Shown here: piece after piece, positions 1 to 12,452 of the stretch | Layout of the letters: each line of letters opens with the position of its first letter | Position numbering within the stretch: the stretch's first letter is position 1 | Virus record (IMG/VR): IMGVR_UViG_2703718808_000018 | Coordinates: 1 to 12,452 of that record | Reading direction: 5' to 3' (one strand) | DNA from: a virus | Taxonomy: Duplodnaviria; Heunggongvirae; Uroviricota; Caudoviricetes | DNA length: 12,452 nt | Notes under the pieces: model-generated | Databases searched by the model: none | Seen by the model: only the letters and a program-made list of their open reading frames with translations | Told to the model about the DNA's origin: nothing | Position numbers and translations under genes: made by a program

Positions 1-7258: not shown

Positions 7259-7667
7259 ACACATCCGTATGGCGATGAATGCCTGGGCATATCCTGATGG
7301 TGAGAAAGTTCCCGCAGCTGAAATAGCCCGGACTTATTTCGAGCTGGGGATGACGTTCCCGGAACTGTACGACGACAGCCATCCGGAAGCCCTGGCTCGT
7401 AATACCCAGAAAATTTTCCGCTGGGTGGAGAAGGACACGTCTGATGCTGTTGAAAAAATTCAGGCGCTGTTACCGGCGATCGAAAAGGCGATGCCGCCTT
7501 TGCTGGTGGCCCGTATGCGCAGTCACAGTTCTGAATATTACCGGGAGATCGTCGAACGACGGGATCGGCTGGTGAAAGATGTGGATGATTTTGTCGCTGT
7601 AGCGATCGCCTGGGGCACCCTGACTAACAGTGGTGGTCAGCCTGGTAATGCTGTTGTTGTGCATTGA
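7242..7667 (+). CDS. YdaT-like protein (Rac prophage family)
   Basis: 141-aa ORF starting MKIKHEHI..., which matches the N-terminus of Rac YdaT as I remember it. It overlaps the end of the cro-like gene by 17 bp. Confidence 0.75.
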   Translation: MKIKHEHIRMAMNAWAYPDGEKVPAAEIARTYFELGMTFPELYDDSHPEALARNTQKIFRWVEKDTSDAVEKIQALLPAIEKAMPPLLVARMRSHSSEYYREIVERRDRLVKDVDDFVAVAIAWGTLTNSGGQPGNAVVVH

Positions 7668-7735
7668 CCAACAATATTTATACCGGATTTCTTCCGGAAG
7701 TTCGTGGGTAAAGTTCGGTATCAGAAGAGGTGAGT

Positions 7736-8767
7736 ATGGCTAATGCCTGGCTCAGATTGTGGCATGACATGCCAAATGACCCCAAGTGGCGAACGATTGC
7801 CAGGGTATCAGGACAGCCAATCGCAACAGTGATGGCAGTGTATATCCACCTTCTGGTGAGCGCGTCACGAAATGTCACGACATGTCACGGCGTGTCACTA
7901 CGTGGTCACATTGATGTCACGACGGAAGATTTAGCAAGTGCGCTTGATGTGACGGAAGACGTAATTGATTCAATTTTGCATGCAATGCAGGGGCGGGTTC
8001 TGGATGGTGACCTTATTTCCGGATGGGAAAAACGTCAGGTGCTGAAAGAGGACAATGGTAACGTTTCGCAAACGGCAAAATCCCCGGCAGAGCGTAAGAG
8101 AGCGCAGCGGGAGCGGGAAAAGCTGCGGAAACATAATGCTGATTGTCACGATGAGTCACGACGTGTCACGCATCTGTCACGACAAGTCACGACAGATAAA
8201 GATACAGATACAGAATTAAACCCCACACATAACGCGCGCGAGAGTATTCCGACCAGTGAGTCGAATGGTGCGCCGTTGCAGACAGCCGAACCTGAATACC
8301 TGGACGGCCTGAGCGAACCGATCGGGAAATTTTCGATGACTACTGTCTGGCAGCCGTCGCCGGATTTTCGACAACGGGCAGCAGTGTGGGGTATGGCTCT
8401 GCCTGAGCCGGAGTTTACACCTGCTGAGCTTGCCGCATTCCGGGATTACTGGATGGCGGAGGGGAAGGTTTTCACGCAGGTTCAGTGGGAGCAGAAATTT
8501 GCCCGTCACGTGCAGCACGTCAGGGCACAGGTAAAACCAGTCAGCAAGGGGGTAAGCCATGCAGCATCAGGTGGCACGGCATCACGGGCAGTTCAGGAAA
8601 TCCGGGCAGCACGCGAACAGTGGGAACGTGACAACGGATTTATCAGCAACGGAAACGGCCTGGAAGCTGTGGGAGCTTATGGGGGAGGTGTATTCGAACC
8701 GCTGGACTCAGAAGAACGGGGCCGCACCTTCGAAGCTCTGGATTGCCCAGATTGGTGCGATGACTGA
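7736..8767 (+). CDS. Replication initiation protein (lambda O-like role; YdaU/DUF1376-type N-terminus, DnaT-like C-terminal region)
   Basis: ATG at 7736 with AAGAGG upstream (the ORF track starts at GTG 7730). The N-terminus AWLRLWHDMPNDPKWRTIARVSG is typical of DUF1376 prophage replication proteins. The gene contains two clusters of phased direct repeats (candidate iterons) and is followed by a P-like gene. Confidence 0.8.
   Translation: MANAWLRLWHDMPNDPKWRTIARVSGQPIATVMAVYIHLLVSASRNVTTCHGVSLRGHIDVTTEDLASALDVTEDVIDSILHAMQGRVLDGDLISGWEKRQVLKEDNGNVSQTAKSPAERKRAQREREKLRKHNADCHDESRRVTHLSRQVTTDKDTDTELNPTHNARESIPTSESNGAPLQTAEPEYLDGLSEPIGKFSMTTVWQPSPDFRQRAAVWGMALPEPEFTPAELAAFRDYWMAEGKVFTQVQWEQKFARHVQHVRAQVKPVSKGVSHAASGGTASRAVQEIRAAREQWERDNGFISNGNGLEAVGAYGGGVFEPLDSEERGRTFEALDCPDWCDD
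7863..7921 (+). repeat. Iteron-like cluster 1: six direct copies of GTCAC(G) at 10-11 bp phasing
   Basis: GTCAC starts at 7864, 7874, 7884, 7894, 7905 and 7916, all in the same orientation and inside the initiator ORF. Confidence 0.6.
8144..8191 (+). repeat. Iteron-like cluster 2: five direct copies of GTCACG at 10-11 bp phasing, followed by an A+T-richer stretch
   Basis: GTCAC starts at 8145, 8155, 8165, 8176 and 8186, followed by GATAAAGATACAGATACAGAATTAAA. This is about 280 bp downstream of cluster 1 within the same ORF. Confidence 0.6.
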
Positions 8768-9221
8768 ACAGCAAATCCGTCTGGTCTGCCGTCAGTGCAT
8801 GGACCGCTGCCGGGCGGGTGAAACGTGGCCCCCGGACCTGGCTGAGTTTGTTGCGCTGATTTCGGAGAGTGGGGCAAATCCATTTGGTCTTACGGTGGAT
8901 GCAGTGATGGAAGAGTACCGGCGCTGGCGCAATGAATCCTGGCGATACGACGGGAGTGATAAATACCCGTGGCCACAGCCTGTGCTGTACCACATCTGCC
9001 TCGAAATGCGTACCAGAGGGATTGAGCGCCAGATGACGCAGGGTGAGTTAAAACGACTTGCGGAACGGCAACTGACGAAATGGGCAAAGCATGTTGGTAA
9101 CGGGATGAGTGTTCCGCCAGTGCGACGACAACTGGAAGGGGCGAAACACCCGCAAGGGCCAACGCCAATTGAACGGCTGAAACAGGAATACGAACGCCGG
9201 AAGGCAGCTGGTTTTATTTGA
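8760..9221 (+). CDS. Replication protein P-like (DnaB helicase loader)
   Basis: The C-terminal two thirds align with lambda P as I recall it (PPDLAEFVAL / YPWPQPVLYHI / ELKRLAERQL versus lambda PSPGQFVAWC / YPWKSNAHYWL / ELRRKAADEL). Stop at 9221 is firm; start is uncertain. ATG 8760 overlaps the initiator stop (ATGACTGA); the same frame is open back to ATG 8679 and ATG 8559, which would give a lambda P-like length but a ~200-bp overlap. Confidence 0.7.
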   Translation: MTEQQIRLVCRQCMDRCRAGETWPPDLAEFVALISESGANPFGLTVDAVMEEYRRWRNESWRYDGSDKYPWPQPVLYHICLEMRTRGIERQMTQGELKRLAERQLTKWAKHVGNGMSVPPVRRQLEGAKHPQGPTPIERLKQEYERRKAAGFI

Positions 9222-9254
9222 ATCTGAGAAACGATTTTGTCGGAGGAAATTTTA

Positions 9255-9971
9255 ATGGAAACTGTATTTGACGCACTGAAAGCACTGAAAAGAGCCTCTT
9301 CACAGGTAGTGGCGGCCCGCCTTGGAATCAGCCGTGAAGATGCGGTCAACGAACTGTGGAAACTGAAGCGCCGCGGTGAAGCGGATAACAAGGGTTCGAT
9401 GTGGTGGCTGATTCAGGCTGGTGAAAGTGAACCGGTGTCACCGGTACCGAAAGTGACAGCGCAAATGCTGATTAAGGCGATTGAACAACATGGCCCACAA
9501 ACGGCAGATGAGCTGGCACTGATGTTCGGGATTACCTCCCGCCGGGCGAATTCATCGCTGGCCATGGCAATCAGCAAAGGGCGTCTGATTCGCGTGAATC
9601 AGGGCGGTAAATTTCGTTACTGCATACCGGGCGCTGATTTACCGGCAGAGCCGGAAGCTGCATCCGTAGCGGAAACAGATGGTAAAGCCTTTCCTCAGCC
9701 AGCAGGTGTTGCGTTACCAGTCCGGGAAACGACGACACAGGAAGAAATGAAAACAGAAATCGTGGAAGACATTGTGAAGTTACAGCCATCGGTCACCGAA
9801 ACGAAAGCAGATGACCTGATTCTACCATCGCTGCATGTGGCTAACCGCGAGCTGCGCCGGGCAAAAGGTCAGGTTCAGAAGTGGGAGCGTGTCTGCGCCG
9901 CGCTGCGGGAACTGAACAAACACAGGGATATTCTCCGGGATATTACCGCCACCAGAGAGCTGCTGCGGTGA
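9255..9971 (+). CDS. Winged-helix DNA-binding protein with two tandem wHTH-like modules and a C-terminal coiled coil (hypothetical)
   Basis: ATG at 9255 with GGAGG 8 nt upstream (the ORF track starts at TTG 9237). Residues ~1-55 and ~75-135 look like two repeats of a helix-turn-helix plus wing, and the C-terminus ([33 protein letters not shown]) is predicted helical. Confidence 0.75.
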
Positions 9972-10285
9972 GTGGCTGGAAGAAGTGGCGCTGGGCGGAA
10001 ATTATGATACTCCGGCAGTGTGCGGGAACGATGACAGTCGAAAGCATCGGCAGTCTGATTGGCCGTAGTGGGGCTGCCGTCAGGACGAAAGCGCGGGAAC
10101 TGGGTATCTGCATGATGTTACGGGGTGATTATCACCAGTCAGCCAAATGTTCACAGCGTGATATTGAGCTGGCGCGGCAACTGCATCAGCGTGGCGTACC
10201 CCGACGGGAAATTGCCGAAAAGTTTGGGATGAAGTTGGGCGCAGTGAATAACTACGTTTATTTCGACAGGAGGGTTCAGGCGTGA
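9968..10285 (+). CDS. Small putative DNA-binding protein (HTH-like segments), hypothetical
   Basis: Proposed GTG start at 9968 overlaps the preceding stop (GTGA); alternative ATG at 10004. The ORF track's start at 9881 lies inside the previous gene. C-terminal [19 protein letters not shown] is HTH-like. Stop at 10285 is firm. Confidence 0.55.
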
Positions 10286-10587
10286 GGGTGAGAATTTATA
10301 TCGCCGGTCCGATGACGGGATATGAAAATTTCAACCGTGAGGCGTTTCACAAGGCGGAAGAAGCACTGAAACAGGAAGGGCATACCGTATTAAATCCCGC
10401 AGTACTTCCGGACGGGCTGACTCAGCCACATTACATGGATATTTGCATGGCAATGATTCGTTGTGTGGATGCGGTTTATATGCTGAAAGGCTGGCAGCGG
10501 TCGGCAGGCGCTAAGGCAGAGCTGGCACTGGCGGAGAAACTGGGGCATGCAGTTATTTTCCAGGAGGCAACCAGTGAGCGAAATTAA
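10282..10587 (+). CDS. DUF4406-like (nucleoside 2-deoxyribosyltransferase-like fold) protein
   Basis: GTG start overlapping the preceding stop (GTGA), with AGGAGGG 7 nt upstream. The N-terminal IYIAGPMTG motif and overall size fit the DUF4406 small Rossmann-like proteins common in prophage nin regions. Confidence 0.75.
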   Translation: MRVRIYIAGPMTGYENFNREAFHKAEEALKQEGHTVLNPAVLPDGLTQPHYMDICMAMIRCVDAVYMLKGWQRSAGAKAELALAEKLGHAVIFQEATSERN

Positions 10588-10734
10588 TTACCAGGAACTA
10601 CGGCAGGTGAAAGAGAAAGCATAATCCAGAACTGAATAATTAAAATCAGCACTGTAAATAAAATTTAATCCTTAACCGGAGGGATTCCTGCACCCTCAGA
10701 ACATCAGGAGACCGCCCGGCAGGGCGGTAGTGAA

Positions 10735-10917
10735 ATGCGAAAGTTCAAAATAATTATTGAAACGGGAATCGCCGGTGGAGATTTCGAGGATGAATTCGAA
10801 GTGAATGATGATGCGACGCCTGATGAAATTCATAACGAAGCAAAAGAAATTTTCTTTAACTACTGCAATTACTCATATCACGAAATAAAAGACGAAGAGG
10901 AAGAACAAAATGGCTGA
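10735..10917 (+). CDS. Hypothetical very acidic small protein (60 aa, about 18 D/E versus 5 K/R)
   Basis: ORF with ATG at 10735. An AGGAG (10706-10710) is separated from the ATG by a 7-bp GC-rich hairpin (10711-10728). The ORF lies inside a segment bounded by 23-bp direct repeats. Confidence 0.5.
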   Translation: MRKFKIIIETGIAGGDFEDEFEVNDDATPDEIHNEAKEIFFNYCNYSYHEIKDEEEEQNG

Positions 10918-11086
10918 TTTTGGTTCAACTAAATACAACGTCAGTTTTGAAGAATGGCATGAACTGTTAATGGACTATGCAGAGTTACGTGGTGGCAGTG
11001 CTGCTGATGCTGAAGCATGGCGTGATGATTATGAAGCAGGAAAAACTCCGGTCGAAGCATATTGTGATGAGTGGGGCGATGAATGA
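10910..11086 (+). CDS. Hypothetical very acidic small protein (58 aa; MADFGSTKYNVSFEEWHELLMDYAELRGGSAADAEAWRDDYEAGKTPVEAYCDEWGDE), below the ORF-track cutoff
   Basis: Hand-translated. ATG at 10910 overlaps the stop of the previous acidic ORF (ATGGCTGA); GAAGAGG lies upstream; stop TGA at 11084-11086. Confidence 0.45.
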   Translation: MADFGSTKYNVSFEEWHELLMDYAELRGGSAADAEAWRDDYEAGKTPVEAYCDEWGDE

Positions 11087-11517
11087 GCGAGATTAATTAT
11101 CAGGAAGGGCATGAAACGGCTGGTCAGCCAACTGAAAAAAGCGAAGCCGGACTGCAAATTACCGGATAAGGCGATGGACTACCTGAAGCGAAACGGACTG
11201 ATAAACGAGGAGAATATTTTACGATGACCTGGCCTGAAGCGTTCATAACGGTAGGAATTGCAATGGCGGTGGCGCTGGTGGTGTATTCGATTTGCCGCTG
11301 GGGATAAAAACGGTTTGCGGGGAAAGAAGAGTTAAGTAGAATTGCTGCGGGTGCTTGAGGCTGTCTGCCTCGGGCATGCCGACGTAAGGCAGACAGAGAA
11401 AAGCCCCAGTTAACATTATGCGTCTTGCAGGACGCTTAACATTAATCTGAGGCCATATCTATGACTTGCACACTTAGATTAGCCTCTTATGCGCCGAAAG
11501 GCAAGGAGCAGCAGGCT

Positions 11518-11673
11518 ATGAAGCAGCAAAAGGCGATGCTAATCGCCCTGATCGTCATCTGTATTACCGTCGTTGTAACGGTAGTGGTAACGAGGAAAGA
11601 CCTCTGCGAGGTACGAATCCGAACCGGCCAGACGGAGGTCGCTGTCTTCACAGCTTACGAATCTGAGAAGTAA
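11518..11673 (+). CDS. hokD: Hok/Gef-family type I membrane toxin (HokD/RelF-like)
   Basis: 51-aa product MKQQKAMLIALIVICITVVVTVVVTRKDLCEVRIRTGQTEVAVFTAYESEK has the Hok/Gef signature: one transmembrane helix, then ...TRK.LCE.R.R.G..EVA.F.AYES.K. ATG at 11518 has AAGGAG upstream; the ORF track's longer form from 11461 is an in-frame upstream extension. Confidence 0.85.
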   Translation: MKQQKAMLIALIVICITVVVTVVVTRKDLCEVRIRTGQTEVAVFTAYESEK

Positions 11674-11741
11674 GAGACCCGGCGAGGGAGAAATCCCTCG
11701 CCACCTCTGATGTGTCAGGCATCCTCAACGCACCCGCACTT

Positions 11742-11768
11742 AACCCGCTTCTGCGGGTTTTGTTTTTT
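11742..11768 (+). terminator. Rho-independent terminator downstream of the hok-like gene
   Basis: AACCCGC-TTCT-GCGGGTT (7-bp stem) followed by TTGTTTTTT. A perfect 9-bp GC-rich hairpin with a GAAA loop (GGCGAGGGA-GAAA-TCCCTCGCC, 11681-11702) precedes it, just after the hok stop. Confidence 0.65.
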
Positions 11769-11839
11769 CCTGGCATTCTGGTTTACAATTCGCACGCCGG
11801 CCTGAACAACTGGCACCTGCTGTGTCACCGGAGAACCCG

Positions 11840-12112
11840 ATGGCGCAACGTATAAAATCCCACAATTCTGAAGCCGTCCCGGCCATTAAGCGGGGGCGGC
11901 ATTCGCACGTATTTAAAACCGACTGGTACCAGCATCCCCCATGCACTGAAGAACAGGCCGAATGGCTGATTCAGTGTTACCGCAGGCGCGGATACGAGGT
12001 TAAGAAAGCCATCAGCCTCGATTATCGTCACTGGATAATCTCTGTCAGGCTCCCTTATTCCGAACATCCACCGCGTCCGTCCCGCACATTCCAGCAACGT
12101 ATCTGGAGGTAA
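11840..12112 (+). CDS. Hypothetical protein (90 aa)
   Basis: ATG at 11840 with GGAG 7 nt upstream (the ORF track starts at GTG 11822); stop TAA at 12110-12112. Basic protein with no recognised domain. Confidence 0.55.
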   Translation: MAQRIKSHNSEAVPAIKRGRHSHVFKTDWYQHPPCTEEQAEWLIQCYRRRGYEVKKAISLDYRHWIISVRLPYSEHPPRPSRTFQQRIWR

Positions 12113-12113
12113 C

Positions 12114-12452
12114 GTGCGGGTATTACTTCGACCTGTTCTGGTGCCGGAACTTGGCCTGGTGGTCCTTAAGCCCGGACGCGAATCACTGCCTGTTTTTCAT
12201 TGCGGCAGGGTGCTGGTGGAGCCGGAACCGAAAAACATGCGCGGTCTGCCGTCCGGAGTCGTTCCTGCCGTTCGCCAGCCGCTGGCAGAGGATAAAACAT
12301 TACTGCCATTTTTCAGCGATGAGCGGGTTATTCGTGCAGCAGGTGGTGCAGGTGCACTGTCTGACTGGTTATTACGTCACGTGAAATCCTGCCAGTGGCC
12401 ACACGGCGATTATCATCACAGCGAAACAGTCATTCACCGTTATGGTACCGGC
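12114..12452 (+). CDS. Hypothetical protein, 3'-partial (runs off the window end)
   Basis: Frame open from GTG 12114 (GGAGG just upstream) to the window end, 113 codons with no stop in my hand translation (MRVLLRPVLVPELGLVVLKPG...CQWPHGDYHHSETVIHRYGTG). Not in the ORF track because it is incomplete. Confidence 0.4.
   Translation, partial: MRVLLRPVLVPELGLVVLKPGRESLPVFHCGRVLVEPEPKNMRGLPSGVVPAVRQPLAEDKTLLPFFSDERVIRAAGGAGALSDWLLRHVKSCQWPHGDYHHSETVIHRYGTG

Follow-up and report, generated by a model that had tools for sequence, protein, structure and literature searches.

A probable replication origin of phased GTCACG repeats inside the initiator gene of an Stx2c prophage

Two arrays of GTCACG repeats and an adjoining A+T-rich run of hexamers are likely to form the replication origin of an Stx2c prophage, and this origin would lie inside the gene for the prophage's own initiator. 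We regard the arrays as the probable origin because, in many bacterial genera, it is their DNA and not the encoded peptide that is conserved. The DNA analyzed here (the window, 12,452 nucleotides) is the early region of an Stx2c prophage of Escherichia coli O178:H19. Window positions 7600–8800 are matched at ≥80% coverage by 658 of 5,426 complete E. coli genomes. The replication module is found in Stx2c prophages of E. coli O157:H7 and further Shiga-toxin-producing strains and also in temperate phages of Pseudomonas, Bordetella, Serratia, Ralstonia, and others; only 24 sequenced phages have it, and none of these is a model phage. Papers on the typing of Stx-phage replication regions report a complete lack of knowledge on how the non-lambdoid types replicate, and they mention no origin (PMC8044961, PMC8951638). 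Neither the origin nor the GTCACG word was described in the literature searched, which included few papers from subscription journals, and an earlier mention is possible. The analysis provides a precise candidate origin and a candidate initiator-binding word for a widespread, unstudied replication module. Toxin gene dosage is driven by replication of the prophage. In addition, nature offers here a clean case of a DNA signal overlaid on coding sequence in three reading frames. With at least two interchangeable words in a fixed architecture, the locus is suited to the study of the evolution of origin specificity and of the tolerance of a gene to an origin inside it.

Repeat arrays, A+T-rich tract, and initiator

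Table 1 Features of the candidate origin region (window coordinates)
Feature	Position	Strand	Basis or remark
Replication initiator gene, 343 aa	7736..8767	+	ORF and translation; PHROGs phrog_1408, phrog_3729 "replication initiation protein"
N-module coding region, ~aa 1–100, predicted winged-helix domain	7736..8035	+	
Array 1, six direct GTCAC(G) copies	7864..7921	+	Starts 7864, 7874, 7884, 7894, 7905, 7916
21-bp (7-codon) segment, adds two repeat units	7880..7900	+	Alignment A1; exact placement within array ambiguous
Inverted core copy (GTGAC on + strand)	7949..7953	-	33 bp past array 1
Array 2, five direct GTCACG copies	8145..8191	+	Starts 8145, 8155, 8165, 8176, 8186
A+T-rich, A-skewed hexamer run (ACAGAT/AAAGAT)n, candidate DNA-unwinding element	8191..8222	+	Encodes (DK/DT)n
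Mosaic junction	8194..8217	.	Match boundaries at query 595–618 of window:7600-9300 and window:7600-8800
DnaT-like ssDNA-binding domain, aa 199–265	8330..8530	+	Pfam PF17948, 62.6 bits (cut-off 25)
Lambda-P-like helicase-loader gene	8760..9221	+	Pfam PF06992, E 1.3e-15; phrog_109 "P-like helicase loader"

All eleven repeat copies lie on the same strand within the initiator ORF, with spacings of 10, 10, 10, 11, and 11 bp in array 1 and 10, 10, 11, and 10 bp in array 2 (Table 1). Nine of them read GTCACG, the exceptions being GTCACT (7894) and GTCACA (7905). Tandem Repeats Finder detected period-10 arrays at both sites and an additional period-21 row for array 2. The top count of a same-strand 5-mer per 60 bp was 6 in the window, whereas 300 dinucleotide-preserving shuffles gave 3.15 on average and never more than 4. 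The coordinates and these shuffle tests bear out the preliminary description of the repeats. When codons were resampled with the protein fixed, 0.84 + 0.77 copies were expected, the largest total was 7, and none of 20,000 samples reached 11. Chance does not explain the arrays. The separation of ~280 bp given earlier is correct for the array starts (281 bp), but between the last copy in array 1 and the first in array 2 the distance is 229 bp.

Array 1 encodes aa 43–62, a loop inside the predicted DNA-binding domain, and the word is read there in all three frames; over the arrays, the readings are S-R, V-T, and G/C-H. Array 2 encodes aa 137–152, at the end of a basic helix and the start of a disordered linker. 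Of the repetitive peptides previously assigned to the linker, only the second is thus located there. In the predicted model both arrays fall on low-confidence loop or linker segments, which can presumably tolerate an imposed sequence. The 21-bp segment of array 1 is missing from most homologues and sits in the low-confidence loop (pLDDT <50 at aa 49–52); the six-copy form also occurs in E. albertii (L005), Morganella (L022), and E. coli O157:H7 FRIK2533. The position equivalent to the inverted core copy is occupied in most GTCAC-class loci, and the Val72 codon at this site is GTG in 18 of 19 genes. Judging from this synonymous-level conservation, the inverted copy is part of the element. A second inverted copy at 8007–8011 is unconserved in homologues and looks like chance.

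An A+T-richer stretch had been noted after the second cluster, and positions 8191–8220 are indeed the 30-bp window of lowest G+C content in the gene (0.27, against a gene average of 0.54), beginning 5 bp after the start of the last array 2 copy. Tandem Repeats Finder assigned a period of 6 to positions 8192–8214. The tract is short in the window (~30 bp at 0.27 G+C), which counts against the origin reading. Within 6800–8900, no promoters or terminators exceeded shuffle expectation. DnaA boxes were not enriched (23 observed and 25 expected), and none was tied to the arrays.

From the N to the C terminus, the initiator consists of a winged-helix module (N-module), a basic helix, a disordered linker, the DnaT-like domain, and a C-terminal tail. 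Its RefSeq name is "DnaT-like ssDNA-binding domain-containing protein," and the DnaT-like domain also gave a partial match to NCBIfam DnaT and profile hits to DnaT chains in the PDB. The N-module belongs to an uncurated winged-helix family. It is predicted to be nearest to the N-terminal domains of DnaD and pSK41 RepA; a Foldseek search against the PDB returned winged-helix hits only, all nonsignificant. A sequence search of the initiator against solved structures matched the DnaT part and not the N-module, and a Pfam scan of 66 relatives found no family covering the N-module. Neither the lambda O family nor RepA_N gave a Pfam hit in the initiator or these 66 relatives. The initiator, previously called O-like, is therefore no homologue of lambda O, its N-module coming from a different winged-helix family. 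Residues 5–131 aligned to model positions 1–118 of 119 in TIGR01714 (phage_rep_org_N), and membership is not established because the score of 17.4 bits (E 0.0038) is below the curated cut-off of 49.8. The PF09524 C-terminal domain is missing from the initiator and was found in 1 of the 66 relatives (P0072); some relatives carry the NCBI label "phage replisome organizer." The P-like gene, named "replication protein P" in RefSeq, overlaps the initiator stop codon and is present in just 6 of 22 relatives.

Conservation of the arrays as DNA

The comparison of homologues shows the arrays and the A+T tract to be under selection as DNA. The codon test set comprised 22 nonredundant homologues from γ- and β-proteobacteria with saturated synonymous divergence. 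The share of the commonest codon was 0.92 at the 11 motif sites versus 0.42 at 35 other conserved-residue sites (Mann–Whitney p = 4e-6). In array 1, the codons GCG-TCA, GTC-ACG, GGT-CAC, and GTC-ACG are fixed in 20 to 22 of 22 genes, and in array 2, CAC, TCA, and GTC are fixed in 20 to 21 of 20 to 21 genes. The synonymous positions of the GTCACG word are kept from Escherichia to Pseudomonas, Bordetella, Stenotrophomonas, and Pseudothauera, and the TCA, GTC, and GGT codons are retained even at 60–69% genome G+C. Comparison of the nucleotide repeats with the peptide had been set beforehand as a refutation test, and the nucleotide word proved to be kept at synonymous positions.

A typical homologue has four copies in array 1, at gene nucleotides 129, 139, 149, and 160, and three to five copies in array 2. 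Over 125 intervals in 21 loci the spacing is 10–11 bp, with three exceptions. In array 2 of the E. coli relatives, the cores are invariant and the spacers variable. The core is preceded by T in about half of the units, and this T is not conserved; the spacers are G+C-rich. Most loci have 227 or 229 bp between the arrays, and the range across genera is 209 to 319 bp. A fixed helical phase between the arrays was rejected, as these distances are no fixed number of turns. No arrays are present in the homologues L036, L037, L040, L042, L046, or in that of a Microcystis phage, which counts against the origin reading.

The arrays keep their positions, whereas the word differs from one protein subfamily to another. 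A sister subfamily (≤58% identity) has the word (C)GAACGC at gene nucleotides ~131/141/151 and ~352–405, and Ralstonia phage Firinga (38% identity) has GCAACG(C) at 130–182 and 401–431. Both words are repeated on the same strand, with 10–11 bp spacing, in the same two places as GTCACG. The three word classes track the protein subfamilies at identical gene positions. Hosts of the GTCACG class include the β-proteobacteria Bordetella, Chromobacterium, and Pseudothauera, and those of the other motif class include Janthinobacterium, Variovorax, and Acidovorax. Since both classes include β-proteobacterial hosts, the word follows the phage protein subfamily and not the host.

In 25/26 and 10/12 of the homologous loci, array 2 is followed at a distance of 3–27 bp by a (GATAAA/GATACA)n tract, which is also the lowest-G+C 30-mer of the gene. 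It persists even in genes of 60–68% G+C (genomes 60–69%), and in O157:H7 FRIK2533 it is 12 bp longer. The mosaic junction of the window directly follows this tract. Upstream of it, the sequence resembles relatives that have only the N-module and both arrays in common; downstream, it resembles Rac-type ydaU/P-type relatives, and alignment A1 diverges past column ~475. The repressor, Cro-like, YdaT, C-terminal domain, and P-like genes each occur in at most 6 of the 22 loci, and the N-module in all of them. The N-module is the sole protein part that invariably co-occurs with the arrays. The arrays, the A+T tract, and the N-module are inherited as one cassette. Synonymous conservation, replacement of the word in the sister subfamily, and the conserved A+T tract all support the earlier proposal that iterons form an origin inside the initiator gene; from them we infer initiator binding and origin activity.

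Other possible functions of the arrays

The best-surviving alternative, which we consider unlikely, is that the arrays bind the initiator or another phage protein for regulation and not for initiation, the true origin lying elsewhere. They might act as an autoregulatory roadblock in the operon, in copy-number control by titration or handcuffing, or as a partition anchor. Iteron arrays in plasmids often serve in control as well as in initiation. A regulatory role would also fit array 1, which lies within the domain-coding region with no adjoining A+T-rich tract, and the distance between the arrays, which is not phase-locked. On the other side, the most A+T-rich tract of the gene directly follows array 2 in nearly all loci, even at high G+C, a pattern characteristic of origins that have an unwinding element. 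A search of the remaining ~30 kb of the prophage for a distant array like SPP1 oriR found no other GTCAC array. Moreover, with its N-module, arrays, A+T tract, and recombination junction, the cassette is built like the origin-specificity modules of lambda and RepA_N replicons (PMC7466680, PMC5703833).

A self-referential origin–initiator pair, in which the array-encoded peptides themselves read the arrays, appears improbable. It is suggested by the residues that distinguish the GTCACG from the AACGC class, which lie outside the canonical recognition helix, a point that also weighs against the main reading; this helix and the wing are nearly unchanged. The class-specific residues concentrate in the array 1 loop (SRNVT..RGH..VT versus SNATERGRT) and the array 2 segment, and outside the array-encoded segments the only such changes are I77V, a deletion of 108–116, R122K, and Q124W. 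If the core were contacted by the array 1 loop, any change of the word in the DNA would at once alter its own reader, which would provide a one-step route to new replicon specificities. In a milder version, both arrays may come together in one looped origin complex, with the DNA coding for the binding domain wrapped in it. Looping is unsupported by phase because the number of helical turns between the arrays varies across genera.

Recognition by a conserved host factor, such as a winged-helix regulator of the PhoB/OmpR type, is very improbable. Pho boxes are direct repeats of the TGTCA type with an 11-bp period, and TGTCAC at a period of 10–11 bp resembles half a pho box where a T precedes the core. 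However, conservation is limited to the GTCACG core and leaves the flanks free, the sister words GAACGC and GCAACG are unlike a pho box, and the word tracks the phage subfamily although hosts overlap between the classes; the free flanks and the tracking of the subfamily led us to reject this idea. Hardly tenable is the view that the protein requires a repetitive peptide (VT/SR/GH), with the DNA periodicity as a by-product or a slippage-prone contingency tract: S44, V47, T48, R56, G57, H58, V61, T62, H138, S141, R142, and V151 are (near-)invariant in the GTCACG class (alignments A2 and A3) and copy number changes in frame-keeping steps of 21 bp, but there is no single peptide repeat because the 10–11 bp period puts the word in three frames, the encoded segments are modeled as low-confidence loop or linker, and the view was rejected on the codon test, in which synonymous fixation is confined to the word, and on synonymous resampling, which yields ~1.6 copies and never 11.

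Proposed mechanism and comparison with known origins

Here, we propose a mechanism for the origin embedded in the initiator gene, in which we infer the binder of the cores, the site of melting, the role of array 1, and the mode of helicase loading. Upon derepression, the early rightward operon, comprising the cro/YdaS-like, YdaT-like, initiator, and P-like genes, would be expressed. The winged-helix N-module of the initiator would then bind the 6-bp cores. Because the cores recur every 10–11 bp in one orientation, the bound initiators would align head-to-tail on one face of the helix and build an oligomeric complex on array 2. Array 1 and the inverted copy, lying upstream, are probably drawn in by looping or act as an auxiliary or control array. 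The oligomeric complex, negative supercoiling, and transcription through the gene may together melt the adjacent (GATAAA/GATACA)n tract. The C-terminal DnaT-like domain would hold the single strands, and the P-like protein would deliver the host DnaB.

Phased repeats in the same orientation, an adjacent A+T-rich tract, and repeats that co-vary with the initiator are all found here, as in iteron-type theta origins. Lambda iterons are ~19 bp long with internal dyad symmetry, whereas the core here is 6 bp with a period of 10–11 bp, one helical turn. The prophage also differs from lambda in having two arrays 229 bp apart, one of them within the region coding for the DNA-binding domain, and in its initiator, which is unrelated to O and has a DnaT-like domain in its C-terminal part. 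Apart from these differences, the arrangement is similar: in lambda and the Stx phages 933W and P27 (six-iteron), the origin likewise lies in the initiator gene and is made up of initiator-binding repeats with an A+T-rich tract behind them, where the origin-specific N-terminal part meets the C-terminal part that cooperates with P (PMC7466680). Here, a P-like gene lies downstream and the mosaic breakpoint is just past the origin, a further likeness to the lambda type. Repeat copy number varies in both systems; two extra iterons lengthen O of Stx lambdoid phages by 13 aa (PMC7466680), and two extra units add 7 aa here.

Origins inside initiator genes are known from lambda and Stx phages (PMC7466680), SPP1 oriL (PMC5737612), and RepA_N plasmids, in which the Rep boxes lie centrally within rep, as for pSK41 Rep (PMC5703833). 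In SPP1, G38P, likewise a non-AAA+ initiator, acts at oriL on AB boxes that are embedded in gene 38 together with an adjoining A+T-rich unwinding element (PMC5737612). The low-scoring, end-to-end TIGR01714 alignment and the relative P0072 with its G38P-type PF09524 domain add to this likeness. In contrast to SPP1, the initiator here has no PF09524, its TIGR01714 score is under the cut-off, the hosts are Proteobacteria, and the prophage has no counterpart of the distant second binding region oriR.

A GTCAC array similar to those described here was observed in an unrelated satellite element, beside terminase genes; phased repeats of this kind are therefore not sufficient to mark an origin. SaPI origins, as reportedly described by Ubeda et al. 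in 2007, have short iterons in two sets and an A+T-rich region, and are said to be recognized by the island's own Rep. The SaPI origin adjoins the rep gene, its two iteron sets flank the A+T-rich region, and its Rep is a helicase unrelated to the initiator described here, whereas in the prophage the arrays lie within the initiator gene and only array 2 has an A+T tract behind it.

Repeat arrays and A+T-rich tract in the initiator gene

The window sequence is identical to that of Escherichia coli O178:H19 strain 2012C-4431, where it forms the early region of a ~45-kb prophage that carries stx2c and has inserted between potB and potC. The genes run in the order integrase, excisionase, exonuclease, dicB, RelE/ParE–RelB pair, repressor, Cro/YdaS-like, YdaT-like, initiator, and lambda-P-like, the last overlapping the initiator gene. 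A 97.9% identical version occurs in O157:H7 strains (e.g., FRIK2533 and TW14588), and positions 7600–8800 were matched over at least 80% of their length in 658 of 5,426 complete E. coli genomes. The toxin–antitoxin pair lies inside the immunity region and directly adjoins the prophage repressor gene.

The preliminary description had claimed six and five same-orientation copies of GTCAC(G) at 10–11 bp spacing, the second cluster being followed by an A+T-richer stretch. All positions were confirmed, and both arrays were detected by Tandem Repeats Finder. GTCACG is present in 9 of the 11 copies; flanking bases show no conservation, and successive copies within an array are always 10 or 11 bp apart. 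Within 60 bp, six same-strand copies of one 5-mer were observed, compared with at most four in 300 shuffled versions of the window with dinucleotides preserved. When the protein was fixed and the codons were resampled, the two segments were expected to hold means of 0.84 and 0.77 copies, and 11 copies were reached in 0 of 20,000 samples; the clustering is thus beyond both expectations. The A+T-richer stretch also held up, as the 30-mer just after array 2 (GACAGATAAAGATACAGATACAGAATTAAA) has the lowest G+C of the whole initiator gene (0.27 versus 0.54). Its hexamer tract varies in length in 6-bp steps, from about three to more than six hexamers in relatives, and the A+T tract of O157:H7 FRIK2533 is 12 bp longer than that of the window.

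Features of the window (window positions)
Feature	Position	Strand	Remark
Array 1, GTCAC	7864, 7874, 7884, 7894, 7905, 7916	+	
Array 2, GTCAC	8145, 8155, 8165, 8176, 8186	+	
Inverted copy	7949–7953		
Inverted copy	8007		
Lowest-G+C 30-mer	8191–8220		
(ACAGAT/AAAGAT)n tract	8192–8214		after array 2
Initiator gene	7736–8767		343 aa
Lambda-P-like gene	8760–9221		
RelE/ParE-family toxin	5970–6257	-	
RelB antitoxin	6257–6448	-	
Repressor gene	6476–6877		
21-bp unit ×2.3	2277–2325		within exonuclease gene (Tandem Repeats Finder)
9-bp unit ×2	9273–9290		start of DUF1627 gene (Tandem Repeats Finder)

The E. coli relatives that are 83–90% identical have a four-copy array 1 and a five-copy array 2; compared with them, array 1 of the window has 21 extra bp (two units, seven codons). 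Among close relatives, the GTCACG cores are invariant and the spacers between them differ. In relatives sharing the N-terminal part only, similarity ends at about 8214, and similarity to Rac-type ydaU/P modules begins at about 8194–8217. Given these breaks, the predicted winged-helix N-terminal part (N-module) acts together with the two arrays and the A+T tract as a single recombination cassette, which is attached to differing C-terminal parts. Two metagenome-assembled genomes labeled Collinsella sp. (L006 and L044) contain this E. coli-type prophage module (85–100% protein identity), which looks like mis-binned enterobacterial DNA within actinobacterial genome bins.

Conservation and switching of the repeat word

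The N-module family gave 880 database hits, and a one-genome-per-species scan yielded 43 loci from gamma-, beta-, and alpha-proteobacteria. Nearly all loci with at least 58% identity keep + strand GTCAC at gene nucleotides 129, 139, 149, and 160, and three to five copies at about 387–430; a few lack one copy or have a variant arrangement. These keepers include Escherichia, Serratia, Rahnella, Morganella, Pseudomonas, Stenotrophomonas, Gilvimarinus, Bordetella, Chromobacterium, Aquitalea, and Pseudothauera (locus G+C 69%). In L052 and related Pseudomonas phage records (H61–H65), two "hypothetical protein" features are annotated under the N-module match; in L052, a normal 900-bp ORF with 4 + 4 GTCACG copies makes up the initiator gene, which begins 11 bp before the preceding gene ends.

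Whether homologues keep the nucleotide repeats or the peptide alone was judged from residues conserved in at least 85% of 22 non-redundant genes. Off the motif, synonymous codons are scrambled: V32 is GTG in 7, and GTC, GTT, and GTA in 5 each, and S25 uses four codons. The motif codons are fixed in array 1 (A43 GCG 20/22, S44 TCA 21/22, V47 GTC 22/22, T48 ACG 22/22, G57 GGT 22/22, H58 CAC 21/21, V61 GTC 22/22, and T62 ACG 21/22) and in array 2 (H138 CAC 21/21, S141 TCA 20/20, and V151 GTC 20/20). On average, the commonest codon had a share of 0.92 at the 11 motif sites versus 0.42 at 35 others (p = 4e-6), so the nucleotide word itself is kept. The preliminary description had put this comparison forward as one that might refute its proposal, and the outcome favors the proposal. 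In the same test, the first inverted copy was conserved (V72 GTG 18/19), and the one at 8007 showed no conservation across the 22 genes.

GTCAC is absent from loci with 57% identity or less, including Janthinobacterium, Methylibium, Variovorax, Acidovorax, Collimonas, Sphingobium, Novosphingobium, and Chelatococcus. Such loci carry (C)GAACGC at about gene nucleotides 131, 141, and 151 and again at about 352–405, on the same strand and 10 bp apart. In Ralstonia phage Firinga (38% identity), GCAACG(C) occurs at 130, 140, 151, 161, and 182 and at 401, 411, 421, and 431. Beta-proteobacterial hosts occur in both word classes, and therefore the word follows the phage protein, not the host. The gene-wide lowest-G+C 30-mer lies 3–27 bp past the last copy of array 2 in 25/26 GTCAC-class and 10/12 AACGC-class loci. 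It is a (GATAAA/GATACA/AGAGAA)n run with a G+C of 0.17–0.37, even where the gene G+C is 60–68%; the spelling of aspartate–lysine as GAT AAA against genomic codon bias is a second DNA-level constraint.

Arrays and an A+T-rich tract after the N-module were undetectable in L036, L037, L040, and L042 (one beta-proteobacterial metagenome-assembled genome), L046, and L050 (a Microcystis phage); the origin of these members may be elsewhere, or the elements may have decayed. L036 and L037 instead have a proline/valine/alanine-rich linker. The N-module gene of Pantoea sp. BAV 3049 (L032, gene nucleotides 1–1302) also lacks both arrays; past about residue 105 it encodes a segment resembling a GIY-YIG nuclease motif (YYVYFVVLRSNYDCYVGISSNP), and CTACG/CGTAG repeats cluster at nucleotides 330–372 and 643–695.

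The initiator protein as candidate binder

Residues 199–265 form a DnaT-type ssDNA-binding domain (PF17948, 62.6 bits), also partially matched by NCBIfam and PDB DnaT entries. No Pfam family was found for the first 160 residues in the window protein or 66 relatives. This region matches PHROGs replication-initiator families and aligns end to end with TIGR01714 ("phage replisome organizer N-terminal region") at 17.4 bits, far below the cut-off of 49.8. AlphaFold2 modeling with 66 homologues (mean pLDDT 70.5) predicts a helical winged-helix domain (helices 4–14, 16–25, 29–45, 63–70, and 74–84; hairpin about 85–95), followed by a long basic helix (117–141) and a disordered tail. In the model, the loop between helices 29–45 and 63–70 (pLDDT 63–69) corresponds to array 1, and the last part of the basic helix together with the disordered linker corresponds to array 2. 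Both arrays thus fall where the protein can tolerate an imposed sequence.

The proteins neighboring the arrays in the window were searched by tblastn within ±2.5 kb of the 22 GTCAC-class loci. The N-module was found in 22/22, the P-like protein in 6/22, the C-terminal half in 5/22, the Cro/YdaS-like protein in 4/22, and the repressor, YdaT-like, and DUF1627 proteins in 2/22 each. As the sole constant companion of the invariant word, the N-module is the candidate binder. C-terminal domains vary among relatives, some being DnaT-like, one PF09524, and others matching no identified domain. Both word classes have nearly the same putative recognition helix and wing. Of the positions conserved within each class but differing between the two, N46A, T48E, and H138N are array-encoded, and the others are I77V, deletion of 108–116, R122K, and Q124W.

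Origin model and known systems

The arrays and the A+T tract are almost certainly functional DNA elements, and they probably constitute an initiator-bound origin. The candidate origin proposed in the preliminary description is supported in silico by DNA-level selection, co-inheritance, and architecture. Here, we propose that the initiator gene contains an iteron-type origin together with its unwinding element. Because the repeats share one orientation and recur once per helical turn, initiator molecules would be expected to bind head-to-tail along one face of the helix. Array 1 and the inverted copy may join by looping or act in control, and the DnaT-like domain and P-like protein would serve in single-strand handling and DnaB loading.

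In lambda, ori lies in the middle of O as iterons followed by an A+T-rich tract (PMC7466680), and SPP1 oriL comprises AB boxes and an unwinding element within gene 38 (PMC5737612). In RepA_N plasmids, the Rep boxes are central in rep and encode a dispensable linker, and the initiators have an N-terminal domain of the DnaD-like winged-helix kind and a C-terminal domain that varies (PMC5703833, PMC7145576). The position of these three elements in O, gene 38, and rep is matched here by array 2 with the A+T tract. Unlike those systems, the present initiator family has no curated model or studied member, and only 24 sequenced phages carry it, none a model phage. Classical phage and plasmid iterons are typically 17–22 bp, whereas the core here is 6 bp with a 10–11 bp period. 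Further differences are the presence of two arrays, one of which lies in the very sequence that codes for the DNA-binding domain, the reading of the word in three frames, and the interchangeability of at least two word classes while the architecture stays fixed. Papers on Stx-phage replication typing mention no origin or iterons for such modules and describe replication of the non-lambdoid types as entirely unknown (PMC8044961, PMC8951638). No prior description of this origin was found in the literature searched, which covers only part of the older phage work. An origin inside the initiator gene is what a specialist would expect; what merits experimental work is the two-array, three-frame, word-switching design together with its bearing on Stx2c phages.

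Four GTCAC copies spaced exactly 10 bp apart form a non-coding array (ttGTCACggtgtGTCACtggttGTCACtctccGTCACg) outside the window, at L048:2386–2420 (NZ_CP024289.1, about 1,788,385–1,788,419). This array is close to the end of a distinct satellite-like element in the same chromosome, which contains an integrase, a RepA-family helicase, Ash, an Icd-like protein, and a protease/capsid fusion. In strain WP8-S18-ESBL-07, the same 47 bp adjoins genes for TerL, TerS, and HNH in a similar element. The L048 array may be a site for terminase or for satellite replication, or it may act as a decoy of the prophage initiator.

Follow-up and report, generated by a model that had tools for sequence, protein, structure and literature searches.

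A probable 209-nt out-of-frame overlap between the replication initiator gene and the lambda P-like helicase-loader gene of a Rac-like lambdoid prophage of Escherichia coli

The closest described system is the O-P module of phage lambda, in which the gene of a replication initiator is followed by the gene of a helicase loader and the two overlap by only 4 nt (ATGA). The lambda P protein comprises domain I (residues 1-29, a disordered 'lasso'), domain II (about 30-119), domain III (about 120-192) and domain IV (193-233) (PMC12661323), and the deletion of its residues 9-86 abolishes both the replication function and P lethality (PMC3640518). For lambda, a read-through O' product whose end falls within P has also been reported in the past (PMC3640518). 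From the coordinates, lambda P lies in another frame relative to O than the P-like gene described here relative to its initiator, so the O' arrangement is not the same as the overlap reported below. The locus analysed here presents the same order, initiator and then loader, and its putative loader of 220 aa runs co-linear with lambda P (233 aa), both the disordered leader and the helical domain II being included, at a sequence identity of about 25%. It differs from lambda in that the loader would start 209 nt inside the initiator gene, and in that the initiator contains a DnaT-type domain whereas lambda O has its own, different C-terminal domain.

Similar pairs have been identified outside lambda. 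DopC and DopE are domesticated lambda O/P-like genes, located on the chromosomes of Cellvibrionales and Oceanospirillales (Brezellec et al. 2017, PMC5509034), where a protein of the HTH_36 plus DnaT-C type is paired with a PF06992 loader; this combination is also present in two of the loci compared here (L009 and L023), and an overlap between DopC and DopE is not mentioned in that paper. In Escherichia phage vB_EcoP_PAS61 (Uetakevirus) a DnaT-like 'primosomal protein I' is followed by a 'DNA replication protein P', a P-family loader of 261 aa that matches residues 17-220 of the protein analysed here. In PAS61, however, the two genes are joined by the classic 4-nt overlap, where the start codon is a GTG preceded by GGGAGG; this indicates that the long overlap characterizes one P subfamily and that DnaT-type modules do not all have it. 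Viral overprinting pairs are alike in that two proteins are obtained from one stretch, with constraint on one frame per sub-region, and asymmetric constraint between frames is common in overlapping genes in general. The present case is unlike overprinting in that the ends of two neighbouring, functionally linked genes overlap, instead of a new gene being nested in an old one, and in that the overlap coincides with a recombination module boundary. In dsDNA phages and bacteria it is uncommon for two well-understood and functionally linked genes to share a conserved out-of-frame overlap of about 200 nt. No prior description of this overlap was found in the literature searched, a partial coverage that included the DopCE and VdhL papers.

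The window (the whole stretch of DNA analysed, 12,452 nt from a Caudoviricetes record of IMG/VR) is 100% identical between positions 7700 and 9300 to a Rac-like lambdoid prophage of E. coli O178:H19 strain 2012C-4431, and related copies of this region were identified in 2,619 of 5,426 complete E. coli genomes. Over the same positions, E. coli O157:H7 EC4115 has an identity of 98.4%. The early-right operon contains a ydaS-like regulator (6986-7258) and a ydaT-like gene (7242-7667), followed by the replication initiator gene (7730..8767, plus strand; PGAP start at ATG 7736, stop TGA at 8765-8767), the P-like gene directly 3' of it and a DUF1627 gene, and this order was identical in the related loci examined. 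The initiator is formed by an N-terminus of the replisome-organiser type, a DnaT DNA-binding domain (aa 201-267) and a C-terminal tail (aa 277-345). The P-like gene belongs to the lambda P family and is not unusual within it (PF06992 with a score of 58 bits, where the cut-off is 26, and E 1.3e-15; phrog_109 with E 1e-62), and long-form predictions for this family are already present in the databases.

The P frame has a TAA at 8553-8555 and is open from 8556, its first ATG being located at 8559, in agreement with a preliminary description of this DNA in which the frame was given as open from that position. The reading frame from this ATG (8559..9221, plus strand) encodes 220 aa plus the stop and is the proposed true coding sequence. 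Since P is in the +1 frame and the initiator ends with the TGA at 8765-8767, the out-of-frame overlap is of 209 nt, as had also been described; this dual-frame segment (8559..8767, plus strand) comprises P codons 1-70 over initiator codons 277-345 and the stop, and the P start corresponds to initiator residue 275 when numbered from ATG 7736. The shorter form of 153 aa starting at ATG 8760 (Met68; 8760..8767, plus strand, ATGACTGA), where the start overlaps the initiator TGA, was identified as the start in RefSeq/PGAP (WP_000139447.1), with the same start in every E. coli copy inspected; the lengths given by GenBank submitters vary from 140 to 153 aa. A third in-frame ATG, absent from the preliminary description, is found at 8679..8681 (Met41, plus strand) and would give 180 aa. 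It is the start chosen by PGAP in Salmonella, Citrobacter, Klebsiella and others, and database versions of the family with 177-181 aa (many entries) and with 215-223 aa are present as well.

A Shine-Dalgarno (SD)-like sequence, AAGGGGGT (8546..8553, plus strand), is located 5 nt upstream of ATG 8559, within the initiator codons for Lys-Gly-Val. Its duplex with the anti-SD has an energy of -11.8 kcal/mol, and no position in the body of the initiator gene is as good. This region was compared in 31 loci from different Enterobacterales species, with 20 diverged lineages being used for the SD and resampling tests, and a few atypical loci were set aside, namely L034 (a copy with a frameshift), L037 (a match that is truncated) and L031. 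In the remaining loci the open P frame extends upstream from the conserved WPPDL motif over 85 to 105 codons. Counted from this motif, the first ATG is found at 89-91 codons in most of the approximately 30 species-level loci, and the exceptions are accounted for by indels, by one frameshift (L034) and by two orphan copies. A GGAGG, GGGGG or similar motif was identified 5-9 nt before the first ATG in the 20 lineages, and given that the initiator residues encoded at this place differ by lineage (KGV, TGG, NEV, ARV, RQV and TGE), it is the nucleotide motif that is conserved and not the initiator peptide. The median SD energy was -9.8 kcal/mol at the equivalent of ATG 8559, -4.8 kcal/mol at position 41 and -2.5 kcal/mol at position 68, the background positions of the same initiator genes having a median of -2.5 kcal/mol. 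In 19 of the 20 lineages the SD of the first ATG was in the top 0-7% of positions within its own initiator gene. The 36 E. coli-level haplotypes all retain the SD and the ATG, and the long ORF is intact in each of them.

The P frame is open beyond what chance would give, as judged by codon resampling. With the initiator protein fixed and its synonymous codons resampled in each lineage separately, the chance of jointly obtaining no stop, an ATG and an SD as good as the actual one ranged from 0.003 to 0.17 per lineage, the direction being consistent in 20 of 20 lineages; the ATG considered was the first one in the open frame, picked after the fact, and the lineages share ancestry and are not fully independent, for which reasons no combined P value is given. 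In the reverse direction, with the P protein fixed and the P codons resampled, the initiator frame was open across the overlap in 0.2-19% of the simulations per lineage, and it is actually open in 20 of 20 lineages. By the two resamplings together, both frames are kept open across the 20 diverged lineages beyond the expectation from codon choice.

Two other observations concern the start region. A hairpin masking the ribosome-binding site of 8559, by which P translation would be tied to initiator translation, was considered and dropped, as the fold of positions 8505-8625 is no more stable than that of shuffled sequences (z = -0.13). Two Erwinia copies without an upstream initiator (L031 and L035) have shorter leaders, of 9 and 25 aa, which suggests that the full length of the leader is not essential. 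These copies were rejected as a natural non-overlapped control and carry little weight, because they adjoin host genes (ttcA and a PTS gene) and look like orphan remnants.

The conservation of the P protein was located in alignments of homologues (31 sequences, later 44-48) reaching down to 40-50% identity. It starts near residue 35 (AWKLWELMGEVYSNRW..KNG..PS.LW), about 33 codons upstream of ATG 8760, and the conserved block comprises residues 34-66 (AW.LW..MGEIYSNRW..KNG..PS.LWIAQIG). The pair W35xxW38 and the motif M..IYSNRW..KNG..PS.LW are kept even among the most distant of these homologues. Residues W49, K52, N53, G54, P57 and W61 are invariant in both later alignments, and W38 is invariant in one of them (48 sequences). 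The initiator residues encoded over the bases of W38 differ (V-G, M-A, M-D, V-E and L-G), so the invariance of this residue belongs to the P frame. The onset of conservation is upstream of both later ATGs, which excludes 8760 as the main start and is evidence against 8679 as the only one; a coupled junction of the ATGA type is likewise not the primary P start, given that the codon at position 68 is not an ATG in several lineages and that the onset of conservation is not found there. The preliminary description had left two options, a P with a truncated N-terminus starting at 8760 and a genuine long overlap, and had pointed to the place where homologue conservation begins as the way to separate them. 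That place is well upstream of 8760, and together with the conserved SD and ATG at 8559 it leads to the rejection of the truncated form and favours the overlap.

The same description had remarked that the long form has about the length of lambda P (220 versus 233 aa), and this similarity was borne out by profile and fold alignments. The phrog_109 profile ('P-like helicase loader', 236 positions) was aligned through its positions 18-236 to residues 14-220, and in a PDB profile alignment position 69 of the P family was placed opposite residue 81 of lambda P. Direct BLASTP and hhalign comparisons with lambda P aligned only from residue 70 or 85, approximately, onward and did not settle the N-terminus, which was resolved by the family profiles and the fold search. 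The AlphaFold2 model of the 220-aa protein (mean pLDDT 73.6) has a disordered segment at residues 1-26 (pLDDT below 50) and helical regions at 28-105, 113-180 and 203-216. The helices predicted with the highest confidence in the protein (28-45, 47-53 and 59-66, pLDDT 86-88) are upstream of the annotated 8760 start. The best Foldseek matches of the model were the lambda P chains in the complex of DnaB and lambda P, 217 columns being aligned to 9oa1_Z, the only fully resolved lambda P chain, at a probability of 1.0 and a TM of 0.37; such a low TM would be expected for flexibly linked domains, and the relative placement of the domains in this comparison rests on a low-scoring superposition. According to these predictions, only the 220-aa ORF contains a leader, a helical domain II, a DnaB-binding domain III and a C-terminal helix as in lambda P. 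The 153-aa form would be without domain I and about half of domain II and, by analogy, without the equivalent of the lambda P 9-86 region.

The explanation that is considered likely is thus a genuine long overlap, with P being started at ATG 8559 from the internal SD; from the comparisons above we infer ribosome initiation at this site, as well as any function of the initiator tail. The conserved folded protein needs a start upstream of residue 35, most likely giving a product of about 220 aa, and the annotated 8760 start is very probably wrong.

Among the alternatives, a start at ATG 8679 is the one that survives best, although it is judged unlikely. It would produce a 180-aa loader with an overlap of only 89 nt, the upstream frame being open but untranslated. 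Such a start would agree with the presence of Met41 in at least 90% of the homologues, with a GGGAG-like stretch in the codons of W38-E39 whose SD energy is better than background, with the lack of amino-acid constraint in residues 2-34 and with the many database entries of 177-181 aa. However, upstream of Met41 there are an invariant W38 and a conserved W35 over initiator residues that vary, which indicates that these codons are read in the P frame; Met41 itself is CTG (Leu) in one locus (L024) and is situated mid-way in the predicted helix 28-45. Neither the conserved ATG with a strong SD 40 codons upstream nor the absence of stops would be explained. Next to the 220-aa protein started at 8559, a minor shorter isoform may be made from Met41, a residue that is lacking in few homologues and whose SD is of moderate strength.

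A start at ATG 8760 coupled to the initiator stop, with the 153-aa product being an N-terminally truncated P and the upstream frame being fortuitous, is very improbable in spite of the PGAP annotation in E. coli and of a stop-start geometry that is kept in 11 of 20 lineages and in 36 of 36 E. coli haplotypes. The strongest conservation of the family is found just upstream of this start (residues 35-67) and has the substitution signature of the P frame. Position 68 is Leu in several proteins (CTG in L029 and L033), the distance from the initiator stop to this ATG goes from -28 to +20 nt between lineages, the SD energy is equal to background, and the product would lack the three confident helices besides the region equivalent to lambda P 9-86. 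In the window, the stop-overlapped ATG could allow some coupled re-initiation. The least credible alternative, a ribosomal or mutational +1 frameshift joining both frames into one initiator-P fusion protein instead of two proteins, agrees with fused ORFs in some phage records (phrog_15931, of 482 positions, where the initiator matches 1-347 and the P ORF 279-482) and with the fused database proteins P0106 and P0032, but each fused form is a cluster with a single member, the two ORFs are found separate and intact in 36 of 36 haplotypes, and the conservation of the SD and of the ATG speaks for P being initiated independently.

With P started at 8559, the reference annotation contains a systematic error: a widespread prophage protein of E. 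coli and Shigella is listed as 153 aa in RefSeq, and its relatives in other genera as about 180 aa. The overlap is systematically trimmed by this annotation, a point for which no earlier description was found in the literature searched, and the expression of the annotated 153-aa form would probably yield an inactive loader.

The constraint within the overlap is partitioned, the initiator frame carrying it up to about 8661 and the P frame thereafter, a switch that was absent from the preliminary description. Polymorphisms were counted in 36 E. coli-level haplotypes; a scan of viral contigs gave only close relatives (95-100% identity), which served for these counts but were of no use for diversity. 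Region A (8559..8660, plus strand) comprises the P leader, residues 1-34, predicted as disordered, over the helix motif of the initiator tail, ASRAVQEIRAAREQWER. Changes in this region are 12 synonymous and 8 non-synonymous for the initiator and 5 synonymous and 15 non-synonymous for P, and the variable sites are 12 at initiator third positions, 6 at first and 1 at second positions. In region B (8661..8764, plus strand) the folded P domain has its conserved beginning (AWKLWELMGEVYSNRWTQKNGAAPSKLWIAQIGAMT), and the initiator residues encoded by the same bases are the final 35 (..VFEPLDSEERGRTFEALDCPDWCDD); here changes are 13 synonymous and 2 non-synonymous for P and 1 synonymous and 14 non-synonymous for the initiator, with the variable sites mostly at P third positions. 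By these counts the substitutions of region A are in accordance with the initiator frame, and those of region B with the P frame. When genera are compared, the codon-position entropy of region B (0.74/0.57/1.17) resembles that of the P-only region (0.67/0.56/1.42), and the one of region A (1.21/1.44/1.34) has no clear signature. P residues 2-34 are without amino-acid constraint in the P frame and are free to vary while the frame stays open, so the leader sequence itself is no argument for translation. The overlap also permits single-base changes by which one frame is disrupted while the other is altered only silently.

On the initiator side, the motif ASRAVQxIRAAREQWER is situated in the stretch of region A and is conserved across initiator types. 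The motif EPLDxEER, in region B, is largely forced by the P codons for SNRWTQKNG. The initiator-frame identity of region B was 0.392 against 0.287 expected under the P constraint, and that of the EPLDxEER half was 0.449 against 0.292, with an excess of up to 0.074 being found in P-only control stretches too. Because the controls also show an excess, these values are no more than suggestive of selection on the last 35 initiator residues.

The initiators located upstream of P belong to at least four N-terminal types and have in common only a tail of about 70 aa. One is of the lambda-O type (PF04492, in L022), others are HTH_36/DnaD_N (L023 and L009) or DUF1376 (L024 and L027, also L006 by its PGAP name), and several others have no Pfam match; the DnaT domain is present in some and absent in others. 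BLASTP matches to the initiator of the window were confined to residues of about 269-343 (L024), 283-340 (L023) and 272-327 (L036). Among the Enterobacterales lineages whose initiator overlaps P, the overlap was 161-224 nt long, and it was of 149 nt in the atypical L036. The spread of the tail among initiator types was judged by this locus-level comparison; a database search with the 75-aa tail alone gave only 8 fragments, all from close relatives (7 of them named as E. coli), and was uninformative on initiator types. As the tail is common to otherwise unrelated initiators and begins at the P start, it travels with P. The mosaic junction that had been suggested for this place in the preliminary description thus proved to be right, in the unexpected form of differing initiator families that share a tail of about 70 aa from the P start onward. 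The junction is real and the overlap travels with P, coinciding with the module boundary between initiator types, which is a new observation. Within E. coli, the block that is exchanged is larger: it begins at about 8196-8217, comprises the DnaT domain besides the tail and P, and is located behind N-terminal domains that differ.

The proposed mechanism is as follows. Ribosomes would initiate independently at 8559 by means of the SD inside the initiator gene and produce a four-part loader of 220 aa, composed of the leader (1-26, similar to lambda P domain I), a helical domain from residue 28 (similar to domain II), the DnaB-binding domain and the C-terminal helix. The ribosomes translating the initiator would continue over these 209 nt up to 8767, in a frame that is -1 with respect to P, and add the C-terminal tail of about 70 aa. 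In the first 100 nt, approximately, of the DNA shared by the two frames, the helix of the initiator tail would be constrained and the P leader would drift freely; in the next 100 nt the P domain would be constrained and the initiator tail would mostly follow. The SD, the ATG, the tail and P would be transferred together, as a single block, from prophage to prophage, and would come to lie behind initiators whose origin-binding domains are unrelated. An overlap at a recombination boundary offers an idea of how lambdoid phages could keep initiator and loader matched while origin-binding domains are shuffled.

A tentative extension, more doubtful than the overlap itself, is that the 209-nt segment acts as a portable adaptor, where the 5' third of the loader gene would encode in its -1 frame a tail of about 70 aa that would form the C-terminus of any initiator recombined upstream and dock it onto its cognate loader. 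The docking element would be the helix ASRAVQxIRAAREQWER plus the acidic EPLDxEER end. If so, the specificity between initiator and loader would be encoded inside the loader gene and would be inseparable from the loader by recombination.

Outside the Enterobacterales, P-like ORFs of 219 and 213 aa were identified in Vibrio phages D67 and 219E41.1, with 36% identity from residue 33. They start 212 and 200 nt inside O-like initiator genes. The out-of-frame overlap of about 200 nt, which is new, thus appears from sequence to be real and conserved from Enterobacterales to Vibrio phages. In the records of both Vibrio phages the annotated P coding sequences are shortened and start further downstream.

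The initiator and the P-like ORF both match a single profile, phrog_15931 (482 positions), the initiator at positions 1-347 and the P ORF at positions 279-482, so a fused initiator-P ORF exists in some phage records. Joined forms were also identified in two single-member database proteins, P0106 and P0032, where P is linked to DUF1376 or to DUF1627. All these forms are probably artefacts of frameshifts or of assembly, a real fusion being conceivable. An interrupted copy is present in Leclercia adecarboxylata NCTC13032 (L034), where stops at about 2600-2710 break the P frame a short distance before the conserved domain, into which the peptide of the initiator frame continues. The cause is either a mutation that shifted the frame or an error in long-read assembly.

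Intact P-like ORFs with no initiator upstream were identified in two Erwinia isolates: Erwinia sp. CGal63 (L031:2492-3118, 208 aa) and Erwinia sp. MMLR14_017 (L035:2474-3043, 189 aa). One of them adjoins a gene that we take, from its sequence, to be ttcA-like and the other a PTS transporter gene. These ORFs could be prophage remnants, or loaders domesticated in the manner of DopE, the chromosomal PF06992 partner of DopC.

Two Vibrio phages, D67 (L119:1702-2361) and 219E41.1 (L121:1693-2334), carry P-like genes that appear in their records as 'hypothetical protein'. The annotated starts in these records are 2035 or 1876, whereas loader homology starts at or before 1801, within the O-like gene. 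Both genes may be members of the VdhL-like group of viral loaders that PMC11087808 discusses.

In phage lambda, where the O stop codon lies at L038:1084-1086, constructs of O prolonged into P by 35 or 62 codons are reported to be toxic (PMC3640518). Such reading of O into P may distantly recall the overlap between initiator and P-like gene in the window, although the relative frame of O and P in lambda differs from that of the two genes here.

The initiator gene also contains two clusters of repeats with a 10-nt period and the core GTCACGAC, at 7864-7923 and 8145-8201 of the window, with about five copies each and a spacing of roughly 270 nt between clusters. Both map to initiator codons between the N-terminal domain and the DnaT domain. 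The clusters look like origin iterons, and their position within the initiator gene is like that of the lambda ori, located within O.

Start codons of the genes on either side of the P-like gene differ between annotations: the initiator begins at GTG 7730 in the mechanical ORF list and at ATG 7736 in PGAP, and the downstream DUF1627 gene at TTG 9237 and at 9255, respectively. Finally, the annotation places a RelE/ParE-RelB toxin-antitoxin pair, unconnected with the overlap of initiator and P-like gene, immediately upstream of the region of the prophage repressor (window 5970-6257 and neighbourhood; comparison locus L003:1-249).

Follow-up and report, generated by a model that had tools for sequence, protein, structure and literature searches.

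The window, by which we mean the whole stretch of DNA analysed here (12,452 nt, positions 1 to 12,452 of IMG/VR record IMGVR_UViG_2703718808_000018), is 100% identical to an Stx2c prophage carried by E. coli O178:H19 and covers its early region. Its genes run in the order cI-cro-YdaT-O-P-DUF1627-HTH-DUF4406, so that the last three, hereafter called the trio, stand directly after the replication genes O and P, with 33 nt between the P-like loader gene and the DUF1627 gene (Table 1). The trio in full is present in 454 of 5,426 complete E. coli genomes. A sequence-only reading had described the trio as genes for a winged-helix protein, a small HTH protein and a DUF4406-like protein, and the sequence, the list of open reading frames and the Pfam and PHROG family matches all bear out these three genes and their kinds.

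Table 1. Features of the trio and its immediate surroundings, in window coordinates.
Feature	Position	Strand	Basis or remark
P-like helicase loader gene, lambda-P-like	8760..9221	+	Pfam Phage_lambda_P 1.3e-15; RefSeq 'replication protein P'
Shine-Dalgarno GGAGGA	9242..9247	+	7 nt 5′ of the DUF1627 ATG (9255); sequence reading
DUF1627/YdaW-family gene, 238 aa	9255..9971	+	PF07789 5.3e-83; phrog_630 2.8e-116; RefSeq WP_047082289.1
Gene for a small two-HTH protein, predicted DNA binder, 105 aa	9968..10285	+	phrog_323 1.6e-27; weak Pfam HTH matches
Shine-Dalgarno AGGAGGG	10268..10274	+	7 nt 5′ of the DUF4406 GTG, within the end of the HTH gene
DUF4406 gene, 101 aa, minimal NDT-superfamily fold	10282..10587	+	stop 10585-10587
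5′ remnant of an ead/Ea22-like gene, 16 codons, MSEINYQELRQVKEKA*	10574..10624	+	sequence; overlaps the final 14 nt of DUF4406

RefSeq already carries these family names for the region, and all three proteins belong to existing, uncharacterised families that occur in hundreds to thousands of E. coli genomes. A literature search for DUF4406, PF14359, DUF1627 and DUF977 found no functional studies and almost nothing published. The composition profile of the region is unremarkable. The promoter and terminator scan of the trio found no promoter-like or terminator-like site inside it, and Rfam yielded no RNA family within it, only sok, which lies downstream. The 3′ edge of the trio is marked by the ead/Ea22-like remnant, whose start at 10574 is identical to that of a full-length Ea22-like gene in the relative L151, and short BLAST matches to window positions 10562-10609 fall on the starts of ea22 genes in many phages. 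The remnant is a conserved recombination linker.

Both junctions inside the trio consist of the four bases GTGA. At 9968-9971, the GTG at 9968-9970 overlaps the DUF1627 stop TGA at 9969-9971, and at 10282-10285, the GTG at 10282-10284 overlaps the HTH-gene stop TGA at 10283-10285; in both cases the sequence reading and the list of open reading frames agree. The overlaps that the sequence-only reading had pointed out are thus present, and they are also kept in relatives, where we counted 19 distinct GTGA junction variants before the HTH gene and 36 before DUF4406. The GTGA start of DUF4406 is retained after either of two upstream genes, namely the HTH gene (13 variants) or a DUF977 gene (23 variants), and in L151 an unrelated open reading frame that takes the place of DUF4406 likewise has a GTGA start. 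Overlaps of this kind are widespread in lambdoid phages: between lambda O and Q, seven of the eleven junctions are 4-base overlaps, and in one Salmonella prophage five such junctions follow one another. Four-base overlaps are therefore the normal junction type of lambdoid early operons, linking unrelated genes too. The geometry at both junctions fits a translationally coupled pair, and the genes of the trio may well be coupled in this manner. Because the overlaps are generic in lambdoid operons, they are uninformative about a common function.

The first overlap depends on the start codon of the middle gene, which RefSeq/PGAP places at ATG 10004. With that start the overlap would be absent, an annotation illusion, and the gene would begin 32 nt after DUF1627. 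Besides the PGAP call itself, ATG is usually favoured over GTG, and the databases hold 93-aa forms of the protein. Against this start, the residues that precede Met13 (W7, E11 and the first helix, AEIMILRQ) are at least 90% conserved in homologues from other genera; W7, E11 and the RQCAG motif, all encoded 5′ of the Met at ATG 10004, recur in the homologues from Salmonella, Citrobacter, Pantoea and Enterobacter. Of 30 distinct junction variants, 26 keep the GTG in this position, 19 with and seven without an overlap, the latter including gaps of 2 to 242 nt, and PHROG 323 aligns over residues 5-104. Because the upstream residues are conserved in other genera and the GTG is kept even where nothing overlaps, the comparison favours a middle gene that begins at GTG 9968 over one that begins at ATG 10004, and we regard the later start as unlikely. 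The RefSeq version of the gene is probably short by 12 codons. A start further upstream, at GTG 9881, was also considered and was rejected because the other-genus homologues begin just two codons ahead of the conserved Trp. As for the identity of the encoded protein, its Pfam HTH matches are all below threshold (Sigma70_r4_2, HTH_7 and HTH_23), and PHROG 323, with the label 'transcriptional regulator', matches at 1.6e-27.

The sequence-only reading had gone on to suggest that the three genes are obligatorily co-translated and could form a nucleotide-modifying or nucleotide-sensing module. In the version weighed here, the two DNA-binding proteins of an obligate module would direct or regulate the DUF4406 enzyme. 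Both GTGA overlaps are genuine and conserved, the DUF4406 protein retains its Tyr and its nucleophile Glu, and the exact trio is the most frequent arrangement among close relatives, being found in 61 of 118 distinct related IMG/VR architectures (best 80 hits per query) in addition to the 454 E. coli genomes. The IMG/VR samples, which consist of the 80 closest hits for each query and are non-random, nevertheless contain DUF977-DUF4406 without DUF1627 in 22 of the 118 architectures, DUF1627-HTH without DUF4406 in 15 and DUF1627-DUF977-DUF4406 in 11. DUF977/LygF takes over the middle position in related prophages, and in some relatives DUF4406 is absent or an unrelated open reading frame stands in its place. 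DUF1627 is found at 3,266 places in the 5,426 complete E. coli genomes, as against 1,436 for DUF4406 and 1,153 for the HTH gene. Outside this group the genes separate further: in 79 other species DUF4406 lies among heterogeneous phage genes, never beside DUF1627 and only once beside the HTH gene, which is then downstream, and the HTH gene is found in other phage arms of Pantoea and Citrobacter without either partner. The co-occurrence and adjacency across divergent genomes that mark a conserved multi-gene module were not found. Because each gene occurs without the others, and because the same 4-base overlaps join unrelated lambdoid genes, the three genes do not make up an obligate module; there was also no PADLOC or other system-level match for the trio. 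The independent occurrence seen in IMG/VR, in E. coli and in the 79 species largely refutes the proposal, which we now consider very unlikely.

A narrower association would involve only the last two genes. Because a small DNA-binding gene always precedes DUF4406 in the sampled E. coli prophages, the HTH protein or DUF977/LygF could be a partner of the DUF4406 protein there, for instance by tethering it to DNA or by controlling it, with DUF1627 unrelated. The HTH gene or DUF977 lies directly 5′ of DUF4406 in all sampled E. coli architectures (best 80 hits per query), the same GTGA junction is used throughout its 36 distinct variants, and both upstream proteins are predicted DNA binders. Outside Escherichia, however, only about 7 of 77 genes upstream of DUF4406 have any HTH-type Pfam match, the others encoding methylases, DnaB, RusA, P, integrases and further proteins. 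The HTH gene and DUF977 each also exist without DUF4406, and recombination at a fixed junction within one phage lineage explains the pattern equally well, so that a partnership confined to E. coli lambdoid prophages seems rather improbable to us.

The protein encoded by the first gene is a full-length member of DUF1627 (PF07789; 276.9 bits against a cut-off of 28.1), its residues 76-230 covering profile positions 1-155 of 155. The AF2 model is poor overall (pLDDT 60.9) and shows an N-terminal HTH module (residues 1-55), a winged helix (69-123), a disordered acidic and Pro-rich linker (129-186) and a long C-terminal helix (182-237). The tandem winged-helix architecture put forward in the sequence-only reading has support in the second module, which is modelled as a winged helix with pLDDT 83-88; the first has moderate support only, being modelled as three helices with pLDDT 59-70 and with the wing absent. 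Both halves have weak Pfam and PHROG HTH matches. The top Foldseek matches of the model include ScpB, itself a tandem wHTH protein, and many MarR/ArsR wHTH proteins. The E-value for ScpB is 4e-4 but its TM-score only 0.22, global TM-scores of the ScpB and MarR-type matches being 0.2-0.25, and these proteins have no counterpart of the long disordered linker or of the C-terminal helix and do not belong to the sequence family.

The second winged helix also gave a weak match to PHROG 142, 'Ren-like exclusion protein', with an E-value of 4.7e-5 for the whole protein and no single stretch passing alone. The protein is not detectably a homologue of lambda Ren (BLASTP E 1.8), with which it has genomic position alone in common. 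A P-like loader gene lies 32-34 nt 5′ of DUF1627 in 30 of 76 distinct contexts and a DnaC/IstB-like loader gene in most of the others. Because DUF1627 consistently comes after the helicase-loader gene, irrespective of the kind of loader, its product is a candidate for a replication-associated or early host-takeover factor. A full-length homologue in Salmonella, 25% identical, likewise precedes the HTH gene. The sole functional hint in the literature is a published screen in which ydaW was a retron-toxin blocker; in PADLOC the protein had one marginal match (E 0.005, 13.5 bits).

Among the trio, only the DUF4406 protein looks like a small enzyme that would cut bases off DNA building blocks. It matches PF14359 with 127.2 bits (cut-off 22), residues 4-93 covering profile positions 2-91 of 91, and it represents a family of 18,118 cluster representatives; none of the ten longer representatives that we inspected for fusions carries a second Pfam domain. 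The model is confident (pLDDT 90) and shows a minimal NDT fold of the order b1-a1-b2-a2-b3-a3-b4, with the flavodoxin-like NDT core at the fold level. The nucleoside-deoxyribosyltransferase-type fold that the sequence-only reading had suggested is thereby confirmed. The match to the Pfam NDT family itself (PF05014) is below threshold, at 17.2 against 28.8 bits, and the relation to NDTs is one of clan and fold only. Searches of the PDB by sequence with the single protein or with an alignment of close homologues (A2) gave nothing significant, and hhalign of A2 against the single sequences of DNPH1 and L. leichmannii NDT gave spurious short alignments only, as did a local hmmsearch. The profile of a more diverse DUF4406 alignment from the representative search (A5) matched T. 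brucei NDT with an E-value of 4.6e-5, with Y6 placed on the Tyr of that enzyme, S74 on its Asp and E80 on its nucleophile Glu.

The site residues of the DUF4406 protein are Tyr6, Cys55 and Ser74-x-Gly76-x-x-x-Glu80. Glu80, at the start of the helix that follows strand 3, is invariant in the DUF4406 alignments (40/40 and 48/48), corresponds to the Glu in TbNDT, LmNDT, BlsM and BcmB and to E104 of DNPH1, and lies in a [D/S]-x-G-x-x-x-E motif. Tyr6, on strand 1, lines up with the Tyr found in TbNDT, LmNDT, BpNDT and DNPH1 and is conserved as Tyr in 40/40 and 44/48 sequences; the ribo-specific CMP glycosidases BlsM and BcmB have Phe at this position. Ser74 is invariant (48/48), stands six residues before the Glu and corresponds to the Ser of BlsM, BcmB and DNPH1 and to the Asp of TbNDT and LmNDT. 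Ser is an established 5′-phosphate ligand in Rcl/DNPH1. Because these key residues are conserved, the protein is not one that lacks its catalytic residues. The third triad position, Asp or Asn in NDTs, is Cys55 in the window protein and C in 30, D in 8 and another residue in 10 of the 48 sequences. Cys55 aligns with D80 of DNPH1 in one alignment and with the Asn of 'QKNIQM' in TbNDT in another, both of low confidence in the helix before strand 3, where a register shift is possible; D53, two residues ahead, is not conserved family-wide.

Compared with the NDT superfamily, which comprises LlNDT, TbPDT and CtNDT as well as the (d)NMP N-glycosidases DNPH1/Rcl, MilB, BcmB, BlsM and phage DmtZ, DUF4406 is short (about 96 aa as against 130-160 aa). 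Its model stops after strand 4 (E90-93), with about 20 residues after Glu80 (family median 20.5-27.5), and is without the C-terminal third of the NDT fold. The C-terminal segment, strand 5 plus tail, that completes the active site of the partner subunit in NDT and DNPH1 is absent. Among the closest known proteins are PDB 1t1j, a structural-genomics 'hypothetical protein' (APC5043) with 18% identity, and Pfam DUF1937; because 1t1j is uncharacterised too, it gives no functional clue. The phage NDT-like protein DmtZ is a dAMP N-glycosidase/transferase that requires its own Tyr6 and Glu103 (PMC12884076). From the alignments, the DUF4406 protein most likely has a dNMP N-glycosidase-like activity. 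It would be a homo-oligomeric minimal NDT-superfamily enzyme acting on a 2′-deoxynucleoside 5′-monophosphate, with Glu80 attacking C1′, Tyr6 positioning Glu80 and disfavouring ribose, and Ser74 touching the 5′-phosphate. Its role may be to clear the pool of some dNMP, possibly a non-canonical one, in early phage DNA replication.

Alternatively, the protein could be a non-catalytic or differently catalytic nucleotide binder of the NDT/TIR/SLOG fold class, for example one that binds or degrades nucleotide immune signals, which would make the slot an anti-defence islet. The invariant S-x-G-A-x-x-E motif plus the Tyr is, however, the exact catalytic signature of NDT/DNPH1, the profile matches are to NDTs and NMP glycosidases with none to TIR or SLOG proteins, and the anti-defence effect is without direct support, PADLOC having returned zero defence-component matches for proteins 2 and 3. 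We therefore hold this alternative to be highly improbable. If the proposed DUF4406 role is joined to the reported retron-toxin blocking by YdaW, one arrives at a more far-reaching picture, in which DUF4406 would be a very widespread minimal enzyme class that destroys a specific non-canonical dNMP or a nucleotide-derived immune signal and the slot an anti-defence or pool-sanitising islet, an unlikely extension in our view. The class so pictured has a Tyr/Cys/Glu site, no C-terminal lid and about 96 aa, and would be used by temperate phages at an early stage of infection.

We favour, with a probability of about 0.7, three separate, cassette-swapped accessory genes of the pR operon, with DUF4406 as a predicted dNMP N-glycosidase. 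On this account of separate genes, the trio stands behind the helicase-loader gene in a lambdoid Stx2c prophage, at the place in the early-right (pR) operon that ren and the nin genes have in lambda, and would be carried on one polycistronic mRNA, where the GTGA overlaps would permit ordinary termination-reinitiation coupling and recombination at the stop/start junctions would allow the genes to be exchanged as cassettes. DUF1627/YdaW would be a DNA-binding protein with two winged helices and a C-terminal helix of oligomerisation type that travels with the replication module, the 105-aa protein a two-HTH DNA binder that often, though not always, follows it, and DUF4406 an independent 'moron'-type gene. 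As a 'system' the trio carries little weight and is a typical mosaic part of a Shiga-toxin prophage. DUF4406 matters more, as a very large family without a characterised member whose conserved residues yield a concrete hypothesis that is cheap to test. If it is indeed a dNMP N-glycosidase with an unusual Cys in its triad and no lid, the NDT superfamily would gain a minimal catalytic unit and phages a new nucleotide-pool function.

The closest parallels to the locus are the ren/nin region of lambda and the Rac prophages. The ren/nin region, the part of the pR operon that separates P from Q, has the same position directly after the helicase-loader gene and the same build of small dispensable mosaic genes with 4-base stop/start overlaps, but none of the trio is a Nin protein and DUF1627 has no significant pairwise similarity to Ren. 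The first protein is a full-length DUF1627 member of the same Pfam family as YdaW of the Rac prophage, unlike K-12 ydaW, a truncated remnant beside lysis genes. Phage Rac-SA53 carries P-like/YdaV, YdaW, a middle gene and DUF4406 (rac19, 93% identical to the window protein) in the arrangement ydaW-lygF-rac19, its middle gene encoding DUF977/LygF where the window has the two-HTH protein.

The three overlapping genes picked out by the sequence-only reading are correct: the sequence and the ORF list both yield three consecutive open reading frames on the plus strand, and GTGA is physically present at both stop/start junctions (9968-9971 and 10282-10285). Protein 1 belongs to Pfam DUF1627 (score 276.9 bits, cut-off 28.1) and protein 3 to DUF4406 (score 127.2 bits, cut-off 22). 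Protein 2, a helix-turn-helix (HTH) protein, has sub-threshold Pfam HTH matches only and falls into PHROG 323 'transcriptional regulator' (1.6e-27); searches of the three proteins in NCBIfam and PADLOC returned nothing further. Each of the three is an exact member of a known but uncharacterised family, and all these families are common among E. coli prophages.

Features of the window discussed in the text
Feature	Position	Strand	Remarks
809-aa 'exonuclease'	1419-3848	-	very acidic low-complexity centre; exonuclease domain C-terminal
RelE/ParE toxin and RelB antitoxin	5970-6448	-	toxin 5970-6257; antitoxin 6257-6448
O gene and P frame	O 7730-8767; P open from 8559	+	P frame overlaps about 200 nt of O, in another frame
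ORF 1 (DUF1627)	9255-9971	+	238 aa; ATG preceded by GGAGGA
ORF 2 (HTH gene)	open from 9881, end 10285	+	from sequence and ORF list
ORF 3 (DUF4406)	10282-10587	+	101 aa; GTG preceded by AGGAGGG
Orphan 5′ end of ead/Ea22-like gene	10574-10624	+	GTG-started 16-codon ORF, MSEINYQELRQVKEKA then stop
hok/sok-type toxin-antitoxin	11349-11673	+	Rfam sok 11349-11523, 113 bits; Hok ORF ends at 11673

RefSeq/PGAP starts the middle gene (WP_072094476.1, 'DNA-binding protein') at ATG 10004, and with this start the first overlap would vanish. In an alignment of the 105-aa version with 20 homologues of down to 61% identity (from Salmonella, Citrobacter, Pantoea, Enterobacter and others), the segment AEI(M/L)I(I/L)RQCAG stands upstream of RefSeq's Met, and at least 90% of the sequences keep W7 and E11. 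Most homologues start two codons ahead of the Trp, and the PHROG alignment spans residues 5-104. Of 30 distinct junction sequences from related prophages, 26 have GTG as the codon equivalent to residue 1. Seven of these 26 have the DUF1627 stop at a distance of 2 to 242 nt, where no overlap could account for the retention of GTG. From homologue conservation and junction variants we conclude that the predicted start GTG 9968, 12 codons upstream of that in RefSeq, is the real one, which makes the first overlap genuine and is a slight improvement on RefSeq. GTG 9881, the one other in-frame start, was rejected, as it would add 29 residues that are absent from every homologue.

Both overlaps are conserved in related prophages, and translation across them may be coupled by termination-reinitiation. 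The first junction comes in 19 distinct GTGA variants and the second in 36, of which 13 follow the HTH gene and 23 follow DUF977. In lambda, a 4-base overlap is found at 7 of the 11 junctions from O to Q (O/P, P/ren, ninB/C, ninC/D, ninE/F, ninG/H and ninI/Q), five successive unrelated genes are linked in the same way in a Salmonella prophage, and in L151, a closely related prophage, an unrelated 77-aa ORF (5315-5548) takes the place of DUF4406 and keeps the GTGA start overlap. These cases mark the 4-base overlap as a generic junction style of such operons and a frequent recombination joint, and the overlap is not evidence for a shared function of the trio. The L151 ORF also keeps the final residues of DUF4406 (SERN and stop), which places the joints of cassette exchange at the very gene ends. 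The Ea22-like remnant overlaps the final 14 nt of DUF4406, and its start is identical to that of a full-length Ea22-like gene in L151 (5535-5996). A stretch of about 40 nt (10562-10609) matches ea22 starts in HK106, RCS47, Stx2c phages and P1-like plasmids and, judged by these matches, looks like a shared recombination linker.

The sequence-only reading saw in the overlaps a sign of obligate co-translation and suggested that the trio could be a nucleotide-modifying or nucleotide-sensing module. Typing by tblastn of IMG/VR loci, at most 80 for each gene, resulted in 118 distinct architectures; as the loci come from the nearest relatives of the query, the sample is biased towards co-occurrence. 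DUF1627, HTH gene and DUF4406 followed one another in 61 architectures, DUF977-DUF4406 stood without DUF1627 behind a different replication module in 22, DUF1627-HTH lacked DUF4406 in 15, DUF1627-DUF977-DUF4406 was present in 11 (as in Rac-SA53, where DUF977 is 'LygF'), and a few held DUF1627-DUF977 only. In megablast searches of 5,426 complete E. coli genomes with each gene and the whole stretch, DUF1627 matched 3,266 places (1,804 genomes), DUF4406 matched 1,436 (1,192 genomes) and the HTH gene matched 1,153 (770 genomes); only 454 genomes had 80% or more of the stretch as a whole.

A DUF4406 alignment, run against a single genome from each species, picked up 80 loci, 79 of them from species outside the query lineage. 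DUF1627 was a neighbour in none of these 79, the HTH gene in one (downstream) and a DUF977-like gene in two or three. Pfam scans of 77 upstream and 77 downstream neighbours revealed heterogeneous phage genes, including C5 and Dam methylases, DnaB, AAA_25, RusA, lambda P and MarR-type proteins as well as integrases, lysozymes, exonucleases, DUF968 and phosphatases. In Salmonella the HTH gene occurs without DUF4406, behind genes for a DnaC-like loader and a protein of 259 aa; in Pantoea stewartii and Citrobacter braakii it is found amid unrelated small genes of the exo/int arm. The genes therefore occur independently of one another, and the obligate module is not borne out; what stands of it is its weakest form, namely that protein 3 has the enzyme-like active site of a nucleotide fold. 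A two-gene partnership specific to the E. coli prophage lineage, between DUF4406 and the small DNA-binding gene upstream, is possible, as the gene before DUF4406 is always one of two such genes in the prophages sampled. The trio as a whole is ordinary mosaic content of a phage early region.

DUF1627 lies almost always directly behind a helicase-loader gene, which is lambda-P-like, with a gap of 32-34 nt, in 30 of 76 distinct contexts and a DnaC/IstB-like ATPase in most of the others. The 259-aa Salmonella protein (3225-4004 in L303, a Salmonella enterica prophage) is a full-length DUF1627 homologue (25% identity, E 4e-17) whose gene follows the DnaC-like loader and shares a 4-base overlap with the HTH gene. 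It has no Pfam match on record, so the family is wider than Pfam detects, and its presence beside the HTH gene points to DUF1627-HTH as the more durable pair and DUF4406 as an add-on. The AF2 model of DUF1627 was poor overall (pLDDT 60.9, shallow alignment), with a confident canonical winged helix at residues 69-123 (pLDDT 83-88), a three-helix N-terminal module at 1-55 (59-70), disorder at 129-186 and a long helix at 182-237. Foldseek matched this model to ScpB (tandem wHTH), DIP2311, and MarR/ArsR-type and plasmid centromere-binding wHTH proteins, and both halves had weak Pfam and PHROG HTH matches; proteins 1 and 2 probably bind DNA. The N-terminal module is mosaic among prophages, many BLAST matches beginning only at query base 279 or 357. 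No kinship with Ren was detectable: a weak 'Ren-like' PHROG match came without pairwise similarity to lambda Ren. In the literature on DUF1627 the sole functional hint comes from an overexpression screen, whose list of prophage genes blocking the retron-Sen2 toxin RcaT includes K-12 ydaW (a truncated DUF1627); ydaW is also on a list of uncharacterised transcription factors.

The DUF4406 family comprises 18,118 representatives of 50%-identity clusters (E ≤ 1e-3), mostly stand-alone proteins of 95-130 aa, and the longer representatives checked had no second Pfam domain. Because DUF4406 misses the Pfam threshold for nucleoside 2-deoxyribosyltransferase (NDT; 17.2 vs 28.8 bits), it is filed as a clan-level relative, not as NDT. 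In a more diverse alignment (42-58% identity), G9, F22, P39, P43, Y51, S74, G76 and E80 are invariant and Y6 is kept in 44 of 48 sequences; its profile matched T. brucei NDT (E 4.6e-5) and Leishmania NDT (E 0.005) over nearly the full length, and BlsM, BcmB and MilB more weakly. We compared these alignments with an hhalign alignment to human DNPH1, the DNPH1 and L. leichmannii NDT sequences being verified against PDB. The alignments equate Y6 with the strand-1 Tyr of NDT-superfamily enzymes and agree on E80 as the nucleophile Glu. The position of Y6 is Phe in the CMP-acting BlsM and BcmB; that of S74 is Asp in nucleoside transferases and Ser in DNPH1, BlsM and BcmB. Cys55 aligns with the third member of the triad, which is Asp80 in DNPH1 and Asn in T. 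brucei NDT; 30 of the 48 sequences have Cys there, 8 have Asp and 10 have another residue. D53 is invariant among close relatives only. Since DUF4406 terminates about 20 residues past Glu80, it lacks the C-terminal segment that reaches the partner subunit's active site in NDT and DNPH1.

DUF4406 has an NDT-type fold with conserved Tyr, Ser and Glu. In the NDT superfamily, the Tyr excludes the 2′-OH and the Ser contacts the 5′-phosphate. From these roles and the precedent of phage DmtZ, a dAMP N-glycosidase/transferase that needs its Tyr6 and Glu103 (PMC12884076), the most likely function of DUF4406 is that of a dNMP N-glycosidase-like enzyme whose active site is minimal and atypical; dNMPs would be its substrate class. 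It is also possible that so minimal a fold serves a non-catalytic or anti-defence role. As a dNMP N-glycosidase-like enzyme, DUF4406 might take part in early nucleotide-pool handling during phage replication, a role suggested solely by neighbourhoods rich in replication and methylase genes.

The 1,451 bases around the trio are 100% identical to the chromosome of E. coli O178:H19 strain 2012C-4431, where the annotated record has a lambdoid Stx2c-converting prophage inserted adjoining potC. Its gene order is int, xis, RecE-like exonuclease, dicB, relBE, cI-like repressor, cro-like, YdaT, DnaT-domain O protein, replication protein P, DUF1627, 'DNA-binding protein' and DUF4406, followed by small genes, hok/sok, DUF968, RusA, methyltransferase, tRNAs and stx2. 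RefSeq places the P start at ~8760, giving an 8-nt overlap with O, and PHROG 15931 spans O and P as if they were fused in some phages. The RelE/ParE-RelB pair lies inside the immunity region, adjoining the cI-like repressor (6476-6877). A scan for promoter-like and terminator-like sites found none within the trio, consistent with simple polycistronic expression. Downstream of the 809-aa 'exonuclease' lie dicB (4129-4317) and a DUF1482 gene, and this stretch resembles a Rac-like early-left arm. By the annotated order, the trio belongs to the pR early-right operon and comes immediately behind the helicase loader, a slot that is occupied in phage lambda by ren and the nin genes.

Follow-up and report, generated by a model that had tools for sequence, protein, structure and literature searches.

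Remnants of ead/Ea22-type gene starts probably account for a 23-bp repeat around two small acidic genes of a lambdoid prophage

The window (the whole stretch of 12,452 nucleotides that was analysed) comes from a lambdoid (Rac/Stx-like) prophage of E. coli O178:H19, of which it forms the early-right accessory region, and two very acidic small genes in it lie between the copies of a 23-bp near-direct repeat. The question that this locus raises is whether the repeat is the mark of an inserted cassette, as the original prediction proposed, or has another origin, and what the two bracketed genes may do for the phage. The description of the sequence itself held up well. In a pattern scan of the window TGAGCGAAATTAATTACCAGGAA matches at 10575-10597 (0 mismatches) and at 11084-11106 (2 mismatches) and nowhere else, with a chance expectation of 0 and no match in any of 200 shuffles. 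The copies are identical at 21 of 23 positions and 509 bp apart, the homology extends to 32 nt at 81% identity, and the bracketed segment has a GC content of 0.40 vs 0.49-0.56 in the flanks. Between them are two ORFs of 60 and 58 aa (ORF60 and ORF58) with net charges of -13 and -12. The translational coupling claimed for this pair is also present, as the ORFs overlap by 8 nt (ATGGCTGA) and the stop of ORF58 overlaps the next ATG at 11083 (ATGA), forming a stop-start chain. Both repeat copies begin short ORFs with the same peptide start, which are VSEINYQELRQVKEKA (10574-10622) and MSEINYQEGHETAGQPTEKSEAGLQITG (11083-11169), each followed by a stop.

The two copies consist of the first 8 codons that are conserved at ead/Ea22-type gene starts, together with the stop-start overlap, and they are not an insertion scar. 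This becomes apparent from the 121 matches to the motif in IMG/VR: at 95 a full ead-like ORF (109-392 aa) begins, 2 are identical 16-aa stubs, and the remaining 24 are 'EGH' (copy-2-type) starts, every one of which lies directly after ORF58. The ea22 gene of lambda begins GTGAGCGAAATTAAC, matching each repeat copy at 19 of 23 positions, and its protein begins VSEINSQALREAAEQ. In the related locus L008 a PF13935 protein (E=2.9e-39) begins VSEINYQALREAAEKAT and stands behind the same AGGAGGCAACCA junction as copy 1. The copy-1 ORF is 88% identical to the 5' end of this full ead/Ea22-like gene, and its peptide agrees with the VSEINYQALREAAEKA of L008 at 12 of 16 residues. Both repeat ORFs thus have the conserved N-terminal segment of the Ead/Ea22-like family (PF13935), copy 2 sharing its first 8 residues, while the remainder of the Ead_Ea22 domain (the central coiled coil, about 139 profile positions) is absent from both, which stop after 16 and 28 codons. 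The ea22 genes of lambdoid phages are known to be mosaics with a common N-terminal segment (PMC10834534).

The features of the locus are the following.

10282..10587, plus strand: DUF4406 gene, the upstream neighbour (PF14359, E=3.4e-37; RefSeq WP_072095369.1)
10574..10622, plus strand: 16-codon ead/Ea22-type start remnant holding repeat copy 1, from its likeness to L008 and lambda ea22
10620..10734, plus strand: last codons of a lost 118-aa Zn-ribbon gene (phrog_1621) and a conserved intergenic junction, from homology
10735..10917, plus strand: ORF60, a DUF7167 protein of 60 aa (PF23768, phrog_1997)
10910..11086, plus strand: ORF58, 58 aa, of an unnamed family (C-terminal part of phrog_519; homologues)
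11083..11169, plus strand: truncated 5' part of a phrog_660 gene with ead-type first 8 codons, holding repeat copy 2, from its relatives
11111..11227, plus strand: out-of-frame C-terminal remnant of the phrog_660 gene, matching the C-terminus of a 171-aa protein of L005

On the left, the last 14 nt of the DUF4406 gene overlap the copy-1 ORF, whose 16-aa stub recurs identically in L042 and L138. From 10620 onward the sequence is homologous to the 118-aa gene's 3' end and to the spacer in L004-L007 and L009. The junction that follows has an AGGAG at 10704-10708 and, just 5' of the ORF60 ATG, a hairpin at 10710-10727 that is present in both the MFE and the centroid folds; the same hairpin junction precedes other genes in L002, L009, L042 and L138. 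On the right, relatives of the copy-2 gene encode 119-171 aa and start MSEINYQEGHE (L004, L005; phrog_660 E=4.2e-75). The full-length relative in L005 (171 aa) belongs to phrog_660 and has no Pfam match. In the window this gene is broken by a 371-bp deletion at an AAACGGC microhomology, and the locus is 371 bp longer in 28 of the best 30 genomes (1127 vs 756 bp).

Looking at relatives can help to reconstruct how this arrangement may have arisen. The genome NZ_CP024289 matches at 100%, and its RefSeq annotation reads DUF4406, DUF7167, hypothetical and Hok. In the Stx2a phage ArgO145 two ead genes, gp18 and gp13, flank gp17 to gp14 and share 266 bp at 91.7%, and the same gene order is found in L004-L006 and L022. 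The intact form comprises two full ead/Ea22-like paralogues around a Zn-ribbon gene, sometimes a 70-aa gene, and then DUF7167 and ORF58. In the present locus deletions have left little of either flank: on the left the 16-codon ead stub runs into what remains of the lost Zn-ribbon gene, its tail, and on the right stands an ead-type start with a phrog_660 body that was broken by the 371-bp deletion. The acidic genes between these decayed flanks are intact. Taken as a whole, we consider it likely that the locus consists of decayed ead/Ea22-type starts around genuine, early-expressed acidic genes. Comparison of the relatives suggests an order for the deletion and recombination events. The left joint is old, since it is found at 83% identity in phage 666R9, and therefore a deletion in this lineage is too simple an account of copy 1.

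Such an arrangement may reflect how genes are exchanged in these phages. Lambdoid mosaics arise through relaxed homologous recombination (PMC3945230), and on balance we favor the view that the ead 5' sequence and the neighbouring junctions serve as short patches of homology for gene swapping by this route. This would account for the variety of the genes that adjoin them on both sides: the 23-bp motif is preceded by at least 12 different upstream gene ends, and the hairpin junction (10704-10734) stands in front of at least 3 different genes.

Purifying selection acts on ORF60 and ORF58, which are genuine genes without predicted signals of their own. Their pN/pS values are about 0.13 and 0.10, and on these values and the family conservation the idea of spurious ORFs was rejected. 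ORF60 (pI 4.1) matches PF23768 over profile positions 1-60 with 51.6 bits (gathering cut-off 24.4; E=1e-13) and phrog_1997 at 1.4e-29, and divergent DUF7167 members from Klebsiella phages, Phapecoctavirus and Enterococcus phages align with it. Its predicted fold is beta-beta-alpha-beta with an acidic tail (AF2 pLDDT 79). ORF58 (pI 4.05) is predicted to be a three-helix bundle (AF2 pLDDT 87.6), and its family, which includes orf183 of CBA120, counts 65 representative proteins at E<=1e-3 with conserved F13, W16, W37, Y41, G44 and P47. A search of the literature for DUF7167, PF23768 and the RefSeq accessions found no papers, and searches of PDB and NCBIfam with both proteins gave no useful match. 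A simple consensus scan, which is a weak test, found no promoter or terminator on the plus strand between 10200 and 11740. Given that these are real genes in a stop-start coupled chain and have no signals of their own, their most likely source is the early lytic transcript rather than the repressed prophage.

Of 5426 complete E. coli genomes, 1909 (35%) have the pair, the carriers including Stx2a-converting phages, and ORF58 was found by tblastn in 198 phage records. Virulent phages (Ackermannviridae, Phapecoctavirus and Enterococcus phages) have the two families as well, each without the other, DUF7167 reaching phages of both E. coli and Enterococcus. A DUF7167 neighbour is absent beside the ORF58 homologues of Enterobacter, Ackermannviridae and metagenomic contigs, and an ORF58 neighbour is absent beside the DUF7167 homologues of ESCO5, EF24C and two Klebsiella phages. 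Outside the lambdoid cassette of E. coli the two families were neighbours only in L147, a distant genome, where the gene order is reversed. Since they are mostly apart, an obligate pairing can be rejected, and the fact that virulent phages have them speaks for a role during infection. One distant homologue has SocA_Panacea neighbours, which were not seen elsewhere. The cassette as a defence or toxin-antitoxin module was also rejected, with no match of ORF60, ORF58, the DUF4406 protein or the phrog_660 protein to the PADLOC defence profiles.

An anti-defence role for the two proteins is plausible, and an ead/Ea22-containing locus holds the OLD inhibitor Oad2, which is proven anti-defence (doi 10.64898/2026.07.10.737580). 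In a more specific form, which we put forward tentatively, each would be a putative small folded acidic protein that binds and blocks a nucleic-acid-binding protein of the host or of a rival during lytic growth, acting as an inhibitor in counter-defence or host takeover. The acidity is a property of the families: by charge count, members of the ORF58 family lie between -4 and -15 (median -10), D or E making up at least 60% at 13 positions, and the acidic tail is kept in six DUF7167 members, whose net charges lie between -7 and -16.

It is possible, though doubtful, that the acidic proteins instead modulate phage development or host physiology, for example by biasing lysis against lysogeny or by acting on replication, recombination or transcription factors. 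They could in that case be likened to the small proteins of the lambda exo-xis region (Ea8.5, Orf60a, Orf61, Orf63) or to T7 Gp2, an analogy that we would again draw only with hesitation. The match to Gp2 is no better than that to dozens of unrelated small folds, and the arginines of Gp2 are functionally important whereas ORF60 has a single one (R2, N-terminal). Strictly virulent carriers argue against a lysogeny-specific function.

Rather less probable is a broader version of the inhibitor reading, in which DUF7167 and the ORF58 family would be two hitherto overlooked classes of acidic phage inhibitors of very small size, working by nucleic-acid mimicry or as decoys and acting jointly in lambdoid phages against DNA- or RNA-targeting defence or a conserved host DNA-binding protein. 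If this were true, the span of DUF7167 from E. coli to Enterococcus phages would indicate a broadly conserved bacterial target. Unlikely in our judgement is that ORF60 and ORF58 form a putative Ocr/ArdA-type pair of DNA mimics, filling the DNA-binding groove of restriction-modification or similar enzymes and so protecting incoming or induced phage DNA. Among the small early proteins of phages there are many that are acidic and yet mimic nothing. The conserved acidity of both families, the location in an early operon of a locus type known for anti-defence genes, the presence in virulent phages and the recurrence of the pair in reversed order in L147 are all consistent with mimicry. However, comparison with the known mimics (Ocr, ArdA, Arn, Ugi, p56, gp5.9 and anti-CRISPR proteins) gave no sequence, profile or fold similarity above the generic level, and the BFVD fold search returned only uncharacterised proteins. 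The two proteins are also half the size of classic mimics, their families mostly occur alone, and the occurrence of DUF7167 in both E. coli and Enterococcus phages argues against a target as strain-specific as type I restriction-modification.

The weakest explanation is the one that the repeat first brings to mind, namely a mobile cassette or moron that carried the acidic genes into an ancestral gene start and copied some 23 bp of it in the manner of a target-site duplication; two near-identical 23-mers bracketing both genes and the lower GC of the segment speak for it, but it is largely refuted and we hold it to be very improbable, given that the 23-mer is a family-wide gene start in at least 121 viral contigs and in lambda ea22, that the two copies start different genes, that all of the 'EGH' starts follow ORF58 and that whole ead/Ea22-like genes with their shared 266 bp flank the block in ArgO145. 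The block that moves between genomes is 10620-11131 or 10704-11104, not repeat to repeat, and the first of these excludes copy 1 and includes copy 2. The predicted empty-site junction had 0 matches in IMG/VR; with a chimeric empty-site query against E. coli, the best 30 matches all contained the cassette. The duplication of a gene start by insertion, as originally suggested, is thus not borne out, and neither is the label of moron, with genes that sit in a coupled chain within an early operon and no promoter or terminator predicted for them.

Read as decayed gene starts around genuine genes, the structure is one of ordinary lambdoid mosaicism, in which ead/Ea22 starts and junctions border shuffled small genes and deletions have left their scars. 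It offers a worked example of how the remains of paralogous gene starts, seen as a flanking repeat, can mimic the signature of an insertion. The gene pair merits attention, being intact, under purifying selection and present in roughly one in three complete E. coli genomes. This makes ORF60 and ORF58 cheap and well-motivated candidates for counter-defence or host-takeover screens, and a positive result would show what a Pfam DUF and an unnamed family do.

Several known systems help to place these findings. Like the ead/Ea22-like family (PF13935, IPR025153), both copies start (V/M)SEINYQ, and copy 1 keeps the family's upstream junction. Unlike in that family, the two copies do not lead into an Ead/Ea22 protein. 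The ORF at copy 1 is a stub of 16 codons, and at copy 2 the 8 codons of an ead start are joined to the unrelated phrog_660 gene, which itself has suffered a deletion. The locus also resembles the module-boundary (linker) homology of lambdoid mosaicism (PMC3945230, PMC2327257) in having short conserved sequences at gene borders with varied neighbours, although for the present sequences the role as joints is proposed from comparison. ORF60 is a member of DUF7167 (PF23768, phrog_1997), and RefSeq already labels it 'DUF7167 family protein'; the family is without an assigned function, so membership gives ORF60 no mechanism. With T7 Gp2 (an RNA polymerase inhibitor), T4 Dmd and AcrIE2, which are small alpha/beta phage inhibitors, ORF60 has no sequence relationship and scores at the level of many unrelated folds. 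With Ocr (T7 gp0.3) and ArdA the two proteins share a strong negative net charge on a small early phage protein that is conserved in the family, but they differ in sequence and fold and are about half the size, and their mimicry is putative.

The window, a lambdoid prophage, matches a prophage of E. coli O178:H19 strain 2012C-4431 at 100% identity. Its genes begin with an integrase and the gene of an 809-aa protein that ends in an Rv2179c-like exonuclease domain, followed by a ParE/PaaA2 toxin-antitoxin pair and a cI-like repressor. Next come YdaS-like and YdaT-like genes, replication genes of the DnaT-like and P-like types, DUF1627 and the gene of a small DNA-binding protein, and then DUF4406, the repeat region and hok/sok. 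In the 809-aa early-left protein (1419-3848, - strand) about 620 acidic aa with no domain match precede the Rv2179c-like 3'-5' exonuclease domain. The ParE toxin (PF05016) and PaaA2-type antitoxin (PF21217) genes (5970-6448, - strand) adjoin the cI-like repressor gene (6476-6877), and a complete hok/mok/sok type I toxin-antitoxin locus (11349-11673) lies just downstream of the acidic pair region, with a sok RNA at 11349-11523 (Rfam RF01794, 113 bits) and a mok ORF at 11461-11673 enclosing hok (Hok/Gef family in RefSeq).

The factual statements of the original prediction were all correct. The 23-mer TGAGCGAAATTAATTACCAGGAA (copy 1) does recur with two mismatches (copy 2), with no further site in the window and no match at up to 3 mismatches in 200 dinucleotide-preserving shuffles; the similarity reaches 32 nt at 81%. 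The copies open short ORFs with a common peptide start, VSEINYQELRQVKEKA and MSEINYQEGHETAGQPTEKSEAGLQITG, each ending at a stop codon, and two coupled acidic ORFs lie between them as described:

10575-10597: repeat copy 1
10735-10917, + strand: ORF60 (60 aa), between the repeat copies
10910-11086, + strand: ORF58 (58 aa), between the repeat copies
11084-11106: repeat copy 2
11111-11227: C-terminal remnant of a phrog_660 gene, the ORF surviving past a deletion

ORF60 and ORF58 (net charges -13 and -12) overlap by 8 nt, and the stop of ORF58 shares an ATGA with the ATG that follows, at 11083. The GC content of the bracketed segment is 0.40, versus 0.49-0.56 around it.

The 23-mer is the 5' end shared throughout the family of ead/Ea22-type genes, since the motif opens such genes across IMG/VR and in lambda ea22. 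A degenerate-motif scan of IMG/VR gave at least 121 sites in at least 120 contigs. Among the matches listed, 95 open ead-like ORFs, which are mostly 109-392 aa long but include two stubs (15 and 23 aa) and have at least 12 different gene ends upstream of them; 24 open ORFs starting SEINYQEGHE ('EGH' starts), and 2 have a 16-codon stub identical to that at copy 1 of the window. In related prophages a full ead/Ea22-like gene occupies the place after DUF4406; that of STLIN_13, for example, encodes a 232-aa protein (Pfam PF13935, E=2.9e-39) starting VSEINYQALREAAEKAT and is preceded, as is copy 1, by a AGGAGGCAACCA-GTG junction. The start of lambda ea22 itself, GTGAGCGAAATTAACTCTCAGGCA (VSEINSQALREAAEQ), resembles both copies, matching each at 19 of 23 positions. 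The ea22 genes are known as mosaics of a common N-terminal segment and unrelated C-terminal domains (PMC10834534).

The repeat had been taken as a gene start duplicated by insertion. Such an insertion, or frequent recombination between the repeats, predicts empty sites. The proposed check, presence or absence of the exact inter-repeat segment in relatives, turned up no empty site in IMG/VR or in the best 30 places of the E. coli genome search. The predicted empty-site junction (a GTG-type copy running into GAAGG) had 0 matches in IMG/VR, and when 5,426 complete E. coli genomes were queried with a chimeric empty site, the best 30 places were split matches with the cassette throughout. All 24 'EGH' starts listed in IMG/VR use ATG and have the end of ORF58 directly before them. 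The block that moves between genomes, 10620 to 11126 or 11131 (10704-11104 in Stx2a phages), leaves copy 1 out and takes copy 2 in. With no empty site in IMG/VR or in those 30 E. coli places, and a travelling block that does not run from repeat to repeat, we reject the insertion; the repeat is real, yet it is no signature of insertion.

In the Stx2a phage ArgO145 the order is gp18 (ead/Ea22-like), gp17 (118-aa Zn-ribbon), gp16 (70-aa acidic), gp15 (DUF7167), gp14 (ORF58) and gp13 (ead/Ea22-like), and gp18 and gp13 have 266 bp in common at 91.7% in direct orientation. Several E. coli prophages have this order after DUF4406. The window has neither the left ead gene nor the Zn-ribbon gene: at the left joint, ead 5' homology ends at about 10621 and homology to the last Zn-ribbon codons and downstream spacer begins at 10620. 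This joint is not unique to the window, as it occurs in two IMG/VR contigs (93% identity) and phage 666R9 (83%), in which the gene after the ATG equivalent to 10735 differs from that of the window. The gene opened by copy 2 belongs to phrog_660 (119-171 aa in relatives, no Pfam family) and has only its first 8 codons in common with ead genes. The copy of this gene in the window has lost 371 bp at an AAACGGC microhomology, within 11083-11227, with a shift of frame. This deletion looks recent, because among the best 30 E. coli matches to the test query it is in the source strain and EH41 only, the other 28 being longer by 371 bp. The feature as a whole is a mosaic junction region of an ordinary kind that bears the scars of deletions. 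In some relatives, ArgO145 among them, the intergenic junction directly upstream of DUF7167 holds one more small acidic gene, the third, of 70 aa (net charge -7, phrog_4659; L006, 2643-2855; L144, 3286-3498).

Ahead of ORF60, an AGGAG (10704-10708) lies 27 nt from the ATG, with a 7-bp GC-rich hairpin, ACCGCCC-GGCA-GGGCGGT (10710-10727), between the two; folding would leave an AGGAG-ATG distance of about 8 nt. In other phages the 10704-10734 stretch recurs, with G-U-preserving changes, ahead of different genes; it may combine the roles of a structured translation-initiation element and a junction. We think it somewhat probable that the ead 5' end and this hairpin-bearing junction act as shared homology patches through which neighbouring genes would be exchanged. 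This is suggested by the many different genes upstream of the motif, by an unrelated gene having exactly the first 8 ead codons in 24 of 24 listed cases, and by the at least three different genes that follow the junction.

ORF60 and ORF58 themselves are real genes, with crude pN/pS values versus the window of 0.13 and 0.10 in the alleles collected. ORF60 belongs to Pfam DUF7167 (51.6 bits, cut-off 24.4) and phrog_1997. ORF58 has no Pfam family and matches the C-terminal part of phrog_519; an exhaustive HMMER search gave 65 representative relatives at E<=1e-3, with F13, W16, W37, Y41, G44 and P47 conserved. Of the 5,426 complete genomes of E. coli, 1,909 have the pair, 1,750 of them with at least 80% of its length, and a class of about 90% identity in degraded prophages has internal stops. 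Relatives of ORF58 occur in 198 phage records, among them virulent Ackermannviridae of Escherichia, Salmonella, Klebsiella, Shigella and Serratia (e.g. CBA120 orf183), and those of DUF7167 in 127, including Phapecoctavirus, a Guernseyvirinae Klebsiella phage and Enterococcus Herelleviridae. Beyond lambdoid prophages the two families are usually not adjacent in phages. In a distant bacterial genome of 43% GC (L147, 2501-2860; GCA_017743015.1, CP072455.1) an ORF58-like gene (40% identity) lies 9 nt ahead of a DUF7167 gene that is very divergent (32 bits), the reverse of the order in the window, which is a hint, not proof, of a functional link. That pair adjoins RecE/RecT-like, DUF3268 and Dam genes.

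Other neighbourhoods were also seen. A 38%-identical ORF58 homologue lies directly upstream of one or two genes with the antitoxin-type SocA_Panacea domain in a single family of JGI metagenome contigs (L015-L018), and in two unrelated contigs (L146, 873-1632; L148, 1950-2674) an ORF58-family gene directly follows a stand-alone Rv2179c-like gene. The Actinobacillus phage vB_Apl-pPE4 (PP818812.1, 11316-11815; recorded host Actinobacillus pleuropneumoniae) also has the cassette, about 92-94% identical to E. coli prophages at the nucleotide level. This is surprising in a phage of Pasteurellaceae and suggests that the prophage came from E. coli or that its host is misassigned.

On the + strand of 10200-11740 neither a sigma-70-like promoter nor an intrinsic terminator is predicted. 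Stop-start overlaps link ORF60, ORF58 and the downstream stub, and likewise DUF4406 and the copy-1 stub; between the latter and ORF60 lie 112 nt of spacer (10623-10734). The most economical reading is expression by read-through from the early rightward operon, so that the proteins would be made in lytic development; the same block in Stx2a phages lies in the early-left ea-type region, likewise early. Such expression would be the opposite of a moron, and that suggestion is rejected.

AlphaFold2 models ORF60 as beta-beta-alpha-beta with a disordered acidic tail (pLDDT 79) and ORF58 as a three-helix bundle (pLDDT 87.6). Their BFVD matches are uncharacterised phage proteins only, and PDB, NCBIfam and PADLOC profile searches gave no match. 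Net charge has a median of -10 in the ORF58 family (range -4 to -15; 13 positions at least 60% D/E) and is -7 to -16 in six diverse DUF7167 members, of which five have the acidic C-terminal tail, absent from L147, the most divergent. Acidity is a conserved trait of both families. Our best guess, a tentative one, is that early in infection each would act as a small acidic binder and block a nucleic-acid-binding protein of the host or of a competitor. It is about as likely that they are exo-xis-type modulators of development or host physiology. Strict Ocr/ArdA-like anti-restriction mimicry is improbable; homology searches give the DNA-mimic reading no support. As widespread, conserved, uncharacterised acidic phage genes, the pair are reasonable screening candidates.

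Experiments have shown that lambdoid phages undergo relaxed homologous recombination with defective prophages (PMC3945230, PMC2327257), and the exchange-patch reading of the ead start and junction fits this. As to function, a 2026 preprint gives support from context (doi 10.64898/2026.07.10.737580), in which a lambdoid accessory locus with ead/Ea22 encodes a true anti-defence protein, Oad2, related to P22 EaE and at times fused to EaD/Ea22; its authors call such loci anti-defence hotspots. Oad2 is non-homologous to ORF60 and ORF58.

What the first reader, a model, noticed from the sequence alone, without database searches (positions are those of the whole stretch)
10704..10737. Hairpin between the Shine-Dalgarno sequence and the start codon of the first acidic ORF
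AGGAG (10706-10710) lies 24 nt upstream of ATG 10735, too far for direct initiation, but the intervening ACCGCCC-GGCA-GGGCGGT forms a 7-bp GC stem (10711-10728) that would bring the two to effective spacing. This is the arrangement described for phage T4 gene 38, where mRNA folding splices the ribosome binding site together, and it implies structure-dependent translation.
Basis: partly seen in the sequence, partly recalled or inferred. Interest (0 to 1): 0.45.

Follow-up and report, generated by a model that had tools for sequence, protein, structure and literature searches.

The report
Hairpin-split ribosome site in prophage cassette
A very stable 18-base RNA hairpin sits between the ribosome-binding sequence and the start codon of a small prophage gene. 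It belongs to a conserved, portable leader found in about half of complete E. coli genomes, and it most likely works like the rare "split" ribosome-binding sites of phage T4, though this is untested.

Summary
The hairpin folds at about -14 kcal/mol.

It is not peculiar to this gene. The AGGAG(G/A)-hairpin unit is the core of a conserved intergenic cassette in E. coli lambdoid prophages. A query covering the cassette plus the first ORF matched 2715 of 5426 complete genomes. The unit occurs behind two different upstream contexts and in front of six unrelated gene families. A start codon always follows the stem by 5-8 nt, or by 10 nt where a second SD follows the stem.

The anatomy matches the T4 gene 38 and gene 25 sites, which I read from the T4 genome. 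AUG 10735 is well supported as the start. Nearly identical genes elsewhere use a plain RBS, and removing the hairpin here would leave a canonical AGGAG-6 nt-AUG.

My best reading is a split RBS reconstituted by folding (confidence about 0.5). Three things limit it:
- There is no compensatory covariation; stem changes are G·U wobbles or rare breaks.
- The 3' arm (GGGCGGU) is itself SD-like at canonical spacing.
- There are no expression data.

No Rfam family, promoter, terminator or boxA matches. This is a new member of a known kind, of moderate interest.

The parts
10706..10710 (+). Shine-Dalgarno core AGGAG. It is AGGAGG in most relatives, and it directly abuts the stem.
   Evidence: AGGAG is invariant in all 126 instances found through an anchor that left it unconstrained. 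Rare variants are GGGAG and AGGGG. Duplex with the 16S 3' end is -7.4 kcal/mol, or -10.3 for AGGAGG. Mean P(unpaired) is 0.45-0.83 depending on the 5' end.
10711..10728 (+). Hairpin hp3: stem ACCGCCC (10711-10717) paired with GGGCGGT (10722-10728), loop GGCA (10718-10721). Most relatives have a C(GAAA)G tetraloop.
   Evidence: -14.1 kcal/mol here, -14.4 for the majority form. Variants are tabulated.
10729..10734 (+). A/G-rich 6-nt spacer AGUGAA between the stem and the AUG. It contains no SD.
   Evidence: Spacer length is 5-8 nt across the gene families served by the cassette. P(unpaired) is 0.6-0.8.
10735..10917 (+). First acidic ORF: a 60-aa DUF7167 / phrog_1997 protein that starts at ATG 10735.
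   Evidence: The N-terminus MRKF is conserved, and the family profiles begin at residue 1-2.
10678..10697 (+). Upstream hairpin hp2 of the cassette. GGAGGG (an SD-like sequence) pairs with CCCUC (anti-SD-like) across the loop AUUCCUGCA.
   Evidence: variants include G·U changes and one register-shift compensation, GAGTG:CACTC. In other phages the same GGAGG serves as the ordinary SD of a phrog_4659 ORF.
10625..10705 (+). 5' part of the conserved intergenic cassette. It has a variable AT-rich segment with a weak hairpin (CUGA 10632-10635 / UCAG 10646-10649), then the conserved AAUCCUUAACCGGAGGGAUUCCUGCACCCUCAGAACAUC.
   Evidence: per-column variability. No promoter or terminator consensus. No Rfam family.
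10910..11086 (+). Second acidic ORF (58 aa, phrog_519). Its start overlaps the stop of the first ORF (ATGGCTGA) and it has its own ordinary SD (GAGGAAG). It travels with the first ORF.
10574..10624 (+). A 16-codon stub (VSEINYQELRQVKEKA). It is the left copy of a repeated gene start that flanks the cassette plus two-ORF module. The right copy is at 11083-11169 (MSEINYQEG...).
   Evidence: The first 25 bases match at 21 of 25 by direct reading. Phage records annotate Ead/Ea22-like genes at this junction (H20-H29).

Best explanation
The 18-nt hairpin is a constitutively folded insert inside what is otherwise a canonical ribosome-binding site (AGGAG - [hairpin] - AGUGAA - AUG). Once the hairpin has folded, the SD lies at the 5' foot of the stem and the AUG lies 6 nt beyond the 3' foot. 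The 30S subunit can then engage both, with the helix looped out. This is the arrangement shown experimentally for T4 genes 38 and 25.

The SD-hairpin unit is not specific to this gene. It is the core of a conserved leader cassette in E. coli lambdoid prophages that has been recombined in front of several unrelated small early-operon genes.

Shown here: the structure, its stability, its positional constancy, its portability, and the start codon.
Inferred: that translation uses the upstream AGGAG and depends on the fold.
Unknown: why a hairpin is kept there at all. Candidates are an insulating or stabilising role, or a role as a homology patch for recombination.
For: 1. Anatomy and stability.
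2. It has the same build as the T4 gene 38 and gene 25 sites read from NC_000866: the SD abuts a 7-8 bp stem with a 4-nt loop, and the AUG follows 4-8 nt later. Functional evidence for those sites is summarised in PMC3014915 and PMC7297116.
3. All 129 cassette contexts have a start codon 5-8 nt after the stem, or 10 nt where a second SD follows. This holds in front of DUF7167, DUF4014, DUF551-containing proteins and two unnamed families, with no SD in the spacer.
4. AGGAG is invariant in 126 instances collected without constraining it.
5. The common stem variants are C-to-U changes that keep G·U pairs on this strand only (17 and 11 copies). Pair-breaking variants occur in 1-3 copies. Every variant still folds in the same register, at -4.6 to -14.4 kcal/mol.
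6. Natural control: DUF4014 genes that are 97% identical in DNA are preceded either by the SD-hairpin or by the plain RBS AAAGGAGAGTGAT-ATG. Deleting the hairpin in the window would give AGGAG-AGTGAA-ATG.
7. The start codon is confirmed by family profiles and a distant homologue.
8. The AUG and the spacer are predicted to be open.
Against: - No pair shows a change on both sides. The shuffle control is not exceeded, because the copies are too closely related. RNA-level selection on the stem is therefore suggested, not proven.
- The gene families do not need the hairpin. Homologues use plain RBSs.
- In front of a Q-antiterminator gene the cassette is followed by its own GGAG 6 nt before the AUG. 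The hairpin therefore persists where it does not bridge anything.
- The 3' arm GGGCGGU pairs with the anti-SD about as well as AGGAG does and sits at canonical spacing.
- In full-length folds the SD is partly paired with CCCUC (P(unpaired) 0.45).
- No transcript, ribosome-profiling or reporter data were found.
Confidence: 0.5

Rival explanations
1. Masked RBS. The functional SD would be the SD-like 3' arm (GGGCGGU), which lies 5-8 nt before the AUG, and the hairpin would sequester it. Translation would then be low by default. It would switch on only when the stem is melted, for example by a ribosome terminating just upstream (translational coupling) or by a helicase or other factor.
For: The 3' arm pairs with the anti-SD at -8.0 kcal/mol, or -9.3 for the GGGUGGU variant, and has canonical spacing. 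In the second upstream context, the stop codon of a 70-aa ORF lies only 4 nt before the SD. A terminating ribosome there would cover the 5' arm.
Against: In the window's context the nearest upstream stops are at 10587 and 10624, more than 100 nt away. Nothing obvious would open a -14 kcal/mol C(GNRA)G-type hairpin there. A strong, free and invariant AGGAG(G) abuts the stem in every copy. The net cost of using the arm is about +6 kcal/mol.
Confidence: 0.15
2. The hairpin is mainly an mRNA-level stability, processing or insulating element. It might act as a barrier to exonucleases or RNase E, or as a buffer that makes the RBS independent of upstream sequence. The ribosome would merely tolerate it. 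SD-AUG bridging would be a side effect, not the selected function.
For: The hairpin and cassette persist in front of a Q gene that carries its own SD after the stem. The majority loop is an extra-stable C(GAAA)G, and T4 gene 38 has C(UUCG)G. The cassette has an AU-rich segment followed by two hairpins. Homologous genes function with plain RBSs.
Against: No processing data exist. The stem is too short for RNase III. This reading does not explain why the SD always touches the stem and why the AUG always follows within 5-8 nt. It is partly compatible with the main explanation rather than exclusive of it.
Confidence: 0.15
3. A DNA-level linker. The conserved 30-nt core would be kept and spread because it is the homology patch at which lambdoid prophages exchange accessory-gene modules, in the manner of Botstein-type linkers or T4 PeSL cassettes. 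The RNA fold would be incidental.
For: Homology to other phages starts at window position 10704 in one class of relatives and stops at 10735 in another. The core is flanked by two kinds of upstream sequence and six kinds of downstream gene. There is a sharp identity break at the ATG. ArgO145 carries three cassette parts within 1.4 kb. PeSL precedent: PMC2839356.
Against: A pure homology patch would not need to be a perfect hairpin, to sit exactly between an SD and a start codon, or to tolerate preferentially those changes that keep G·U pairs on the coding strand. It is also compatible with an RNA function, because a functional RBS module is exactly what would survive shuffling.
Confidence: 0.1
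4. The hairpin is a translational operator, or a boxB-like site bound by a phage or host RNA-binding protein that represses or times expression of the downstream gene.
For: There is a GNRA tetraloop on a G-C stem in most copies, lying inside an RBS. It resembles boxB and coat-protein operators, by my own recall rather than a test.
Against: The loop is not conserved: GAAA, GGCA (in the window) and UAAA all occur. There is no boxA nearby and no Rfam match. The cassette occurs in prophages with different regulatory modules, Rac-like and Stx-type. No candidate binding protein co-occurs.
Confidence: 0.05

Closest known systems
Split (non-contiguous) translation initiation regions of phage T4 genes 38 and 25 (Gold 1988; Nivinskas et al. 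1999; Malys & Nivinskas 2009; reviewed in PMC3014915 and PMC7297116)
   Same: The SD lies more than 20 nt from the AUG. A 7-8 bp stem with a 4-nt loop fills the excess. The SD abuts the 5' foot and the AUG lies a few nt after the 3' foot: 24 to 6 nt here, against 22 to 5 and 27 to 11 in T4. Stability is similar (-14 here against -13 kcal/mol for the gene 38 stem). The loops are extra-stable tetraloops, GAAA in most copies here and UUCG in gene 38.
   Different: This one is in temperate lambdoid prophages, not T-even phages. It is not tied to one gene: it is a portable unit in front of six gene families. It has not been tested experimentally. In T4 gene 38 the stem overlaps the last two SD bases, whereas here it starts right after the SD.
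PeSL mobile regulatory cassettes of T4-type phages (Arbiol et al. 2010, PMC2839356; Comeau et al. 2014, PMC4122927)
   Same: Both are short, conserved intergenic motifs containing stem-loops, repeated among small accessory ORFs. Mosaic break-points fall at the motif, and several copies occur in one operon (ArgO145).
   Different: PeSLs are a strong early promoter plus a terminator stem-loop. This cassette has no sigma-70 promoter consensus and no U-tract terminator, and its hairpin lies inside an RBS.
E. coli thrS split ribosome-binding site (Sacerdot et al. 1998, cited in PMC7297116)
   Same: A stable hairpin interrupts the ribosome-binding region without blocking initiation.
   Different: In thrS the hairpin lies upstream of a normally spaced SD and is a protein (ThrRS) operator. 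Here the hairpin lies between the SD and the AUG, and no binding protein is known.
Hairpin-masked RBSs used for translational coupling (for example RNA-phage and operon junctions; from general knowledge)
   Same: A G-C-rich stem includes an SD-like sequence (GGGCGGU) just before the AUG. In one context an upstream ORF stops 4 nt before the unit.
   Different: A second, stronger and unpaired SD sits immediately 5' of the stem. In the window there is no upstream translation within 100 nt.

Membership tests
Split TIR of the T4 gene 38/25 type | The SD sequence lies too far from the start codon for linear spacing (more than about 13 nt). | tested here: met
   There are 24 nt between AGGAG (ends 10710) and ATG 10735. 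In relatives the gap is 23-26 nt.
Split TIR of the T4 gene 38/25 type | A stable hairpin fills the excess spacing, with the SD at its 5' foot and the AUG within canonical distance of its 3' foot. | tested here: met
   The stem-loop is 18 nt at -14.1 kcal/mol, with 0 nt after the SD and 6 nt before the AUG. The T4 sites read for comparison have the same layout.
Split TIR of the T4 gene 38/25 type | There is no alternative SD at normal spacing that could serve instead. | tested here: inconclusive
   The spacer AGUGAA has no SD. The 3' arm GGGCGGU pairs with the anti-SD at -8.0 kcal/mol. It is locked in the stem, but it is a formal alternative.
Split TIR of the T4 gene 38/25 type | The hairpin is conserved among related phages. 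| tested here: met
   It is present in 129 distinct contexts, and 95.2% of cells pair among 24 distinct variants collected without constraining the stem.
Split TIR of the T4 gene 38/25 type | Compensatory base changes support the stem. | tested here: not met
   Zero pairs have a change on both sides. Six pairs vary on one side only (G·U or A-U). The shuffle control is not exceeded.
Split TIR of the T4 gene 38/25 type | Stem-destabilising mutations lower translation and compensatory mutations restore it. | not testable with these tools
   This requires reporter fusions, toeprinting or structure probing.
PeSL-type mobile regulatory cassette | A conserved intergenic motif is repeated among variable small ORFs, with mosaic break-points at the motif. 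| tested here: met
PeSL-type mobile regulatory cassette | It contains a strong sigma-70-type early promoter. | tested here: not met
   The consensus scan finds none in three versions of the cassette.
PeSL-type mobile regulatory cassette | The stem-loop is a transcription terminator. | tested here: not met
   No U-tract follows the stem on either strand, and the terminator scan finds nothing.
Intrinsic terminator | A G-C stem is followed by a U-run. | tested here: not met
   AGUGAAAUG follows the stem, and the scan is negative. Unrelated hits to the same stem sequence that do have T-runs (L137, L156) are terminators in other phages.
Lambda-type nut site (boxA + boxB) | A boxA consensus lies upstream of a boxB hairpin with a conserved GNRA-like loop. 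| tested here: not met
   There is no boxA-like sequence near the hairpin. The loop varies: GAAA, GGCA and UAAA.
Any Rfam RNA family | A covariance-model match at the gathering score. | tested here: not met
   The only hits are SscA at E = 1.5 (17 bits against a gathering score of 60) and U2 at E = 7.4. Both are chance matches.

The most novel reading that the evidence does not exclude
The 30-nt SD-hairpin core, together with the larger leader around it, may be a lambdoid counterpart of the T4 PeSL cassettes. On this reading it is a portable, self-folding ribosome-binding module that gives any gene placed after it context-independent initiation. It would also serve as the short homology patch through which E. 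coli prophages shuffle accessory early genes. That would explain its presence in about half of E. coli genomes in front of six unrelated gene families.
Probability: 0.3. Interest if true: 0.55.

Novelty: new member of a known kind. Interest (0 to 1): 0.4.

Why it matters
Experimentally supported split ribosome-binding sites are very few: T4 genes 38 and 25, and in a different layout thrS. A third, independent example in temperate coliphages would show that the ribosome's tolerance of a looped-out helix between the SD and the AUG is used more widely. This one is abundant, highly conserved and naturally placed in front of several unrelated genes.

It also comes with a ready-made natural experiment: the same gene exists with and without the hairpin. 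Such starts are scored poorly by spacing-based start-site models, although the annotations examined here do call ATG 10735 and its equivalents. The portable-cassette aspect bears on how prophage accessory genes are shuffled.

Tried and rejected
- **Rfam.** The gathering search on the whole window found only hok/sok at 11349-11523. The permissive search on 10560-10800 found only chance hits.
- **Promoter and terminator scans.** Negative on the window and on two other cassette versions.
- **boxA search.** Negative.
- **Distant DUF7167 homologues, to look for covariation.** The genome-contig scan returned only four loci. The Pseudomonas and Bacilli-MAG homologues have ordinary RBSs and no hairpin. 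The hairpin therefore belongs to the cassette, not to the gene family.
- **E. coli K-12 CPS-53 (yfdT-ypdJ region).** No copy was found, so K-12 data sets cannot be applied there. The other K-12 prophages were not checked.
- **Other SD-hairpin-start arrangements.** A scan of 1.6 Mb of fetched prophage DNA found none beyond this cassette. It is not a general habit of these phages.
- **Literature.** String searches for the hairpin and cassette sequences and for DUF7167 returned no papers.
- **Alternative starts.** GTG 10730 is out of frame and opens a 7-codon ORF. ATT 10684 is in frame but lies 1 nt after GGAGG. The N-terminally extended gene calls (87-93 aa) in some records are read-through calls across the leader.
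- **Predicted long-range pairing.** The pairing of 10676-10690 with codons 10-14 of the ORF was treated as incidental, because the same cassette serves other ORFs that lack the complementary sequence.

Full report
**1. The observation**

The sequence reads ...CAUC AGGAG ACCGCCC GGCA GGGCGGU AGUGAA AUG CGA AAG....

| Element | Coordinates |
|---|---|
| AGGAG | 10706-10710 |
| 5' arm ACCGCCC | 10711-10717 |
| Loop GGCA | 10718-10721 |
| 3' arm GGGCGGU | 10722-10728 |
| Spacer AGUGAA | 10729-10734 |
| AUG | 10735-10737 |

The stem has six G-C pairs and one A-U pair. The hairpin forms in every fold I ran, whatever the flanks, with pairing probability close to 1. On its own it folds at -14.1 kcal/mol.

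A single hairpin of this quality is not statistically remarkable in 12.4 kb. 28.5% of dinucleotide shuffles contain at least one perfect stem of 7 or more bp with at least 6 G-C pairs. Its significance comes from its position and its conservation.

**2. Context in the window**

The window is a Rac-like lambdoid prophage. The rightward early operon reads as follows:

- YdaS-like and YdaT-like genes;
- a DnaT-domain replication protein;
- a lambda-P-like protein;
- a DUF1627 protein;
- an unassigned 134-aa ORF (9881-10285) with only weak HTH-type matches;
- a DUF4406 protein.

After that come a 16-codon stub (10574-10624, VSEINYQELRQVKEKA) and a 110-nt non-coding leader (10625-10734). Next is the 60-aa acidic DUF7167 / phrog_1997 ORF (10735-10917), followed by a 58-aa acidic ORF (10910-11086, phrog_519) whose start overlaps the first ORF's stop. 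A second stub that again starts MSEINYQE follows (11083-11169), and then a hok/sok locus (Rfam sok at 11349-11523).

ATG 10735 is the true start. It is the first start codon after an in-frame stop at 10666. The Pfam and PHROG profiles begin at residue 1-2. The N-terminus MRKF is conserved, and a 44%-identical Pseudomonas homologue starts MRTF.

**3. The hairpin belongs to a conserved, portable cassette**

A distant blastn search with 10625-10920 matched 2715 of 5426 complete E. coli genomes at 5073 places. Many hits cover only query positions 1-111. That is the leader up to the first base of the ATG, followed by different genes (H71-H85; sequences).

Conversely, in Stx phage ArgO145 and its relatives, homology to the window starts at 10704, just before the SD. 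There the unit directly follows the stop codon of another gene...GAUUAAUGUC AGGAGG CCGCCC GAAA GGGCGG U AGUUAA AUG. The roughly 32-nt segment 10704-10735 is therefore the shared core of two classes of mosaic relatives.

I collected instances from IMG/VR with an anchor in the upstream hairpin, which left the SD and the hairpin unconstrained. I also used an anchor in the hairpin itself and a DUF4014 protein query. Together these gave 133 distinct 260-nt contexts.

Of these, 129 are the cassette, and all 129 have a start codon just after the stem. Among the 104 contexts with an ORF of at least 40 aa, the spacing was:

| Spacing after the stem | Contexts |
|---|---|
| 5 nt | 32 |
| 6 nt | 38 |
| 7 nt | 1 |
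| 8 nt | 28 |
| 10 nt | 5 |

The remainder are truncated copies of the same genes. The downstream genes are:

- DUF7167;
- DUF4014;
- a DUF551-containing family that starts MTELTKE;
- two unnamed families, starting MAELTKW and MQ[DE]IKENI;
- a Q antiterminator (PF06530).

Only the Q context has its own SD (GGAG, 6 nt before the AUG) after the stem. That accounts for the 10-nt class.

**4. Variation**

AGGAG is invariant in the 126 instances collected without constraining it. The base before it and the base after it both vary. The majority hairpin is GCCGCCC-GAAA-GGGCGGU, which has an extra-stable C(GAAA)G tetraloop. The window's ACCGCCC-GGCA-GGGCGGU is a minority form.

- The frequent stem variants are C-to-U changes that give G·U pairs: GCCGUCC in 17 copies and GCCGCCU in 11.
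- Variants that break a pair are seen in 1-3 copies each.
- Every variant still folds in the same register, at -4.6 to -14.4 kcal/mol.
- G·U pairs are tolerated only in RNA of this strand, which points to an RNA-level constraint.
- The formal count is not proof. Among 24 distinct variants, 95.2% of cells pair. Six pairs vary on one side, none on both sides, and the shuffle control is not exceeded.
- The family is simply too young for covariation. Distant DUF7167 homologues have plain RBSs, so they give no extra depth.

**5. Natural controls**

DUF4014 genes occur both with the cassette and with ordinary RBSs:

| Locus | Sequence before the start |
|---|---|
| L216 | AAAGGAG-AGUGAU-AUG |
| L213, L214, L218, L256 | GGGAG-UGAU-AUG |

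L215 (hairpin) and L216 (plain) share 97.2% DNA identity across the ORF, but the 32 nt before the ATG are unrelated. Three conclusions follow:

- The two kinds of RBS are interchangeable in front of the same gene.
- The exchange point is at the start codon.
- Deleting the hairpin in the window would leave AGGAG-AGUGAA-AUG, a textbook RBS.

In addition, the 5' half of the cassette (...AAUCCUUAAC[C/U]GGAGG) serves elsewhere as the ordinary RBS of a 70-aa phrog_4659 ORF. That ORF's stop is followed by the SD-hairpin unit. ArgO145 carries three such pieces within 1.4 kb of one operon.

**6. Comparison with T4**

I read both T4 sites from NC_000866.

| Site | Sequence |
|---|---|
| T4 gene 38 | UAAGGAG-AGGGGC/UUCG/GCCCUU-CUAAAU-AUG (61-nt context -16.7 kcal/mol; stem alone -13.0) |
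| T4 gene 25 | GAGG-CC-UCAAAGA/GUUC/UCUUUGA-GUUACUAUA-AUG |

The review literature states that these structures reduce the spacing from 22 to 5 nt and from 27 to 11 nt. It also states that destabilising mutations lower translation (PMC3014915; PMC7297116).

The element here takes the spacing from 24 to 6 nt, with a 7-bp stem and a 4-nt loop. It has the same build.

**7. What it is not**

- No Rfam family matches.
- No sigma-70 promoter or intrinsic terminator consensus is present in three versions of the cassette.
- No boxA is present, and the loop is variable.
- No other SD-hairpin-start arrangement exists in 1.6 Mb of the fetched prophage DNA.
- No paper contains the sequence or mentions DUF7167.

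**8. Mechanism**

My best-supported reading (about 0.5) is that the always-folded hairpin is looped out, so the 30S subunit sees AGGAG(G) and the AUG at roughly canonical distance. The structure, its positional constancy, its portability and the start codon are shown. Use of the upstream SD and dependence on the fold are inferred.

The main caveats are these:

- The 3' arm GGGCGGU is SD-like at canonical spacing: -8.0 kcal/mol against -7.4 for AGGAG and -10.3 for AGGAGG. A masked-RBS or coupling design is therefore conceivable. This applies especially where an upstream ORF stops 4 nt before the unit. In the window nothing is translated within 100 nt upstream.
- The Q context shows that the hairpin is kept even where it bridges nothing.
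- The sharp mosaic boundaries suggest that the core also acts as, or simply is, a recombination linker. That is comparable to T4 PeSL cassettes (PMC2839356), although this cassette lacks the PeSL promoter and terminator.

These roles are not mutually exclusive. A self-contained RBS module is exactly what would survive shuffling.

**9. Verdict**

The element is a new member of a known kind: a split translation initiation region in a temperate-phage lineage.

Interest is moderate (0.4). A specialist would not be astonished. Natural split RBSs are rare, however, and this one offers an unusually clean natural experiment.

Noticed in passing
window 11349-11523 (+), with ORF 11461-11673: There is a strong Rfam match to sok (RF01794, 113 bits), so a hok/sok-type toxin-antitoxin locus lies just downstream of the two acidic ORFs. 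Strong hairpins at 11681-11703 (-19.9 kcal/mol) and 11742-11760 follow it.
   Followed up: no
window 10574-10624 and 11083-11169: Two short ORF stubs begin with nearly the same sequence: V/MSEINYQE, with 21 of the first 25 bases identical. They flank the cassette plus two-ORF module. This looks like the scar of a modular insertion or recombination inside the 5' end of an Ead/Ea22-like gene.
   Followed up: partly
window 10678-10697: Upstream hairpin hp2 pairs an SD-like GGAGGG with an anti-SD-like CCCUC. The same CCCUC can alternatively pair with the real SD (MFE). In other phages this GGAGG is the working SD of a 70-aa phrog_4659 ORF. One variant (L152, GAGUG:CACUC) keeps the pairing through a register shift.
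   Followed up: partly
window 10676-10690 with 10763-10775: A long-range helix is predicted between the hp2 region (CCGG..GGGAUUCCUG) and codons 10-14 of the DUF7167 ORF (CGGGAAUCGCCGG, which encodes the conserved ETGIAGG motif). It would enclose the whole initiation region. I treated it as incidental, but it is specific to the DUF7167 context.
   Followed up: no
window 5878-5919: A perfect 17-bp AT-rich inverted repeat with a 7-nt loop (TACAATTAAAAACTGTT...AACAGTTTTTAATTGTA) lies between leftward ORFs. It could be an operator or a bidirectional terminator.
   Followed up: no
window 10735-10917 and 10910-11086: Two very acidic small proteins (DUF7167/phrog_1997 and phrog_519) of unknown function travel together in both the early-right and early-left operons of different lambdoid phages. 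Their small size and charge would fit a DNA-mimic or anti-defence role, but that is pure speculation.
   Followed up: no
L106, L136, L138, L139 (IMG/VR prophage contigs): The same cassette precedes a Q antiterminator gene (PF06530). There the hairpin is followed by a second, ordinary SD (GGAG, 6 nt before the AUG).
   Followed up: partly
L258 (phage Rac-SA53, KU052037.1 14656-14760): This cassette copy has two G·U pairs and a broken closing pair. It is followed about 30 nt later by an IS1 insertion that cuts off the downstream gene.
   Followed up: no
PP818812.1 (Actinobacillus phage vB_Apl-pPE4) and L126 (Collinsella MAG contig): Records assigned to non-enterobacterial hosts carry the E. coli-type sequence. 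PP818812.1 matches the cassette plus ORF DNA at 94% identity. L126 encodes the DUF7167 protein at 93% identity behind a near-identical cassette. This probably reflects host mis-assignment or mis-binning rather than real host range.
   Followed up: no
L133 and other IMG/VR contexts of the ArgO145 type: In eight copies (six distinct contexts, including L133, L144 and L147), the MTELTKE-family ORF behind the hairpin starts with GTG instead of ATG (AAUGAAAA-GUG). An out-of-frame AUG lies 1 nt after the stem.
   Followed up: no

Follow-up and report, generated by a model that had tools for sequence, protein, structure and literature searches.

The hok locus and its prophage setting

Between positions 11315 and 11768, the 12,452-nucleotide stretch of viral DNA analysed here (the window) contains a hok toxin gene on the plus strand, a longer mok frame that runs into it, a predicted Sok-type antisense RNA gene on the minus strand, and a set of predicted promoters, RNA folding elements and a terminator (Table 1). 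We regard this region as very probably a canonical type I toxin-antitoxin cassette of the hok/mok/sok kind, complete and typical of its family, and we place it, with the same high confidence, in the hokW/hokC (gef) subgroup as an intact hok/mok/sok member. As predicted, the cassette is self-contained, with its own promoter and its own terminator.

Table 1 Features of the hok/mok/sok cassette, in window coordinates
Feature	Position	Strand	Description
hok mRNA promoter (predicted)	11315..11342	+	-35 TTGCGG 11315-11320, 16-nt spacer, -10 TAGAAT 11337-11342
Full-length hok (mok-hok) mRNA (predicted)	11347..11768	+	3′ end at the terminator U tract
tac (translational activator) element GCGGGUGCUUGAGG	11347..11360	+	partner is fbi in the complete mRNA, ucb when the leader is folded alone
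10-bp hairpin CTGTCTGCCT/AGGCAGACAG	11361-11370 / 11387-11396	+	perfect, 16-nt loop
Sok-type antisense RNA (predicted)	11399..11469	-	about 71 nt; maps onto the 933W sokW misc_RNA
ucb / anti-SD box AAGCCCC	11401..11407	+	present in 16/17 loci
Sok hairpin	11454-11402	-	spans 53 nt, covers the mok SD; U tail after it
mok Shine-Dalgarno GAGG	11449..11452	+	8 nt 5′ of the mok ATG
Sok 5′ tail, single-stranded	11469-11455	-	15 nt, complementary to the mok start codon region
mok leader frame	11461..11673	+	70 codons, in frame with hok; first 19 codons precede hok
Sok promoter (predicted)	11476..11504	-	-35 TTGCCT 11504-11499, 17-nt spacer, -10 TAATCT 11481-11476
10-codon micro-ORF MRRKARSSRL*	11489..11521	+	TGA overlaps the hok ATG
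hok Shine-Dalgarno AAGGAG	11503..11508	+	AAGGAG in 15/17 loci
hok toxin gene	11518..11673	+	51 aa; Pfam PF01848 (HOK_GEF) 80.1 bits
9-bp GC stem-loop GGCGAGGGA/TCCCTCGCC	11681-11689 / 11694-11702	+	inverted repeat I4
fbi (fold-back inhibitory) element CCUCAACGCACCCGCA	11723..11738	+	complementary to tac
Intrinsic terminator of hok mRNA	11742..11768	+	stem-loop 11742-11759, then TTGTTTTTT

The initial annotation had recognised a Hok/Gef gene in the 51-aa ORF, and this was confirmed by the HOK_GEF match, which spans the full model (cut-off 22 bits). PHROG 251 ('MokW-like host killing') matched the protein at 108 bits; the NCBIfam Hok models stayed under their curated cut-offs (50 vs 73). Identity to the window Hok was 88% for HokW, 84% for HokC/Gef and 45% for R1 Hok, and 19 residues, including both Cys, are invariant among these proteins. 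The same protein is registered as WP_198406609.1, 'Hok/Gef family protein', in a genome that is 100% identical to the window over 11300-11800. Among the neighbouring ORFs, a 27-aa upstream ORF is common to the window and the cassette of phage 933W; an NCBIfam scan of this ORF and of a 96-aa ORF gave zero matches.

Positions 11300-11800 are 100% identical to the chromosome of Shiga-toxigenic E. coli, for example EH41 and 2012C-4431. In EH41, the identical stretch lies inside a lambdoid Stx2 prophage integrated beside potC. This prophage begins with integrase, excisionase, exonuclease, dicB, a RelE/ParE toxin and a cI-like repressor, followed on the opposite strand by a cro-like gene, a YdaT-family gene, replication genes and small nin-type genes, and then by Hok, DUF968, RusA, a DUF1133-family gene, tRNAs and stx2AB. 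The window represents the integrase-to-hok half of an EH41-type prophage, and the cassette sits in its early-right (nin) region, in the orientation of the early-right operon, flanked by the replication genes and the RusA / DUF1133-family genes. Besides Stx2, the prophage carries at least two more toxin-type genes (RelE/ParE and YdaT family), as is usual for STEC lambdoid prophages.

We searched for related loci with a single protein query, which returned 16 loci. L008 (a 275-nt contig) and L010 (in which the match to Rfam family RF01794 was absent) were left out of the alignment, and the comparison set comprised 17 loci from Escherichia/Shigella, Kluyvera, Photorhabdus and Erwinia.

The mok frame and the folding elements of the hok mRNA

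The predicted hok promoter had the joint best weighted sigma-70 score on the plus strand of 11300-11800, and its -10 columns hold TAnnnT in all 17 aligned loci. It would be weak, and its activity is presumably constitutive. From the R1 and Rfam model starts, the 5′ end of the mRNA would lie at about 11347-11350. The initial annotation had proposed a covariance search with hok/sok RNA models as a check. In this search, RF01794 matched positions 11349-11523 on the plus strand at 113.3 bits (E 1e-25; model 1-157 of 157; gathering score 59 bits), and this score sits inside the 86-130-bit range of the other loci. Although the Rfam family is named 'sok', it models the sense-strand hok leader, and the strand of a match must not be taken as the Sok strand; a Sok RNA on the sense strand was rejected, as the corresponding match in K-12 lies opposite the annotated sokC strand. 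The full-length mRNA had a minimum free energy (MFE) of -182 kcal/mol (z = -8.7 vs dinucleotide shuffles), in agreement with the structured leader and tail described earlier.

A mok-like frame, which had been reported as missing, does exist and opens at the ATG at 11461. It was overlooked because it had been looked for in another frame, whereas mok shares the frame of hok. The mok ATG is kept in 15 of the 17 aligned loci, and its Shine-Dalgarno (SD) sequence stands in the context TGAGGC or CGAGGC in 16; the mok SD of R1, equivalent to window 11449-11452, is likewise GAGG (PMC9841398). The two exceptions to the AAGGAG of hok are L005, with AAGGGG, and L019, with AAGGA and then a gap. Between the mok and hok start codons the spacing is 57 nt in ten loci, 58 nt in five, and 55 nt and 56 nt in one locus each, the 57- and 58-nt states being toggled by a 1-nt indel. 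Four of the five loci with 58-nt spacing have an intact mok in the +1 frame, the exception being L012, which is without the mok ATG. According to published work, what counts is that ribosomes read the first 19 codons of mok, whereas the Mok peptide is unimportant (PMC9841398). A mok frame that varies among loci fits this conclusion.

At the two ends of the mRNA, tac is complementary to CCUCAACGCACCCGC (11723-11737), 375 nt away. The complement includes a perfect 9-nt match (11346-11354 / 11730-11738) plus UUGAGG/CCUCAA, and is paired in the MFE structure. It also covaries, since GGGUGC/GCACCC is replaced by GGGCGC/GCGCCC in three Photorhabdus loci. The 10-bp hairpin with its 16-nt loop was found exactly as first described, and lies at the centre of a longer, imperfect repeat of 21 nt (I1). 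One pair within 11361-11396 is AU, GU, GC or UA across the 17 loci, with four double-sided changes. Judged from the aligned sequences, the hairpin forms the top of the 5′ tac stem-loop that hok mRNAs have in common.

The ucb box differs only in L016, a Shigella copy with a disrupted hok frame, which reads AAGGCCC. In the full-length MFE structure, part of ucb is paired to GGC of GAGGCC, in the region of the mok SD, and the consensus fold of the 17 leaders contains a tac/ucb stem with the 10-bp hairpin atop. By homology with A70-C72 in R1 (PMC9841398), ucb would mask the mok SD while the mRNA is closed and pair with tac when it is open. In the single-sequence MFE structure of the 3′-truncated mRNA, the 5′ end forms a local tac hairpin and not the tac/ucb stem, so that the open conformation is drawn from the comparative fold only.

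Downstream of hok, the GC stem-loop and the intrinsic terminator were both found as first described, at 11681-11702 and at 11742-11759 plus the T tract, with fbi (11723-11738) between the stem-loop and the terminator (11742-11768). The GC stem-loop is kept across loci with a series of G-C, G.U and A-U pairs. By comparison with R1, it would be the protective hairpin at the 3′ end of the processed hok mRNA; in R1, disruption of the 3′-terminal stem-loop of the processed mRNA destabilised hok mRNA (PMC9841398).

The predicted Sok antisense RNA and its promoter

The initial annotation had found no convincing antisense promoter. On the minus strand, however, TTGCCT-17-TAATCT is conserved and has the best weighted score within 11300-11800 (8.27 vs 5.16 for the runner-up). 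Equally good sites number only 12 on both strands of the 12.4-kb window, as scored with a rough PWM built from consensus frequencies. The predicted Sok start, at about 11469, lies 7 nt past the -10 on the minus strand, and the -35 adjoins the complement of the hok SD, with two bases in common. Across the alignment, all 17 loci have TTGCCT or TTGACC as the -35 and 15 have TAnnnT as the -10, and the equivalent columns of an R1-type locus hold TTGCGC-17-TATCCT. The annotated sokW and sokC occupy homologous positions, and on this basis the predicted Sok gene and its promoter are present at this locus.

The Sok promoter agrees with the consensus at just 7 of 12 positions. A strict sigma-70 consensus scan, with a threshold of at least 4/6 per hexamer, returned a promoter on neither strand. 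The -10 TAATCT scores 3/6 and thus falls under this threshold, which accounts for both the strict-scan result and the promoter missed in the initial annotation. We rejected the blank strict scan as proof of an absent promoter, as the Sok and hok promoters each come first on their own strand in the weighted scan. In this family both promoters escape simple consensus scans, and a result of 'no promoter found' therefore does little to show that an antitoxin is missing.

The predicted Sok RNA folds at -27.6 kcal/mol (z -5.1). Its 5′ end overlaps the mok start by 9 nt, and an identical overlap is seen between sokC and mokC in K-12. In all 17 loci, the antisense strand folds better than the sense strand, by 5.7-12.9 kcal/mol. 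In the 17-locus consensus, the Sok hairpin contains U.G/G.U pairs, one of them invariant, that would become A.C mismatches on the sense strand, and four of its pairs show compensatory double changes. The stability of the antisense strand, its strand-specific wobble pairs and the compensatory changes argue that selection acts on the minus-strand RNA.

[quoted passage not shown] In that study, a Northern blot probed with the homologue of window 11439-11468 revealed SokW (PMC8621323, Takada et al.), a fragment homologous to window 11367-11521 provided antitoxin activity in trans (PMC8621323), and HokW was toxic (PMC8621323). Antitoxin activity was lost in a 'pro-less' construct in which the -10 TAACCT was mutated (PMC8621323). 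The mutation replaced CTAACCTA by CGAGCCGG (PMC8621323), as we deduced from primers YO-421 and YO-422 against the 933W sequence, and the TAATCT of the window (11476-11481) is the homologue of the hexamer mutated in Sp5.

The window and the 933W/Sp5 (VT2-Sakai) hokW/mokW/sokW locus share 88-89% nucleotide identity over the whole cassette. In 933W, mok is also in frame with hok and 70 codons long (annotated mokW 213 nt, hokW 156 nt), its mok, hok and sok features map onto window 11461, 11518 and 11469-11399, and the Sok position, the -35 TTGCCT and the tac, ucb and fbi sequences are the same. The two loci differ in the Sok -10 (TAATCT in the window vs TAACCT in 933W/Sp5) and at several bases of the Sok 5′ tail and mok start region, which are matched on both strands by construction. 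Beyond fbi the 933W sequence diverges, while the window has retained a canonical terminator immediately behind this element. The window cassette follows the replication genes, within the nin region, while that of 933W is found at 58.4 kb of a 61.7-kb record, close to its end.

K-12 hokC (gef) matched RF01794 at 118 bits. Like the window, K-12 has mokC (210 nt) and hokC (153 nt) in frame with one stop and 19 extra codons, whereas its sokC has a shorter hairpin (an approximately 18-nt deletion) and a different Sok -10 region. Plasmid R1 hok/mok/sok shares with the window the architecture, the element order, the GAGG mok SD, a mok of 70 codons (19 before hok), tac/fbi, the 3′ hairpin and the terminator. 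It is plasmid-borne, whereas the window locus is prophage-borne, and its mok and hok starts are 58 nt apart (T117/G118 and G176; PMC9841398) compared with 57 nt in the window, so the two frames differ in R1. An R1-type IncFII plasmid copy has the 57-nt, in-frame arrangement of the window.

With both an antisense Sok gene and a mok leader frame found, the locus is an ordinary one. The initial annotation had suggested a relF-like, silent or unusually controlled copy, and had itself held that a mok frame together with a Sok-like antisense RNA would point to an ordinary hok/sok locus; by sequence and homology, both mok and Sok are canonical here. The cassette is already known in kind and nearly so in sequence, with hokW-sokW as a close studied relative, and its interest is low for that reason. 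As a standard module whose closest relative has been characterised, it is of small importance beyond correct annotation.

Proposed control and biological role

Every element of the cassette is present, conserved and able to fold, and its transcripts, their processing and the toxicity of this allele would follow those of its relatives. We infer the mechanism by homology with R1 hok/sok (PMC9841398) and Sp5 hokW-sokW (PMC8621323). The weak TAGAAT promoter would produce a stable full-length mRNA in which tac is locked to fbi and the mok SD is sequestered. Because of this lock and the hidden SD, the full-length mRNA would be neither translated nor bound by Sok. Slow 3′ trimming to the GC hairpin would strip fbi, and the leader would then refold into the tac/ucb stem and expose the mok SD and start codon. 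Translation of the 19 mok codons would open the hok SD, allowing Hok to be made. Short-lived Sok would be transcribed convergently from TTGCCT-17-TAATCT, and its free 5′ tail would pair with the mok start region, forming a duplex that blocks mok translation and is presumably cleaved by RNase III. Once the supply of Sok ends, through loss of the element or induction of the prophage, the stable processed mRNA would be translated, and the 51-aa Hok peptide would then harm the inner membrane.

The same machinery, unchanged, may serve a purpose other than post-segregational killing, either in the lytic cycle, with Sok lost on induction and Hok aiding lysis and phage release, or in abortive infection directed at other phages. 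We consider this quite possible, if somewhat short of probable. In Sp5, induction with MMC removed SokW in a RecA-dependent manner (PMC8621323), HokW appeared about 1 h ahead of the endolysin (PMC8621323), and deletion of hokW-sokW halved phage release (PMC8621323). The co-orientation of the window cassette inside the early-right operon also speaks for a lytic role. However, the effect in Sp5 was a modest, two-fold one, and the case for the present allele and prophage position is argued by analogy; moreover, a lytic role and prophage stabilisation are not mutually exclusive.

Because the cassette lies inside the early-right operon and in the same direction (cro-like, replication, nin, hok), read-through across it is conceivable. 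Prophage induction could drive antiterminated early-right transcription through the cassette, silencing the convergent Sok promoter by transcriptional interference and supplying hok RNA that lacks the native tac 5′ end. We think this unlikely. If true, it would be a direct mechanical link from prophage induction to Hok release, and could account for the unexplained RecA-dependent loss of SokW in Sp5.

Copies of the relF/hokD type are hok ORFs that lack the hok leader as well as mok and sok; in K-12, hokD occupies the distal position in the relBEF operon. A 'reduced' copy of this type was rejected for the window, where the leader is complete and mok, fbi and the Sok promoter are all in place. 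More broadly, a relF/hokD-like or silent hok in which control by Sok and mok has been lost or goes unrecognised would agree with the strict consensus scan, blank on both strands, and with the RefSeq annotation of the locus, which shows a Hok CDS without mok or sok. Nevertheless, the leader, mok, Sok promoter, Sok hairpin, fbi and terminator all align with those of functional loci. Inactive chromosomal copies look different: K-12 hokC is without fbi and has IS186 directly downstream, whereas the window copy is complete, and the Shigella copy L016 has its hok frame disrupted. We therefore consider a relF-like or silent copy very improbable, and retain the complete hok/mok/sok cassette.

The 10-codon micro-ORF noted in the initial annotation is present, with its TGA overlapping the hok ATG. 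Its ATG arose from a single C-to-T change, as 933W, the R1-type locus and 16/16 other loci all have ACN at this codon, and the sequence 5′ of it holds no Shine-Dalgarno. The micro-ORF is probably an allele-specific, non-functional by-product, and it was rejected as a substitute for mok because its ATG is not conserved among the 17 loci. The ORF is real and ends in ATGA at the hok start, but that it acts as an extra or replacement leader, coupling translation to hok independently of mok and Sok, is likewise very improbable, given an ATG confined to the window allele, the absent SD, its containment in the mok frame and in the Sok promoter spacer, and the fact that duplex-directed mRNA decay after Sok binding would remove the micro-ORF too.

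As RefSeq lists only the Hok CDS at this locus, homology could be used to annotate mok and sok as well.

Flanks of the hok cassette

The small ORFs lying 5' of hok (10910-11227, + strand) look like gene remnants, judging from their partial family matches. For the 38-aa ORF, similarity to PHROG 660 (positions 157-193 of 193) and to PHROG 924 is confined to their C-terminal ends, and the 58-aa ORF likewise aligns with part of PHROG 519. The presence of remnant-like ORFs with partial PHROG matches suggests that mosaic recombination junctions adjoin the cassette on its upstream side. On the other flank, the promoter-like site beyond the hok terminator shares the best + strand score within 11300-11800, and an ORF encoding 96 aa lies downstream of it.

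Features flanking the hok cassette and elsewhere in the prophage
Feature	Position	Strand	Remark
dicB homologue	4129-4317	-	present without a DicF match (Rfam, gathering threshold)
RelE/ParE-family toxin, 95 aa, with 63-aa upstream partner	5970-6448	-	adjoins cI-like repressor
YdaT-family gene	7242-7667	+	after cro-like gene
58-aa ORF	10910-11086	+	PHROG 519 match, positions 76-137 of 143
38-aa ORF	11111-11227	+	PHROG 660 and PHROG 924 matches
27-aa hydrophobic ORF MTWPEAFITVGIAMAVALVVYSICRWG	11224-11307	+	directly 5' of hok promoter
Promoter-like site TTGTTT-18-TACAAT	11760-11789	+	directly 3' of hok terminator
96-aa ORF	11822-12112		PHROG 1212, unknown function

A 27-aa ORF upstream of the hok promoter

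The left limit of homology to the Stx2 phage 933W coincides exactly with the ATG of the 27-aa ORF, whose product shares 81% amino acid identity with its 933W counterpart over 26 residues. The same ORF lies 5' of hok in an E. coli hok-family locus (L006; 96%). Given this shared position in the window, 933W and L006, the ORF seems to travel with the hok subgroup of the window cassette. It is without annotation in RefSeq and without a match in Pfam, NCBIfam or PHROG; it could encode a small membrane protein or merely be a piece of the cassette's left arm.

The RF01794 match and other hok copies

Although Rfam names RF01794 "sok antitoxin", its match in the window (11349-11523, +) covers the hok leader in the sense orientation. 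At the K-12 hokC locus (L003), the match (502-654, -) is likewise on the strand opposite to annotated sokC, so the strand of an RF01794 match is not that of the Sok RNA. Across the whole window, neither DicF nor any RNA family other than RF01794 was detected at the Rfam gathering threshold.

A hok homologue from Kluyvera sp. CHPC 1.2972 (L010, 801-950; 76% amino acid identity) had no RF01794 match within its 800-nt flanks at the gathering threshold, whereas the other full-length loci did; this hok copy may lack the leader or have diverged. Decayed copies offer a contrast: K-12 hokC lacks the 3' fold-back inhibitory element (fbi) and has IS186 directly 3', the Shigella flexneri copy (L016) has a disrupted hok frame, and in Kluyvera ascorbata (L012) the mok ATG is replaced by ATA.

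Besides hok, the same prophage carries further toxin-type genes, of the RelE/ParE and YdaT families, identified from the annotation of the near-identical prophage in the Shiga-toxigenic E. coli strain EH41.
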